From NCBI GenBank assembly GCA_963810935.1, contig CAWEPK010000012.1, positions 384,001 to 448,000 of the forward strand: a stretch of 64,000 nucleotides of DNA, given 5' to 3'. Made by a program: the position numbers and the translations under genes. The DNA is from an uncultured delta proteobacterium (GTDB lineage Bacteria > Desulfobacterota > Syntrophorhabdia > Syntrophorhabdales > WCHB1-27). Under the pieces are notes generated by a model that had not been told where the DNA came from, made no database searches, and was given only the letters and a program-made list of their open reading frames with translations. Below are positions 1 through 64,000 of the stretch, one piece after another. How positions within the stretch are numbered: the stretch's first letter is position 1; every line of letters starts with the position of its first letter.

Positions 1-723
1 CGTGCCTTCGAGGCTCCCTAAGCCCCCGACGATGACGACAATGAAAGCGAGGAGGGCGACGTCGTTGCCCATGAGATAAGACACCTGCGTCACCGGGGCG
101 GCCAGCACGCCGCCAACGGCGGCAAGCACGCTGCCCAGCACAAACGTCGTTATGAGGATCTTATTCGTGTCGATGCCCATTGCCGCGGCCATGTCCCTGT
201 CCTGGATCGACGCCCTTATAAGGATGCCGTAGGGGGTCCGGTAGAGGAAGAGCCAGATGGCCGCGATAATCGCGATGGATATGGCGGCTATAAGCAGCCG
301 GTAGCCCGAATAATCGACGCCTAGGAAATGGAAGGAGACGGGGAAAGGATCGACCATCTTCTTGGGGATGCCGCCGTACCAGGCGAGCGAGAGCTGCTGG
401 AGGATGAAGGAGATGCCCACCGTGGCGATCATCGTCACCGAATGATAGCCTTCGTAGGGCCGCAGGATATAACGCTCTATCGGCCAGGCGATGAGGGCGA
501 TGATAAGCGGGACCACGATAAGCGCCAGCCAGAAATTGCCGAGCACCGGGAAAAGCGCGAACCCCAGGACCGCGCCCACCATGTAGAAGTCGCCGTGGGC
601 CATGTTGACTATGCCCATCACACCGAAGATGAGCGAAAGACCGAGCGATATGAGGGCTACGATAAGCCCCCATATCAACCCGTTCATCAGAAGAAAAAGT
701 ATATTGAGCAGCCAATCCGGCAT
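1..723 (-). CDS. livH: Branched-chain amino acid ABC transporter permease (LivH-like), runs off the left edge
   Basis: Manual translation from ATG at 723: MPDWLLNILFLLMNGLIWGLIVALISLGLSLIFGVMGIVNMAHGDFYMVGA (GLSLIFG..VNMAHG signature). This frame is not in the ORF track. Confidence 0.9.
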   Translation of the reverse strand, partial: MPDWLLNILFLLMNGLIWGLIVALISLGLSLIFGVMGIVNMAHGDFYMVGAVLGFALFPVLGNFWLALIVVPLIIALIAWPIERYILRPYEGYHSVTMIATVGISFILQQLSLAWYGGIPKKMVDPFPVSFHFLGVDYSGYRLLIAAISIAIIAAIWLFLYRTPYGILIRASIQDRDMAAAMGIDTNKILITTFVLGSVLAAVGGVLAAPVTQVSYLMGNDVALLAFIVVIVGGLGSLEGT

Positions 724-730
724 GGCTTTT

Positions 731-1969
731 TCAGAACTGCTCTTTCGTGAAATCTGCGAGCGGCGCGTATGCCCCTTCGCCCGACGGTATCCTGTCTACG
801 ACCTGCAGGTCGCCTTTCACTACACGCTCGATATAGAGGCTCACGATTGCGAGGTGGTCGGCCGCCCTGAAGTAGCCGTCGCCCTGCGGGAAATCGACGC
901 TCTCCTTCCAGTGCATCCCCTCGATGGCCTTAATCAGCTTGGGCGTGTCTTCCTTGCCCTGCCAGCCTGTTTTTTCTATGGCGTTCTTCAGGACGGACAT
1001 CGTCTCCCACATCGCCCAGTTGTAAGCGAGGACGAACCTGGTGCCCGTGCCGGTCTCTTTTCCGTCGTCACCCACGCCCAGCAACTGGCGGAAGGTCCTG
1101 TCCGCCTTCGTAGGAAGGCCGTTGAACTTCGTCGGGAAGGGGGTGATGCAGTACGTGCCTTCCGCGGGCGCGCCGATTGCCTTGATGTCCTGGGCGGAAA
1201 GCGCGTAGACAGCGCCCAGCTTCTTTATGTCGGGCCTGACCGCGTGGAGGTCCCTTATGAACGACAGGAAGTCGGACCCGAAGTTCGCGAAGAAAACGGC
1301 CTCGGCGTCCTTCGGTATCTTGCCTTTCAGGTACGGCAGCCAATCGCTGGTGCCGAGGGGCACGCGGATTGATTCGAGGACCGTGCCGCCGTTCTCTTTG
1401 ACGGCCTTGGCAAAGTCCTGCTCGTTCGACCAGCCCCACGCGTAGTTCGCGACGACCGTGACCCACTTCTTTCCGATCTTGCTCGTCGCGTACTTGGCCA
1501 CAGCCGTCACCTCCTCCCGGACGTTCGTGCTCGCCTGGAAGACATACCTGTTGCCCTTCTCCGCGGCTACTTCCGTCGCAGAAACGCATGGGAAGTAAGG
1601 CACCTTCAGCTCCTTCGCGATGGGGGCGCAGGCGATAGCGACGCCCGAGCTGTTCGAGTCAAGCACGAAATCGACGCCCGTCGTCTCGATCAGCTTCCTG
1701 AACTTGAGTGCCCCGACCGAGGGCTTGCTCTCCGTGTCTTCCACGTAAAGCTCGACCTGACGGCCCGCGATGCCGCCTTCCTTGTTGATCCGCGCTACGG
1801 CGGCCCGCACGGTCTTCTCGTGGGAATACCCGTATGCGGCAAGGCCGCCCGTTTTGTCCGCAACCATGCCTATCTTGATCGGTTTCTTCTTCGCCTGCCC
1901 GTAGGCGACCATATTCATACCGGCAAGAAGGGCTATTCCGATAACAACTACGGCAATCAGTTTTTTCAT
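731..1969 (-). CDS. ABC transporter substrate-binding protein, LivK/PBP1 type
   Basis: Signal peptide, PIKIG..TGGLA, INKEGGIAGRQVEL..ED motifs; directly upstream of livH. Confidence 0.9.
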   Translation of the reverse strand: MKKLIAVVVIGIALLAGMNMVAYGQAKKKPIKIGMVADKTGGLAAYGYSHEKTVRAAVARINKEGGIAGRQVELYVEDTESKPSVGALKFRKLIETTGVDFVLDSNSSGVAIACAPIAKELKVPYFPCVSATEVAAEKGNRYVFQASTNVREEVTAVAKYATSKIGKKWVTVVANYAWGWSNEQDFAKAVKENGGTVLESIRVPLGTSDWLPYLKGKIPKDAEAVFFANFGSDFLSFIRDLHAVRPDIKKLGAVYALSAQDIKAIGAPAEGTYCITPFPTKFNGLPTKADRTFRQLLGVGDDGKETGTGTRFVLAYNWAMWETMSVLKNAIEKTGWQGKEDTPKLIKAIEGMHWKESVDFPQGDGYFRAADHLAIVSLYIERVVKGDLQVVDRIPSGEGAYAPLADFTKEQF

Positions 1970-2154
1970 ACATGTCCTCCAGGCGGGTAGCTTGAGTATG
2001 CTATCTGAAATCCTTGATTAATGGTGTTTAATTAAATTAAATTTTATTTACTTTGTCAAGGCTTTTGTCGCAGATTTTCCTTTACTTTCAATGGAAAACA
2101 TCCTATTCATATTGTCGGAAAGACACCGAAATAAAAAGCCAGGAAAGGACCGCC

Positions 2155-3318
2155 ATGCCGAAGCCCGCTTATAGAATAGAGAAAATCCCGCCCTATCTTT
2201 TTGCCCGCATCGATAAGAAAAAAGCGGAGGCGCGCAGCAGGGGGATCGACCTGGTAGACCTGGGCGTGGGCGACCCCGACCTTCCGACGCCTTCTCACAT
2301 CGTCGAGGCAATGCAGAAGGCGCTGACGGACCCGAAAAACCACAGGTATCCCGACTATGAGGGCACACCCGCGCTAAGGCGGGCCGCAGCCGAATGGTTC
2401 TTTAAAAGATACGGCGTAAAGCTCGACCCGGACACGGAAGTGCTCATCCTCATCGGCTCGAAGGAAGGGATAGCGCACATCCCCTGGGCATACCTCGAAG
2501 AAGGAGACGTAGCACTCGTCCCCTCGCCCGGTTACCCCGTCTATAAAGTGATGACGCTACTTGCGGGAGGCACGCCCTACTTCATGCCGCTTCGGGAAGA
2601 GAACGAGTTCCGGCCCGTTTTCGACGACATCCCGGAAGACGTGAAAAAAAAGGCAAAGCTCTGCTTCCTTAACTATCCGAACAACCCGACGGGCGCGTAC
2701 GGAGACGACGCGCTCTACGAGAAGGCAATCGAGCTCGCCGCGAAATACGATATCCTCATCTGCCATGACGCGGCTTACAGCGAGCTGACTTACGACGGCT
2801 ACACGGCAAAGAGCATCCTGGAGTTCGACAGGGAAAAACGCTACTCCATCGAGTTCCTGTCCCTCTCCAAGACGTACTGCATGACAGGCTGGAGGGTAGC
2901 CTTTGCGGTGGGGAACGCGGAAGCCATACAGAACCTCGGCAAGCTCAAGACGAACATCGATTCCGGCGTTTTCCTGGCGATACAGGAGGCCGCGATAACG
3001 GCGCTGTCCGGCAGCCAGGACTGCGTGGCCGATGTAAAGAAGGTTTTCCAGAGGAGGCGCGACATCGCGGTGGACGGCCTTGCATCCCTGGGGATCAAGG
3101 TACGCAAGCCGCGCGCTACGTTCTACATTTGGGCCCATGTGCCGAAAGGCTATACGTCGGCCGAATTCGCCGAGATGCTGATCGAGAAGACCGGTGTAGT
3201 CGTCACCCCCGGAAGCGGCTTCGGCGACGAGGGCGAGGGATATTTCAGGGTCTCCATAACAGCACCCGTTGAGCGCATCAAAGAGGCCATCGAGCGCCTC
3301 CGCAAGCTGAGCCTGTAG
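2155..3318 (+). CDS. dapL: LL-diaminopimelate aminotransferase (class I/II PLP aminotransferase)
   Basis: RIEKIPPYLF, DLGVGDPD, LNYPNNPTG, DAAY, SLSKTYCMTGWRV; RBS AAGGA before ATG 2155. Confidence 0.85.
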   Translation: MPKPAYRIEKIPPYLFARIDKKKAEARSRGIDLVDLGVGDPDLPTPSHIVEAMQKALTDPKNHRYPDYEGTPALRRAAAEWFFKRYGVKLDPDTEVLILIGSKEGIAHIPWAYLEEGDVALVPSPGYPVYKVMTLLAGGTPYFMPLREENEFRPVFDDIPEDVKKKAKLCFLNYPNNPTGAYGDDALYEKAIELAAKYDILICHDAAYSELTYDGYTAKSILEFDREKRYSIEFLSLSKTYCMTGWRVAFAVGNAEAIQNLGKLKTNIDSGVFLAIQEAAITALSGSQDCVADVKKVFQRRRDIAVDGLASLGIKVRKPRATFYIWAHVPKGYTSAEFAEMLIEKTGVVVTPGSGFGDEGEGYFRVSITAPVERIKEAIERLRKLSL

Positions 3319-3347
3319 GGGCCGGGGACACCCTGACGGGTAAAGAC

Positions 3348-3935
3348 GTGATCGCTCCATCCGATATCATAGGCAGGAAGATCGTCATTGCCGGAGACGT
3401 GAATACCGGCAAGACCACCCTCACAAAAAAACTTCTCGACGTCCTCTGCACAGGCGGGCTGGCCGGACGCATAGCAGTCATCGACATGGCGCCCGACATC
3501 CCCGCAGACGTGGCGGCAGCACGCGGCCTGAAAGGCGTCGGCGGCAAGCTCGCCCCCGTCCAGGAAGGCGTCTCCTACCTCATTGCACACATCCGCGCCC
3601 CAAGGCTCACTTCCAAAACAGAAGAAGAGGCGCTGATCGTCGCAGAAGAGAACAGGGCGAAGGTCGAGGCGCTGTTCGAGGCGTACCGGGCCGGCGGGCG
3701 GGATATTCTTTTTATGAACGATGCGAGCATCTACTTGCAGGCGGGTAAGGCGGACGACCTGCTGCGCCTTATGGCGCCCGCGTCCACTGTAGTGGCGAAC
3801 GCCTATTACGGCAGGGCATTGGGCGCAGGCAGCCTGTCGGCGCATGAGGCGGAAGAGACGGGCAGGCTTATGGCTGCCTTCGCAACCTGCGTATATGCAC
3901 CCGTAGCCTCTATCGAAGAAGCCCTGAAAGGATAG
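3348..3935 (+). CDS. Small P-loop NTPase-like hypothetical protein
   Basis: IVIAGDVNTGKTT Walker A; host-like codon usage. Confidence 0.7.
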   Translation: MIAPSDIIGRKIVIAGDVNTGKTTLTKKLLDVLCTGGLAGRIAVIDMAPDIPADVAAARGLKGVGGKLAPVQEGVSYLIAHIRAPRLTSKTEEEALIVAEENRAKVEALFEAYRAGGRDILFMNDASIYLQAGKADDLLRLMAPASTVVANAYYGRALGAGSLSAHEAEETGRLMAAFATCVYAPVASIEEALKG

Positions 3936-3957
3936 CGGCCGCGCAGTTCCGGTTTAC

Positions 3958-4140
3958 TTACTCCGCGCTGTCTTCCCTGAAAAAATTGGTGAGGAATTCG
4001 CCGTCTTTGGGGGAAAGGTCGAACTTGAAGACGGCTTCTTCAACGAGGCGGTAAAGGGGCCGGTCGGTCTCCTGGCGGGCGGCCGATATCCACCTGATTG
4101 CCCTTCTGAGGTCCTCCCCTTCCGGTAATGGATAAGCCAT
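3958..4140 (-). CDS. Small hypothetical protein (60 aa)
   Basis: MAYPLPEGEDLRRAIRWIS...FKFDLSPKDGEFL, 3' part of the 3958..4875 track ORF. Confidence 0.7.
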   Translation of the reverse strand: MAYPLPEGEDLRRAIRWISAARQETDRPLYRLVEEAVFKFDLSPKDGEFLTNFFREDSAE

Positions 4141-4190
4141 AACCAAATTATACGTCCAAACCAGCCGCTCGCGCAAGGGTCTCGTTTGAT

Positions 4191-4228
4191 AAAAAAAGCC
4201 CCCGGCGGACGCCATATTCGCCGGGGGC
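4191..4228 (-). terminator. Rho-independent terminator after DUF39 gene
   Basis: GCCCCCGGCG/CGCCGGGGGC stem followed by T7 on the minus strand. Confidence 0.8.
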
Positions 4229-4247
4229 CGCATAGTTGCCGTAAAAG

Positions 4248-5462
4248 CTACCGCGCCTGCCGCTTCGGTTTGCGCTCCTCCAGGAAGTGGCCCTTCTTCT
4301 GGGTCTCCGGACCGGGCAGAAGCTCCACTGCGCTTGTCAGGAAAAACCTGCCCGCCTTTATCCATTCCTTCAGTAGGTCGGCTATCTCCTTTGCCTTCGG
4401 ATAGCTCGACATCGGGAAGGTGCGGACCTCTTTCCCGTCCACCTTTATCGTGCCGCTTTTCAGCTCCGCGTAGCTCGCCTCGCCGAGGCTTCTCGCTATC
4501 CTCTCCGGGTAATCGCCCCCGTAATCGACGATCTGCGTGTAAAGGTCCTTGTCCCGCCTCGACGTGAAATAGGCCATCTCCTCGTCGATAATCGGGATGG
4601 GTACGCCCAGGCCGACCATTAGCGTCGCCCCGTAGCCCATGAAGCTCGCTCCTGCAAGGAACCGGGGGCTCATCTGCTTGGCGTCGCCCGTAACTGCGAG
4701 CGTACCCGCAGGCGCCCTCACCAAACCGTCGGGGCTGCGCAGTCCGCCTGGGTTGTGCTGCGTGCCGTGGCCTGCCACGTAGCCAACGCCGCCGCCTAAG
4801 AAGATGCGCGTCCCCATGCCGATGGTGCGGTATTTCGGGTCTTTCAAAAGCGGGGAAAGCTGCCCCGCGCTGCAATAATTCGCGTTCCCCATGTTCGGCT
4901 TCAGCATGCCCATGTAAGTGTAAATGACCTTCTGGGTGAGGTTCACCGCAATGTTGTAGTTCTGGTACGAGTTGCGCGGGTTGAAGATCTGCGCCTCGTT
5001 CACCGTCTCCTTGTTTATGTAGGTCTCGATCCTCTTTCTGGGGTAGCAGTCCGTCCCGTAGGCGGTCGCGGACAGCTTGATATCCTTACCCGCGACGAAG
5101 TCCTCGATAACGTGGCCGCCGCCGTAGTTGAAGCTCCCCGGATAGACCTGGTTCCGCGGGTCGTCGTCCGCCATCGCGGTCGCGCCGATGTAGACATCGA
5201 CTGCGGCAAGGCCGGTGTAACAGGGGATATTGTTCAGCGTGCACGTGCCGCCGCCGATCTTTATCCTCGGCTTCGAGTGGCCGAGGTTGAGGAACATGCC
5301 GCTAGAGCACATCGGGCCGAAGGTCCCGGTGGTGACTACATCCACCTCTGCAGCCGCCGCCTTTGCGCCCTTCCTGTCTACAATATCGGCCATCTCCTCG
5401 GCGTTGACGACTACGACGTCGCCGCGCTTTATTTTCTCGTTTATCTCTTCAATTGTCTTCAA
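4248..5462 (-). CDS. L-aspartate semialdehyde sulfurtransferase (DUF39/MA1821-type homocysteine biosynthesis protein)
   Basis: KTIEEINEKIK, VDVVTTGTFGPMCSSG, YGGGHVIED, AYGTDCYPR, NPRNSYQNY. Confidence 0.9.
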   Translation of the reverse strand: MKTIEEINEKIKRGDVVVVNAEEMADIVDRKGAKAAAAEVDVVTTGTFGPMCSSGMFLNLGHSKPRIKIGGGTCTLNNIPCYTGLAAVDVYIGATAMADDDPRNQVYPGSFNYGGGHVIEDFVAGKDIKLSATAYGTDCYPRKRIETYINKETVNEAQIFNPRNSYQNYNIAVNLTQKVIYTYMGMLKPNMGNANYCSAGQLSPLLKDPKYRTIGMGTRIFLGGGVGYVAGHGTQHNPGGLRSPDGLVRAPAGTLAVTGDAKQMSPRFLAGASFMGYGATLMVGLGVPIPIIDEEMAYFTSRRDKDLYTQIVDYGGDYPERIARSLGEASYAELKSGTIKVDGKEVRTFPMSSYPKAKEIADLLKEWIKAGRFFLTSAVELLPGPETQKKGHFLEERKPKRQAR

Positions 5463-5616
5463 TTGTTTCCCCCTTGAAATAGATTACGGCAGTAACGGGT
5501 CTTAGATCGCCCCTCTATCGGGGCCGCCCATTATCCATAATTTATCCAAGCTCATGAGAACCATCCAGGAGGATTTGATGATGCTGCCCTATGATAAGCC
5601 AACAGGCGTGCCGCTG

Positions 5617-5766
5617 TCAAGCGGCGCGAATTGGTTTGAATACTTCATAGATTGTGACTGCCGGAACGACAAGATCGGACGTCTTCTAAAGGGGACGGGC
5701 AAAGAAAGAGGCGTTGGGACCTTCGGCGAAATACTCAAGCCAGCCGGAAGAATCGACAATGTTCAT
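5617..5766 (-). pseudogene. vapC: Truncated VapC/PIN toxin remnant
   Basis: MNIVDSSGWLEYFAEGPNASFFARPL*KTSDLVVPAVTIYEVFK, in-frame TAG at 5686-5688; similarity lost after EVFK. Confidence 0.75.
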
Positions 5767-5969
5767 CATCTATCGGGTTCTCTCACGACGGTCGTATCGA
5801 TCCCTTTGAGAAAGCCTTTCATCTCCAAGATGGCCCTTAGGGGGATCATCTCGATTCTGTTACCGTAGACAACCATCTGGACCTTCTGGCCTGGCGACAG
5901 CTTTAGGATGTCCCGAAGCTTCTTGGGAATAACAACCTGAAATTTAGGGGAAATCTTAACTGCTTCCAT
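5766..5969 (-). CDS. AbrB/MazE-type antitoxin
   Basis: MEAVKISPKFQVVIPKKLR..L..GQKV; stop overlaps the vapC start. Confidence 0.85.
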   Translation of the reverse strand: MEAVKISPKFQVVIPKKLRDILKLSPGQKVQMVVYGNRIEMIPLRAILEMKGFLKGIDTTVVREPDR

Positions 5970-6055
5970 ACGCAATCTCCATCGATCGACGTTTCGTAAT
6001 ATTATAGCCAATAATGTACGGCAAAACAAACCACGTGCGGCCGGGCGAGATAGGT

Positions 6056-6179
6056 GGCCGGGTCAATTTCGGACCATATGCCTGTCTCTCCGGGCCGCAT
6101 GTCCTCACGTACCCAACTACATACGCTCCGGCCGGCGGCCCTTCGATCAGGGACCAATCCATCGAAATTTCCTCCGGCC
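6056..6179 (+). repeat. Palindromic interspersed repeat, copy A
   Basis: GGCCGG...CCGGCC ends; central CTCACGTAC-n-TACGCTCCGG; close to copy C. Confidence 0.8.
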
Positions 6180-6214
6180 GGGAAAAATCGGTCGGCATCA
6201 AGAACCAGTTGGTC

Positions 6215-7032
6215 CTACGTTACAGCATTCACCAGCTTAACTGGGCCAGAGGGAAGAGATATATCCGGTATCTTGGGCAGTGACAGATCGCTATCTAAGA
6301 ACCTGGCACGACTAACTGTTCCCAGTCCAACCGCCCAGAGCCAATAATCAATACCGAACTGTGTCGGCGCGACGCAGAAGCCATACTCTGATACTTCACA
6401 CCAGCCCATCTGTTTGTTCAGAGTATTGACATGCGCCGGTTGTCCCCAATGTGCATTATCGATCAGATCGTGTCTCACAAGACCCGTGGTACATTGCATA
6501 ATAATATCGGAAACTGGTTCGTCGTCTGTAAAATCCATAGCAACAGTCAGGAATGACCCTGGCAGAAAGACCCACATCTTCTGTAGATCTTCTCCGAACG
6601 TAGGCCGTAGTCCTGAACCAGTAAACATTGTCCTCCATGTGGTGTACGAGATGTAGTGGAATCTTATCTGATAAGTGGAGAGCTCCGAAGTCAACTTCAA
6701 GTATGAAGCTGCCCGATCATCTCTGCTGATGCTACTGCGGGACGATGCGAGTACCCCACCAAAATATTCAGCGGTTAGTTCATCGTCACAATAGGACCCT
6801 CATCCAGAATCTCTTTCAATACCCGCGGTGGAACGGCCCCAGGCTCGTCTATTCTGCTTCCAAGTTTTTCGGCGGCCTTCTCAAAAATTCGGCTGGCGTT
6901 AGTGACTCTTTTCTCAGCCCAATTCTTAAGCCCAGTACCCACGTAGTCAGCCGTGGGACCGAGCAATTTTTCTACGAGCTTTGCTCCACCCACAGCAGAG
7001 CCAAGAATAGTTAATCCTGTAGCTGGGTCCAT
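6215..7032 (-). pseudogene. DUF4393/Abi-alpha-like hypothetical protein with one frameshift near 6797
   Basis: MDPATGLTILGS...VPPRVLKEILDEG continues in another frame as SYCDDELTAEYFGGVLASSRSSISRDDR into the 6215..6700 ORF; AT-richer. Confidence 0.65.
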
Positions 7033-7172
7033 GACGTCTCCTTTCTCGCGCACAAACATCTTTATTGAATTGTTGCGCCTTTCCGATTTTAAGATCAGGC
7101 AACATGCTTCGTCAAGAAATAATTGGGTACAAAGGGAGTCTCAGAGATAACGATAGTGGGGCTTAGGCATAG

Positions 7173-7299
7173 GGGGCCGGGAGGTTTTCGCGGATTTCGT
7201 GTTGTTTTTCGACGGCGCGCGGCGGAGCGTACGTGGTTGGGTACGTGAGCACGCCGCGCCTAAAAAACGGCGCGTAAGCCGCGAAAAGATCCCGGCCTC
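7173..7299 (-). repeat. Palindromic interspersed repeat, copy B
   Basis: Reverse complement GGCCGGGATCTTTTCGCGGC...CTCACGTAC..GTACGCTCC...GAAAACCTCCCGGCCCC; aligns with copy E. Confidence 0.85.
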
Positions 7300-7304
7300 C
7301 TCCC

Positions 7305-8681
7305 CTACCCTCTTCCGCCTACTATTATTTCCGGCATTCTGATGGTCGGCTGGGCGTCGGCTACGGGCACGCCCTGGCCGTCTTTGCCGCATGTCCCTAT
7401 CCCGAACCCCAGGTCGTTCCCCACCATGTCGATCTCTTTCAGCACTTTGGGGCCGTTGCCCATCATCGTGGCGTTGCGCACCATAGGCCCTACCTCGCCG
7501 TTCTCGATCAGGTACCCTTCCTGTATCTCGAAGACGAAATCGCCCCGGACCGTATCGACCTGCCCGCCCCCCATCTTCTTGACTAGCAGCCCCTTGTCAA
7601 CCGACTTGATGATGGCGGCCGGGTCGGTCTCGCCCGGCAGGATAAGCGTGTTGCTCATGCGGGGGATGGGCTTGTACCGGTAGGATTCCCGCCTGCCGTT
7701 CGCGGTCGACGCCGTCTCGTACTTCATGGCGTGGAACTTGTCGAACAGGTAATTCTTCAGGATGCCTTTTTCGACGAGCACGGTCCTCTGCGACTGCGTC
7801 CCCTCGTCGTCGTAGGCATATGTGCCGCGCCTGAAAGGCAGGGTCTTGTCGTCCACCACGCCGACGAGCGGCCCGGCTATCGCCTCGCCCAGCATCCCCT
7901 TGTAGCAGGAGAGGCCCTCCATTGCGAGGTCCGCCTCCAGCCCGTGGCCTATCGCCTCATGTATCATGGTGCCGCCGGCCTCCGACGCAAGGACGACGGT
8001 CCGCGTCCCCATGGGCGCCTCCTGCGCGTCGAGAAGCCCGGAAAGGCGCTCCACCGTACTTTTTACGAACGCCTCCACGCGCTCGTCGGAGAAAAGCTCG
8101 AAGCCGCAGAAGCCCCCGATTGCCTCGTAGGCGGTCTGCATCTCGCCGGACTCCTCGCCGACAATGAGGAGCGTCAGCACGATCTGCGTCCTGTCGTCAT
8201 CGACGCGCATCCCGTCGCTCCCGGCGATCCTGACGCGCTGCCTCGCGTCGCGGTACATCACCTTTACCTGCCTGATCCTTTTCTCCATCTTGCGCGCTGC
8301 CGCCTCTGCCGAGCGGACGAGGTCGATTTTCAGGCGCATATCGACATCATTCGGCGGCGCCGTTATCACGAACGGGTAGCGGGGGCCTTTGCGCTCGGAG
8401 GCGGCAAGACCGCCCGACGACCCTCGCGCGCCCTTCGCAAGCTCATGGCTAAGCTGGAGCAGGTGGCCCTCTTCGCGCGAGTTGGTGGATGCAAAAAAGG
8501 TCTGCCAGGGGACGATGACGCGCAGGCCGACGCCGGAATCGACGCCTTTTTCGAGCTTCTCTATCTTTTCCGACTCGACCTGAATGAGCGTCGATGCGGT
8601 CTCTTCCTCGAACGTCTCCCCGTAGAGCGCGCCGCCGGCCGTCAACGCCGCAAGCACCTTCGTCTCGTCGAACATCTTCAC
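7305..8681 (-). CDS. tldD: TldD/PmbA family metalloprotease
   Basis: HEAIGHGLEAD, DDEG, PRMSNT, GTCGKDGQGVPV. Confidence 0.92.
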   Translation of the reverse strand: MKMFDETKVLAALTAGGALYGETFEEETASTLIQVESEKIEKLEKGVDSGVGLRVIVPWQTFFASTNSREEGHLLQLSHELAKGARGSSGGLAASERKGPRYPFVITAPPNDVDMRLKIDLVRSAEAAARKMEKRIRQVKVMYRDARQRVRIAGSDGMRVDDDRTQIVLTLLIVGEESGEMQTAYEAIGGFCGFELFSDERVEAFVKSTVERLSGLLDAQEAPMGTRTVVLASEAGGTMIHEAIGHGLEADLAMEGLSCYKGMLGEAIAGPLVGVVDDKTLPFRRGTYAYDDEGTQSQRTVLVEKGILKNYLFDKFHAMKYETASTANGRRESYRYKPIPRMSNTLILPGETDPAAIIKSVDKGLLVKKMGGGQVDTVRGDFVFEIQEGYLIENGEVGPMVRNATMMGNGPKVLKEIDMVGNDLGFGIGTCGKDGQGVPVADAQPTIRMPEIIVGGRG

Positions 8682-8887
8682 GCCTCCCTGAATATGACGC
8701 CGTTTTTCTCCATATCGGCTATGATGGAAGAAACCGTCTCATGCGCCGCCTCCGGGTAGATAAGCTCGATAACGCCGGTCTTCCCGTCGAGCACCGAAAG
8801 GAGCGACACCTCTTCATACGAGTCGAGGACGGCCTTGAAAAAACCGATCTCTTCCCTGTTCATTATAAGCCTTCTAATCCTCTCCAT
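8678..8887 (-). CDS. DUF4911-like small protein
   Basis: REEIGFFKAVLDSYEE..LSVLD..G.IEL; overlaps both neighbouring genes. Confidence 0.7.
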   Translation of the reverse strand: MERIRRLIMNREEIGFFKAVLDSYEEVSLLSVLDGKTGVIELIYPEAAHETVSSIIADMEKNGVIFREA

Positions 8888-9869
8888 CCACCTGCCCTTT
8901 GAGCATCTCGGAGAACGCATCCAGGCGCGTCTTGGTCCTTGTGTCGATGGGCTGCGGGGCGTCCCCCTCTATGGTGAGGACGGGCACGCCGAGGGCGTCC
9001 CTCAGTATGATGTCCTCGACCATGCGGTAGCAGAACGCCTGTACGTAATGGACCACGCCCGCCAGCCTGCGCCGGGCGATCTCTTCCTTTATGTCCGCGA
9101 TGCGGGCGAAAATGCCGTAAGGATAGGTGTATCGGAGGTAGCGGTCCGTGATGTCGCCTTCGAAATAAGGCAGGGCGAACTGGCGTTGCACCTCGTTATA
9201 GGCGATGCGGCAGCCGCGCGACTCCAGATATGCGTGCAGGTCCGGGTTTATGGGCGGCACGCCGATGTACCCGACGGGGATGCCGCCGTAAGGGCGCCTT
9301 TTCCTTGCTTCCGCGATGAAGGCGCGCGCCCTTGCCCCGTATGCCTCGTAGTCGCCCTCCATGTCGGACGCGCAAAGCTGCCACAGGTGGTTCTCGAAGC
9401 CTGTGACGAGCCTGTCCTCCCAGGTCATGCGGTCGATCTCCGCAAGGTCTTTCCGCACTTCCGTAAGGCGCCCGCCCGCCTCCGCGACGGCTCTTTCATC
9501 AACGGCGAAGGCGTCGGCGAGCCTGCCTATCTCAGCCGAAAGGCTTTCCCTGCGCCTGTCATACGGGAACGAGAACGGGACGATCCGGACCCCCTTGTAT
9601 GCAAGCACCTCGGCGAGCGCCCTCGTATTGCTGCAATCGCCTTCGAGGACGGTGATTACCGTGTCGATCTTCGACTCGACCACCACCCCGTAGATGCCCT
9701 TTATCCAACTGCACATGTTCCTCGGGAAGCCCTCCCTTTCAGCGAGGGCCACGTAATGCTGCGGGTCCGGGTGGGTGACGAAGACGTTGTTAAGGTCGCA
9801 CGGCCGCAAGCCGGATGCGAATATCACCTCTACGGGGATGGTCGTGGTAAATCCGACGACGCCGCTCAA
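8874..9869 (-). CDS. 2-hydroxyacyl-CoA dehydratase family (HgdB/FldB-like) Fe-S protein
   Basis: VGFTTTIPVE, CSWIKG, GDCSNT, VQAFCYR, TIEGD..TRLDAF. Confidence 0.8.
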   Translation of the reverse strand: MSGVVGFTTTIPVEVIFASGLRPCDLNNVFVTHPDPQHYVALAEREGFPRNMCSWIKGIYGVVVESKIDTVITVLEGDCSNTRALAEVLAYKGVRIVPFSFPYDRRRESLSAEIGRLADAFAVDERAVAEAGGRLTEVRKDLAEIDRMTWEDRLVTGFENHLWQLCASDMEGDYEAYGARARAFIAEARKRRPYGGIPVGYIGVPPINPDLHAYLESRGCRIAYNEVQRQFALPYFEGDITDRYLRYTYPYGIFARIADIKEEIARRRLAGVVHYVQAFCYRMVEDIILRDALGVPVLTIEGDAPQPIDTRTKTRLDAFSEMLKGQVDGED

Positions 9870-10645
9870 GCCGCCCGCCTTCCGGAAAGGAACCGGTACA
9901 TATCGGCAAAGCCCTCCGGCTCTATCTCCTCCGCCCGAACAGAGGCGGAAAACCCCATGTGGCTGTAAAGGGCGTCGAGCTCGTCCGGCGCGTACTTCCC
10001 CTCAAGACAGTGGCGCAGGTACTTCCTTTTGTAGCGGAAAGCGCTTTTCACGAAATCGATAAGCCCCCGGTCGGCCTGCTCCGTGTCCTTGAATACGATG
10101 GAGATAAAGGCGCTCTCCACTTTCGGAGGGGGGATAAAAAGGCCGGGCTTGATGAAAAAGAGGACCTTCGCCGCTGCATATAGCCTGAATATGACCGAAA
10201 TCGCGCCGTAAGCGCGGCTGTGGCTCGGGCTCACTATCCTCTGGGCCACTTCCTTTTGCATCGTCAGGTAAGCACCCGATACGTGCGCCTTTTCGTCGAG
10301 CAACTTGAAGAGGATCTCCCCTGTGAGGTAATAGGGTATGTTGCCCATCACGGTCACTTTTACCCCGTCCGAAAGCGCGGGCAGCCCGACCTGCATGATG
10401 TCCGAAAAGACGACCCGCAGGTTGGGAAGCTCCCGGCCGAGCGAAACGAGCACCTCTTCAAAGCTCCGGTCGATCTCAACCGCGCAGACATGCTGCGCCC
10501 TGGCCGCGATGCAGCGCGTCAGGTCGCCCTGGCCCGGCCCGATCTCGATGACCGTATCGTCACTCCCTACGCCTGCCAGCCTGACCATCTTGTCGAGAAG
10601 GTTTTTGTCCTTAAGAAGGTGCTGGCCAAGACTTTTCTTCAGCAC
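9866..10645 (-). CDS. rsmA: 16S rRNA adenine dimethyltransferase
   Basis: KKSLGQH, EIGPGQG, VEID, NIPYY, MQKEVA, PPPKVES. Confidence 0.95.
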   Translation of the reverse strand: MLKKSLGQHLLKDKNLLDKMVRLAGVGSDDTVIEIGPGQGDLTRCIAARAQHVCAVEIDRSFEEVLVSLGRELPNLRVVFSDIMQVGLPALSDGVKVTVMGNIPYYLTGEILFKLLDEKAHVSGAYLTMQKEVAQRIVSPSHSRAYGAISVIFRLYAAAKVLFFIKPGLFIPPPKVESAFISIVFKDTEQADRGLIDFVKSAFRYKRKYLRHCLEGKYAPDELDALYSHMGFSASVRAEEIEPEGFADMYRFLSGRRAA

Positions 10646-11643
10646 GCGGCCACCTTCAGCGCCATGCGCGAGTAAGCCTTTGCGTCCGGCCCCGAAAAAA
10701 GGCCTTTCCGGGCATAGAAACAGGCGGTGACGGCCACCATCGCCCCGTTGTCGGCGCAGAGGGCGGGTGAAGGGAAGAAAACGGAAACGTCATGTCCCTC
10801 GCACCCTTTTTTCAGCATCTCCCTCAGCCGGCCGTTAGCCGCAACCCCGCCGCCCACGACTATCCTTTTAACGCCGAGGTCCCGTGCTGCCCTCACCGTT
10901 TTCGAAACGAGCACGTCGAAGGCCGCCTCCTGAAAGGACGCCAGGATGTCATTGCGGTTTTCGTCCGTCACTCCGTTCTTCTTGACGTAATTGATAAACG
11001 CCGTCTTCAAGCCGCTGTACGAGAAATCGTAGTTGCGCTCGTCGGCCATCGGCCTCGGGAAGGCGACTGCGTCGGGCCTGCCGCCCCGTGCGAGCCCCTC
11101 GACGATGCTCCCGCCCGGATAACCGAGGGAGAGGTATTTTGCCACCTTGTCGAACGCCTCGCCCGCTGCGTCGTCCCGCGTGGTCCCGATCAGGCGGAAG
11201 CTGCACGGCTCCTCGAAATAAAGGATAACCGTATGGCCGCCGGAGACGATGAGCGCAATAAAGGGGAACTCGACCTCCGTCTCGCTGAAGATGCTCATGG
11301 CGTGCGCCTCGACGTGGTTGACGCCGACCATCGGCTTCCCCGTCGCAAGCTCGAGCCCCTTGACGAAGCAGAGGCCCGCGAGCACCGAGCCGATCAGGCC
11401 CGGCCCCTGCGTAACTGCCAGGACATCGATATCCCCAAGGGCGACGCCCGCCTCGCTGAGGGCCTGCCCGTAAATGGCGTCGATAAGCTCAACGTGCTTC
11501 CTGGACGCTATCTCCGGCACCACCCCGCCGAAAAGCCTGTGCACAGACACCTGGCTCGACACGACATTAGACAGGATCCGCGTCCCATCCGCAACCGCAA
11601 CGGACGTATCGTCACAAGAAGTATCTATTCCAAGGATTATCAT
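10639..11643 (-). CDS. tsaD: tRNA N6-threonylcarbamoyladenosine synthase
   Basis: LGIDTSCDDT, GGVVPEIASRKH, NHVEAH, SGGHT, DDAAGEAFDK, DNGAM. Confidence 0.96.
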   Translation of the reverse strand: MIILGIDTSCDDTSVAVADGTRILSNVVSSQVSVHRLFGGVVPEIASRKHVELIDAIYGQALSEAGVALGDIDVLAVTQGPGLIGSVLAGLCFVKGLELATGKPMVGVNHVEAHAMSIFSETEVEFPFIALIVSGGHTVILYFEEPCSFRLIGTTRDDAAGEAFDKVAKYLSLGYPGGSIVEGLARGGRPDAVAFPRPMADERNYDFSYSGLKTAFINYVKKNGVTDENRNDILASFQEAAFDVLVSKTVRAARDLGVKRIVVGGGVAANGRLREMLKKGCEGHDVSVFFPSPALCADNGAMVAVTACFYARKGLFSGPDAKAYSRMALKVAAC

Positions 11644-11683
11644 ACAGTGAAGGAAAGGGCGGCGCATACGCGCCGCCCTTATT

Positions 11684-13069
11684 CTAGATTTCGTTCCAGT
11701 CGATCTTAACTTTGGTCGATTTTTTGAGTCCCTTCTCTGAACGACGACAGGAACGCCTCTTTCGCCATTGCCTCGTGGATACGCAGGTACGTCGCCTTGT
11801 CCTTGTCCCACTGGGCGCTGTCCGGCTGCTTCTCGTCGGTGCACTTGAAGACGTAGTACTTGCCGCCTATGGAGACGGGTTTTCCATAGATGCCGCCTTT
11901 CGACAGGGCCAGCACGCCGGCGTCTTCCCTCGGTATCTGGCCGATCCCCTGGACCATCATCACGTTCCTGGCCATAAGGGGCGTGTCTTTGCCGAATTTG
12001 GCGTCCTTCGCCTTGATGGCGTCCTCGGCCTTCACCCGCGCCGCGACCTTTGCCTTCTCTGCCGCCAGGCTCGCCCTGATTTCCTTCAGCGCATCGGCCT
12101 TGTCGAGCGGTTTGCCGTCCTGCCGGTCCACGATCTGGAAGATGAAAGACCTGTCGCCGCTCCTTACGGGCAGCGAGATCTCGCCCTTCCCCAACCCCTT
12201 CAGCCAGTCCTTGACCTTGAGGTTGGCGAACTTGGCCATCAGGTCGCTCTCCTTAGCGTGCCAAGGTCTGTGACCTCCAGGCCCTTCGACTTGCCGTAGG
12301 CGAGCATGTCCTTCGTCTTCAGCATCTCCATATACGCCTGGTCGTCTTTGACCCCGCTCTTGTCGGTGATGAGCATGTAACGGAGGTGGTACGTGTTCTC
12401 CGAGCGGTGCGCGTCTTTCTCCCTGTCGTAAATGGCGGAAAGCTGCTTCTCGTCGATGTCCACCTTGTCCTTATAGCTGTCCGGGTCGAAGACCGCGGCT
12501 GCGAGCTTGATCTGGCCCTTCTCCCGCAGGTACGCGTCACGGGCGGCGTTATCGTCCTGGCGGACGCCGTTGTCGCCGATGATCCTCATCACCCTGTCTA
12601 TGGTCATTGCCTGCCTCTCGCTGTCCTCGAACGTCTTCGGGTCGAGGTTGTTCCTTTTGAGGAAGTACATGTACGCTTCCTCGTTGAACACGCCGTTCTT
12701 CTTGAACGGCTCGATCCCGGCGAGATAGGCCTGGAACTCCTTGTCGGATACCCGGACGCCCATGTCTTCCGCCTTAGTCAGCATCAGGTACTTGTCCACG
12801 AGCTGGCCCATCGTCGCTTCCTTGAGCTTGAGCTGGCCCTTCGTCTCGTCGTCGAACTTGTCCCTGTACAGGTTTCTGTAGAAGTTCTCCAGCCTGGTGT
12901 ACGCCTGATAGTACTCGGCGGCCGTTATCTTATACGGTCCCACCTGTGCTATCGTCTTGTCCGGGCCGCCTTTATTGAACCCGAATGTGAACACAAAGAC
13001 GACTATGATGATGGCGCAGATAATCCCGAGCAGCCACCTGCTTGCGTGTTTTCGCATAAACCTTAACAT
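11684..13069 (-). CDS. ppiD: PpiD/SurA N-terminal-domain chaperone with two apparent frameshifts (~12253, ~11731)
   Basis: MLRFMRKHAS plus TM anchor; GTL|KESDLMAKF joins the two track ORFs; removing one G restores the C-terminus GLKKSTKVKIDWNEI*. Confidence 0.75.
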
Positions 13070-13362
13070 CGCTTCTCCTTTATTGGGGCTACGTCGCCCC
13101 CTCCACGAACAAAGTCCGTGGAGCCTCCCCCTCATAAAAAGGAAGAGGCATGCAGTTATCGGGGCCGCCCTGCCGCTTAGCCAAAACGGGCCGGTCCCCT
13201 TATCAAACAAAGGCGGGTATTGCCCGGCCTTCCCCCGGCCGGCTCCCTTTTAGTCTGTACTGCGCTTTTTTCGATGCTTTCCCTTGCTTGATTTTGATAC
13301 TTTAAAATAGTATATTAGCACTTGCTTTTCAATACCTTAAATTACCGGGGAGCAGCAGGATA

Positions 13363-14403
13363 ATGTTTGACGCTTTATTCGGATTCATATCGAAGGACCT
13401 GGCAATAGACCTGGGGACGGCAAATACCCTCGTATACCTGAAGGGCAAGGGCATCGTCACCAACGAGCCCTCCGTAGTGGCCGTCCATCAGGACCAGAGG
13501 GGGGCCAAAAGGGTCATTGCAGTAGGGGAAGAAGCTAAAAGAATGCTCGGCAAGACGCCGGGTAGCATAGTCGCCATCCGGCCGCTGAAAGACGGGGTCA
13601 TCGCCGACTTCGAAGTGACCGAGGCGATGCTCAAGTACTTCATTCAGAAGATACACAACAAGAAGTCTTACGCCCGCCCGCGCATCGTCATATCCATCCC
13701 GTCGGGCATCACCCCCGTCGAGAAAAGGGCAGTCAAGGAGTCGGCCGAGTCCGCAGGCGCCAGGGAGGTCTACCTCATAGAGGAGCCTATGGCGGCCGCA
13801 ATCGGGGTCGGTCTTCCCATAACGGAGCCCTCGGGCAATATGATCGTCGATATAGGCGGCGGCACCACCGAGGTGGCGGTTATCAGCCTGTCAGGCATCG
13901 TTTACTGCAATTCGGTAAGGATAGCGGGCGACAAGATAGACGAGGCCATTATCCAGTACGTAAAGAGGAAGTACAACCTGCTCATTGGGGAGCGCACGGC
14001 GGAGTACGTCAAGATAGCCATCGGGTCCGCCTACCCGCTCCAGAACGAGCAGGAGATAGACCTGGAGATAAAGGGGCGCGACCTCGTGGGGGGCATACCC
14101 AAAACGCTCGAAATCTCCTCCAAGGACATACGGGAAGCCATCGCCGAGCCGGTCAACGCGATAGTCGATTCAGTGCGGCTCGCCCTCGAAAGGACGCCTC
14201 CGGAGCTGGCGGCCGACATCGTGGAAAAAGGCATCGTCCTCTCGGGTGGCGGCGCCATGCTGAAGAACCTCGACCTCATCATCAAAGAGGTGACGAGGCT
14301 GCCCGTCATAGTTGCGGAAAACCCGCTTACGGCAGTCGTCGAGGGCGCAGGCAGGGTCCTGGACGAGATGAACCTTCTAAGAGAAATAGCAGCGAAGTTC
14401 TAA
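13363..14403 (+). CDS. mreB: Rod shape-determining protein MreB
   Basis: [36 protein letters not shown]. Confidence 0.98.
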
Positions 14404-14420
14404 GCAGTTAAAGGCAACCG

Positions 14421-15221
14421 GTGAAAGGCACCTTCGTAATTATAACGGCTGTCTTATTACTCGTTCTCACCTTCCTTCTGTTCACTAACATACCCGTCTT
14501 CAACAGGGGCTACGTCAGGGTAAAATCGAACATGGCGGACGGCATGGGGCCGGTGCTTCAGGCGCTGCGGTTCCCCATGCGCGGCGTGCACGCGGTCATC
14601 GGCGGGTACGTGGACATCATCGGAGTAAAGGGGACGAACCGCGAGCTTGTAAAGACGATAGGCAGGCTGGAGCTGGAGAACCAGAAGATCCCGGAGCTGG
14701 AGAAGGAGAACGAGCGGCTCAGGAAGCTCCTGCATTTGGCCGACCAGCAGCCAGGCAGGCTGATCGCCGCCCGTATCGTCGGCGAGGACGTCATGAACTG
14801 GTTCAAGTGCGTCCTGATAGATAAGGGGCAGGAGGCAGGGATAAAAGAAAGGATGCCGGTCATAACGCCTACCGGCCTCGTGGGACAGGTCATCGAGGTA
14901 AACAAGTGGCACGCAAAGGTAATGGTCGTCAACGACACGAATTCCGCCGTTGACGTCTACATATCGGGCAAGAACACCAGGGGGATAGCCGAAGGCGCGG
15001 GCCACACCACGCTCAAGCTCAAGTACGTGCTGAAGAACGATGACATAGAGCCTGGCGACAAGCTGATAACGTCGGGCAAAGACGCCATATTCCCCAGAGG
15101 CTACCCTGTGGGGATCGTCATCTCCGTAGACAAAAACAAGCCGGGCCTCTTTTCCGACGTCGACGTCATGCCGTTCAACAACTTCCGGAAGCTCGACGAA
15201 GTCATGATAGTGAGCAAATGA
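14421..15221 (+). CDS. mreC: Rod shape-determining protein MreC
   Basis: ENERLRKLL, IDKG, GLVGQV, GDKLITSG, FPRG; operon position. Confidence 0.95.
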   Translation: MKGTFVIITAVLLLVLTFLLFTNIPVFNRGYVRVKSNMADGMGPVLQALRFPMRGVHAVIGGYVDIIGVKGTNRELVKTIGRLELENQKIPELEKENERLRKLLHLADQQPGRLIAARIVGEDVMNWFKCVLIDKGQEAGIKERMPVITPTGLVGQVIEVNKWHAKVMVVNDTNSAVDVYISGKNTRGIAEGAGHTTLKLKYVLKNDDIEPGDKLITSGKDAIFPRGYPVGIVISVDKNKPGLFSDVDVMPFNNFRKLDEVMIVSK

Positions 15222-15712
15222 TCAGAAAGCTCGCTTTCCTCGTATTCGGCGTCTTCCTTACGCTTTGCGCCTCCGCGGTTTTTTCGTCCCTGCCGCTGGA
15301 GATAGCCAAGCCCGACATGGGCGTACCCTTCATTATATACGGCGTATTCTTCCTCTCTCCGGCCGAAGGTCTGCTTGCCGCCGTCCTGTTCGGCTTCTGC
15401 AAGGAAATCCTTTCCAGCGCACCGGCGGGCTCCGCCCTCTTCGCCGGCGTCGGCGTCGTCCTGTCATGCATCTTTCTGAAAAGCAGGCTCCTCATCGAGT
15501 CGCGCTATACCTTTGCCCTCGTCTGCGCGGCCGCCGTGCTCACGGAATCTTTCATCTTCCTCGCCCTGTCCATGCTCGCCAAGGGCGACACTAAAGACTT
15601 TTACAATGTCCTTATCTTCTCGATCCCCGATGCCATAGAGACCGGCTTCCTGGGGCTTCTCATGTTCGTTCTGTTCGAGCGGGCGAAGATACGCTACATG
15701 AGCAGGGTGTAG
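15218..15712 (+). CDS. mreD: Rod shape-determining protein MreD
   Basis: Hydrophobic 164-aa ORF between mreC and mrdA with ATGA overlap. Confidence 0.85.
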   Translation: MIRKLAFLVFGVFLTLCASAVFSSLPLEIAKPDMGVPFIIYGVFFLSPAEGLLAAVLFGFCKEILSSAPAGSALFAGVGVVLSCIFLKSRLLIESRYTFALVCAAAVLTESFIFLALSMLAKGDTKDFYNVLIFSIPDAIETGFLGLLMFVLFERAKIRYMSRV

Positions 15713-15713
15713 C

Positions 15714-17516
15714 GTGAAGGAACACAACGAATCGGCAGCCCGCGACAGGAAATACAAGTGGTGCGAGCGCATACTGGCCCTCACCATGATCGTCCTCTTC
15801 ATGCGCCTCTTCGATTTGCAGATATTGAAAGGCGACGAGATGAGGAGGCTTTCGGAGCAAAACCGGGTGCGCGTCAAAAAGATACTGGCCCCCAGGGGCA
15901 CCATCTTCGACAGGACGGGCAAGATACTGGCCGACACGCGCCCGTCGTACAACCTTTACCTGATCCCCGAAGACATTAGGGACTTCAACCAGACCGTTGA
16001 CGGCTGCGTCAACCTCCTGACCCTCGACAGGGACGAGATCATCGAGAAGCTGAAGGACGCGCGCGATTTCCCGCCGTCTTTCCCCGTCAAGGTACTTACC
16101 GACATGTCGATGGACCAGGTGGCGAAGATTGAGGCCAGCAAGTTTTACCTGCCGGGCGTCATGATCCAGATCGAGCCGAAGCGCAACTATACGTATGGCC
16201 CGATGTTCGCGCACGTCCTCGGGTATGTGTCCGAGGTGAGTCCCGACGAGCTTAAAACCGAGGACTACAAGAAGTACGCCATCGGAGACACAATCGGCAA
16301 GTTCGGGCTGGAGAGAAAATACGAAAAGTACCTCCGGGGCGTGGACGGCGAGAAAAGGGTCGAGGTAGACGCGTCAGGCAAGGAGATCAGGACCCTCGAC
16401 ACGAAGGAGCCGGTCTCCGGAAACAGCATCTACCTGAACGTCGACCTGAACATCCAGGCAACGATAGATAAGGCCCTCGAAGGCAAGAAGGGGGGCGTGA
16501 TAGTCTCAGACCCCCGCACCGGGGGCGTGCTGGCCCTCGTCAGCCATCCCGCTTTCGACCCCAACCAGCTTACGTCCGGCTCGCGCGGATACTGGAAGAC
16601 TGTTCTCTCCGACCAGTCCAACCCGCTCAACAATAGGGTCATCCAGGGGCGCTTCCCTCCCGGCTCGACATTCAAGCCGCTGGTGGCGCTCGCCGCCCTC
16701 GAGAAAGGGGTCATCAACGAGACTACGAGCTTTAACTGCGGCGGCCACTTCACGTTCGCAGGCCACGTCTTTAAGTGCTGGCAGAAAAAGGGGCACGGCT
16801 CCGTGGCCATACATAAGGGCATAGTCGCCTCCTGCGACGTCTTTTTCTACAATACGGGCCTGAGGGCCGGCATAGACACCATCCACGAGTGGGCCGAAAA
16901 GATCGGCATCACGAAGCCGTCGGGGATAGACCTGCCGGGGGAGAACGTCGGCCTCGTCCCGTCGACGGAGTGGAAGAAGAAAAAGAAAGGGGAGAAGTGG
17001 TACGAGGGTGAGACGGTCTCCGTGGCGATAGGCCAGGGCGCCGTCTGGCTCACGCCTATAGAGCTGCTGCAGCTAACGTCTTTCATGGGCAACGAGGGCG
17101 TCACCTTCAAGCCTCGGCTGGTGAACAGGATAGTCTCGCCGGAGGGAAAGATAATAACGGTCTTCGAGCCTGAGATGAGCGCCAACGTAAAGCTCGACAA
17201 ACAGCACATAACGCTCGTCAAGGAGGGGATGAAGGGCGTAGTGAATGAGCCCGGCGGCACGGCCTACAGCAACGCCCGCCTGCAGAACGTGAGCATGAGC
17301 GGAAAGACAGGGTCCGCGCAGTCGGGCACAGGCGGCGCCGACCACGCGTGGTTCATCGCGTTTGCGCCCAGCGACGCCCCGTCGGTCGCCATGAGCATAC
17401 TGGTAGAGCACGGCATGCACGGCGCGTCCGCCGCCGCCCCGATCGCGAAGGCGGTAGCGGAGACTATGTTCAAGCAGCAACAAGACATAAAATCGGCGGC
17501 CCTCAATGTACATTGA
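15714..17516 (+). CDS. mrdA: Penicillin-binding protein 2
   Basis: APRGTIFDR, STFK (SxxK), SCD, KTG motifs. Confidence 0.97.
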   Translation: MKEHNESAARDRKYKWCERILALTMIVLFMRLFDLQILKGDEMRRLSEQNRVRVKKILAPRGTIFDRTGKILADTRPSYNLYLIPEDIRDFNQTVDGCVNLLTLDRDEIIEKLKDARDFPPSFPVKVLTDMSMDQVAKIEASKFYLPGVMIQIEPKRNYTYGPMFAHVLGYVSEVSPDELKTEDYKKYAIGDTIGKFGLERKYEKYLRGVDGEKRVEVDASGKEIRTLDTKEPVSGNSIYLNVDLNIQATIDKALEGKKGGVIVSDPRTGGVLALVSHPAFDPNQLTSGSRGYWKTVLSDQSNPLNNRVIQGRFPPGSTFKPLVALAALEKGVINETTSFNCGGHFTFAGHVFKCWQKKGHGSVAIHKGIVASCDVFFYNTGLRAGIDTIHEWAEKIGITKPSGIDLPGENVGLVPSTEWKKKKKGEKWYEGETVSVAIGQGAVWLTPIELLQLTSFMGNEGVTFKPRLVNRIVSPEGKIITVFEPEMSANVKLDKQHITLVKEGMKGVVNEPGGTAYSNARLQNVSMSGKTGSAQSGTGGADHAWFIAFAPSDAPSVAMSILVEHGMHGASAAAPIAKAVAETMFKQQQDIKSAALNVH

Positions 17517-18612
17517 CCGTAGAAGGCTTTACCACCTCGACTGGTACCTGATACTCAACGGCCTGGTCCTTCTCGCCATCGGCTTCATCAACCTGGCGAG
17601 CGCGACGAGGTCGATCGATACGGGGCCGTACAACCTGCTTCTGAAGCAGGCGGTAGCCCTCTGCATAGGCGTCGCCGTCCTTTTCCTGATCCTTACGTAC
17701 GATTATCGCCTGATCGCCAGCTACGCCAGGCACTTCTACGGCGCAACCCTCTTTTTCATAATCTTCGTCCTCGTCCTCGGGACTATAGCGGGCGGGGCGA
17801 AAAGATGGCTCAGCATAGCCGGGATCGCCTTCCAGCCGTCGGAGCTGATGAAGCCCGTAATGGTGCTCATGCTCGCCAATATGCTATTCCAGCGAAAGAA
17901 GGAGGGCGAGCGGCTGAACATGAAAGACATCCTCGTGCCGCTGCTCTATATCCTGGTCCCGTGCGTCCTCATCCTGAAGCAGCCGGACCTGGGCACCGCA
18001 GTCGTCATACTCCTTTGTTGCGCCTGCATGCTCTGGTACGTCGGCCTGACCCGGATAACGTACGTCTTTTTGGGGAGCTTCGGGCTCTCCTCGATACCCA
18101 TCCTCTGGAAATTCCTGATGAAGCCGTACCAGAAGATGCGGATACTCAGCCTCGTCAACCCGGACATGGACCCGTCGGGGTACGGGTACCATTCGATACA
18201 GGCGAAAATAGCGGTCGGCTCAGGCGGCCTCATAGGCAAAGGGTACCTTAACGGGACACAGCATAAGCTCCATTTCATCCCGGAGCACCACACCGATTTC
18301 ATTTTCACGGTCATCGGGGAGGAATGGGGTTTCATCGGGTCGATCATACTTTTCATGCTCTTCATCTCGTTCATTTACAGGTGCCTGAAGATATCCCAGA
18401 ACACGAACGAGCCGCTAGGCTCGGCCATCTGCTTCGGCGTGGCGTCGATGATCTTCATACAGTTTACGATCAATATCCTGATGGCGATAAACCTGGCCCC
18501 GGTAGTAGGCATCCCCCTACCGTTCATCAGCTACGGCGGCTCCTCGCTGATATCCACCCTCATCGGCGTGGCGCTATTGCTGAACATCAACATGCGACGA
18601 TATATGTTCTAG
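17506..18612 (+). CDS. rodA: SEDS peptidoglycan polymerase RodA
   Basis: GAKRWL, QPSE, QPDLGT, PEHHTDFIF, PFISYGGSS. Confidence 0.97.
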   Translation: MYIDRRRLYHLDWYLILNGLVLLAIGFINLASATRSIDTGPYNLLLKQAVALCIGVAVLFLILTYDYRLIASYARHFYGATLFFIIFVLVLGTIAGGAKRWLSIAGIAFQPSELMKPVMVLMLANMLFQRKKEGERLNMKDILVPLLYILVPCVLILKQPDLGTAVVILLCCACMLWYVGLTRITYVFLGSFGLSSIPILWKFLMKPYQKMRILSLVNPDMDPSGYGYHSIQAKIAVGSGGLIGKGYLNGTQHKLHFIPEHHTDFIFTVIGEEWGFIGSIILFMLFISFIYRCLKISQNTNEPLGSAICFGVASMIFIQFTINILMAINLAPVVGIPLPFISYGGSSLISTLIGVALLLNINMRRYMF

Positions 18613-18617
18613 GGTGG

Positions 18618-18742
18618 GGGGCCGGGATATTTTGGCGCTATGCGCCTGTCTCTCCGGGCCGCACGTCCTCACGTACAAAGAAGTACGCTCCGGGCGGCGG
18701 CTCCTCGATCACGGCGCCTATCATCCAAAATCTCCCGGCCCC
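18618..18742 (+). repeat. Palindromic interspersed repeat, copy C
   Basis: GGGGCCGGGA...CTCACGTACAAAGAAGTACGCTCCGG...TCCCGGCCCC. Confidence 0.85.
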
Positions 18743-18824
18743 TGGCAGTGCGAGTACGTAGAGGCGGTCTTTATTATACGGTTGGAATTCGTCCCCGCTA
18801 TTCCAGTCCTTGCTTAGATGTCTG

Positions 18825-19502
18825 TTATCCCGATCTTCCGATTTTTTTCCATATAATCGGAATCAATATCAGAAGGGCAAGACACATCAGGGAAACGAGC
18901 GTTCGGGATTGGAGCACGTCTTTTAGGGATGAAATGTTGCCCATTTGGCTTCCCGTGAAGGTGTAGATGAGACATACAGGAAGCATGCCTACAGCCGTGG
19001 CCCAGGTAAAAGTGCGAAGGGGCAGCCTGGTAAGGCCGCACAGGTAGTTGACGATAAGAAAAGGAAAAACAGGGACGATCCTGGACGCTATAACGTACAG
19101 GTGGCCATGCCGCTCAAGTTCGGCGTTGAACAGGCTGAGCTGCGATGCGTACCTGACCTGAAGCCAACTGCCCATTACATAGCGGGACAGGACGAATGCC
19201 AGGACCGCGCTGGTCGTGGCGCCGATGCTTGAGTAAATCGCACCGGGGAAGGTATGAAAGAAAACGCCCCCGGCGACGGTGAGGATCAGAGCGGCCGGAA
19301 GAATCAGGGCCGTCACACCGTAGACAATCATGTAAATCAGAACGGATAGCAGATAGTGTCTTCCGATTAACTGTTCAAGAATTTCGCGATGCTCGTTTAA
19401 CTTTCCAGGCGTCAGATAACGGCTGAGACCGGAAAGATGCGCCGTCACGGCCATTGCCAGCACAAAAAGGACCAGAATAAATTTCCTGTTCAGGATTCTC
19501 AT
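18825..19502 (-). CDS. TVP38/TMEM64 (DedA superfamily) membrane protein
   Basis: LTVAGG..F, GAT..A..F..SRY, RIVPVFPF..VNY..G. Confidence 0.9.
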   Translation of the reverse strand: MRILNRKFILVLFVLAMAVTAHLSGLSRYLTPGKLNEHREILEQLIGRHYLLSVLIYMIVYGVTALILPAALILTVAGGVFFHTFPGAIYSSIGATTSAVLAFVLSRYVMGSWLQVRYASQLSLFNAELERHGHLYVIASRIVPVFPFLIVNYLCGLTRLPLRTFTWATAVGMLPVCLIYTFTGSQMGNISSLKDVLQSRTLVSLMCLALLILIPIIWKKIGRSG

Positions 19503-20272
19503 CAGTCTGGGGCGTTCTCCATGCTTACCTCCCCGAACAGCCTGGACCGGATCAGGCCCATCTTCGCCAACCGGTAGTTGAAGGCTGTTGCCAGACAGCC
19601 CAGACCGTATTTGACGCTACGGGAGAAGTTGATAGATGAAGCGTCCGGGAAATATTTTGTCGGGCAGCTCACCTCCGCAACGACGTAGCCGAGCCACAGG
19701 ACCTGGGCAATGAACTGGTTGTCGAAGATGAAGTCGTTGGAGTTGCGGCCGAACGGTATTCTCTCCAGAAGCTCGCGCGAAAAGGCGCGGTAGCCCGTAT
19801 GATACTCGGAAAGTTTCGCGCCCGTCAACACGTTTTCGGCAAGGGTGAGCAAGCGATTGAAGATGAACTTATACAGGGGCATCCCCCCTTTGAGGGCATA
19901 ACCGCCCAAAATTCTCGACCCGAGCACAACGTCATAGAGTCCGCTGCCGATCATGGAAACCATGGCGGGAATAAGCAGCGGCGTATACTGGTAGTCAGGG
20001 TGCACCATAATGACGATGTCGGCGCCCTCGAGGATCGCTTCCCGGTAGCAGGTCTTTTGATTACCGCCATAGCCCAGGTTGGACTCATGTACAAAAACCT
20101 TGGTTTTGGGTAATGCGCGGGCAAGGTCTGCCGTACCGTCCTTGCTGCCGTCATCCACCACGATGACCAGGTCTACGCAATCCTGTTGAAGCACCTCAGC
20201 GTGTGTCTGAAGAAGCGTCCCCTCGGCATTGTAGGCCGGCATCACGACAACCACCTTCTTCTTCTGATACAT
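19502..20272 (-). CDS. Glycosyltransferase family 2, DPM/polyprenol-phosphate glycosyltransferase-like
   Basis: VVMPAYN, VDDGSKD, NLGYGGNQKT, HPDYQY, GSR, HTGYRAF. Confidence 0.9.
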   Translation of the reverse strand: MYQKKKVVVVMPAYNAEGTLLQTHAEVLQQDCVDLVIVVDDGSKDGTADLARALPKTKVFVHESNLGYGGNQKTCYREAILEGADIVIMVHPDYQYTPLLIPAMVSMIGSGLYDVVLGSRILGGYALKGGMPLYKFIFNRLLTLAENVLTGAKLSEYHTGYRAFSRELLERIPFGRNSNDFIFDNQFIAQVLWLGYVVAEVSCPTKYFPDASSINFSRSVKYGLGCLATAFNYRLAKMGLIRSRLFGEVSMENAPD

Positions 20273-20463
20273 ACCGTCTCCTCGCTCCACCCGGATGGGC
20301 CAATATTAACTGACAGAAGAATATCACATCATGCGCATACCTCAAGTGGTAATTTTCAGGTCGCGGACCCAAACAAATCTCTTTTCTCTGAAATCCGGCT
20401 ATGTTACACTCTGTCCCGCGCATGGGTACCGGTAGACGGCAGCCCGTTGCGGCCGTTAATGCC

Positions 20464-22191
20464 ATGAGAATAATCGGCTCATCCAACAGCCGTTTCGACA
20501 ACGTGATATTGCCTTTCGTTTTAGGGGGCCTGCTTTGCGTTGTACTTATGATCGTCAATCCCGGCTGGAATTACAACCCTGTAGGATTTGTAGACGATTC
20601 CGTCTACCTCGGGCATAGCTTCGATTTTCCCGCTCTACCCCTTGACTTTCCCGGCGCTCCAAGCGGAGACCTTCTGCCTCTGATCCTTCCGGGGGCTGCC
20701 GCGTATAAACTGTTGAGCCCGGTTTGGGCCAATCTCTCTTTCGATTTCTTTTTCTTTACGGTTTCCGTATGCTTCTTCTATTTCGTATTGCTGAAAACCA
20801 TTGGAGTGCGAGGCGCTATTTTCGGGGCAGTCGCACTTGCCACTTATCGCTATTTCCTTTTTGCCACGGGTTCCGATTACACAACGGGAAAGGTCGTCGC
20901 ATATCTGATCCTGTCGCTTTTTGCCATAACGAAAGCCGGCTTTGCAGATGACCGCTTACGCAGGCATGCCTGGTCGACCGTCACAGGGTTCTTCTGTTCG
21001 CTTATGGTATACACTGCGATCCTCGGCCTTGTTTACATCCCCGCCCTTCTCCTTTTCTACGTCCTTCTCACCGGCCGAAAAAAGAGGTTAGCCGGCGTTC
21101 TGGCGCAGACATGCAACTCCTGTCTTTTTATGCTTGCCGGGTTTATGCTCGGGACCGTTATGCTCGGGGGCGTGCATTTTACATATGCTCATACTTTTTG
21201 GTTCTTCACCAATTCCATCAGAAAACTCTTCTTTATCCTGTCTTCTGAAAGGTGTATCAAAGGTTATGGGTGGATTGCCGGAGCAACATGGCTCGTCCTC
21301 CCTGCAAGCGTAACCATCGTAAGCCTGATTGGTCTGTTCCGCACCTTCCATGCCTCCGGGTTGAAGCATCACATTGTCCGAAGTTTTTATCTCATGAATG
21401 CCCTCGTTTTGGCTGTTATGGTTTGCTTGTACCTATTCAGGAACCAGTAAACGGTCTGCACGTTCGTCTATTTCAATCAGACGATGCCATTTACCTTTCT
21501 TTCCCTGGCAGCTCTTTTCAGCGGAAAACTGGATATGTTGGAGAAGAGAAGTTTCATTCGCCTTATGACAGGTCTTCTCTTGTTCCTTTTGGCTATACAC
21601 TTCGCGGGCAGATTCAACTACTCCGTTGCCTCCACCGGTTTCGGGTCAATTCTATTCCTGTTTTTCCTGCCGCCGTTATTGGGGTTGTCGCTGCTCCTTG
21701 CGGAAAAATACTGGAAGCCCGGAATGCTTCTTGTTTGTCTTCTATCGTCGATAGTGTGGATCAACGTTTTTTGTCAGCCCCCAGGCTTCTCCAGGCTGGC
21801 CAAGCTGCATGGGCTTACCTCGAGAAAGCAGGCCTTTGTAGCGACAATCGAATGGCTGCGGAAAATGGACGAGATCGACCCTGCGCGGCGGCTCTATTTA
21901 TTGTACGATAAATATGAAGCGTTCGGTCCATATTATACGCAAATGTCGGCTGCTTCTCACTTATGGGCCCTTCGGGTCGTGACCGAATCGCTGCCGGACA
22001 TTCGACCCGTAGACGGTGGAGCCCGTATGCCTAAAAAAGGGTCGATAATGGTCCTTTCGGTCCGGCCCGATCCCCTTAATAAAATACCGCTCCGGTTGGA
22101 AGAGAAGCTATCTTTCACGCTGTCGAGGGTTGTCGTTTTTACATTCCAAAAGAACACCTTTTTTGCCAATATTTATGAAATCCATACATAA
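20464..22191 (+). pseudogene. Multi-TM membrane protein, possible GT-C glycosyltransferase, interrupted by in-frame TAA at 21448-21450
   Basis: ORFs 20401..21450 and 21484..22191 are in the same frame; DD motif (VDDSVY) after the first TM; many TM segments; AT-richer. Confidence 0.55.
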
Positions 22192-22353
22192 GAAGGATAG
22201 TTCAAGGTCGCGAACGGGGAAAGGAGCGGCCGCCGGGGGGGTGGCAAAAAAAAGCGTGAGCGCCGGTTATAGGCCGGGCTCACGCGTGCGGCAAACCTTA
22301 TCAAGAACTGCGTATTACCTACTTCGACTCTGCCGGATGCCGGCTCACCCCAA

Positions 22354-22992
22354 TTAGTACATACGTTTGCAATGGGAGCCCTTAACCCAGCTCGCAACAT
22401 CCTTTGATTTGTTCTGACCGAAGTCTTTTTCTGCCTTATCTACCGGTTGCATGTCAACTACGTCTGTCCTGTAGACATTATATTTTTTTTGCCCCTTGCC
22501 TGGATGGTCGGGATTAAGCTTTATAACCGCAGCACCCATACCGAGAGGGCCTCCATGTTGCGCACCGGTAGCCATGTAGAAGAAGATCTTGCTGGCAGTT
22601 TCCGTCAACGCGTCGATTTTTTCTAGTATCTCGGCCTCAGTGAAAATGGTGGTCTCCAGGCTTGCCCTGTTCCTCTCTTCCAATTTGACCTGCTTCGACC
22701 CCTCATCGAACCATCCATCGTAGATTATCAAGTCCGGGCGCCCATCAAGAGACGTGTAGTCCTTCACCTGTATTTTCTTGGCCTGCGCCTCAGACTCGTC
22801 AAAAACCCTGATCTGTAACCCCGTTTCCTGATTTGCGCTCTTCTGCACCACAGCCTTGAGAAGCCCCGCCAAAACGGGGTCCATTCCCGTTTCCGCCGTC
22901 AAATGCTTTTGCACCAGCTCCGTTAGTGCCCGTGGTCCTGCCAGCTTCTCTTGCCTCACGTCCTCCTGCACCGACTTTTTACTCCAGAACAT
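22354..22992 (-). CDS. Hypothetical protein
   Basis: 212-aa ORF with RBS AGGAGG; no recognised motif. Confidence 0.75.
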   Translation of the reverse strand: MFWSKKSVQEDVRQEKLAGPRALTELVQKHLTAETGMDPVLAGLLKAVVQKSANQETGLQIRVFDESEAQAKKIQVKDYTSLDGRPDLIIYDGWFDEGSKQVKLEERNRASLETTIFTEAEILEKIDALTETASKIFFYMATGAQHGGPLGMGAAVIKLNPDHPGKGQKKYNVYRTDVVDMQPVDKAEKDFGQNKSKDVASWVKGSHCKRMY

Positions 22993-23128
22993 CTCTTGTG
23001 CCTCCTTTGAGCTTTACGAAAACGGCAGAAACCTGAGAGTGAACTGTACCAGCCTAAACACAACTATACACTTTGTCAACCGCTATCTTGTATCAACAAG
23101 TATACTATCCGGGCCGAACAAGATGTTC

Positions 23129-25147
23129 TCATTTTGTTATGTCGGTGGGGAGTTGACTCGATGGGGGCTTTGTAGCTAATGCCGGGAGGTCCGCCACGAT
23201 CCCAGGCGCGAGTTTAGCCATCAGGAGCGCCCCTAACCCTTCCAGGACTCCACCGCCCGAATCGCTGCCGCCAAGGACCAAGGTGTTGGGTGTGAACGGA
23301 ACGGTGCTTTTCGAGAGAGCCTCGACTGCGTTCACTAGAGCGGTGGCCCCCTGACCCAATGCCGCGACCTGTTTTTGGTAGGCCTCTGCCCTGGCCAAGC
23401 CGATGGCTCTCACCTGAGCGCCTTGAGCAGCGCCGGTCCGCTCGATGTAAGTGGCCTCGCCGTCGGCCTCGGCTTTGCGAGCCTCGGCGTTATTCTTCTT
23501 GATATCGACACCCACTGCGGACTGAGCAAGGCCCGCCTGCATGTCGGCAGTTCCCTTGGCCTTTTCGGTTTCGACGCGTTGGTCCTGGGCCTGCCTCTGC
23601 ATCTTGAAGGTCTCAACTTCCTGGTGAGCGACCTCGCGCTGAGTCAGCACCGTGACCAACGGCTCCGGGTAAATCACGTCCTGGATATAGACGCCCCGAG
23701 TCTCGATTTCGTACTCGGCGAGCTTTTCTTGTATATACTGGAACGCTTCCTCCTGAACAATTTGGCGTGTCTGGATAAACTTGATCGCTTCCATGCCGCC
23801 TATCTTGTCGCGGAAAAGGTTGCCGACAGCCGCTTGCAGGACTTCGTTGACCAGGTTTTCCATTGAACCGACCATGGAAATAACCCGGGGCGCCTTTGTG
23901 TCCGGGACGTGGATAAGCACCTGGAGATCGATGGAAAACACAAAGCCCTCATTGCTTTTAGCGGTGATAGGCTCGAGACGCGCATCGAGCCCGTGAGCCC
24001 CGGTGACATCTTTAGCCCAGTCGAGTTTGAGGATAGCCGTGAGGACCACCTTGGCGTCGTAAATTCTGGGGTTTATGGGATATTTTCCGGTTCTCAATGC
24101 TTCTTGCCAGATACCCTGGTGTCCGGGTCGCACCAAACTCCCGAACTTGAAACCTACGCCTGAAATATCCTGAGTCGGCAAACCGACGTAGGCTTTAATG
24201 ACGCCGACCTGGCCTTGTTCGACAACCAGCATGGGGACCTGTTCAACGCGTACCAGGAACGGGTTCAGGTTATACGCGCCGTAAAGAAGCGGGTCGTGCT
24301 GGAGGCCTATTTTTCCACCAGCATCCAAAAACTTTTGGAAATCCTGGTAGTTGTTGTGCAGGTCGTTTTTGCTCCCAAGGATTAGCCCCATTAATTGGAA
24401 GTCGGTGACGTCTGCTTTCTTTTCAAGCTCTTGGATGTCCTCAAACTTTCCGAGCCGGCTGGCGATGGCGCCGGCCGGAAGCGGCTCGCCATCGAGTGTC
24501 GTGACGATGCCTATCATGTCGAGGACCCTTCCGCCCTCAGCGGGTTTTGGCGCAATACGGGTGACCTCCAGTTGCATTGCTTCAAGGCCGAAAGCTGCGA
24601 CCGTAAGCCCGTCTTTTGCCTGGGCAAGTTTCCTGTATTCATCGGAAACCGGCACGCCAAAGACCTGAGGCTTGGTAATGACCAGGAAAGCCACGGGGTG
24701 AATCGGAGCCAGCGTGCCCGGAGAAAGAACCGGCCTCTGAACGCCTTTTTGGCCGCCCTTCTCGATGAAAATTTTGAGGTCCGTGAAATTACCGAACTCG
24801 GGTTTGTATACGCCCGATTTTGCGCCGATAGGTGTCGGCTCGCCGACTTGTGCGATCACCACGCCGATTTGGCCTGCGGGCACCTGAACCCAGGGATGTT
24901 TCGTGACGTCGTAAACCAGGCAAAGCTTGAAACGGAGGCCAGGCATAAGTAACTCGGCCTGGTAACCGGCCTCACCCACGAAAGCCACCGGGTTGTTGCC
25001 GGGCAGTTTTGCTCCAAACCGTTTACGGACCAGTCCGATCTGGGTCGGTCCGATGCTGTAAATAGATTTAAAAGAGACCGCTGCCATGAAAAGCACCAGC
25101 AAAACGCCCAGCGCCTCAAAAAACCCAAACAAACTTATTTCTGTCAT
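23129..25147 (-). CDS. SPFH/flotillin (band 7) domain protein
   Basis: N-terminal TM, repeated GQ.GV..G.Y.NP segments, band-7 region, Ala/Glu-rich coiled-coil tail. Confidence 0.85.
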   Translation of the reverse strand: MTEISLFGFFEALGVLLVLFMAAVSFKSIYSIGPTQIGLVRKRFGAKLPGNNPVAFVGEAGYQAELLMPGLRFKLCLVYDVTKHPWVQVPAGQIGVVIAQVGEPTPIGAKSGVYKPEFGNFTDLKIFIEKGGQKGVQRPVLSPGTLAPIHPVAFLVITKPQVFGVPVSDEYRKLAQAKDGLTVAAFGLEAMQLEVTRIAPKPAEGGRVLDMIGIVTTLDGEPLPAGAIASRLGKFEDIQELEKKADVTDFQLMGLILGSKNDLHNNYQDFQKFLDAGGKIGLQHDPLLYGAYNLNPFLVRVEQVPMLVVEQGQVGVIKAYVGLPTQDISGVGFKFGSLVRPGHQGIWQEALRTGKYPINPRIYDAKVVLTAILKLDWAKDVTGAHGLDARLEPITAKSNEGFVFSIDLQVLIHVPDTKAPRVISMVGSMENLVNEVLQAAVGNLFRDKIGGMEAIKFIQTRQIVQEEAFQYIQEKLAEYEIETRGVYIQDVIYPEPLVTVLTQREVAHQEVETFKMQRQAQDQRVETEKAKGTADMQAGLAQSAVGVDIKKNNAEARKAEADGEATYIERTGAAQGAQVRAIGLARAEAYQKQVAALGQGATALVNAVEALSKSTVPFTPNTLVLGGSDSGGGVLEGLGALLMAKLAPGIVADLPALATKPPSSQLPTDITK

Positions 25148-25644
25148 TGCTGCCTTCCCCTTTGTTGCACGAGCTGCGCTATAACTCTGCGGCTGTATTT
25201 AACGCAGGATTGATCTGCGACTTCTGTCAGGCCCGCCCGCAAACGGTCCATTAACGGTGGCGCGCTCAATTGAGATATTGATAATAAAGGGGTTTGAGAA
25301 AACGAGAGGAATCTTGACTGTCGGCCCGTCTATTACATTATCTATTACTATTATAAGCCTTATTATCGCAGTGCGCAACGCGGGTGTAGCCGATGATCGA
25401 TCGTGGGTGCAGGCCCGAATTGCCGCGTTGGCGATCATTAAGCAAACTGTCCGGTATCAGTTGCAGGCGGGGATTGGAGGCCAAACTTTATCGGGACTTA
25501 CAGCACTTATCCACGAATGTAAATACAACAGGACAGGTTTACGGTAACGGCCTTGGCGCAGCGACGACCCTGAACGCAGTCCCCAATGCCGGACAGATAG
25601 CATGGTTGCTGAGCCAATATGGCGCCCCCGCCCGCCCGCCGCCT

Positions 25645-26563
25645 TTAGCCGGGGCACTTCTGTAAGAACAGGTGCGCCTGTAGCGCTGCTTTGGCGCCTT
25701 CGCCTGCTGCTACTACTATCTGTTTCGCCGGCACGCTCGTCACGTCGCCGGCTGCATACAGGCCGGAGACGCCTGTCTCGCACGAGCAGTTTATCATGAT
25801 CTCCCCCAGCTCGTTCAGCGTCAGGAGGTCGCGCACGAAATCACTGTTGGGGATCAGCCCGATCTCAACGAATACGCCCGTCACAGGGACCGTCTTCTCC
25901 GCCCCGTTTTTCAAGTCCTTGATGCGGATGCCGGAGACGATTCCGTTCCCCATCACCTCCATCGTCTGGTGCTCCAGGGTCACGTCGATGTTGGCCGCCT
26001 CGGCCACCTTCTCCCTCAGGACGGGGTCGCCCGTAAGGCCGGTCAGCGATATGAGGTGGACGCTGCTCGCGATCTTCGACAGGTCGATAGCCGCCTCCAT
26101 CGCGGAGTTGCCCCCGCCGATCACGGCCACCTCCATGCCCGCAAAAAGCGGCCCGTCGCAGACCGAGCAATAGGTGACGCCCTTCCCCCGCAGCATCTCC
26201 TCGCCGGGCACGCCCAGCATCCGGGGCCGCTTGCCGCTGGCTACGATGACCGTCCGGCCCTGGTAGCGCTCGCCGTCCTGGTCAGTCACCTCGAAGCCGC
26301 CCCCGTGCACCTTGGTCAGCGATTTGACCGTCTTACCCGTCTTGATGTCTATGGGAAACTTGCGCACCTGCTCTTCGAACTTGGCGATCAGCTCGATCCC
26401 CTCGATGAACTGGTAGCCCATGTAGTTCTCTATACCGAGCGTCCAGCTCCACCTGCCCGCCTACTTCTTTGGCGATAAGGAGCGTCTGCTCTTTCTGGCG
26501 CGCTGCGTAGACGGCCGCCGTCATGCCGGCCGGGCCCGCGCCTATAATTATCATGTCGTACAT
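25645..26563 (-). CDS. Thioredoxin reductase/AhpF-like FAD oxidoreductase with frameshift near 26450
   Basis: YDMIIIGAGPAG, GGQV|SWTLGIENYMG, YCSVCDG, GGGNSA, AAGD. Confidence 0.88.
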
Positions 26564-26601
26564 CACCCCTCCCCCTTATCTTAAGCCGCCGGCCCCCTTG
26601 C

Positions 26602-26850
26602 TCACGCCGCCAGGCCGAGCGCTTTCTTCAGGCGGTCCTCCTCGAAGCCGATTATCATCTCCCCGTCGATGAATATAACGGGCACGCTCATCTGCCCCGT
26701 CTTTTTTACCATCTCATCCCTCGCCGCCTTGTCCGTCGTAACGTCGATGTCTTGAAAGGAGACGCCCTGCTCCCCGAGGAACTGCTTCAGTCTCTTGCAG
26801 TGCGGGCAGGTAGAGACCGAATAAACGAGAACTTTCTTTGCAGCTTCCAT
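26602..26850 (-). CDS. Glutaredoxin-like (NrdH/YruB) redoxin
   Basis: CPHC, GQMSVPV, IIGF. Confidence 0.9.
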   Translation of the reverse strand: MEAAKKVLVYSVSTCPHCKRLKQFLGEQGVSFQDIDVTTDKAARDEMVKKTGQMSVPVIFIDGEMIIGFEEDRLKKALGLAA

Positions 26851-26990
26851 TGCGCGCCTCCATCATTCATAATGACAAAAAGGTCCGGCTGGTTTATCTT
26901 AAATATTATCGTCCGCCGCCAGGTTGTCAACGTAATTCGCGCACGGCCTGGAAAACTCGGGCGCGCGGCTAAAGGGGGATAGAAGACTGC

Positions 26991-28353
26991 ATGGCTTCCA
27001 TATTCAAGGCATACGACATAAGAGGGCATTACCCGGACGAAGTCAACGAGGAGGTCGCCTTCAGGATCGGGGCCGCCTACGCCAGGCTGCTGGAGGCGAA
27101 AAGGATAGTGATCGGCTACGACATGCGCCTTTCGTCGCCCACGCTGGCCGAGGCCTTCGTCGAGGGGGTCGCCTCTACGGGCGCATCCGTGACGGACATC
27201 GGCATGGTGACAACACCTCGAGCTCTATTTCGCCATCATAGACGGCGGATATGACGGCGGGGTGGCGGTCACCGCGTCGCACCTGCCGCAGGAGTCGAAC
27301 GGCTTCAAGCTGTGCAGGGAGAAGGCCATACCTCTCTCGGGCGACGCCGGGCTGCCGACGCTCGAAAAGATGGTCGCCGGGATGGGCGGGGCCACGGCCG
27401 GGCCGGTCGAGACGGGCCAGTGCATCCACAAGTCCGTGCTGCCCGCGTACATCGACCGGATCAAGAGCTTTGTCCACGAGCCCGCCCCCATCAAGATGGT
27501 GATCGACGCGGGCAACGGCGCCGTCGGACCGGAGGTGCTGCCCCTTACGCAGCTATTTCCCATGTGGGACGTGACGTCCATGTATATGGAGCCAGACGGC
27601 CGCTTCCCGCATCACGTGGCCAACCCGCTCGTCCTTAAGAATACGGAAGACCTGCGGGCGGAGGTGGTGCGGCAGAAGGCAGACATCGGCATCGCCTTCG
27701 ACGGGGACGCGGACAGGTGCGGCTTCGTGGACGAGAAGGGCGAAAAGATACCCGAAGACCTCGTGACTGCCCTGATAAGCCAGTTTTATCTCGCCAAGTC
27801 GCCGGGCGCGACTATCCTGTACGACCTGCGGTCGAGCCGCGCCGTGCCGGAGATCATAGAATCGCTTGGCGGGCACGCAGTCAGGACAAGGGTCGGCCAC
27901 GCATTCATCAAGGCCGGGATGAGAGAGAAAGACGCGATCTTCGCGGGCGAGCTTTCGGGCCATTTCTACTTCCGCGACGCAGGCTTTACGGACAACGCCC
28001 TGATGGCCATGGTGCAGATGCTCAACCTTCTGGCGCTCAAGCGCGTGCCCGTCTCCACCCTGATCGCGCCCCTGCGGAGATATTGCGCGACTGGCGAGAT
28101 CAACATGGAAGTCGCCCACAAGGATAAGATTTACAAGGCGTTGGAGAAGAAGTATGCGGACGGCACGCAGGACCACCTGGACGGGCTCTCGGTCGATTAC
28201 GACTCGTGGTGGTTTAACCTGCGGGCATCTAACACGGAGCCGCTGATACGGCTGAACCTGGAGGCGGCAAACGCGGATGAGATGGACGCCCGGAAGAACG
28301 AGGTGCTCAACGCCATACGCGAGGCAGACCCGCATATGGAATTGGAAGCTTAG
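26991..28353 (+). CDS. Phosphomannomutase/phosphoglucomutase with frameshift near 27218
   Basis: FKAYDIRG, TASH, FDGDADR, GELSGH, RASNTEP; TTP|ELYFAII joins the two track ORFs. Confidence 0.9.
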
Positions 28354-28363
28354 CTTGGACTAT

Positions 28364-28525
28364 GGCCGCGAGGTTTTCGACGGATTTCGCGTTGCTTTTC
28401 GAGGAAGCGAGCCGGAGCGTATAAAATAATAGCCGGGTACCCGCGCTCCGAGCTTGCTAGCGCGGGTGGCAAGTGAGGACTCGCGACCGAGAAAACGACG
28501 CGAAGGACGCGAAAGGATCGCGGCC
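28364..28525 (-). repeat. Palindromic interspersed repeat, copy D, with nested ~40-bp hairpin
   Basis: GGCCGCGA...TCGCGGCC ends; insert 28432-28471 within the central motif. Confidence 0.8.
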
Positions 28526-28526
28526 C

Positions 28527-28871
28527 TTACCTTACCGGGTATGCGGCTATACAGACCCAGTAGGTGGTCTCAGAGGTATTGTTGACCAGCCGGTGGGGCT
28601 CGCCTGCAGGGATCCAGATCGCGTCCCCGGGCTTCACCTCTTTCTCCTCATCGCCCACCTTCATCAGCCCTCCGCCGGACAGGATGAAATAAATCTCCTC
28701 AACCTCATCGACGTGCTCCTCGATGGTATTGCCCGCGGGCAGCGCAGCCCAGGCAAAGAACTCCATCGACCGCAAGTGCTCTCTGGTAAGCACCATACGC
28801 GCAACACCGCCCCAGTGGGCCCTGTAGGTCGTGCCCCGCACTACCGGGTCGTCTATGTTCCGTATTAACAT
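28527..28871 (-). CDS. Cupin domain protein
   Basis: EEHVDEVEEIYFILSG, GDAIWIPAGEPH. Confidence 0.85.
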   Translation of the reverse strand: MLIRNIDDPVVRGTTYRAHWGGVARMVLTREHLRSMEFFAWAALPAGNTIEEHVDEVEEIYFILSGGGLMKVGDEEKEVKPGDAIWIPAGEPHRLVNNTSETTYWVCIAAYPVR

Positions 28872-29016
28872 GGCAGCATTATAGCACGGATGCGCAGCAT
28901 AACGAGTGAATAACCGGCAATACAGCCCGTCCGACGCCGCCGGGTCTATTGAAACCCGGCGTGTTCTGATATAATTGGATTATCATTGCGAGGGGGCAGA
29001 TTTAAAGGAGATGCAA

Positions 29017-29217
29017 ATGAAATCATCCGGAATGACGGCGGAGGTGTTCCTCACAGCCTTCAGGACACTAAAAAGAACGGAACAGGACGCCTTTTTTGGT
29101 GAAATGCTGAAAGACAGGCGCTTACGGGAAGACCTGATCGATATAGCAATCGCCGAGGAGCGTTCCCGGGACAAAGCCAAACCGTTCAGGCAAGTGCTTA
29201 AAGAGCACGGTGAGTAG
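29017..29217 (+). CDS. Putative type II antitoxin
   Basis: Small protein with EDLIDIAIAEER immediately upstream of RelE. Confidence 0.7.
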   Translation: MKSSGMTAEVFLTAFRTLKRTEQDAFFGEMLKDRRLREDLIDIAIAEERSRDKAKPFRQVLKEHGE

Positions 29218-29471
29218 TTGGAATACACCGTCTCGATAGCAGCGAGGGCGGAGAAAGAATTTTCCGCGCTCCCATCACCGGCCCGTAGCCGCATTGGTAG
29301 AAAGATACTTTCCCTCGAAGACAATCCGAGACCATTCGGCTCAGTAAAACTACGGCAGACAGAATACTATCGACTAAGAGTGGGGAGTACCGGATCGTCT
29401 ACTCGATCAATGACAAGAGCAACGTAGTTAAGGTCCTTTCCATAGCGCACCGTAAAGACGTTTATCGCTGA
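29218..29471 (+). CDS. relE: RelE/ParE toxin with frameshift in G-run near 29383
   Basis: NPRPFG.VKL..YRLRVG|EYRIVYSI..VLSIAHRKDVYR. Confidence 0.85.
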
Positions 29472-29565
29472 CCCGGCCGGCCGATCGGCCTCCGTCTGGC
29501 TCAACCCGTTCTATTCAAACCGGACCGATTTTGATATAATTGAATCATCACACAAGGGGGGCAGG

Positions 29566-29748
29566 ATGGAGAGAATAGTCAAAGTCCATATCGAGAAATT
29601 GCCCGAGGGCGTTTATCTCGCCACATCCGATGACATTCAGGGACTGGTAGCTCAAGGCAGGACGGTCTCCGAAACCATGGAAATCGCAAGGGACGTCACG
29701 CGGAAGCTGCAAGATGCGCAGACAACGGCATCCCCTGCCGGGCACTAG
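29566..29748 (+). CDS. HicB-like/DUF1902 antitoxin domain, no HicA seen
   Basis: EGVYLATSDDIQGLVAQGRT..E. Confidence 0.7.
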   Translation: MERIVKVHIEKLPEGVYLATSDDIQGLVAQGRTVSETMEIARDVTRKLQDAQTTASPAGH

Positions 29749-29818
29749 TATCTACCCTTGTACGTTAACGTCCTCGAAGCGTCACTTGTGAACGCCCGGT
29801 TCGCGAGAAAGCAGGCCA

Positions 29819-30304
29819 ATGACCGACCAATGGATGTTTTACACCAGAGAAGCTATAACTCAAATAGAATTTGCCGAGCGATCCTGGACCGCATTTTTAG
29901 ATGCCGAAAAGGGTGGAGCGATATTCGATATTTTTCTGCATTTACAGCACTTTCTGAATCATGCTGCAATTGTTGGCAAGATATTGAACCGTTCCGACGA
30001 TAGTAGGCGTCAACAAGAAGCCTCGATCCATATTGACCTGTCTGGAATAGATTTAAAACCATTTCGCAAGCTCCGGAACCACCTGGAACATTTCGACGAA
30101 CGGCTAGACAAGTGGATATCCGAACATGGCTCAAGCGCTTTTTTCGATATGAATATCGTGACGGGGACAAGGGGCTTCCCTTCGAAAGCATTCTTACGCG
30201 CGATAGACGGGCACATCTACAAGTTCCATGGCGAAAACTACGACCTTGACCAACTTCATGCTATCCTTCTTGCTATCCGCGCAAGACTGCCGGACAAACG
30301 ATGA
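29819..30304 (+). CDS. Hypothetical protein (AT-richer)
   Basis: 161-aa ORF with RNHLEH (Rx4H, HEPN-like). Confidence 0.7.
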   Translation: MTDQWMFYTREAITQIEFAERSWTAFLDAEKGGAIFDIFLHLQHFLNHAAIVGKILNRSDDSRRQQEASIHIDLSGIDLKPFRKLRNHLEHFDERLDKWISEHGSSAFFDMNIVTGTRGFPSKAFLRAIDGHIYKFHGENYDLDQLHAILLAIRARLPDKR

Positions 30305-30330
30305 CCACTAGACAACACACAGCGTCGCAC

Positions 30331-30981
30331 ATGCCGATCGACGCTATCATATTCGACCTGGACGGCACGCTTGTCGATACCTCTCTCGACATCACCGCCG
30401 CCCTGAACTACGCCGTTGCCCCTTTCGGCATACCGCCCGTCTCCGTCGCTGAGACCATCACCCTCGTAGGCGAGGGCTCGAGGGCGCTCATTGAAAAGGT
30501 CCTCCGCGCCAAGGCGCCCGGCATGGACTTTTCCGCAGTCCTCAAGAACTTCATCGCATATTACAGCGACCACGTGGCCGACCACGCAGCGCCCTACCCC
30601 GGCGTCGCGGCAATGCTCGCGGCGCTGGCGCCGATAAAGAAGGCCATTGTCTCGAATAAGCAGGAGTCGTTCTCGGTCCGCCTCCTCGACGCCCTCGGCC
30701 TCCTCAAGCACTTCGATTATATCTCCGGCGGCGATACGGCATCCGAGAGAAAGCCGTCGCCCGTGCCCGTCCTGGAGGCCCTCACCCGCCTCGGAGCGGA
30801 ACCGCACGAAGCCCTGTTCGTCGGCGACAGCATCTTCGACATGACGGCGGCGAAGGCAGCGGGCGTACGCAGCGTCGCGGTCCTCTACGGCTTCGGTCCG
30901 AAGGGTTTTTCGCAAGGAGCCGACTACACGATCGACCGCATCGACGAGCTTGTCGATATCGTCAAAAAGCTGAACGGCTGA
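30331..30981 (+). CDS. gph: HAD hydrolase, phosphoglycolate phosphatase-like
   Basis: FDLDGTLVD, SNK, KPSP, VGDS..D. Confidence 0.85.
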   Translation: MPIDAIIFDLDGTLVDTSLDITAALNYAVAPFGIPPVSVAETITLVGEGSRALIEKVLRAKAPGMDFSAVLKNFIAYYSDHVADHAAPYPGVAAMLAALAPIKKAIVSNKQESFSVRLLDALGLLKHFDYISGGDTASERKPSPVPVLEALTRLGAEPHEALFVGDSIFDMTAAKAAGVRSVAVLYGFGPKGFSQGADYTIDRIDELVDIVKKLNG

Positions 30982-31024
30982 AGGTCGCGGTATCAACCCG
31001 CTCGCACCCTAATAAGGCAAGACA

Positions 31025-31060
31025 CCCCTCACCCTGCCCTCTCCCCCAAGGGGAGAGGGG
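31025..31060. repeat. CCCTCACCC..CCCTCTCCC..GGGAGAGGG REP-like hairpin
   Basis: CCCTCTCCCC/GGGGAGAGGG inverted repeat with CCCTCACCC leader. Confidence 0.65.
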
Positions 31061-31347
31061 AACAGAAAAAGGGGAGAGGTAAAAGGAAAAAGCAGTATCC
31101 CACATTGCTCCATCGTATAACCCGCCCTTACCGCCGCCCAACAAATCCGCAGCGTAGCTGCTCCGTTAGCGGCGGTCGCGGTCGGAGGAGCGCCGCTATC
31201 ATTGGGGCTCAGCGCCCCCTCGTTAGGAGGAGCATCATATTGAATGATACGTCGGAGGGCGCAAGGCGAGCAGGGCGCCGCATCCTTCATATCAGTTGAA
31301 AGTAGGTTTGCCGGGTGCCCGCACGGTAGAAAGCGTGTTGAAAAGGT

Positions 31348-31421
31348 GCCACTGTGCATGCGGGTGGTCCGCAGCAGGCGCGAGTCCAGCCGCCCGCAGT
31401 ACTCCGCAGTGGCTTTTTTTT
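31348..31421 (+). terminator. Long hairpin plus T-run between convergent gph and nagA
   Basis: GCCACTGTG/CGCAGTGGC outer stem, TGCGGGTGG/CCGCCCGCA inner stem, then T8. Confidence 0.6.
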
Positions 31422-31476
31422 GCTGTTAGCTTTTTATCCAAACGCGATCAGATTTACGGGCCTACGCCACCCGTCG

Positions 31477-32325
31477 CTACAGGCCCATGTACGCCGCCGG
31501 CGTCTCTGTCGCCGTCCGCATCACCGCCTTTGCATCGAACCCTGCCGCGATCAGGCGCGCCGCAGCATCGGCTACGGTCATCGACCCGCCGATGAGCCGC
31601 CCCCCTTTCATCGGCGCAGCTCCCTCTCCGCCCGGCGTAGTCACGCGCACCGAATCGGAGACTAGCATGAGGCGTCCGGGGCCCTTCATCCGGAAGAGTA
31701 TCTCCAACACCCTCGGATGTACGTGCGCAAGGTCGCCGATGAATTCGACGAAGACGTGCGGGTTGACGACGGCGAAGCCGGCAAGCCCCGGCTCTCTGTG
31801 GTGGAAGGAGCGCATGGCGTTAAACACATGGGTCACGCCCGATGCACCGGCATGGAAACCTGCTTCGGCCTCTGCGTAAGTCGCAGTGGAATGGCCCATG
31901 TTGACCCTGACGCCGCTTTCCGCCGCGAGCCTGATAAGCTGCCGCGCGCCGGGCAGCTCCGGGGCGACCGTGACTGTTCGCACGATGCGCTCGTAACCCT
32001 CGACGAGCATCTTCCAGGCAGCAGTGTCCGGCACGACGAACGAGGCGGGGTCGAGGGCGCCGCATGCGGCCGGGTTGAGGAAAGGCCCTTCCAGGTGGAC
32101 GCCCAGGAGCCTCGCGGCGCCGGGCAGGGCGGTGCGCTCCATTGCGGACGCGACCGCGGCCATCCGCTCGCGCATCATCGCTATGGGCGCGGCACAGAGG
32201 GATAGGACGATAGCGCCCGCGCCCGCCATCCCGTGCGCCTGGGCGATGGCGAGCATGGCGGCCGGGTCGGCGTCCTGCGTGTCGAAGCCGGCCAGTCCGT
32301 GCGTATGCAGGTCGATGATCTTCAT
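31477..32325 (-). CDS. nagA: N-acetylglucosamine-6-phosphate deacetylase
   Basis: IDLHTHG, HLEGPFL, APE, GHS, THVFNAM. Confidence 0.9.
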   Translation of the reverse strand: MKIIDLHTHGLAGFDTQDADPAAMLAIAQAHGMAGAGAIVLSLCAAPIAMMRERMAAVASAMERTALPGAARLLGVHLEGPFLNPAACGALDPASFVVPDTAAWKMLVEGYERIVRTVTVAPELPGARQLIRLAAESGVRVNMGHSTATYAEAEAGFHAGASGVTHVFNAMRSFHHREPGLAGFAVVNPHVFVEFIGDLAHVHPRVLEILFRMKGPGRLMLVSDSVRVTTPGGEGAAPMKGGRLIGGSMTVADAAARLIAAGFDAKAVMRTATETPAAYMGL

Positions 32326-32437
32326 AACTGCCCCCTTCTCGAAAGATAACATAATCGCATCGCGCGTTGAAGCAAATCATTAAGGTCCGTGATGCTTCTT
32401 TTTGACTTGGGGTCCGGTTCGTTATATCCTCCATCTT

Positions 32438-33154
32438 ATGGACGGCGAGATAGTGCGGCTCGGTAAGTGGGGCCGGGAAGGGGTCGAGGCACTGCTGCAT
32501 GACGCCTCCGCCATAGCCGATGCGGCGGCCAGGATCGATTTCATCTCCGCCGCATTTGCAGGCGTGCCTTATAGCGCAGGCACGTTGCCGGGTCCGCAGG
32601 ACGGGCCGGAGCATCTCGTTATCGATCTTTCGCAGGTCGATTGCTTCACATACATAGACTACGTGGAGGCCATGCGCCTTTCCGCCTCATACGACGCATT
32701 TGCGGCCAACCTGGCGCGCGTCAGGTACAAGAGGGGCAAAATCGCCTACGCTGCGAGGCGCCATTTCTTCACGGACTGGGCCTCTACGTCGCACGTGACC
32801 GACGTTACGGCCGCAATCGGCGGCAAGCACGCCAGGACGGAACTCAAGGTGCTCAACCGCAAGGCGGACGGCAGCTTGTTCGTGCCGGGCATACCCGAAA
32901 AGCGAAGGCGGGTCGCCTACATCCCCTCGCCCGCCGCAGGCTTAGAGGCGGCGGCCGGGCTGCGGACGGGCGATTACATAGGCATATACGCGGAAGATCC
33001 CGGACTCGACGTCACGCACACCGGCATTGCGGTCATTAAAGGGGGGAAGCCGATTTTCAGACACGCCTCGCAGGTCGAGGGCAAGGTGATCGACGTGCAC
33101 TTCATTTCCTACCTCGCCGCCAAACCCGGCATCATCGTCCTGCGGCCGCGATAA
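32438..33154 (+). CDS. DUF1460 / N-acetylmuramoyl-L-alanine amidase-like protein
   Basis: DCFTYIDYVEA, RRHFFTDW, GLDVTHTG, RHAS. Confidence 0.8.
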   Translation: MDGEIVRLGKWGREGVEALLHDASAIADAAARIDFISAAFAGVPYSAGTLPGPQDGPEHLVIDLSQVDCFTYIDYVEAMRLSASYDAFAANLARVRYKRGKIAYAARRHFFTDWASTSHVTDVTAAIGGKHARTELKVLNRKADGSLFVPGIPEKRRRVAYIPSPAAGLEAAAGLRTGDYIGIYAEDPGLDVTHTGIAVIKGGKPIFRHASQVEGKVIDVHFISYLAAKPGIIVLRPR

Positions 33155-33326
33155 CATATCCGCAATTACAGCAACTTAGCGTACACTCCTGCTCCACTGT
33201 CTCACCTGTGAACTCTATCTATTCAATTATACAGCAGTGCATCATCGTTGATAAGACGGGTGCTTTTCATTTCTTTCGGTTGTATAATTGATTTATATCG
33301 TCGTGCACATTACCGGAGGTGGGACA

Positions 33327-33779
33327 ATGAGACGGTTTCTGCTAATTACATTAATATTGACGGTCTGCGTCTCGGGCATCATGACCACCCCGTCCCGCTC
33401 CTTCGGGTACGGTGGATGGGCCGCAGGATGGTTCGTAGGCGGGCTGGCCGCCGGCGCTGCCCTGGGCTACGCAGCCAGCAGGCCCTATTACTACGATTAC
33501 TACCCGCCTGCGCCCGTTTACGTCTACCCGCCGCAGCCCGTTTACGCATACCCGCCGCCAACCTATGTCTATCCTCCGCCGCCATACGCGGCGCCCGCGC
33601 CAGTCCAGTCTTATATGTCGCAGCCGATGTCTTCCGCCGCCGTCCCGCCGCCGCCGCAGGCAGGGCCGCCCCAGCAGGCAGGAACAGCGTCTCAGAGCGG
33701 TGAATGGGTCACGGTCCCGGCGCAGGAAATAGGCGGGAAATGGGTGCCTGAGCACAAGGCATGGGCGCCCTCGCAATAA
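33327..33779 (+). CDS. Secreted Pro/Tyr-rich hypothetical protein
   Basis: Signal peptide, glycine-zipper-like segment, (PVYxYPP)n repeats, RBS GGAGG. Confidence 0.75.
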   Translation: MRRFLLITLILTVCVSGIMTTPSRSFGYGGWAAGWFVGGLAAGAALGYAASRPYYYDYYPPAPVYVYPPQPVYAYPPPTYVYPPPPYAAPAPVQSYMSQPMSSAAVPPPPQAGPPQQAGTASQSGEWVTVPAQEIGGKWVPEHKAWAPSQ

Positions 33780-33842
33780 TCATCTACCCCCGGCAAAGCC
33801 GGCGGTTTACCAGAATGAAATTATTGGGGCTCAGCGGTCCCT

Positions 33843-34313
33843 TCAATTGTAATTAGCGACTCTCCTGTCCATCGCGCCGGCGAGGATGTCGGACGCCTCG
33901 TCGAAGCGCTCTTCCGCAACGCACATCCAGAACAGCAGCCCGCCCTCCCCTATGCCGCTCTCGTAAAGCTCGGCAAGCTCTTCAGGCACGCCGGCCTGAG
34001 TCAGCGCGCCGGCCACGCTCGCCCCTTCCGCTTCCTGCGTAGAAGCGGCCGCATCCTGGGCTTCCGGGCCGGCTGCGCAGGTCTCGCCCACGCCGGGCAG
34101 GTCCAAAATTTTGCATTCCGACATAAGTACATCCATGCCGCTGACGCGGCCGTTTCCAGCGAGATGGGGCCTGCGGGCGCCTGCGCGCACCGCCGCCGCC
34201 TGGATTATTGCGTTCATCTCTTCCCGGTCGAATTCCCTGTCGACAAGCTCTTCCACGGCTGCGGCCGCTTGGTGGTAATCACCGAACAGGACAAAGATCG
34301 TTCGCATAGGCAC
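33843..34313 (-). CDS. General stress protein-like hypothetical protein
   Basis: A..AVEEL..F, LPGVG..AAGP, GVPEE.A..YE.G. Confidence 0.65.
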   Translation of the reverse strand: MPMRTIFVLFGDYHQAAAAVEELVDREFDREEMNAIIQAAAVRAGARRPHLAGNGRVSGMDVLMSECKILDLPGVGETCAAGPEAQDAAASTQEAEGASVAGALTQAGVPEELAELYESGIGEGGLLFWMCVAEERFDEASDILAGAMDRRVANYN

Positions 34314-34685
34314 CGCTCCTTTCCCCGTTCGCGGCCTGCTACGGCCGCCCCTTACCGCCCCTTTTTACGCACAGTTACCGGGGCTCAGCGCCCCCACCGC
34401 ATACACTCGCTTTACCCTGCTGCAAGCAGCAGAGTAATTAAATCGTGCCGATCTCTTCCGGCTGTCTCGCCGGATGAACCCCGACGCTCTTTCGGCGAAA
34501 ATCGCCGTCTCGTCTTCCCAACGCGCTTTTGAAAAGGCAAGCCGCAGGATGAGGATATTGAAGGGCTGTTAACTAAAGGGCCGGTCTTTTCGCGAACGCT
34601 CCACCTTCAATATAAGTCTTCTGCACTGCCTGTCAATGTCGGGCAAAAGAATGTTCGGGACGGGGAACGGGTGTGCGATGCGCGG

Positions 34686-35123
34686 CTATTTCGGGCGGTC
34701 GATACGCGGAGAGGGGCGGCTGCCGGTTTTTATGAATTCGCGGTAGTCGGCGATGATCTCGCGGTGGTCGAAGGCGAGGTCTTCGGGCAGGGAATCAGGG
34801 GAGTAGACGGCTGCGCCTTTGGCGTCGTCCGCGGCTTCCAGCATGCCCGCGCCGGTTCCGGTGTAGACGATGCTGACCGTCTGGCCCCTCGGGTCCCTCG
34901 ACGGCTTGCCGTAGATGTAGAGCAGCTCCCTGAGCGTCACATCAAGCGACGTCTCTTCGCGCGCCTCGCGGACTGCGGCGGTCTCAAGGGCCTCGCCCTC
35001 GTCGACGAAGCCGCCGGGCAGGGCGTAACCGAAGGGGGGGTTGCGACGCTCGATCAAAACGATGCCGCCTTGATACTCAATAATAACATCCACAGCGATG
35101 AGCGGAGTGACCGGACGTGGCAT
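34686..35123 (-). CDS. NUDIX hydrolase
   Basis: GGFVDEGEALETAAVREAREET Nudix box, RDPRG, AFDH. Confidence 0.92.
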   Translation of the reverse strand: MPRPVTPLIAVDVIIEYQGGIVLIERRNPPFGYALPGGFVDEGEALETAAVREAREETSLDVTLRELLYIYGKPSRDPRGQTVSIVYTGTGAGMLEAADDAKGAAVYSPDSLPEDLAFDHREIIADYREFIKTGSRPSPRIDRPK

Positions 35124-35175
35124 ATATATGAGTATAAGCCCATACGCCAGCCATTCTCAATAGATTGAGTATCGG

Positions 35176-35302
35176 GGGGCCGGGATCTTTTCGCGGCCTT
35201 CGCGCCGTTTTCTCGGCGCGCCTCCTCGACGTACTTCAACTGTACAGTCTCGTCGGGCGCCTTCGAAAAGCAACGCGAATTCCACGAAAACCTCCCGGCC
35301 CC
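35176..35302 (+). repeat. Palindromic interspersed repeat, copy E
   Basis: GGGGCCGGGATCTTTTCGCGG...CGTAC..GTAC...GAAAACCTCCCGGCCCC. Confidence 0.85.
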
Positions 35303-35480
35303 GACCCTGTAAGACCAAAATGACAATCCCTGACCGGAATCACCATTCTGCACCTAAAAAGGGGCCTGTTTCAATAATATTTTAAAATTCAATCGACAAG
35401 AATGTTGGCCTCGGATAGAATTCAAGAGGCCCTTTTCTTGGCTATTTTCGGTGTCTTTTTAATTGCACAGGGGAGCAATT

Positions 35481-36047
35481 ATGGCAGCAAAACGAATATT
35501 GACTGAGTCTGAAAAAACTAGGTTAGAATCATCCACGAAGAGATGGCTGGCGGAGTGCGAACGTTGGATGAGGCACTTCAAGGCGCTGCGGCCCGACCCA
35601 ATGGAACAAGGGTTTCCGTCCAATGTCGACAGTTTCTTAATCAGTGCTACCTATTTTATTGTCGCTGCGGGTTGCGTTTATTTACACTGTAAAAGTCTGC
35701 TTGAAGCCAAAACGGGTTCAAAACAAACGGCCGATAAGTGGCTTGCGGATCGTCTCAAAGAACGGCCTGTATTACAGGCCTTAGTCGATCGCCGCAACTG
35801 GATCAACCATGGAGCACTGTACAGAAACCCCAATTATACGCTAACGTTTGTCCAGGTGGAAGGCGTTGACAGAACGACGGCTGATCTTGTTTATGAGGCT
35901 GCCAAGAACAAAGGCTCCGTGATTTGGAACGCTGGCAATACCTTTTGCTGGATCGCAGAAGATGAGACTATTGAACATAGCGTTACTTACTGGCAGGAGA
36001 AAGTAGTATCTGAACTATCAGAGATGGTTAGGGATATTGAGCAATAA
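35481..36047 (+). CDS. Hypothetical protein (AT-richer)
   Basis: RBS GGGAG, RNWINH (Rx4H, HEPN-like). Confidence 0.65.
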   Translation: MAAKRILTESEKTRLESSTKRWLAECERWMRHFKALRPDPMEQGFPSNVDSFLISATYFIVAAGCVYLHCKSLLEAKTGSKQTADKWLADRLKERPVLQALVDRRNWINHGALYRNPNYTLTFVQVEGVDRTTADLVYEAAKNKGSVIWNAGNTFCWIAEDETIEHSVTYWQEKVVSELSEMVRDIEQ

Positions 36048-36223
36048 CTTGACTCCGATTCACAGATATTATCAGAGACTGTCATGGGGGATAGTAGGGG
36101 ACACGTCCCTGGCACACGCATCACAGCCGCCCGGAATCCGAATATTCGGTAGTGTCTCAGTTTGACGGATTGTTTTGTTGTTGATGAGTGAAGAAGGCTA
36201 CGGCCTATGTTATAATAAATATT

Positions 36224-36454
36224 ATGCCTAAAGGACCAAGGGGGCAGAAGAGACCCGCCGATGTCATAGGCAATGCCATAGTGGTTGCCAAGATTGCTAC
36301 CGGCGAGATTACTGAAGAAGCCAACGGCAAAGAGTATGCCCGCGAGGGTGGGCGGAAGGGCGGAGCACTCAGGGCTAAGAAACTATCTTCTGCCAGACGA
36401 AAAGAAATTGCTCAAAAAGCCGCCCAGGCCCGCTGGGGCAAGAAAGAAAATTAG
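36224..36454 (+). CDS. Small basic KGG-type protein, IS passenger
   Basis: MPKGPRGQKRPADV...GGRKGG..RA..LS..RR.EIAQKAA.ARW; extended -10 TGTTATAAT at 36208-36216. Confidence 0.8.
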   Translation: MPKGPRGQKRPADVIGNAIVVAKIATGEITEEANGKEYAREGGRKGGALRAKKLSSARRKEIAQKAAQARWGKKEN

Positions 36455-36599
36455 TCCCATTTCCCCGCATAAATAAACGATTTTTGCTTTCTGGAAAATT
36501 CTTAGGAAAAAAAGGACTTGCTTTTTACACTGCTTCTCATGCAGAATATATACAGTTCTGCTGTAGGGAGATAGAAAAGGTAAGGGAGGAGGTGGTTGA

Positions 36600-37205
36600 T
36601 TGCTAAACGAAGGTGACTTTACAAGGGTTATTGGGAAGTACTTCGAAGCGATTCAGGAGTGCATCGAGGCAGGGTTCAACCGCTGGTTTGCGGTACCCGC
36701 AGAGTTTAGGATCGCGGCGTCTCCACGTACAAGGGCAAATTTTATTCACGATTTCATTCGCGATGAAGCTCTGAGGCGTTTTTTGCATGTTCCAGAGATA
36801 GAGTTATTGGAAGTCCGGGGGCTGTTTTTGGTCAAGTTCGGGGAAGATGTATTATTGAGGTTCAAGAAGTTTGATAGGTATTTCCGTCCGCAAAATATCC
36901 CTACTGGTCAGACAAAATTGTTCTCACGGCAGGGAGTACAGGAATCCCTTTTTGGAGTTCCTTTTGCTACGAAGGTTATTGCCGGGTATCAAACGGATAA
37001 GGCACACGCTGAAATCCAATGGACGGGCATAACATGCCCCGAAGGAAAGCATCTACATTGGTACATTAACTTCGAAAAACCTTCCACCCAAGTTCTTCCT
37101 TTCCAGACTTATCAAGAAACAACACAAGAGTCTGGCCCCGTCGCAGAACCGAGGCCGAAGGAGAATTTGAAAAACAATGAGAAGAGAGGAGACAAAGAAA
37201 TTTAA
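36600..37205 (+). CDS. Putative toxin, RosmerTA RmrT-like partner of HTH-M78 peptidase
   Basis: LRFKKFD..NIPT.Q..GY motif pattern; overlaps the downstream peptidase gene; RBS GGAGGAGG. Confidence 0.6.
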   Translation: MLNEGDFTRVIGKYFEAIQECIEAGFNRWFAVPAEFRIAASPRTRANFIHDFIRDEALRRFLHVPEIELLEVRGLFLVKFGEDVLLRFKKFDRYFRPQNIPTGQTKLFSRQGVQESLFGVPFATKVIAGYQTDKAHAEIQWTGITCPEGKHLHWYINFEKPSTQVLPFQTYQETTQESGPVAEPRPKENLKNNEKRGDKEI

Positions 37206-38253
37206 TCCAGACATGCTGATCATGGCGCGCAAATCAAGGGGGTTAACACAAAGCGATTTAGCAACTGCTCTTGCAATGACTTCATCTCACCTATCTAAAG
37301 TTGAGGGTGGGATGACACCTTTTCCAGAATCGAAACTGGACGAATTATCGAATGCGCTCAAGTATCAGGAAGATTTCTTTTACAGGGGGGAAAGGTTCTT
37401 GGGGATAGGTCCGGCGTTTGTGTACCATAGAATGCGGCAAAGTGTTTCAAGCAAGCTAATAGAGAAGATCGAAGCACAGGTGAACGTCTACCGTATACAC
37501 ATTGAGAGGCTTCTCCGTTCCGTAGAAATCGCGGAATGCAAAATCCCTTCTTACGATTTGGATGAACTGGGGAACAATGCGACACCGGAAGACGTTGCAC
37601 GTAACATTCGTGCCTCTTGGTTTATTCCGAGTGGTCCGATAATGGACCTTGCCCAAGTCATAGAAGCTGCGGGCGGAATTGTCATTCCATATGACTTCGG
37701 TACGATGCAGATTGACGGTGTGAGCCAACGTGTTCGGCCACTTCCGCCTTTGTTCTTCATAAACAAGAATATTCCTGGCGATAGGTGGCGGTTTTCGCTG
37801 GCCCACGAACTCGGCCACATAATTCTTCACGATAGTCCACGTCACGATATGGAAAAAGAGGCTAACCGCTTTGCGGGTGAGTTTTTAATGCCCGCATGTG
37901 ACATCGGACCGTCCGTGTGTTCACTCGGCTTCGGTAAGTTATTCGATCTCAAAATGTATTGGAAATGTTCGATGCAAGCGATCATCAAACGGGCCAAAGA
38001 CATGCAAACGATATCGGAACGGACTGCGTACTATCTTTTCGCCCAACTATCTAAGGCAGGGTATAGGACCAAAGAGCCGGGCGAATTTCCACGAGAGCAA
38101 CCTACGTTATTGTCAAAGATTATTGAGGTATATCTGAACAAGCTTGGATATACAGCAGAGGAAATGTGTAACCTGTTGGCGATTTACTCCGGGGATTTTA
38201 ATACGCTTTATGCCGATACCTCAGAGAAGCGTCATTTGAGGCTGGCAGACTAA
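37177..38253 (+). CDS. XRE HTH + ImmA/IrrE (M78) Zn-metallopeptidase, RmrA-like antitoxin
   Basis: ARKSRGLTQSDLA HTH; RFSLAHELGH (HExxH); EKEANRFAGEFLMP. Confidence 0.9.
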   Translation: MRREETKKFNPDMLIMARKSRGLTQSDLATALAMTSSHLSKVEGGMTPFPESKLDELSNALKYQEDFFYRGERFLGIGPAFVYHRMRQSVSSKLIEKIEAQVNVYRIHIERLLRSVEIAECKIPSYDLDELGNNATPEDVARNIRASWFIPSGPIMDLAQVIEAAGGIVIPYDFGTMQIDGVSQRVRPLPPLFFINKNIPGDRWRFSLAHELGHIILHDSPRHDMEKEANRFAGEFLMPACDIGPSVCSLGFGKLFDLKMYWKCSMQAIIKRAKDMQTISERTAYYLFAQLSKAGYRTKEPGEFPREQPTLLSKIIEVYLNKLGYTAEEMCNLLAIYSGDFNTLYADTSEKRHLRLAD

Positions 38254-38323
38254 GGGGGCACTTATGTAAAAAAATAGGGGTAAACGACCCGGTACCCAAC
38301 CATCGCGTTTACCCCTGACCAAT

Positions 38324-38397
38324 ACCCCTGTAGCTCAAACGGACAGAGCGGCTCCCTCGAAAGACGCTGGCTCCGGGTTCGAGCCCCGGCAGGGGTA
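38324..38397 (+). ncRNA. tRNA-like RNA with mismatched anticodon stem inside the IS
   Basis: Acceptor ACCCCTG/CAGGGGT, D arm GCTC/GAGC, T arm CCGGG-TTCGAGC-CCCGG; anticodon stem GCTCC/GACGC has 2 mismatches; loop CTCGAAA; no encoded CCA. Confidence 0.75.
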
Positions 38398-38458
38398 CTC
38401 CTATATTCTATACATATTTCTCGTGAAAAAAAAGTTTTTCTTAACCTGAAAATTATGC

Positions 38459-38487
38459 TTGACACATAAGCATAAATTTCATATAAT
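38459..38487 (+). promoter_or_regulatory. Consensus sigma70 promoter of the transposase with overlapping palindrome
   Basis: TTGACA-N17-TATAAT; TTATGCTT-N7-AAGCATAA spans the -35. Confidence 0.85.
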
Positions 38488-38493
38488 AAGAAC

Positions 38494-39330
38494 ATGCACA
38501 AGCTGCCCATATCAAAGCGAGTCCAAATCCTTCAGATGCTTTGTGAAGGCGCTTCCATGCGGTCTATCTCCAGAGTCGCGGACGTATCCATAAACACGGT
38601 AACCAAGCTGCTTGTGGATGCCGGTAAAGCCTGCTCGGACTATCAGGACAAGGCCCTCCGTAACCTGCCCTGCAAGCGAATCCAGGCCGACGAAATTTGG
38701 TCGTTCTGCTATGCCAAGGAAAAGAACGTCCCCGACGACAAAAAGGGCTGGTTCGGTTATGGCGGTGTCTGGACCTGGACGGCGATAGATGCTGACAGCA
38801 AACTTATCGTTTCATGGCTGGTAGCCGACCGGGGGGCAAGGGCAGCGATGGAGTTCATAAGCGATCTGGCCGAGAGGCTTCAGAACAAGATGCAGCTTAC
38901 CACGGACGGCCACAAGGTCTATTTGAACGCGGTAGAAAGAACCTTCGGCGGCGAGATAGATTATGCGATGCTCCAGAAAATCTATGGGACGGAACCGGAA
39001 GGCGAAAAGAGATACAGCCCTGCGAAGTGCTTAGGGGCAGACAAGTCGATCATCTGTGGACGGCCCGACGAAGAGCACATATCAACAAGCTACGTCGAGC
39101 GGCATAATCTCACCATGAGGATGAACATGAGTCGGTTTACTCGCCTGACGAACGGATTTTCTAAGAAGGTCGAGAATCATTGTCATGCCCTCGCCCTCTG
39201 CTTCATGGCTTACAACTTTGTGCGGATTCACAAGACCTTGAGAGTAACCCCCGCGATGGCCGCCGGAGTGACGGACAGACTGTGGACGATGGAGGATATA
39301 GTAAATTTGATCGATGAGAATTCAAACTGA
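38494..39330 (+). CDS. IS1-family DDE transposase
   Basis: N-terminal HTH ([10 protein letters not shown]), [41 protein letters not shown]; stop codon lies in the right IR. Confidence 0.93.
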
Positions 39331-39394
39331 GACACTACCGAATATTCTTGCATAACGCCCCACAGTCATATGAAAATGAATGTTGAGTGCCGGG

Positions 39395-40276
39395 ATGAAA
39401 AAAAGAGACCGTATCGACCTGATAGGTTTTCTGATACTCGTCGGCTGCACGCTGCTGTGGGGGCTCAACTACCCGGTGGTGAAGGTGACGAATACGGGCC
39501 TGTCGCCTGTCTTCAACTCTCTGATGCGGTCCGTCATAGCGTCTATCTGCGGCATCGGCTACTGCATCTATATCAAGCAGCCACTCTTTCACAGGGACAT
39601 CAGGCTCTTCCACGGCTTCATCGTCGGCCTCCTTTTCGGCCTGGAGTTCATCTGCGTCTACGTCAGCCTCATTTACACGGACGCGGCCCGTAGCGTCATA
39701 TTCGTCAACCTGTCTCCGTTCGTGGTCGCTATCGGGGCCTACTTCGTGGTGAGGGAGAAGCTGGGGACGTGGCAGATAGCCGGGCTGGTCCTCGCATTTG
39801 CCGGGGCATATTTAGTGCTGCAAGGCAAGCCGCGCTCGTGGACCCCCGCGATGCTGAAGGGCGACCTGCTCGCCATCGCCGGGGCCGTCTTCTGGGGCGC
39901 GACAACGGTCTATATCAAGAAATATCTCGCCGACCGCGTGCACCCGATCCATACGTTCCTCTACCAGCTCGTCTTCTCCGTGCCCATAATCTTCGCGGCA
40001 GCCGTAGTCATGGAACCCAGGTGGATCATCGGGCTGACGCCTGCTATCGTAGGAGGCGTCTTCTATTCGTCGGTCATCGTCGCCTTTGCGTCGTATTTGC
40101 TCTGGTTCGAGCTGATACACGCATATCCGATAACGAAGCTCTCGGTCTTCACGTTCCTGATGCCCGTCTTCGGCACTGCGGCGAGCGGCGTATTCCTCGG
40201 CGAGCAGATGACCGCGGGATTGGTGATCGGCTTATGCTTTGTCTGCGCGGGTATCTACGCGACGAACCACAGGTAA
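39395..40276 (+). CDS. DMT/EamA family transporter
   Basis: About 10 TM segments, LWGLN, GDLL, PVFG..LGE. Confidence 0.9.
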   Translation: MKKRDRIDLIGFLILVGCTLLWGLNYPVVKVTNTGLSPVFNSLMRSVIASICGIGYCIYIKQPLFHRDIRLFHGFIVGLLFGLEFICVYVSLIYTDAARSVIFVNLSPFVVAIGAYFVVREKLGTWQIAGLVLAFAGAYLVLQGKPRSWTPAMLKGDLLAIAGAVFWGATTVYIKKYLADRVHPIHTFLYQLVFSVPIIFAAAVVMEPRWIIGLTPAIVGGVFYSSVIVAFASYLLWFELIHAYPITKLSVFTFLMPVFGTAASGVFLGEQMTAGLVIGLCFVCAGIYATNHR

Positions 40277-40304
40277 TAATTTTTGTTGATTAAGGCCGCC
40301 TAAG

Positions 40305-42548
40305 TTACGTGAGCCCCAGCGCCAGGCCCAGATGGTACGCAGCCACGCCGCCCAGGAACGACATCACGAGCATCACCACGAACGACGCGATAAACCACTT
40401 CCAGCTCCCCATCTCCTGCTTCATCACCGCCACCGTCGCAGCGCACGGCACAAACAGCATCAGCACTACCAGGAACGCTAGCGCCGACGCAGTCCCCATA
40501 AACCTCGGCAGGACCTCCCTCAAGCCTTCCTCGCCCACGTTGTAGAGCACCGCCAGCGTGGCTATCGAGTTCTCCTTCGCCACGAGGCTCGAAAGCAGCG
40601 CCACCATCTCCCTCCACCCCAGGCCCATCAGCTTCCCCACCGGCTCGAGCAGCCTGCCCATCGACGCGAGCACGCTCGTCTCGAGGCTGCCTCCGGGGAT
40701 ATTCGCCAGGCACCAGATCACAACAGACGCGATGAGGATCACGCTGCCCGCGCGCTTAACGAAAGAGATAATCCGCGACCAGACGACCGCAACGATCGTG
40801 CGCGGGTCGGGCTTGTGATACAGGGGAAGCTCCATGATGAAAGGCATCGGCTCTCCTTTCATCAGCACCTTGGCAAGGGTCATGCCGGTCAGCCCGAGAA
40901 CGATGATGTTGAGCGCGACGAGCAGCCAGGAGACGAGCGACGCCTGCCGGGCAAAGACGGCCGCGCTAATAAAGGTGAGCACCGCGAGCCTTGCCGTGCA
41001 CGGCACGAACGGAGCGAGGAACGTGGTAAGGATGCGCGCCTTTTTCGATTCGATGATGCGCGCCCCTATGACGGCCGGCACGTTGCATCCGAAGCCCAGG
41101 CACAAAGGCAGGAAGCTCTTGCCGTGCAGGCCGATCACGTGCATGAAGCGGTCCATCACGAAAGCGCCGCGCGCCATGTACCCCACGTCTTCGAGGAACG
41201 TCAGGCAGATGAAGAATATGAGCAGTATCGGGAAGAACGTGAGCACAGAGCCGGCCCCGGCGATCACGCCGTTGACGAGCAGCCCGATGAGCCAGTGCGG
41301 CGCGCCTGCAAGCGCCCCCTCGACGAGGTGCGCGAAAGCGCCCAGGCACCATTCGAGCTTGCGCTGCACGGGAAAGCCCACCTTATACGTCAGAAAGAAG
41401 ACCAGGCCGAGTATCGCAAGGAGCGCAGGCACGCCGAAGACGGGGTGCGTCAGCACGTGGTCGATGCGGTCCGTCATGAGCACCTGACCCCTGCGGAACT
41501 GTGAGACGGCTATGCGCGTCACTGCCTCGATCCAGTCATACCGGCCGCCCACGACTGCGCGCAGCGCGTCCTCGTGCTCGCTTAAGAGCCCCTGTATCTC
41601 GCCCCATGCGCTGTCGGGCAGCAGTACCTGCACCTCCCTCGATACCTCCGGGTCGCCTTCCATCAGCTTCGTCGCCACCCACCGGTCCGTGTACGGCTCG
41701 GGCACGTGGCCTTTCAGGATCTCTATCAGCCGCAAATAGATCGCCCTGTGGTCGGCAGATACGTCGGGCAGCCTGGGGCTGAAATCGACCATGTGCTGCG
41801 ACGTGTCCGTTACAAGCGGGATAAGCTCTTTTATGCCCCTGTTCTTCGTGGCAATGATGGGGATTACGGGCATGCCCAGCGAGCGCTGGAGAGCGGCGAT
41901 ATCGATGTGGATGCCCTGGGCTTCCGCGACGTCCATCATATTGACTGCAACGACGATGGGCGCGTCAATGAGAAGAAGCTCGGAGAGCAGATAGAGGCTC
42001 CGCTCCAGGACCGCGGCGTTGGCTACGAGGACGATGACGTCCGGCCGCTCGTTGATGAGGAACTCGCGCGCCGCCCTCTCCTCTTCGGAAAAAGCGGTAA
42101 GGCTGTATGTGCCGGGCAGGTCCACGATGCGCATCTGCGCGTCGTCGCTCGTGTAGATGCCTTCCTTCTTCTCGACGGTCTTGCCCGGCCAGTTGCCGAC
42201 GTGCTGCGACAGGCCGGTAAGGATGTTGAAGACGGTCGATTTGCCGACGTTCGGCTGGCCCGCAAGCGCAACGAGAAGCTGCGGCCGCTCTTCGGGCCTG
42301 CCGACCCGCGATACGAAGACGCGGGAGGCCTCGACCCTGCCCAGTGCCAGGCGCGTGCCGGAGGTTAAAACGATCACGGAGCCGCCCGTGTTGGTGAGCA
42401 CCTTGACGGTTGCGCCGGGGACAATGCCCATAGACGCCAGCCGGCTTGTCAGCCGCTCCCCGCCGCCTATGGAGCTGACGACCCCTTCCTCGCCTTCATG
42501 CAGGGTAGTTACCGCCGATACGACGTTTTCCAAAACGTCTCCCTTCAT
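40305..42548 (-). CDS. feoB: Ferrous iron transporter FeoB with fused N-terminal FeoA domain
   Basis: RLASMGIVPG (FeoA), GQPNVGKS, GNWPGKTVE, DLPG, NMMD, GFGCNVP, FIMELP. Confidence 0.95.
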   Translation of the reverse strand: MKGDVLENVVSAVTTLHEGEEGVVSSIGGGERLTSRLASMGIVPGATVKVLTNTGGSVIVLTSGTRLALGRVEASRVFVSRVGRPEERPQLLVALAGQPNVGKSTVFNILTGLSQHVGNWPGKTVEKKEGIYTSDDAQMRIVDLPGTYSLTAFSEEERAAREFLINERPDVIVLVANAAVLERSLYLLSELLLIDAPIVVAVNMMDVAEAQGIHIDIAALQRSLGMPVIPIIATKNRGIKELIPLVTDTSQHMVDFSPRLPDVSADHRAIYLRLIEILKGHVPEPYTDRWVATKLMEGDPEVSREVQVLLPDSAWGEIQGLLSEHEDALRAVVGGRYDWIEAVTRIAVSQFRRGQVLMTDRIDHVLTHPVFGVPALLAILGLVFFLTYKVGFPVQRKLEWCLGAFAHLVEGALAGAPHWLIGLLVNGVIAGAGSVLTFFPILLIFFICLTFLEDVGYMARGAFVMDRFMHVIGLHGKSFLPLCLGFGCNVPAVIGARIIESKKARILTTFLAPFVPCTARLAVLTFISAAVFARQASLVSWLLVALNIIVLGLTGMTLAKVLMKGEPMPFIMELPLYHKPDPRTIVAVVWSRIISFVKRAGSVILIASVVIWCLANIPGGSLETSVLASMGRLLEPVGKLMGLGWREMVALLSSLVAKENSIATLAVLYNVGEEGLREVLPRFMGTASALAFLVVLMLFVPCAATVAVMKQEMGSWKWFIASFVVMLVMSFLGGVAAYHLGLALGLT

Positions 42549-42685
42549 CAGCGTTTATACCTGTATTTGCTGGAAAAGTCAACGCCGGCGGTGACGACGG
42601 AAGGTACAGCGCAGCCGGATATTTTCATTCCGGCTCTCTTGACATACCCCGGCCATCCTGCTTAAATATTTATTCGATACAGAGT

Positions 42686-42760
42686 AGGCGCGTAGCTCAA
42701 CGGGAGAGCGCTACCTTGACACGGTAGAGGTCAGGGGTTCAACACCCCTCGTGCCTACCA
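42686..42760 (+). tRNA. tRNA-Val(GAC)
   Basis: Full cloverleaf, anticodon arm CTACC-TTGACAC-GGTAG, encoded CCA; TTGACA at 42639. Confidence 0.95.
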
Positions 42761-42883
42761 TTTTTACCCTCGGCAATTCAGTACGGGCGTTTTTTGCGCC
42801 ATGCTTCGTAATCTTCCCGACCGCAAATTCTCACATAAAAATTCTCTTGACAATCGTTATACAGTGTCATTAAAATGACCACA

Positions 42884-42996
42884 ATCTGAAAAAACAAACC
42901 ATTGGCGGCCATGGGACGTAAAGCCAAGGGGCCTCTGATATACCCTTTGCGAAGTCTTCAGACGTACGGTCGAGTGGCCCGTGGTTACCCGACTGG
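42884..42996 (+). promoter_or_regulatory. GEMM-I (c-di-GMP-I / cGAMP) riboswitch candidate
   Basis: ACAAACCAT..ATGGGACGTAAAGCCAAGGGGCC...GGCCCGTGGTTACC matches the GEMM-I pattern; TTGACA..TAAAAT promoter at 42847-42876. Confidence 0.65.
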
Positions 42997-43032
42997 TTAT
43001 AGCAGCGGTACGGCCTTGCGCAGGGAGGCAAT

Positions 43033-43746
43033 ATGCCTGAAAAAGAATCCGTGATCAAGCTGTTTATCTCCGTTGCTTGCGCTCTCGCACTGTTTGGTCT
43101 ATCCACGCGGGCACACGCCGATTGGAGTGTGGTCGGTGATTGGGCCATTACTTCTAATCCGAACGGCCAGTGGACGTATGGCTACTCACCGACAGGAGCG
43201 TCCTCAGACTTCGCGGCATTTAACGCGTCTACAAACACCGGGATATCTACATCGTGGTATCCAAACAGCGTCGGCCCCAATACCGGGCCGGTCATTTGGC
43301 AGAATACGGCCTCGTACACCCAGTACAGTGTAACGTCCGGACAGGTATCCCTTCAGGCCGGCCCCAACGGTGAATACGCGGTCGTCCGATGGACGTCGCC
43401 TATCGCCGGAACAATTACCATTAACGGCGCCTTCGGAGCGGGCGACAGCGGATCCGCAGCCTACTTTATCTACTTGAGCAACGTCCAGAGCGGCACCTGG
43501 ACCACCGTTAACATCTTCTCTCAATCGCCTACATCCAACAGCGCAAGCTTCAACCTTACCGAGACGGTGTCTCAAGGGACAATGATCGATTTCATGGTCG
43601 GCCAGTGTTACATCGACGGCAACACGCCGCTCGATGCGACCATTTCACTGGTTCCCCTCCCATCGGCAATGCTTCTTTTGGCTCCGGGTCTGATAGGATT
43701 GGCAGCAATCAGGAAACGATTTAAAACACCGACCGAGCGACAATAG
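43033..43746 (+). CDS. VPLPA-CTERM (PEP-CTERM-like) exosortase-target surface protein
   Basis: Signal peptide; Ser/Thr/Gly-rich; C-terminus VPLPSAMLLLAPGLIGLAAIRKRFK. Confidence 0.85.
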   Translation: MPEKESVIKLFISVACALALFGLSTRAHADWSVVGDWAITSNPNGQWTYGYSPTGASSDFAAFNASTNTGISTSWYPNSVGPNTGPVIWQNTASYTQYSVTSGQVSLQAGPNGEYAVVRWTSPIAGTITINGAFGAGDSGSAAYFIYLSNVQSGTWTTVNIFSQSPTSNSASFNLTETVSQGTMIDFMVGQCYIDGNTPLDATISLVPLPSAMLLLAPGLIGLAAIRKRFKTPTERQ

Positions 43747-44458
43747 CGACAGAGACAGGATAAGCAAACCACAGGCAGTCAGCGGTAGCCAACTGGCCAC
43801 GGGGCCGGCACATGCATTAAAAACCCCTCCGGCCTGAAAGGCCGAGTGGACGGAGTTTAGCTGTCTTTTGTTTTCCGGTACATCAAAGAGCGCGCGGTAT
43901 TCTTGCCGACTTAGTCAACTACGTACCCTATAAAGCCTTACAGGGGCTTGGTTTTCAGGATTCGTTGATTGCCGCTTGAAGGACGCGAAACGATTGAAAC
44001 GACGGCCATAGAAACAAGGACAATCCTACCATTACGGTATGTGAACAATTGCACACAGCAAGATTGTCACCCTTTAGAGGCAAAACCAGCGATATAACAA
44101 GACTTTCAGGTAACAGTGAAGTGCAAAATAACACATTCCGACTAGCCGCAATCCGTCCGGCCCATGGTGGGGAATAGCGAAAAGAGAGCCAACAGACTTC
44201 ATCATCGTAGGAAGCATGTGAAAGATTACACTATATTGCGTAAAGCCGCAACATAAATTTTTTTAAACCCCCTTGTTTCCCCCTCGCAACCGTCGGGTCA
44301 GCCCGATCCATCTTCTGAGGGAACAATAATACGCTATCGCAAAGTAATGGAGTAACCCCCTTTCAAACCATAATGGACGTAGTTGGCTAACGTGACCTGC
44401 CGGCAATTCCGCGGAATCTGGTATTGACAATCGTTATACCCAGAGTTATCCTATAAGT

Positions 44459-44707
44459 ATGAAGACTGCCATATCCCTGCCCGATGATATATTTAAAGAG
44501 GTTGACGAGTACGGTAAGGAGTACCGGTGCTCGCGGAGCCAGGTGTTTGTTATGGCCGTGCGGGAGTTCCTTGACCGTAGGAAATCGAAGAAGCTCCTTG
44601 AGGCTCTTAACAAGGCGTATGGGGAGGCTGAGACATCCGAAGAAAGGGCCTTACGGCGGCAGGCAAAAGCCTATCGTGCGAGGAAAGCCCGGACCGAAGC
44701 CCCTTGA
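44459..44707 (+). CDS. RHH (CopG-like) antitoxin
   Basis: MKTAISLPDDIF..D..SRS; overlaps mazF. Confidence 0.85.
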   Translation: MKTAISLPDDIFKEVDEYGKEYRCSRSQVFVMAVREFLDRRKSKKLLEALNKAYGEAETSEERALRRQAKAYRARKARTEAP

Positions 44708-45069
44708 GCATCCGGCAGGGGGACATATTCTGGGTCGATCTCGGCCCGCCGGAAGGGTCCGGGCCGGGGTTCAGGCATCCCTGCGTCGTTATACAGAACA
44801 ACGTCTTTAACACGAGCCGGCTGAGTACGGTAGTGGTCTGCGCCCTTACATCGAATGTCGAAAGGGCGAAGGCGCCGGGAAACGTCCTGCTCAAGGAAGG
44901 CGAAGGCGGCCTGCCGAAAGATAGCGTCGCCAACGTCACTCAGATCTTAACCGTCGATAAATCGGACCTTGTCGAGAAAATAGGCTCCCTGCGCCCCGCC
45001 AGGATCAACCGGATCATCGACGGCGTCGGGCTTCTCCTCACACCGTTAGAGCTGCCGGTGGATTTATAG
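44704..45069 (+). CDS. mazF: MazF/PemK toxin
   Basis: QGDIFWVDL..GS.PG.RHP.VVIQN, ALTS, SVANV.QI.TVDK. Confidence 0.92.
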   Translation: MSIRQGDIFWVDLGPPEGSGPGFRHPCVVIQNNVFNTSRLSTVVVCALTSNVERAKAPGNVLLKEGEGGLPKDSVANVTQILTVDKSDLVEKIGSLRPARINRIIDGVGLLLTPLELPVDL

Positions 45070-45211
45070 GTCGCTTTGCCTTTACCCTGGCTCCCGTTGA
45101 CGAAAAAAAAGCAAAGGTGTAGAGTGAGGATATGGACCGATACTTACCCGCCGGGCTGCTGACGGCTTATGGGCGCGAAAATGCGGGCACTCAACGAAAA
45201 GGGGGAAAGTG

Positions 45212-45319
45212 ATGGGCGACAAAAGCAAGAAGGACAAGGATAAGGGCGCAAAACAAAGCGCTGTGAAACAACAGCAGAAAGCGAAAGCTAAAAGTGATAA
45301 ACAACCCAAGAAATCTTGA
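45212..45319 (+). CDS. 35-aa lysine-rich small protein
   Basis: MGDKSKKDKDKGAKQSAVKQQQKAKAKSDKQPKKS*, RBS AAGGGGGA; not in the ORF track. Confidence 0.6.
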   Translation: MGDKSKKDKDKGAKQSAVKQQQKAKAKSDKQPKKS

Positions 45320-45425
45320 CAAAGATCATGGCGCCGCCGGGTTCACCTGCCGAAAGCGCCCATGATGAAACCGGAAAACGAATGGTTTCCCTCAGGCTGT
45401 ACGTAGGCAGGTTGGGCAAAGCCGG

Positions 45426-45671
45426 ATGTCTGTCCATATAATTCCAATCGAAAAGCTGACCCCCGAAGCCCTGCGGGGCGTTATCGAGGAATTTATTTCA
45501 AGGGGGGGCACTGATTACGGCGAAACAGCGGCCTCACCGGAAACAAGCTTCAGACAGGTAAAACATAAACTCGAAAAGGGATTGGCAGTCCTTGTTTATG
45601 ACGACGAGACGGAAACCACCAACATACTCCGGGCTGATAATGCCGATATACGAAGGATCGAGGCCGAATAA
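45426..45671 (+). CDS. YheU (UPF0270) family protein
   Basis: IP.EKL.PEAL..VIEEFISR.GTDYGE. Confidence 0.85.
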   Translation: MSVHIIPIEKLTPEALRGVIEEFISRGGTDYGETAASPETSFRQVKHKLEKGLAVLVYDDETETTNILRADNADIRRIEAE

Positions 45672-45743
45672 GCAGACTCGTAAGTGAAGCCGGTAACTTT
45701 TTCCACGCAAACCTGCACGCCGTTTAGGGACGACTCTTTCGAA

Positions 45744-46139
45744 TTAAGTCTCAATCACCTTCAAACCCAGGAACCTGACCATCGGGTCGAAGTCGCGGTC
45801 ATCGTGCAGTAACGGCAAATCGTGGTGGATGCAGAAAGTGCCGATCATGACATCGATTGTCTTCCGCACGGTCACACCCTTCTTGCGAAGGGTCCTGTAA
45901 TTAATTGCAGCTTCCAAAGCCAGGGCGCGGCCGCCCATTGTCAGGAACGGCAGGCGATGAAGAAGGTCTCTTGCTGTCCTGAAGTCCTTATCGTCCTGAA
46001 ACCCCTGGAGCACCTCGGTCAGGACCAACTCGTTTATGACGAAAGGGACATTTCCGGCTGAGGCGTCGAGCCAGTCCGTACGGGACGTCTTTTTGCCGTT
46101 GAAATAGTCGATCCAGACCGGAGAATCGACGAAGATCAT
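45744..46139 (-). CDS. vapC: VapC PIN toxin
   Basis: FVDS.VWIDYF, EVLQG, RKTIDVMI, LLHDDRDF. Confidence 0.9.
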   Translation of the reverse strand: MIFVDSPVWIDYFNGKKTSRTDWLDASAGNVPFVINELVLTEVLQGFQDDKDFRTARDLLHRLPFLTMGGRALALEAAINYRTLRKKGVTVRKTIDVMIGTFCIHHDLPLLHDDRDFDPMVRFLGLKVIET

Positions 46140-46330
46140 TTATCCAGCCGCATTTCGTGCAGGTTGCCGGTCCATTTGAGCTTTCCCCGGAAAGCCCTCA
46201 GCCTTTCCTGGTCCTTAACCTGAACAAGCAGTCTCAAGCCCTCTTCTATGGTTTCCTTCTTTGTCTTCTTTCCCGACGCCTTAAGGGCGGACGCCATCAA
46301 AACGTCATCTATTATCACGTTGGTTCTCAC
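46136..46330 (-). CDS. vapB: VapB antitoxin
   Basis: GTG start; RTNVIIDD.LM..A..G.KTKKE.IEEGL. Confidence 0.88.
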   Translation of the reverse strand: MRTNVIIDDVLMASALKASGKKTKKETIEEGLRLLVQVKDQERLRAFRGKLKWTGNLHEMRLDK

Positions 46331-46517
46331 CTGTCGCCTCCCATGTGTATCACTATCATCTATTATACACATTATTGCAATTGTTTGAAACACGGCGGCC
46401 CCTGCCGTCGGGTTTGTGGGCACCTGCCTCGCCCGCGCCGTGAAGGTGCGCCTGCCGTAGACATGCCCTATATTAGACCGTACAGAGCAAACGTCTACGA
46501 ACGTACGGAGGCGCTGT

Positions 46518-46874
46518 ATGAAAGGCATTGAGGTAAAGAACTTTGATGTGCCGGACGAGACGAGGAGATTCGATAAGGGCAAGGTCGAGTTAATCAATGT
46601 CAACGGGCGTACGGTCGGGCGGGCTACTTTAGAGCCGGGATGGAAATGGTCGGAATCGGTGAAGCCCCTGGCGAAAACAAAAAGCTGCGAGGCCCCCCAT
46701 TTCCAATATCATCTTTAGGGCATCCTTCATGTCAAAACGGACGACGGCACGGAAAAGGACGTGAGAGCCGGAGAGGTTTCGATGCTTGGTCCCGGTCATG
46801 ACGCATGGGTGGTCGGCAATCAACCGGTAATACTGATCGATTTTCAGGGCATGGTAGATTATGCCAGGCAGTAA
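46518..46874 (+). pseudogene. Cupin protein with in-frame TAG at 46716-46718
   Basis: EPGWKWSE..SCEAPHFQYHL*GILHV...PGHDAWVVG continues in frame. Confidence 0.75.
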
Positions 46875-46915
46875 AAACAGTGGGTGTTAATACGGTTTCA
46901 CCGGTCCCGGGGATT

Positions 46916-47377
46916 TTAGTTATCCGCTTGCTTTCGGGCTTCCAGCAAAGTCTTGTCTGCTATGAGCTTCGCAAGGGCTTTGTCGTGGCTTGACCATAGG
47001 CAGCCGGGGTGGGTCGCCGTAATACCGAATTCGGTTATCTTATCGGTTATCTTGACGATAACGACCTTTACGGTCGTATCCTTGCTCTTCGCTTCTACGA
47101 GGCCCCCGTTTTCATGCTCCGTCCGCTTGCTCAGCGTGACATCGATATCGAGGCTCAGCAGGGCTGTTATGGACGCGTTCCATGTCTTGTCAAAAGATAC
47201 GTCGATGGCCTCCTGGGCATCCGCCTTATTGACCTGGCCTTGCAGCTCCGCCCCTTTGAGGACCAGTCCGGCCCCGCCGATAACGGCCGTGGTTGCCGGG
47301 GCGGCAAGGTAGACGCATGCCTGTAGAGACAGGCATGCGCCGGCCAGCAACAGAGCACAACAGGTAGCTTTCATCAT
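46916..47377 (-). CDS. Putative lipoprotein (DUF3568-like)
   Basis: LQAC lipobox-like motif. Confidence 0.6.
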   Translation of the reverse strand: MMKATCCALLLAGACLSLQACVYLAAPATTAVIGGAGLVLKGAELQGQVNKADAQEAIDVSFDKTWNASITALLSLDIDVTLSKRTEHENGGLVEAKSKDTTVKVVIVKITDKITEFGITATHPGCLWSSHDKALAKLIADKTLLEARKQADN

Positions 47378-47673
47378 AGTTGTCACTTATGTGCGTGTCC
47401 GTTTCGTTCGTCATTTTTGCTTTCTTCTTCCCGACCGCATCCAAAGACGGCCGTCGAGCCAACTATCCTAACCCACTGCAACTCATCCGTCAAACCGTTG
47501 CCCGGCTATTACTGCCGCCGAAGCGGTATATATTGATTATATGCCTCCCGGAGTCCAGCGCAAAGGTAAAGGCCGACAAAGCGGCCGGACGGGAGCTGTA
47601 CGCGCCCGTTTCCTCTTTCTTTCTTGCCGCCCGGCTGTTATCTTATAACAGACCCTTTAAGGAGACCTGAAAT

Positions 47674-47877
47674 ATGCCTATCTATGAATACCGTTGCGGC
47701 AAATGCGCCGAGACATTCGAAGTGATCCATAAGGCGGATGACGACTGCAAAGACTTGCAGTGCCCGAAATGCGGGAGCGGCGCACCTGAGCGCCTCCTGT
47801 CCGTATTTTGTTCGGGGGGCTCGAAAGGCCCTGCCGGCGCTGCCGCAGGCGGCCATTCCTCGCCGGGCCATAGCTGA
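47674..47877 (+). CDS. FmdB family zinc-ribbon protein
   Basis: MPIYEYRC..C..FE...CPKCG..RLLS. Confidence 0.9.
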   Translation: MPIYEYRCGKCAETFEVIHKADDDCKDLQCPKCGSGAPERLLSVFCSGGSKGPAGAAAGGHSSPGHS

Positions 47878-47928
47878 AGCTCCTGCTAGGGAGTCGTGAC
47901 TCCCTTTTTCGTCGCCCGGTCGCACAGG

Positions 47929-48384
47929 CTACTCCAACATCTTCGCTACGGCCTTGCCGTACTCCTGGCAGGCCCGTATGCCGTCGGGCGTCTTGATTAC
48001 ATCGGCCATGACGTCGAACGGACCCAGGTCCGTCATCTTCATCCCGAGCTTCGATTCCATTACCTGAAAAATGCGCTCGGCTGCCCCGCCGTCGCCGCTG
48101 CTCGGATGGGACCGTGGGCTGAATGCGCCCCCCGCCTTGCCCTGTAAGCCGGCCCTTCCTGCAACGTCGAGTAGAGATGCAAAGGCCTGCGGCATGTCGA
48201 GGTGGTATGTAGGGCATCCGAAGATATACGCGTCGTACCCGGCTAGGTCACGTTCGGCCGTTACGCCGGAAGCCTTCCGAACATCCACTGCAAGCCCCGA
48301 TATGCGCACCCCTTCCGCTATGTATCCGGCCATCTGCTCCGTAGTGCCTGATGCGCTCAGGTAGACGATCAGCACCTTTGCCAT
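47929..48384 (-). CDS. Flavodoxin-like protein
   Basis: IVYLSASGTTEQMA, FGCPTY. Confidence 0.85.
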   Translation of the reverse strand: MAKVLIVYLSASGTTEQMAGYIAEGVRISGLAVDVRKASGVTAERDLAGYDAYIFGCPTYHLDMPQAFASLLDVAGRAGLQGKAGGAFSPRSHPSSGDGGAAERIFQVMESKLGMKMTDLGPFDVMADVIKTPDGIRACQEYGKAVAKMLE

Positions 48385-48481
48385 ATAAGGTCTCCTTGGG
48401 GGAAAAGTGGTCCTCAAAAGAAGTATAATGCCTTGGACGCTCAGCGGCTATTAAGCGGGGTCTCGTCGCCCGTCATGGAAA

Positions 48482-48517
48482 ACGGCCGGCGGGAAGCGCG
48501 CGCCTCCCGCCGGCCGT
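48482..48517. terminator. GC-rich hairpin downstream of the VIT-vWA gene
   Basis: ACGGCCGGCGGGA/TCCCGCCGGCCGT. Confidence 0.65.
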
Positions 48518-48535
48518 ACTTGCACGGTTATCGGC

Positions 48536-50935
48536 TCATCCGCCCGCTGTCATGGTGAAGGTGACGACTGCCGCTTTTGCGTCGCCCGTCGGAGGGAACG
48601 TCCATTTCTTCATCGCCTCCAGGACGTCCTTCTGCCAGGCAAATGCACCCTTCAGGGCCTTCGCAGCCGTCACTGCGCCGTCCGGCCCTATAGTGAGCCT
48701 CACCGTCAGCTTCGAGGCATTTGCCGCATCCAGGAGATACTTTTCAAAGCCTGCCGCCTGCTCGTTCAATATCTTCGACACCGCCTCTTTCACGAGTGCC
48801 CCTGATATCGCTACATCGCTCACGGCAAGCCTTGCTCCTGCGTTCGCGGCCCCGCCGCCTGTCCCCGCGTCCGCCTTGGCCTGCGTGTGGCCTGCCTTCG
48901 CCTTCAAGGCTCTATAGCGCGGGCCTGACCATCCACCCATATTGAGGCTTTGATCCATGGCCCCGCCGGGGGCGGGCGCATAGGCAAGCGCCGGGTAGGC
49001 CGGGCCGCCTGCGCCGACGGCATAGTCGGATACGCCTTCGGGCAAGGGAAGCGGCTGTTTCACGGAGACCGGCTTGCCGTCCTTCGAGCGCGTTTGCGTG
49101 TCCACGGCGACGAAGGATGTGTACGGCGTAAGCAGGTTGTACCGCAGGCCGAGGTCGGTCACAGTCGCTGTCCTGCCGGCGTCTGCGCGGAGCTTGTTGT
49201 AATCGGAAAGGAGCGTTATCCGGTGGCGCGCCCAAAGGTAGCGAAGGCCGGATCTCTCCGCCGCCGGCTTTGCCTTCGACACGTCTATCACCTGCTTGTA
49301 TGCTCCGTCGCCCGCGATGCCGCTGAGCGTGATGGTCCCGGCCAGCTTGCCGCGATACTTGCCGAACACGACCACGGGCCTCTCGGCGAGCACATCAGGC
49401 ACGTGCGGCGGCTCTATGTCATATGCGTCGAAGCCTTTGAAATCAATCTTTATGCCGGTGAGCACGGGCGATTCGATCATGGCCCGGAAGCGGGCCGCCT
49501 GAAGCGGCGCGTCCTCCGGCTTGGTGATGACGAAAGGCTCGCCCATGCCTGCGGCGGCCATCCCCTCGATGATGTGGCGGTTCACGCTCGTCCCTATGCC
49601 GAAGGCAAATACGTTGGCCTTGCCAAGGTTCTTCCGCACGAGGTCGAACACTTCTTCCTCCACCTCGACGAAGCCGTCCGTGGCAACCACTATCGTCCGC
49701 GAATAGCCTTCATGCCTCTTGAACCCGAGGGCCTCCTTCATGGCAGGCAGAAGCTCGGTGCCGCCGCCTCCCCGCTGCCTGTCGATGAGGTCTGCGGCCT
49801 TGCGGATGTTCTGTGCGGTTGCGGGCACGGACTGCTCGGCCATGACCGACGAGCCCCCCGAGAAGAGCACCACGTTGAACAGGTCGGTGCTGCGAAGCCC
49901 TCCGAGCAGGTCTTTGACGAGCTGCTTCGATATATCGAGCGGGTAGCCCCACATGGAGCCCGACACGTCCACGACGAAGACATATTCCCTGGGGAGCACC
50001 TGCGCAAGCGCGACCTTTTTGGGCGGCTGCACGTTAAGGAGAAAGAAATTCTCTTTTTCCCCTTCGTAAAGGAGCAGCCCCGACTCTATCCGGCCGCCGG
50101 CGAGCCGGTAGCGGAGTATGTAGTCCCTGTTGCCGCCGTTATCTTGCGATTTGTCGAGGTCGATCCGTGCAAGCGACGGCCCCTCGTAATGCACGCTTAC
50201 CTTGTGCGACGCGCAGGCAAGCTCGCTTATGGGGGTGCCGGCTGCAACGGACGCCTTTATGTCGAAGGTATAGGGCGGGGCCTCCTTCTGGTGGAGGTAG
50301 GGGTTCTTCACCCAGTCGTCGGAGGCGCCGGGCGTGTCCGGCCTGTTCGAGTAGCGGGGGCCGACCACGGTAGGATAGACAAACTCGTAAACGCCGTCCG
50401 TAGGGACGAGCAGCTCCGTATATCTCAGCTCCACTTTTATCTCGTCCCCCGGCGTGATGTTAGCCACGCTCATCTGGAAGACGTTGGGCCTCTGTTGTTC
50501 CAGGAGAGAGGCGCTGTGCCCTGAATCCCTGGCCTGCTCGTATTCACGCCGCGCATCCTCGCGCTTAGCGACCCGCGCCTCGATGACGCGCGAGCCGATG
50601 GTCATCTTCATACCGTGGACCGCCGCCTTGGTCGAGGCTGGGAAGACATAAAGCGCCTCCAGCGGGTTCTTGCCCTCGTTTTTGTAAACCTGAGTAACAG
50701 TCACGTCGGCAATGGTCCCGGAGATGGAGACGCTTGCCGACATATCTTTGAGGGGCAAACGGTCAACGGATGCGTCTTTGCTTTTTACGAAGAAATACGG
50801 CGAAAGTGTTTTGTCCCCGGCCTCATCTGCCTGCGGCCGGGGAGGCTTGCCGAAAATAGGTGCAGGGAAGACAAACGCCGCAAACAAGATCAGCGCCAAC
50901 CCTATAACCACTGCCGATAGACGAGAACTTTTCAC
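48536..50935 (-). CDS. Secreted VIT + vWA domain protein with TonB-C/AgmX-like C-terminus
   Basis: GTG start with AGGAGG; EALYVFP, LLEQQRPNVF (VIT); DVSGSM, GGT, TDG (MIDAS); LTIGPDG.V..W.FP. Confidence 0.85.
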   Translation of the reverse strand: MKSSRLSAVVIGLALILFAAFVFPAPIFGKPPRPQADEAGDKTLSPYFFVKSKDASVDRLPLKDMSASVSISGTIADVTVTQVYKNEGKNPLEALYVFPASTKAAVHGMKMTIGSRVIEARVAKREDARREYEQARDSGHSASLLEQQRPNVFQMSVANITPGDEIKVELRYTELLVPTDGVYEFVYPTVVGPRYSNRPDTPGASDDWVKNPYLHQKEAPPYTFDIKASVAAGTPISELACASHKVSVHYEGPSLARIDLDKSQDNGGNRDYILRYRLAGGRIESGLLLYEGEKENFFLLNVQPPKKVALAQVLPREYVFVVDVSGSMWGYPLDISKQLVKDLLGGLRSTDLFNVVLFSGGSSVMAEQSVPATAQNIRKAADLIDRQRGGGGTELLPAMKEALGFKRHEGYSRTIVVATDGFVEVEEEVFDLVRKNLGKANVFAFGIGTSVNRHIIEGMAAAGMGEPFVITKPEDAPLQAARFRAMIESPVLTGIKIDFKGFDAYDIEPPHVPDVLAERPVVVFGKYRGKLAGTITLSGIAGDGAYKQVIDVSKAKPAAERSGLRYLWARHRITLLSDYNKLRADAGRTATVTDLGLRYNLLTPYTSFVAVDTQTRSKDGKPVSVKQPLPLPEGVSDYAVGAGGPAYPALAYAPAPGGAMDQSLNMGGWSGPRYRALKAKAGHTQAKADAGTGGGAANAGARLAVSDVAISGALVKEAVSKILNEQAAGFEKYLLDAANASKLTVRLTIGPDGAVTAAKALKGAFAWQKDVLEAMKKWTFPPTGDAKAAVVTFTMTAGG

Positions 50936-51255
50936 GATGGCCTCCTTTGGCGTCCGTTTCGTTCTAAAGTGATGAGACAAAGGAGCAGCGAAAAAAGTTC
51001 CGTGAGGGGTGAGGATTTTTGGTGAGGTATAAAAACTATACGGCGAGCTGGGTGCGGGTGTAAGCTGGCAGAGGCGTAAAACCGGCTGCATGTTATGCTT
51101 CAGGCAAGGCACTCGTCATTCTTTACTTCCGACTGCGCAAGAGGGATTAATGTATTTTGGAATCTACATAAAGGAAGGGCTTACATAGGTCGTTGCCTTC
51201 GCGTGCTACTCGTTGATAAGGGCGAGAGCCGAGAATCACGGAATGCCGCATAAAG

Positions 51256-51321
51256 GTTGCAACCAGAGAGCTAAACGGCGTCGCGCTGCATTGCCACGTC
51301 CGCTTCAGCGCCTAGCTATAC
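51256..51321 (-). other. Degenerate integron attC-like site
   Basis: Minus strand GTATAGC-TAGGC-GCTGAAGC-GG...CC-GTTTAGC-TCTCTG-GTTGCAA; gene stop codon lies in R''. Confidence 0.55.
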
Positions 51322-52125
51322 CAACCCTTCCCTTTTAGCCTCGGCATAACAAGTATACGTGAAGTTGCTGAATTCAACTTTGAATTCTGTTTCACTGCGC
51401 TTCCCTTTAAAGAACTGCACATTGGGATTTTGACCCTGAACAATAAGGCATACGATTTCAAGTGCCTGTCTTTCGATATCGGGACCGAAGTAGATAGCCT
51501 TAAGCACGTCTGGCTCGTAGGTAAACAATGTGCCCGCTTCAGAATGTATGGCTCGCCACTCCTTCTCGTATTTCCAGAAACTCGACTTAGTGCAGTACAA
51601 ATCATCCAGCAACGTTTCGTAGTTCTTGCTCGCTATACAATCGGCAATATCTACTTCAGGAATAACATCAGCATATCGAACTTTGCGAAGCTTCGTGAAT
51701 GGCTCCTTCACCGTAGAAAATCCTAAGCAGAGGCCTTTGTATTGACCGCCATAATGGCCCCACATGAGCAGGTCATCATTGACCTCAGAAAAGCATGTTA
51801 CGCCTTTCGTATTCAGGAAGTTTTCACGGACCTCGGCGAGGCCCTTCTTAGCACCGCCCATCAACTTTCGCTTCAGTTCATCGAACGGCATCAACTCAAA
51901 CTCCTTCCGCATGGGCTCGGGGAAAACATTATCATTCGTATAACGCTTCCTAATACGTTCTACCTCATCATGAGAAGGGTCGCGTACGGTGGCTGTTATT
52001 GCACAATCGTAGGGATCATTGAAGTTGCGAGGAGAACCAAAGTAAAGTGACTGGGCTTTGAGATTGAGAAGGGATTGAATGTTACAACTCTCATATTTGT
52101 AAACCATGGACGGCCTATCTGCCAT
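51316..52125 (-). CDS. DUF2971 domain protein
   Basis: FNDPYD, CFSE..LMWGHYG..G.CLGF, K...W.YE.EWR. Confidence 0.85.
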   Translation of the reverse strand: MADRPSMVYKYESCNIQSLLNLKAQSLYFGSPRNFNDPYDCAITATVRDPSHDEVERIRKRYTNDNVFPEPMRKEFELMPFDELKRKLMGGAKKGLAEVRENFLNTKGVTCFSEVNDDLLMWGHYGGQYKGLCLGFSTVKEPFTKLRKVRYADVIPEVDIADCIASKNYETLLDDLYCTKSSFWKYEKEWRAIHSEAGTLFTYEPDVLKAIYFGPDIERQALEIVCLIVQGQNPNVQFFKGKRSETEFKVEFSNFTYTCYAEAKREGLV

Positions 52126-52444
52126 TGTCCCTCCTCTTTTGGTATAAAGCTCGGCATGATCCGCTCGTGTCCCTATCGGGCCACTCAGGGCCATGCCGAG
52201 CTTTAGCAATTCCCGCAGACTTTCGTGAATTTCGGTATCAGCCCTTCTATCTCATTATATATTTCATCAAGCGACTTTTGGGGACGTTTTTCCCTAACGT
52301 TCATTACCTGTTGCCTTCTTTTTTCCTTCGGCTGCCTTCCCACAAAACAAATCACATCAGGCAACAACGTCCCCAATTCACCTTAGCTGTCTGAAAACAA
52401 AACGAGCCTATCGACGATTCAATCAGCCCTTAACTTCTGCGGCT

Positions 52445-54504
52445 TCAGTTGTCATCGGGCAGAAGATGTATCTTCTCGTTGAGTCTGAGAAACGAACCAC
52501 TTACTATGTCTTTCATAATCTTTGTTTCGTCATAATGGTCAAGGGTGGAATTAAGAATTTCGAGCGAAACACCGAATTGCGTGGCTACCCATCCTCGTTG
52601 TCGAGAGAACTCTCTAAGGCCAACAAGACCGACAAACATTATGATATCAGTCATTACCTTTGCCACAGCTTCGGCGCCCTCCTCTCTTGAAGGAACCAAA
52701 CTTGATAGTTCGCCGGCACCATCGATCGCTGCACGTTCAACTTCACATCTCAAGACATCGAAAAAAGCAATAACAACATCTCTGTCAGCCAAATCGCCGG
52801 ATGTCGTTTCAAAGTACCTCACGCCCAGGCCAAAGGGTATGGCGAAGAAAGTCAAGAAAGCGGCTTCGCCGTTTTCCACCATGGGGAGAACAAAAGGCAA
52901 ATCGTAAAGAGGGTCTGCGGGGTTCCAATAGTCGGCAACGGGATTACATCCTCGAAAGGCAGCATACTGCGGCAAGAACTCAAGAGCCGTGACGCATTCT
53001 TCAATGCTAAAGGGTGAGATTCTCAGAGGCACTACGGGATGGATTTGGATCAATTCAAAAGTCTCGTCGAGAAGCCTCCAAGCCTCGGATTCATTGTTTT
53101 CTTGCGCCTCCAACCGGACAAGCTGGCTTCTCGCTTCGTAGTCGAGTGGCTCCTCTGTCATTTGGGCCGCCCAAAACGCCGTGCCTCCTGAGGCACATCG
53201 GCGCCCTGTGCCTCCGCAAGCGACAGCGTAAGAATCTTCGACTTGAGTCTCTTGAGCGCCGGGCTGCCAGGCTGATGGCTCAAACCCTCCTCTACCCATT
53301 GAAGAGCACCTTTCAGAGAGCCTGCTTTGTAATGGGCATCTCCAAGCCAGTACCAGATTTGCGGCCAATGAGCCACCCAATCCGAATTGAACTTCACCGC
53401 GGTTTCCAGTAATTCGGCAGCCTCCACCGGTTTTTGAAAATCGACGAGGAGACTAATAGCTTTCGAAACAAGGGCCTCCGGTTTCAGTGGATCGATCTCC
53501 AACGCCCTGTCGAAACACGCCATTTCAGCCTTATGGTCTCCGACGACATGGTAAGCCGACGCGAGATTCTTCCAGATTTGCGATTCGTGGATTTCGAGCT
53601 TCAGGGCCTCTTGGTAGCTTGCAATGGCTTCCCGATGTTCCCCCAAAGCGCTCAGTACGTTTCCTATGTTATAGAAGAGATCCCAAGTCGGAGTCGTTGC
53701 GGATCCGAGAAGCTGCTCGAACGAGCGTTTCGCCTCGAGGAGTGCGGCCTTGTTCCTCTCTTCGATTCCTTTCTCGGCTATTATGCAGGCCCTAAACGAC
53801 AGGCTTTGCCGATCTTCTTTCAGCGTCAGGGAGCGGTTAATACTGGCGAGAGCCTCGTCGTAGTGGTAGAGGCGGTACTGCGACCATGCTAGGGCTTGCC
53901 AGGCCAAGGCGGACTCCGGTTGCACGTCAAGAAAATCTCTTAGCTCGGCGACGGCGCGCTCATAGGCACCCTTATCCAACGCAGCCCAAGCGGCAGACAG
54001 GCGTTCGTCTGGTGGAGTACCAAATCTAACAGTTGCTGATAGATGGTGCGACCAAGGAGGAACATCAACGTTCAAGTACTTTTTCGATAGGTCAGGATGC
54101 GCCTCTTCGAGTTGAAACCGCAACCACTCCCGGGAATAGACAACGAGTTTCCAACCGTATGCTTCACGTAGCTCGGTTGCCAACCCGTCGACGTCTATTT
54201 GCCGCGCTCTTTGGCTGGTAACAAAAACAAGCGTCGAAAACGCCATCCCTCTCTCGGCTAACCTGCGCGTGTCACGGCGTAGTTTGGCTTTCCAGTCTTT
54301 CTCAAGGCTGAATTGAAAAAACACCGCGTCTCCCGCTCTGCTTCGACCACGTCTGGGCAACTCCTCCGCATCCCGTCCCCCGTCTTGAGGCTCGACCGGG
54401 ACAACGTCCCTGTATCCGTTGCGATAGAGCAAGTCGATACAAAGTCGCTCGAAACTCGCTCCGTCAAGTTCATTGTCTATTGTCCATAGAACTTGGTTTA
54501 TCAT
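52445..54504 (-). CDS. Restriction-endonuclease-like N-terminal domain + TPR protein, frameshift near 53175
   Basis: FERLC..LL..QDGGRDA..FFQFS (PD-(D/E)xK-like), multiple TPRs; adding one T joins ARRF|WAAQMTEE. Confidence 0.65.
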
Positions 54505-54666
54505 TGCTGATCTTCTGACATATGCCATTTCAACAATACCACTTCTGTCATAGCTGTGTAAAACGGAAAACAGAATTATCAACGCCGGGAAGCACTCCCA
54601 CCCTAAGGATCACGAATATTCGACGCCCGTTACACCTCCAAACCAGCACCCCAACGTCCAGGCAAA

Positions 54667-54852
54667 TAATGTCACCCCCCACCCCCAAAACCCTTGACAC
54701 GGCACGGACGTGCAGATGGTAGTATGCTGAAAGGGGAACAAACTGCTTGTTTAAAGTGTCTCATGAGATAGATGAAGCCGGGCCTGCTGATGAGGATTTG
54801 GAGCTTGTCGCGGCTTGCCGGAAAGGGGACGTCGAGGCGTTTGGGTGCTTGT
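54667..54852 (+). repeat. Diverged duplicate of promoter and 5' end of the ECF sigma gene (other copy ~58356-58548)
   Basis: Shared CTTGACACGG, GGTAGTATGCTGAAAGGG, AACAAACTGCTTGTTTAAAGTGTCT, GACGTCGAGGCGTTTGGG. Confidence 0.9.
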
Positions 54853-54911
54853 GATCTATTCATCAAACTGCGATGATGTAATGTATATTTGAACCAAGAG
54901 GGGGAGTAAAG

Positions 54912-55340
54912 ATGAAAAAGGCAATCGTATGCGTGATGACCGTTGTCGCTTTCCTGACTTTTACTGTATTAGCATTGGCGGATCAAAAGAGCCAGCCGCA
55001 GAAGGCAAGCAGTCCGCCTCCGCAGAGAAGTGTGCAGCCCAGCCCAGCCCCCGCTCCGCAGACAAGCAGTCCGAGCGTACAACCGAGCACGGGGACCGCA
55101 CGGGGCTTAGCAACACCGTCCGGACAGGCGCTCAAGGACCTGTCATCAGGCGCCAGGACACCCGGGCAGGTATTCGATGGCAGTCGTGGTCCCACCACAG
55201 CGCCTGCAGTAAACGCTTCAACGGGAACCGCTCGTACGCCGCAGCAGGCAATCGACCAATACAAGGCTTCCGGACCACAGAATCCGGGTCCTCAGACGCT
55301 GAAGATCAAGGAACCGCCTCCCCCTGCACCGGCGAAATGA
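54912..55340 (+). CDS. Secreted Pro/Ser/Thr-rich hypothetical protein
   Basis: MKKAIV..ALA signal peptide, RBS GAGGGGAG. Confidence 0.75.
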   Translation: MKKAIVCVMTVVAFLTFTVLALADQKSQPQKASSPPPQRSVQPSPAPAPQTSSPSVQPSTGTARGLATPSGQALKDLSSGARTPGQVFDGSRGPTTAPAVNASTGTARTPQQAIDQYKASGPQNPGPQTLKIKEPPPPAPAK

Positions 55341-55441
55341 GGTTAAGGCTTCGTCTTTAAGTCTTTGAGGGGCGGGCGATAGGGCGGCCGCACTGCCTGT
55401 TTTTTGGGGTTGCTGTGTAGAGTGCTAAAGTACCACAGGGA

Positions 55442-57013
55442 TCACGTCGCCCGTTCGCACGTGCGCCCCCGGTGGTCGCGGCCCAGGAAGTAGTTCGCCC
55501 ACGAAGATGTCTGATCCAGCGCCCAATCCCGGGGACGGATATAATTCCCCTTGAGGGAGACCTCTTCCCCGCGGGAGGCGAGCCGCCCATAGGCGCGGAC
55601 GAAGATACACTTCCGTTTTCCCGGGAATACCTCGCACCAGCCTTCGAGGGAGCCGCCGCACTGGCCGTTGAACAAGAATTTAGGACACTGCGATTGTGGG
55701 CAGAGGTAAGCAACTTCCGCCAGGGTGCAGTCGCCGCATCGGCGGCAGCGGGACGTGATGAACTTGAGCCAATACTCTGCCTCGGTTAACGCCTCTTCCA
55801 GCGGCGTACGGTCGACGAGGCGGAAGAATGAGCATAAGGTCCGATAGAGGGGTGCGCCCTCGGCAAAAGCTGCCCGGTGGAAAGCACGCATTACGGTATA
55901 CCCCACCGTCGCGCGGGGACGGGCCTGAAGCGGCGCAGGCGTTTCTCTGTTGAGCCCCGTAGCCGGGTCTTTTTCGTAGATGTAAAAACCGCCCTCCTGA
56001 GGGAAGTCGAACTCAGGGACGAAAGATCGCCATTCCTCTTTGAGTTCCTCCGACCTCCCTATGATCTGCTCTATCTCGCCGTAGGACAACCCGGGACCGC
56101 CGATGTGGGCGCCATTGTAACCCATGCCGCGAAGCACGGCCACGAGCCGGGCGGCCCTCTCGAGACTGGCCGACCTCCCTCGGTCTTTCGCTCGGGATTC
56201 CCCCTCGACCGTCGAGAACAGCTTGTTTGTGACGACGCAGCCAGGCACGCTGTTCTTGTTCATCGCCCTGGCCACCGGAAGGGTGAGGACGTAGACGTTA
56301 CCTATGATCGGGATGTCAATGCCATACGCGTGTACGGTGACGAGGAGCTCATTGAACTTCCTCACGTCGAAGCCGACCTGTGTCACGACGAAATCGGCCC
56401 CAGCCTGGACCTTCTTCCACAGCTTGAAATATTGGGCCATGGTCTCCGATTCGAGCTGCTTGAAGGGCGAAATCGCGCACCCCTTGACCATATGTATAGG
56501 CGGGGCGGCGGTACCGCCGCCAGGTGCCCTTTCGTCGATAGAAAGCCCCTGGTTCAGCCGATCGATGAGATGGATGAGCTGGACAGAATCGACGTCGTAG
56601 ACAGGCTTGGCCTTGCCCTGGAACCCGTACAAGGGGTAGTCGCCGGTCATGGCAAGCAGGTTATGGATGCCGAGCCTGTCAAGGGCATAGAGGATCGATT
56701 CAATCTGGTTTCTGTTCTTATCCTTGCAGGTAAAATGGATAATGGGGTCGATCCCGAGGCGGCAGACTTCGGCGCCAATTACGTCCGGGGCCAGGGTCGG
56801 ATGGCCGCCGGGATTGTCGGTGATAGAGAGGGCATCGATGAGCCCTCCCCGGGCAGCGTCCTGGGCAAGGCGCAGGACCTCGTCCTGCCTCTTTCCACGG
56901 GAGCCCCTGCCGGGGACAAGCTCCACCGTGTAAACGAAACGGTCCCTCCGGGCGAGGATATCACCTAAGCGCCTGGTGCGCGCCTTATTTGCCAATAGCT
57001 TCTCTTCGCTCAT
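55442..57013 (-). CDS. metF: Methylenetetrahydrofolate reductase with fused C-terminal MetV-like Cys-rich domain
   Basis: ITDNP, HFTCKDKN, LAMTGD, GADFVVTQ; C-terminal CRRCGDC..CP..CPK..NGQCGG..CEV..C. Confidence 0.88.
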   Translation of the reverse strand: MSEEKLLANKARTRRLGDILARRDRFVYTVELVPGRGSRGKRQDEVLRLAQDAARGGLIDALSITDNPGGHPTLAPDVIGAEVCRLGIDPIIHFTCKDKNRNQIESILYALDRLGIHNLLAMTGDYPLYGFQGKAKPVYDVDSVQLIHLIDRLNQGLSIDERAPGGGTAAPPIHMVKGCAISPFKQLESETMAQYFKLWKKVQAGADFVVTQVGFDVRKFNELLVTVHAYGIDIPIIGNVYVLTLPVARAMNKNSVPGCVVTNKLFSTVEGESRAKDRGRSASLERAARLVAVLRGMGYNGAHIGGPGLSYGEIEQIIGRSEELKEEWRSFVPEFDFPQEGGFYIYEKDPATGLNRETPAPLQARPRATVGYTVMRAFHRAAFAEGAPLYRTLCSFFRLVDRTPLEEALTEAEYWLKFITSRCRRCGDCTLAEVAYLCPQSQCPKFLFNGQCGGSLEGWCEVFPGKRKCIFVRAYGRLASRGEEVSLKGNYIRPRDWALDQTSSWANYFLGRDHRGRTCERAT

Positions 57014-57098
57014 TTCTCTCCGGGATGCCTTTCAAGCCGTCGCCATTCAAGTATGTACTATTAACGCAGAACGGGATTTAGGCGAACCGTCCGCAGGC

Positions 57099-57350
57099 CT
57101 ATTGTTCGGCCTTCATCTGCTCTCCACAGCAGACGATGTCACATGTTTCAACGCAGCCACACGCCTCATCAACCGACACGACGAGCCCGCAGACCTCACA
57201 GGAATACTGTTCTCCAGCCTTCGCCTTCTCCTTGCCCGTACCAGCCCGTTTTGCCAGCTTGGCCGCCGTCTTCGCAGTCTTTGGCGCTGTCGGCTTCCTT
57301 GCTTTCTTAGGGGTTGTCTTTACCGCAGTTCCTTTTGATGTCCTCGCCAT
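57099..57350 (-). CDS. Small protein: Lys/Ala-rich tail + desulforedoxin-like Cys domain
   Basis: GEQYSCEVCG.VV.V...CGC..C..VCCGEQM; RBS GAGGAGG. Confidence 0.75.
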   Translation of the reverse strand: MARTSKGTAVKTTPKKARKPTAPKTAKTAAKLAKRAGTGKEKAKAGEQYSCEVCGLVVSVDEACGCVETCDIVCCGEQMKAEQ

Positions 57351-57679
57351 CTGTTTACCACCTCCTCACGGTTATTAGGGTCCTCGCGGTTCGCCTAATC
57401 CCTCGCTTTTGTAACCTCTCCCTCAACGAAACGTGGTTTTCAAAAGAAGTATAATGCCCTGGCTGTCCCGTGTCACTGATAGGGAAATCTAAAGTCGCGA
57501 GGAGTGCTTGCCTGGGTCCGGCGGACGCCAGGTTGACTCAACGGCGACTCTATCCCAACACGCGAGTCCTTTTTTCTTGACATTGCACCTAATGCGGCAG
57601 ATAAAATGGATGGTTGAAGCGAATATCCGCACCGCTGTGACCAAGACCTTCGATCGGTCTTTAAAGTGGGGGGTGAGAC

Positions 57680-58195
57680 ATGATTCCAGGCATCACGAAA
57701 ATCCTGTACGCGACTGATCTGAGTAAAAACTCGGCTTATGCTTTTTTCTATGCAGTCGATATGGCGAAGGCGCATAACGCCCAAATCGTTATTCTCCATT
57801 CCGTTGAACCCACTCGCCACATTACCGTGGTAGAATCGGACACACTGGACAAGATGGCGGAAGTCGAAAAGGAGAAACAGGAGATATACGCAGAAGAGAT
57901 CAAAAAGAGGGTGAGCGGGTTCTGTGAAAAAGTGGAAAATAGTTACGGCAACGCCTGTGGTCAGTTAGTATCTAATATCCTCGTTCCCATCGGTCATCCA
58001 GTAGAGGAGATATTGAAGGCGGCGGATGATGAAGGGTGCGACGTGATCGTCCTCGGTACTCATGGAAAGGGAGTTTTAAGGCACACCTTCCTCGGAAAGG
58101 TGGCCGGCTCGGTGCTTGAGCGAACCCGAAAACCGGTTTTTATCATCCCGCTGCCCTCGGATGATATAACCATAGATTGGGATAAAATCTCGTAA
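57680..58195 (+). CDS. Universal stress protein
   Basis: KILYATDLS, GHPVEEIL, DVIVLGTHG, LGKVA. Confidence 0.92.
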   Translation: MIPGITKILYATDLSKNSAYAFFYAVDMAKAHNAQIVILHSVEPTRHITVVESDTLDKMAEVEKEKQEIYAEEIKKRVSGFCEKVENSYGNACGQLVSNILVPIGHPVEEILKAADDEGCDVIVLGTHGKGVLRHTFLGKVAGSVLERTRKPVFIIPLPSDDITIDWDKIS

Positions 58196-58441
58196 GACAT
58201 ATAAAAGACCCAACGACAGCCGACTGCTCCGAATCCGTGAGATAGGTGTGTCTGGAACGGCTATCAAGGAGAACAGGAAGCGTCTGTCGCGATTGCCGCT
58301 CATAATAGATCGTTTATGGCTACCGAATGTTGTGCTTAACTTACGGCAAGGCAACATAATGTATCCCGAACCCCCCGCCCCCCAAAATCCTTGACACGGA
58401 ACCGACAAGCAGTGGTAGTATGCTGAAAGGGAACAAACTGC

Positions 58442-59065
58442 TTGTTTAAAGTGTCTAATAAGATAAATGAAGCCGGGCCTGCTGACGAGGACTTGGAGTT
58501 GGTCGCGGCTTGCCGGAAAGGTGACGTCGAGGCGTTTGGGGTGCTTGTCGCCAGGTACCAGAAGAAGGCCTTCAATATCGTTTTCCGGATGCTGGGAGAC
58601 TATGAAGACGCTGCGGACGTGGTGCAGGAGGCGTTCCTGTCGGCATTCAGGTCGATAAAGAAATTTCGGGGAGACGCCAGGTTCTCGACTTGGCTTTACA
58701 GCATCTGCGTCAACCAGGCGAGGAACCGCATGACCCAGGCGCGCAGCAGGTCGCGTCACGAGGGGCCGTCTTTGGACGAGCCCGTGAGGATTGCGGACGG
58801 CCTTTCCATCGTCGAGCCTGCGGGCGACGACCCGCCCGCCGACGAACAGGTCCGCACCAGGGACTTGCGGGCCGCGCTGCAGGAGTGCATCGGCCGCCTC
58901 GAAAGGGAGCAAAGGGAAGTGCTCGTACTGCGCGACATACACGAATTTTCTTACGAAGAAATAAGTGATATCCTTAACATACCCAACGGCACGGTGAAAT
59001 CGAGGCTCTTCAGGGCTCGCGACGCCCTGCGGGCCGCACTTAAGGACAGGGTCGGAGATTTATGA
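58442..59065 (+). CDS. ECF RNA polymerase sigma factor
   Basis: DVVQEAFL, FSTWLY.I, SYEEIS, GTVKSRLFRAR. Confidence 0.93.
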   Translation: MFKVSNKINEAGPADEDLELVAACRKGDVEAFGVLVARYQKKAFNIVFRMLGDYEDAADVVQEAFLSAFRSIKKFRGDARFSTWLYSICVNQARNRMTQARSRSRHEGPSLDEPVRIADGLSIVEPAGDDPPADEQVRTRDLRAALQECIGRLEREQREVLVLRDIHEFSYEEISDILNIPNGTVKSRLFRARDALRAALKDRVGDL

Positions 59066-60024
59066 GTTTGTGCAAAGAGATAAAGCCGCTCTTGCCCGCG
59101 TACGCGGACGGGGAGCTTTCGGCAAACGACGCGAAGCTCGTCGCGGACCACGCCGCAGCATGCGCGGCCTGCCGCGCGGAGCTGGCCGCTTATCGGAAGA
59201 CGCACGCCCTGCTGGCCGGCCTCGACGAAGTTGAGCCGCCTGCCTGGCTTGCCGATAAAATCATGGCCCACGTGCGGGATGAGGCAAGCAAAGAGCCGGG
59301 GCTTCTCAGGCGGATTTTCTATCCCCTTCATGTCAAGATACCCATTCCGGCCATAGCGACGGTATTCGTCGTCTGTCTCATCTTCTATCTCCAGAAAGGC
59401 GCCGCTCCCCCTTATGAGACGACGCCCGTCCTGCCGCCCGGCCATGCGGTGTATGAAAAAGCAAAGCAATCGCCGAAGGCTGCGAAGATGCGGGCGCCGG
59501 TCCCTGACACTGCGGCCTCAGAAAAGTCTCTCCCGGCTGCTCCCCCCGCGCCATCGTTTGCGCCCGCGCCCCAGGCGGCCCCGGCCCCGGCGGCTTTGCC
59601 CCCGCCCCGGGCAGCCGCGCCCATGGCAGCGCGGGCTTTTGAGGCTCCCGCTCCAGAGTCCGCCGTGAGACTGAGAGCGGAGGTGGAGGCGAAGGAGGGG
59701 GCGCACAGGTCGCTGGCAGCAAAAAAGGCAGCCGGGCAAGCCGCCCCTGCCTCGGTTGACGTTACGCTGCGCGCGGACGATTTGAAATCCGCGGCCGGGG
59801 AGGTGGAAAGCCTCCTGCACGAGACAGGCGCGCAGAACGTCCGGAGGAAGTCCGAGGAAGGCTCCGAGTCGGTCACAGGAGAGATCCAGCGTGAAGAGGT
59901 TGCCGCCTTTGTGGAAAAGCTGGACGACATCGGCGACGCAAAAGCAACGCAGCCCGCCGCCCCCGCAGCAAGCGTTCCCATCAGGGTCAAGGTAGTCCCC
60001 GTCTTTCCCGCGAAATTAAAATAA
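59062..60024 (+). CDS. Anti-sigma factor (zf-HC2, TM, Pro/Ala-rich periplasmic part)
   Basis: C..Y.DGEL..H...C..C; ATGA overlap with the sigma gene. Confidence 0.85.
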   Translation: MSLCKEIKPLLPAYADGELSANDAKLVADHAAACAACRAELAAYRKTHALLAGLDEVEPPAWLADKIMAHVRDEASKEPGLLRRIFYPLHVKIPIPAIATVFVVCLIFYLQKGAAPPYETTPVLPPGHAVYEKAKQSPKAAKMRAPVPDTAASEKSLPAAPPAPSFAPAPQAAPAPAALPPPRAAAPMAARAFEAPAPESAVRLRAEVEAKEGAHRSLAAKKAAGQAAPASVDVTLRADDLKSAAGEVESLLHETGAQNVRRKSEEGSESVTGEIQREEVAAFVEKLDDIGDAKATQPAAPAASVPIRVKVVPVFPAKLK

Positions 60025-60127
60025 GGCTGCGTCATCGTAAGTAATTGACGCGCGGCGGAGAGATGGTATATATAATGAGGCAGCAACCAGGTCACTACAT
60101 AACAGGGGCGGCAACGGATGAATTCTG

Positions 60128-61468
60128 ATGCTTAAAGTCCTGCTCTCTATCAAGAAATCCCGCGACGATATCATCGACCTTTTGAAAGGCCATAGTGTAG
60201 ACGTTGACGACGGTGCAACGCCCCTTCCCCGGAAGATTGCATCGGGCAGCTACCACGCGGTGATCCTCGATGGAGCGCCGTCCGACGTAGCGGCCGTCAA
60301 GGCTGCGGACCCGAGGGCCGAGGTGCTCCTGGTCGGCGGCGACCCCACAGAGAGCGTCGAAGCGATACGGATGGGCGCCTGGGCGCACTTCCCCCTGCCC
60401 CTCGACCTTGTCCGCCTCGAAGGAACCATTGGCGACATTGCAGCCCTGTTCGATATGCGCGTCGAGACCGCGCGCCTCGAAAGGCAGCTCGATTCGCAGT
60501 ACGTCTTTGCGGGGATCGTCGCGCGGAACCCGAAGATGCTGGAGGTCTTCTCTTTCATCAGGCGCGTCGCACCTTACTTTACGATTATCACGATCACGGG
60601 CGAGACGGGCACCGGCAAGGAAGTGGTGGCAAAAGCCATCCACGCGCTCTCCCCGAAGCCCGGCGAGCCGATGCTCGTCTGCAACTGCGGCGGCTTCGTT
60701 GAGACGCTTATCGGGTCGGAGCTGTTCGGCCACAAGCAGGGGTCGTTCACGGGCGCGGTCAAGGACAAGGTAGGGCTTTTCGAGGCGGCGGGCGAAGGCA
60801 CGCTCTTCCTCGACGAGATCGGGGAGATGCCGCTTTCCTTCCAGCCCCACATGCTGAGGGTGCTGCAGAACGGCGAGTTCAGGCCGATAGGCGCAAACAG
60901 GCCGCTCACCTCGCGCTGCCGGGTCATCACGGCTACGAGCAAAGACCTCGCCGCAGAGGTGAAGAACGGCACGTTCAGGGAAGACCTCTTTTACAGGATC
61001 ACCCGCCTCGTGATAAACGTCCCGCCACTGCGCGAGCGCAAAGACGACATACCGCTTTTGTCGCGATATCTCCTCAACAAATCGAACGCATCGACCGGCA
61101 AAAACATCCTCGGCATTGCGCGCTCCGCGCAGGCCGCCATGATCGCGCACGACTGGCCCGGAAACGTCCGCGAGCTGGAAAACGTGATCGAGCAGGCGGC
61201 GATCCTCGCAACCGAGCCGTTCATAAAACTGGAGCACCTCCCGCATTACCTCCAGGGGCCGCTGCCCAGCCGCCCCGTTTCCGGCGCGGGCCGCATGGAG
61301 GACGTTATCGCGAGCCACCTCGAAGCAACGCTTTCCGCCTGCAAGGGGAACAAGAGCGAAGCGGCAAGGCGGCTCGGCCTCACGCGGCGCGCGCTCCTGC
61401 GCTGGATAGAGAAATATTCGAAAGCCGCCCCCGGCCGCAAGTCCGGGCGCGCGCCAACCGAGCATTAG
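60128..61468 (+). CDS. Sigma54-dependent transcriptional activator with atypical receiver-like N-terminus
   Basis: GETGTGKE, SELFGH, GSFTGA, FLDEIGE, FREDLFYR, WPGNVREL, Fis-type HTH. Confidence 0.92.
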   Translation: MLKVLLSIKKSRDDIIDLLKGHSVDVDDGATPLPRKIASGSYHAVILDGAPSDVAAVKAADPRAEVLLVGGDPTESVEAIRMGAWAHFPLPLDLVRLEGTIGDIAALFDMRVETARLERQLDSQYVFAGIVARNPKMLEVFSFIRRVAPYFTIITITGETGTGKEVVAKAIHALSPKPGEPMLVCNCGGFVETLIGSELFGHKQGSFTGAVKDKVGLFEAAGEGTLFLDEIGEMPLSFQPHMLRVLQNGEFRPIGANRPLTSRCRVITATSKDLAAEVKNGTFREDLFYRITRLVINVPPLRERKDDIPLLSRYLLNKSNASTGKNILGIARSAQAAMIAHDWPGNVRELENVIEQAAILATEPFIKLEHLPHYLQGPLPSRPVSGAGRMEDVIASHLEATLSACKGNKSEAARRLGLTRRALLRWIEKYSKAAPGRKSGRAPTEH

Positions 61469-61656
61469 CGCGCATTCCTTTATACCGATATCGTCCTAAA
61501 GAGGCCGTAAAGCAAAAGGCGGACACCGCCTTGCCCGGCGCGCTGACATCCCCTTCCCTGCCCCCACGCAAACCCAACAGCCCCACGGCTTAGAAGGCTA
61601 TCCGGCAGACGCCGTCTCCGCCTGTTGCAGGTGCATTTTGCGCACGTTTTTCGCCG

Positions 61657-61672
61657 TGGCATCCGTCTTGCT
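61657..61672 (+). promoter_or_regulatory. Sigma54 -24/-12 promoter upstream of flp
   Basis: TGGCAT-CCGTC-TTGCT, GG-N10-GC spacing. Confidence 0.75.
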
Positions 61673-61788
61673 CATATAGGCTCCATGACCGTTCTCATCG
61701 CCACCCTGATAAAGGCAATCATACGAAGTGGGATCATAAGGCGGGGCGAACAACGGGACTATTTCAAAATCCTATGAGGAGGAAGAGC

Positions 61789-61959
61789 ATGGAAATGATC
61801 AAGAGGTTCCTGAAAGACGAAGAGGGCGTATCGGCAATCGAGTATGGCCTTATCGCAGCGCTCATCGCGGTCGCCATAGTGACTGCGGTCGGGCTCGTAG
61901 GCACGAACCTGACGGGCGTCTTCAACACCGTGGCCGGCAAGCTGACGCAGGCCGGCTAA
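61789..61959 (+). CDS. flp: Flp/Fap type IVb pilin
   Basis: RFLKDEEG|VSAIEYGLIAALIA; RBS GAGGAGG. Confidence 0.95.
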   Translation: MEMIKRFLKDEEGVSAIEYGLIAALIAVAIVTAVGLVGTNLTGVFNTVAGKLTQAG

Positions 61960-62120
61960 GAAAACGAAAAAGTGGAGGGCATCGTCCTGCGCACGCCCGG
62001 ATAAGCGCGCAACGGCGCAACTTTCGTAAGCCGGGGACAATGCCCTCCATGGAGGCCGCGAAGGACCGCCATCGGGGCTCCGCCTGCATCGCACCATGGA
62101 CATTGGGGGTGTCCGTTTAT

Positions 62121-62660
62121 ATGAACCCGATTTTTCTCCTTCTCGTCGCCATCCTGGTGGTCGGGGCATTATTCGACGTCCTGTGGCGGCGCATTCCTAA
62201 CTGGCTCACCCTGCCCGCCATTGCGGTCGGGCTTATGTACTACCTGTGGGGAAGCGGCCTCAGCGGACTCCTCTTCAGCGCAGGCGGCGTCGCGCTCGCC
62301 CTCGCTATCTGGGCCCCCTTCTACGTTATGGGCGGCATCGGCGCGGGAGACGTAAAACTGATGGCTGCGGTCGGGGCGCTTCTCGGGCCTGCTGGCCTTT
62401 TCCGCTCCGCCCTCTGCACTGCCATCGTAGGCGGGATTTATGCTGCGCTGGTCCTTGCTGCGAGCCGGCCAGGACGGAAGGTTGCAGCCGAATACAGGAA
62501 GAGGGCAGGCGCGTTTCTGCACACCTTCGACCTCGCAGTCCTGCGCAGCAGCTCCGTAAAGAAAGGCCCCCTCCTCTATTACGGGGCGGCCATCGCCCTC
62601 GGCACACTGCTTTCTCTGCTCTGCAAAAGCCCCACATGTATGCTCGTAGGGAGAGGATAA
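62121..62660 (+). CDS. cpaA: Prepilin peptidase A24 (CpaA/TadV)
   Basis: D..RRIPNWLT, GAGDVKL, YGAAI. Confidence 0.9.
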   Translation: MNPIFLLLVAILVVGALFDVLWRRIPNWLTLPAIAVGLMYYLWGSGLSGLLFSAGGVALALAIWAPFYVMGGIGAGDVKLMAAVGALLGPAGLFRSALCTAIVGGIYAALVLAASRPGRKVAAEYRKRAGAFLHTFDLAVLRSSSVKKGPLLYYGAAIALGTLLSLLCKSPTCMLVGRG

Positions 62661-62664
62661 AGCG

Positions 62665-63555
62665 ATGGGAACGGGCAAAAGGGCAATAATGCTCGGCGCG
62701 GCAGTGATGATCGCGCTTCTGGCCAGCCTCTTCGCCTACAGCCGGCTGGAAAAACGGTCGCACGTCCGCATCCAGGCGGGCCAGACGCAGCAGGCGGTCG
62801 TCGCTGCGGCCGACCTGCCGTGGGGTACGGTCATAACCAAAGAGATGGTGAAAGTCTCGCCGTTTTTGAAAAAGAGCCTGTCCGCCGGCGCCTTCGCCGA
62901 CGCGGCCGCAGTCGAGGGCAGGACGCTTATCAACGCTGTAAAGGCGGGCGAGCTTGTGCTGGAGTCGCGCCTTGCCCCCACGACCTCGCTGGGGGGCGGC
63001 GTCGCAGCCATCATCACTCCGAAGAAGCGCGCAATGGCCGTCCACGTGGACAAGGTGGTCGGCGTATCGGGCTTCGTCCGTCCCGGCCACCGGGTCGATG
63101 TCCTAGTGACGCTTTCCCAGGTGGGCGAGTACAGGAAGCCGATGACGAAGATAGTCCTCGAGAACGTGCTGGTCCTTGCAGCAGGCACGGACCTCGAGAA
63201 GGGGGGGAAGCAGGACAAGCCCTCGCAGGTGGACGTCATCACATTGGAGGTGACGCCCGAAGAGGGTGAGAAGCTCGCCCTCGCGTCCACTGAAGGGAAG
63301 CTGCAGCTCGCCCTGCGCAATGCCGCGGACAATGACGACGTCATCACCAGGGGCAGCACGTTCCCTGCCCTCCTCGCCTCTTACGGCACAGGCGCGATAG
63401 CAACAGACCAGCCCGGCCGCCCCGCAGCGCAGAAGGCGCAAAAGGCGCCCGCAGTGCGCCGCGCGCCCCAGGGCCTTGGCGGGCGCCCGCCCTTTGCGGT
63501 CGAGATGGTAAAGGGCACTGTCCTCAGCTCTGTGAAATTCAACGAGGGGGAGTGA
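62665..63555 (+). CDS. cpaB: Flp pilus assembly protein CpaB/RcpC
   Basis: SAF domain, RAMAV, GVSGFVRPGHRVDV, LQLALRN. Confidence 0.92.
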   Translation: MGTGKRAIMLGAAVMIALLASLFAYSRLEKRSHVRIQAGQTQQAVVAAADLPWGTVITKEMVKVSPFLKKSLSAGAFADAAAVEGRTLINAVKAGELVLESRLAPTTSLGGGVAAIITPKKRAMAVHVDKVVGVSGFVRPGHRVDVLVTLSQVGEYRKPMTKIVLENVLVLAAGTDLEKGGKQDKPSQVDVITLEVTPEEGEKLALASTEGKLQLALRNAADNDDVITRGSTFPALLASYGTGAIATDQPGRPAAQKAQKAPAVRRAPQGLGGRPPFAVEMVKGTVLSSVKFNEGE

Positions 63556-63560
63556 GACCC

Positions 63561-64000
63561 GTGAAGCGAAGGATCAGGACTATCGCAATATGCGCAACGG
63601 CTGCCGTTCTCGGAACCGCGATAACCTTCCTTGCCTGCATGGGCTCTGCCCTGGCAGCACCATCCGACGCCCGCATCAACGGCGTGCAGTCCCGGAAGAT
63701 TGCGATCCCGGCAGGCAAATCGCTTGTCATCGAGATGCCCGCGTCTATGAAGCGGGTCTCCGTGGCGGCCCCGAACATCGCGGACGCCCTTATCCTGACT
63801 CCGCGCCAGATCTACGTCACCGGCAGGATGCCCGGCGTGACGAACCTGACGGTCTGGGACAGCCGCGACGAGGTATCGACAGTCTTTGATATCGACGTAT
63901 CGCCCGACGTCGGCAGGCTCAAGGCGAAGCTCCATGAGATGTTCCCCGACGAGGCGTCCATAGGCGTGACCTCGACGAACGACGGCATATCCCTGACTGG
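63561..64000 (+). CDS. cpaC: Tad secretin CpaC/RcpA, runs off the right edge
   Basis: Manual translation from GTG 63561: signal peptide, GKSLVI..KRVSVA.P.IADA..YVTG..G.TNLTVWD. Confidence 0.85.
   Translation, partial: MKRRIRTIAICATAAVLGTAITFLACMGSALAAPSDARINGVQSRKIAIPAGKSLVIEMPASMKRVSVAAPNIADALILTPRQIYVTGRMPGVTNLTVWDSRDEVSTVFDIDVSPDVGRLKAKLHEMFPDEASIGVTSTNDGISLT

Follow-up and report, generated by a model that had tools for sequence, protein, structure and literature searches.

The window, a stretch of 64,000 nucleotides from an uncultured delta proteobacterium, contains an IS1-like transposon that carries, between a cargo operon and its transposase gene, a hairpin and a tRNA gene (Table 1). 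The element has the features by which the IS1 family is recognized, namely a DDE transposase, terminal inverted repeats (perfect over 18 bp, 36148-36165 and 39322-39339) and a target duplication in the 8-9 bp range (a palindrome of 8 bp, 36140-36147 and 39340-39347). The transposase scores 65.5 bits against the NCBIfam model transpos_IS1, under the cut-off of 100, and three of the four records of its plasmid homologues are annotated as IS1 family transposase. The repeats, the target duplication, the promoter and all four ORFs are intact, and the 14-bp inverted repeat over the transposase promoter is likely an operator. The insert 35166-39347 is absent from all three same-genus genomes searched. 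Its leftmost ~1 kb (35166-36139), outside the transposon and also missing in these genomes, holds an inverted repeat of 36 nt (35176-35302) and, at 35463-36047, an ORF of 194 aa that belongs to no family; this part is an older insert into which the transposon landed.

Table 1. Coordinates of the transposon and of the features it carries (positions in the window).
Feature	Coordinates	Strand	Remarks
IS1-like cargo transposon, 3192 bp	36148..39339	+	Carries the tRNA 38324-38397; bounded by terminal inverted repeats
Small basic protein, 76 aa, common in such elements	36224..36454	+	Homologues in 27/145 related loci
Putative toxin, 201 aa, gene in RmrT position	36600..37205	+	Toxicity suggested by position only
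HTH + ImmA/IrrE protease, RmrA-like antitoxin (RosmerTA type)	37177..38253	+	Pfam HTH_3, Peptidase_M78; PADLOC RmrA E 5.8e-57
Hairpin, 11-12 bp, 19-nt loop, 7-U tail; predicted intrinsic terminator	38268..38317	-	-22.6 kcal/mol on the minus strand
tRNA, Arg-type body (A20, A73, short variable loop), CGA anticodon (Ser, reads UCG)	38324..38397	+	No CCA encoded; two anticodon-stem mismatches
Candidate antisense promoter, -10 hexamer (5/6) 38410-38405, start ~38398	38398..38427	-	-35 poor; 8/12 at best over the full match
Transposase promoter, 12/12 sigma-70 match 38459-38487, overlapped by 14-bp inverted repeat	38447..38487	+	Downstream of the tRNA; mRNA leaderless
Single-ORF IS1-like DDE transposase, 278 aa	38494..39330	+	Pfam DDE_Tnp_IS1 above cut-off

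The gene of the 76-aa protein, which matches no Pfam or NCBIfam family at cut-off, is preceded by an extended -10 promoter (36208-36216) read from the sequence only. The 201-aa protein has 1085 relatives at E ≤ 0.001, and its alignment-based model reached a pLDDT of 89.6, compared with 36.5 for the single-sequence model. The best structural match of this model, NaeI (Z 6.7, rmsd 3.6 over 128 residues), hints weakly at a restriction-endonuclease-like fold, and Foldseek returned no match to it at E ≤ 0.001. The protein matches no family, and neither it nor 111 of its relatives match the PADLOC RmrT models. The following gene combines the HTH and ImmA protease of RmrA, with the 201-aa gene in the place of RmrT; this arrangement of an RmrA-like antitoxin and an upstream partner gene is that of RosmerTA as described in the passages of PMC10440598 drawn on here, from which the window pair departs in the missing RmrT model match. 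The preliminary description had tentatively linked the tRNA-like RNA to this toxin as a decoy or antitoxin RNA, a link that the related loci do not bear out. Homologues of the 201-aa gene occur in none of the 37 tRNA-bearing loci, and RmrA in 1 of these 37 compared with 10 of the 108 others, many loci extending only 1.5 kb upstream; the putative toxin, moreover, already has a protein partner resembling an antitoxin. The pair is separate cargo, not linked to the tRNA.

An Arg-type tRNA body with a Ser anticodon

ARAGORN calls the gene tRNA-Ser(cga) (38324-38398), and the Rfam model RF00005 scores it at 49.3 bits (gathering score 29; E 3.8e-08), with nothing but tRNA found by Rfam over the hairpin-tRNA stretch. 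Pairing is perfect in the acceptor stem (7 bp), the D stem (4 bp) and the T stem (5 bp); the anticodon stem (38351-38355/38363-38367) contains two mismatches, U29-C41 and C30-A40. Its loop reads C32 U33 CGA A37 A38, the variable loop measures 5 nt, and A20 and A73 lie at 38343 and 38397, respectively. The initial account of three intact arms, a doubly mismatched anticodon stem, a CGA loop, no long variable arm, A20 and no CCA was thus accurate throughout. The missing CCA tells little, because 14 of the 40 other host tRNAs called by ARAGORN do not encode it either.

A canonical bacterial tRNA-Ser(CGA) has a long variable arm and G73, and with 5 nt and A73 in their place the window tRNA cannot be a normal Ser tRNA because it has no long arm. 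The bacterial Arg identity set comprises A20, the strongest Arg determinant in E. coli, together with C35 and U/G36, and A/G73 also stands in the identity table (PMC9976931, in the parts drawn on here). The window tRNA has A20 and A73, and, if the anticodon is placed as the lengths of the arms require, G35 and A36. The alternative register, with UCG (Arg) as the anticodon, is possible only through a bulged stem with an 8-nt loop. For the anticodon arm, ViennaRNA favoured a 4-bp stem, a bulge and an 8-nt loop (-42.7) over the form with a 7-nt loop (-40.4), and overall a non-cloverleaf fold (-52.5) over the cloverleaf (-50.0). The closest host tRNA is tRNA-Arg(UCU) (51/74 nt), and the closest metagenome relative among the matches listed is a canonical tRNA-Arg(CCU) (59/74 nt). 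The acceptor/T-arm pattern goes with Arg anticodons in 110 of the 120 metagenome matches listed, from a single scan dominated by ordinary Arg tRNAs.

In the incomplete host assembly, ARAGORN found no normal-form Ser(GCU), Ser(CGA), Arg(UCG), Ile(GAU), Ala(UGC), Lys(UUU) or Leu(UAA) tRNA, and three tRNA-Sec genes. We considered, and rejected, that the window tRNA replaces a missing Ser(CGA), Ser(GCU) or Arg(UCG): the assembly is 93% complete and the gene is without Ser identity. That the gene is not an ordinary host tRNA-Ser, and that it is part of a mobile element, are both supported.

Mismatched tRNAs recur across related IS1-like elements

Among the first 80 homologous loci, ARAGORN called a standard tRNA directly before the transposase in 12. 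With the family widened by further searches and profile scans, and tRNA bodies assigned by their identity elements, tRNAs whose body and anticodon disagree were found in 38 of 146 non-redundant elements (the window and a second element of the host genome included), or 37 of the 142 with at least 400 nt upstream. The structure thus has equivalents in homologous elements. Excluded from the counts were doubtful low-score calls (L011, L005, L001, L298), duplicate loci, three near-duplicate transposases, the ordinary tRNAs L002:4905 and L013:2954, and the transposase-free sequences L247, L223 and L178; L089 was counted although its element ends were not located. The metagenomic L178, L223 and L247 and the viral L089 have Arg-type bodies with an 8-nt loop and CGC or GCU, and L178 has an A-tract hairpin upstream of its tRNA.

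The mismatched tRNAs fall into three classes: Arg-like with a short arm; long-armed, with G73 or U73 and anticodon UAG, UAU, GUA, UUA, UGC or CGC; and Ala-like with G3-U70 and UAC. The 21 short-arm Arg-like tRNAs (20 from the 146-element set plus L241) bear a Ser anticodon in 19 cases (10 GCU, 7 ACU, 2 CGA), Thr and Ala anticodons once each and an Arg anticodon never; A20 is present in 17, A37 in all 21 and C33 in five. Such recurrent disagreement between body and anticodon, CGA included twice, is one trait of natural mistranslating tRNAs, which are also expressed, charged and misincorporate. The second CGA tRNA lies inside a distant element (G293), where it has a hairpin and a consensus promoter to itself; its stem is intact. 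Since it is identical to the window tRNA at only 43/74 nt, and the transposases are 46% identical, CGA probably arose twice. When 401 genomes of the phylum were searched by pattern, these two were the only CGA matches, viral pattern searches added no element-borne CGA tRNA, and 22 family genomes, plasmids and phages contained no close copy of the window hairpin-plus-tRNA region. The closest tRNA-bearing kin of the window on the tree have GCU or ACU anticodons, three changes away from CGA. The placement of the tRNA varies across the family: it is oriented the opposite way in L038, L065 and L089, lies 0.7-0.9 kb upstream in L031 and for the CGA tRNA of G293, and in some elements is 0.7-1.5 kb away with other DNA intervening.

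Several individual elements are worth recording. The second IS1-like element of the host genome (G000:C7:397918-397987, L130) has an odd tRNA before its transposase, Ala-like (G3-U70) and best read as UAC (Val), with a hairpin, GTA at transposase column 161 and a leader mini-ORF that begins Met-Arg-Arg. The element at L336:4343-8258 (G293:C28) carries two different mismatched tRNAs (CGA and UAC) and, judging by ORF motifs only, a likely methyltransferase-nuclease pair. Within the repeats of L038, a minus-strand tRNA (~2812-2905) combines a Ser-type long arm with a UUA anticodon, and is likely an ochre suppressor; the transposase of this element stops at TGA.

We next consider the anticodon stem. 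In 15 family tRNAs (window excluded), 11 of 75 anticodon-stem pairs are mismatched, compared with 4 of 240 pairs in the other stems (p 4e-5, a value inflated by the relatedness of the tRNAs) and 8 of 310 anticodon-stem pairs in 62 canonical Arg tRNAs. The mismatches concentrate at 27-43 and 29-41, and L002 and L031 have two each; the 30-40 mismatch of the window is unique among the 21 Arg-like tRNAs. Mutations are thus concentrated in the anticodon stem; an even spread across all arms was the pattern that the preliminary description had associated with simple decay. Weakness of the anticodon stem is characteristic of the family, whereas the anticodon itself is under constraint. Among uniform decay, a pure mimic and tuned-down decoding, this combination agrees best with the last; activity of the window copy is putative.

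We also asked whether the transposases keep, at fixed columns, the codon that matches the anticodon of the tRNA carried. All three UAG elements, which stand at three places on the tree, place CTA at 160 and 163; of 20000 random triples, 5 shared CTA at two columns. UAC elements, which form one clade, have GTA at column 161 in 9/9, against 9/93 among other Val codons; L123, one of these nine, carried no label at first, its tRNA coming to light only later. In all three UAU elements ATA stands at 163 and 180, with the same codons in clade-mates. The conserved Ser175 is AGY in 14/14 GCU/ACU elements but also in 120/132 others, hence no coupling, and TCG occupies no common column in the two CGA elements (48, 70 and 185 in the window; 126, 149 and 197 in G293). 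UCG makes up 25.5% of the Ser codons in the long ORFs of the host. A private recoding of the transposase, with AGY at Arg columns, was rejected, the window being the only case with 0/7 GCU/ACU elements checked, and CGA being unable to read AGT. The L030 transposase has CTA at 160 and 163 as in the UAG class, with no tRNA found in its locus, from which it was possibly lost. The earlier verdict that the window gene is not a decoding tRNA is unsupported by these family-level data, in which 19 of 21 Arg-like bodies read Ser and matching codons are fixed in two other classes.

The upstream hairpin and a predicted antisense RNA

The hairpin noted upstream of the tRNA is indeed present, its arms (38276-38286/38306-38316) forming 11 bp plus one extra U-G pair around a 19-nt loop. 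The fold of 38270-38405 has a z of -3.06, equalled by 0/200 shuffles. The 7-A run at 38268-38274, 5' of the hairpin, makes it a predicted terminator on the minus strand, one that a simple terminator scan does not report because the loop exceeds 8 nt. Of the element tRNAs, 30 of 31 have a strong hairpin in the 100 nt upstream, compared with 17 of 104 ordinary tRNAs of like body. The family hairpins have an A-rich 5' flank in 24/30 and a T-rich 3' flank in 2/30, and so face the minus strand.

At the opposite end, we scored minus-strand sigma-70 matches starting between -6 and +25 nt from the tRNA 3' end, with related, mostly GC-rich host tRNAs as controls. At the family threshold of at least 9/12, matches occur at 23 of 40 family tRNAs and 7 of 96 controls (at most 9 in 300 shuffles), and at 10/12 or better, 16 of 40 and 0 of 96. 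Elements that carry no tRNA have minus-strand promoters in this region too, in their case directed at divergent genes (mean best score 8.4 vs 9.2). The candidate promoter of the window occupies the usual family position and, at 8/12, falls under the family threshold. A minus-strand promoter at the tRNA 3' end together with a minus-strand terminator implies an antisense RNA. The convergent promoter and terminator characteristic of type I/VIII-like arrangements are thus found at the family level; in the window the terminator is clear and the promoter scores 8/12.

In 11 of 40 family tRNA leaders (L022, L040, L072, L117, L122, L124, L130, L292, L307, L038 and that of the L123 UAC tRNA), a start codon followed by Arg codons lies 115-144 nt upstream, and 6 of the 11 share a GC-rich motif able to pair around the hairpin. 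These leaders may constitute an attenuator or a CreT-like unit. The window leader has no Arg mini-ORF, only ATG-TAA at 38264-38269.

Interpretation, rival explanations and known systems

The window gene belongs to a recurrent cassette made up of a hairpin, a tRNA whose body and anticodon disagree, and a promoter facing back into the tRNA, and within this layout it pairs an Arg-type body with a Ser anticodon. We give about an even chance to the reading that it acts on UCG codons as a missense tRNA, in weakened form and under antisense control. The tRNA would be made as the last member of the cargo operon, then be trimmed by RNase P and supplied with CCA by the host, and might be weakly or partially charged with Arg via A20; Arg amber suppressors still insert Arg. 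It would read UCG, inserting Arg at Ser codons, or cause stalling there if uncharged. An antisense RNA of ~130 nt (~38398 to ~38268) would cover the whole tRNA, end at the hairpin and hold the tRNA at a low level. This would provide the element with a translation poison that can be controlled and might serve for addiction, for abortive defence or for curbing its own transposase, with the window copy as an attenuated version that has a weak anticodon stem and no C35. Against this reading stand the CGA anticodon, without C35 and U/G36, both Arg determinants, as well as the two adjacent stem mismatches, the ViennaRNA preference for a non-cloverleaf fold and the 8/12 antisense promoter.

The main rival accepts a functional family and sees decay in the window copy, whose cassette would be dead or close to it within an element undergoing inactivation; we regard this as unlikely on balance, with perhaps one chance in four. 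It would account for the two anticodon-stem mismatches, one of them at a position intact in the other 20 Arg-like tRNAs, for the degenerate antisense -35, and for kin on the tree that have GCU or ACU. Transposase position 213, moreover, is Ser (AGT, 39130-39132) in a column with Arg in 144, Lys in 1 and Ser in 1 of 146 sequences, and because CGA cannot read AGT, this R213S change is a possible sign of decay. However, the remaining 16 stem pairs are intact, as are U33 and A37, and the three changes from GCU/ACU to CGA reach a loop independently seen in G293. Two mismatches also occur in two other family tRNAs, 18 single deviations are found over 40 near-invariant columns in 110 transposases, and the element itself retains its repeats, target duplication, promoter and four ORFs.

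A non-decoding tRNA mimic, serving either as an RNase P/Z signal that ends the cargo transcript or as a decoy for synthetases or tRNA-targeting toxins, is improbable. The perfect upper half of the tRNA, the family-wide tolerance of anticodon-stem mismatches and the position between cargo operon and transposase would suit such a role, and some allo-tRNAs, namely certain allo-tRNA(UAU) species, did not translate in the tests of Mukai et al. (PMC5389517, in the passages drawn on here). A mimic would leave unexplained why anticodons are constrained and, in other classes, track transposase codons, and the tRNA has no tie to the adjoining toxin pair. The insulation of the transposase from read-through, proposed at the outset, is at odds with the transposase's own 12/12 promoter downstream of the tRNA and with the family tRNAs that are reversed or lie at a distance.

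We think it more improbable still that the active RNA is the one from the minus strand, an anti-tRNA binding host tRNA-Arg, for which the plus-strand tRNA shape would be a template or sink. Promoter and terminator both belong to the minus strand, and the same minus-strand promoter region is directed at cargo genes where elements have no tRNA; yet the closest host tRNA matches at only 51/74 nt, the plus strand keeps tRNA-specific invariants and compensatory pairs, and in several elements the tRNA has a consensus promoter of its own on the sense strand. Least probable is the conformational switch of the preliminary description, in which hairpin and acceptor stem exchange partners: the shared sequence is real and unusual (8 nt, 38310-38317 = 38323-38330, a length that only 2 of 506 cross-pairings between the leaders and acceptors of other elements reach), but the swapped folds (-39.5 and -42.4 vs -52.5 kcal/mol) lie 10-13 kcal/mol uphill with pair probabilities <1e-5, and the sharing is not conserved (family mean 4.7 nt vs 4.5 nt in cross-pairs; permutation p = 0.10), so that the switch was rejected.

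The cassette, read as an antisense-controlled missense tRNA, invites comparison with type I and RNA-toxin (CreTA, type VIII) systems, in which a small RNA holds down a harmful RNA or its message. Here, by contrast, the proposed toxin would be the tRNA itself and the antitoxin a fully overlapping cis-antisense RNA, toxicity and neutralisation both being putative. CreT acts on tRNA-Arg through tandem AGA codons; the Arg-codon leaders of 11/40 family tRNAs recall its mini-ORF, which the window is without. The carrier, for its part, presumably resembles the ISMhu11-like elements of the IS1 family that have passenger genes, with which it shares a single-ORF IS1-like transposase, terminal repeats, the 8-bp duplication and cargo. 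Literature searches on IS1-family passenger elements did not turn up the tRNA cassette, and no title describing an IS-borne, antisense-controlled missense tRNA was found in a literature coverage that leaves out most subscription papers and supplementary figures.

Natural tRNAs with a mismatched body and anticodon are already known as allo-tRNAs and tRNA-ProX; they mistranslate and are toxic in E. coli, and the passages of PMC5389517 and PMC10404621 drawn on here leave host purpose and control open. In allo-tRNAs (Mukai et al., PMC5389517; review PMC7609411; both drawn on in part), body and anticodon disagree as in the window tRNA. They lie near toxin-antitoxin genes and a transposon-related ORF, some have stem-destabilising changes, and two that put Ser at Leu codons killed E. 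coli (PMC5389517, same passages). Allo-tRNAs have an 8/4 or 9/3 branch, a long variable arm and mostly Ser identity, whereas the window tRNA, being 7/5, short-armed and Arg-type, falls outside their definition (PMC5389517). The word 'antisense' is absent from the main text of that paper, and 'transpos', 'IS1' and the window acceptor motif were not found in the text of its supplement, figures excluded. The tRNA-ProX of Streptomyces and Kitasatospora (PMC10404621, PMC11415595, passages drawn on here) is an ordinary 7/5 tRNA with a foreign anticodon, like the window tRNA, and some copies have an unusual position 33, as do the 5/21 Arg-like element tRNAs with C33. It has Pro identity and a dedicated ProRSx encoded alongside, in contrast to the Arg-type window tRNA, whose element has no synthetase gene among its four ORFs. 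'Transpos', 'mobile' and 'antisense' are absent from the portion of PMC10404621 covered.

More broadly, IS1-like transposons may spread a class of toxin-antitoxin systems with a mistranslating tRNA as toxin (Arg at Ser, Ser at Leu/Ile/Tyr, Ala at Val codons), a cis-antisense RNA as antitoxin and the target codon at fixed transposase sites as feedback, the window holding a form that reads UCG, reached by convergence and damped by the weakness of its anticodon stem; we offer this proposal tentatively, giving it somewhat less than one chance in three. Within this one transposon group, about one sampled element in four carries a mismatched tRNA, and the promoter-terminator cassette predicts a mode by which harmful tRNAs would be silenced. 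The purpose of carrying a harmful tRNA is testable with a 200-bp fragment in E. coli, and the element tRNAs would represent natural Ser-to-Arg tRNAs of graded strength. As they get annotated as ordinary tRNA-Ser, annotation calls for caution.

Elsewhere in the window, a weak match to the c-di-GMP-I riboswitch (42883-42992; 29.2 bits, under the gathering score of 35) adjoins tRNA-Val(GAC) (42686-42760) and precedes the gene of a secreted-looking protein of 237 aa.
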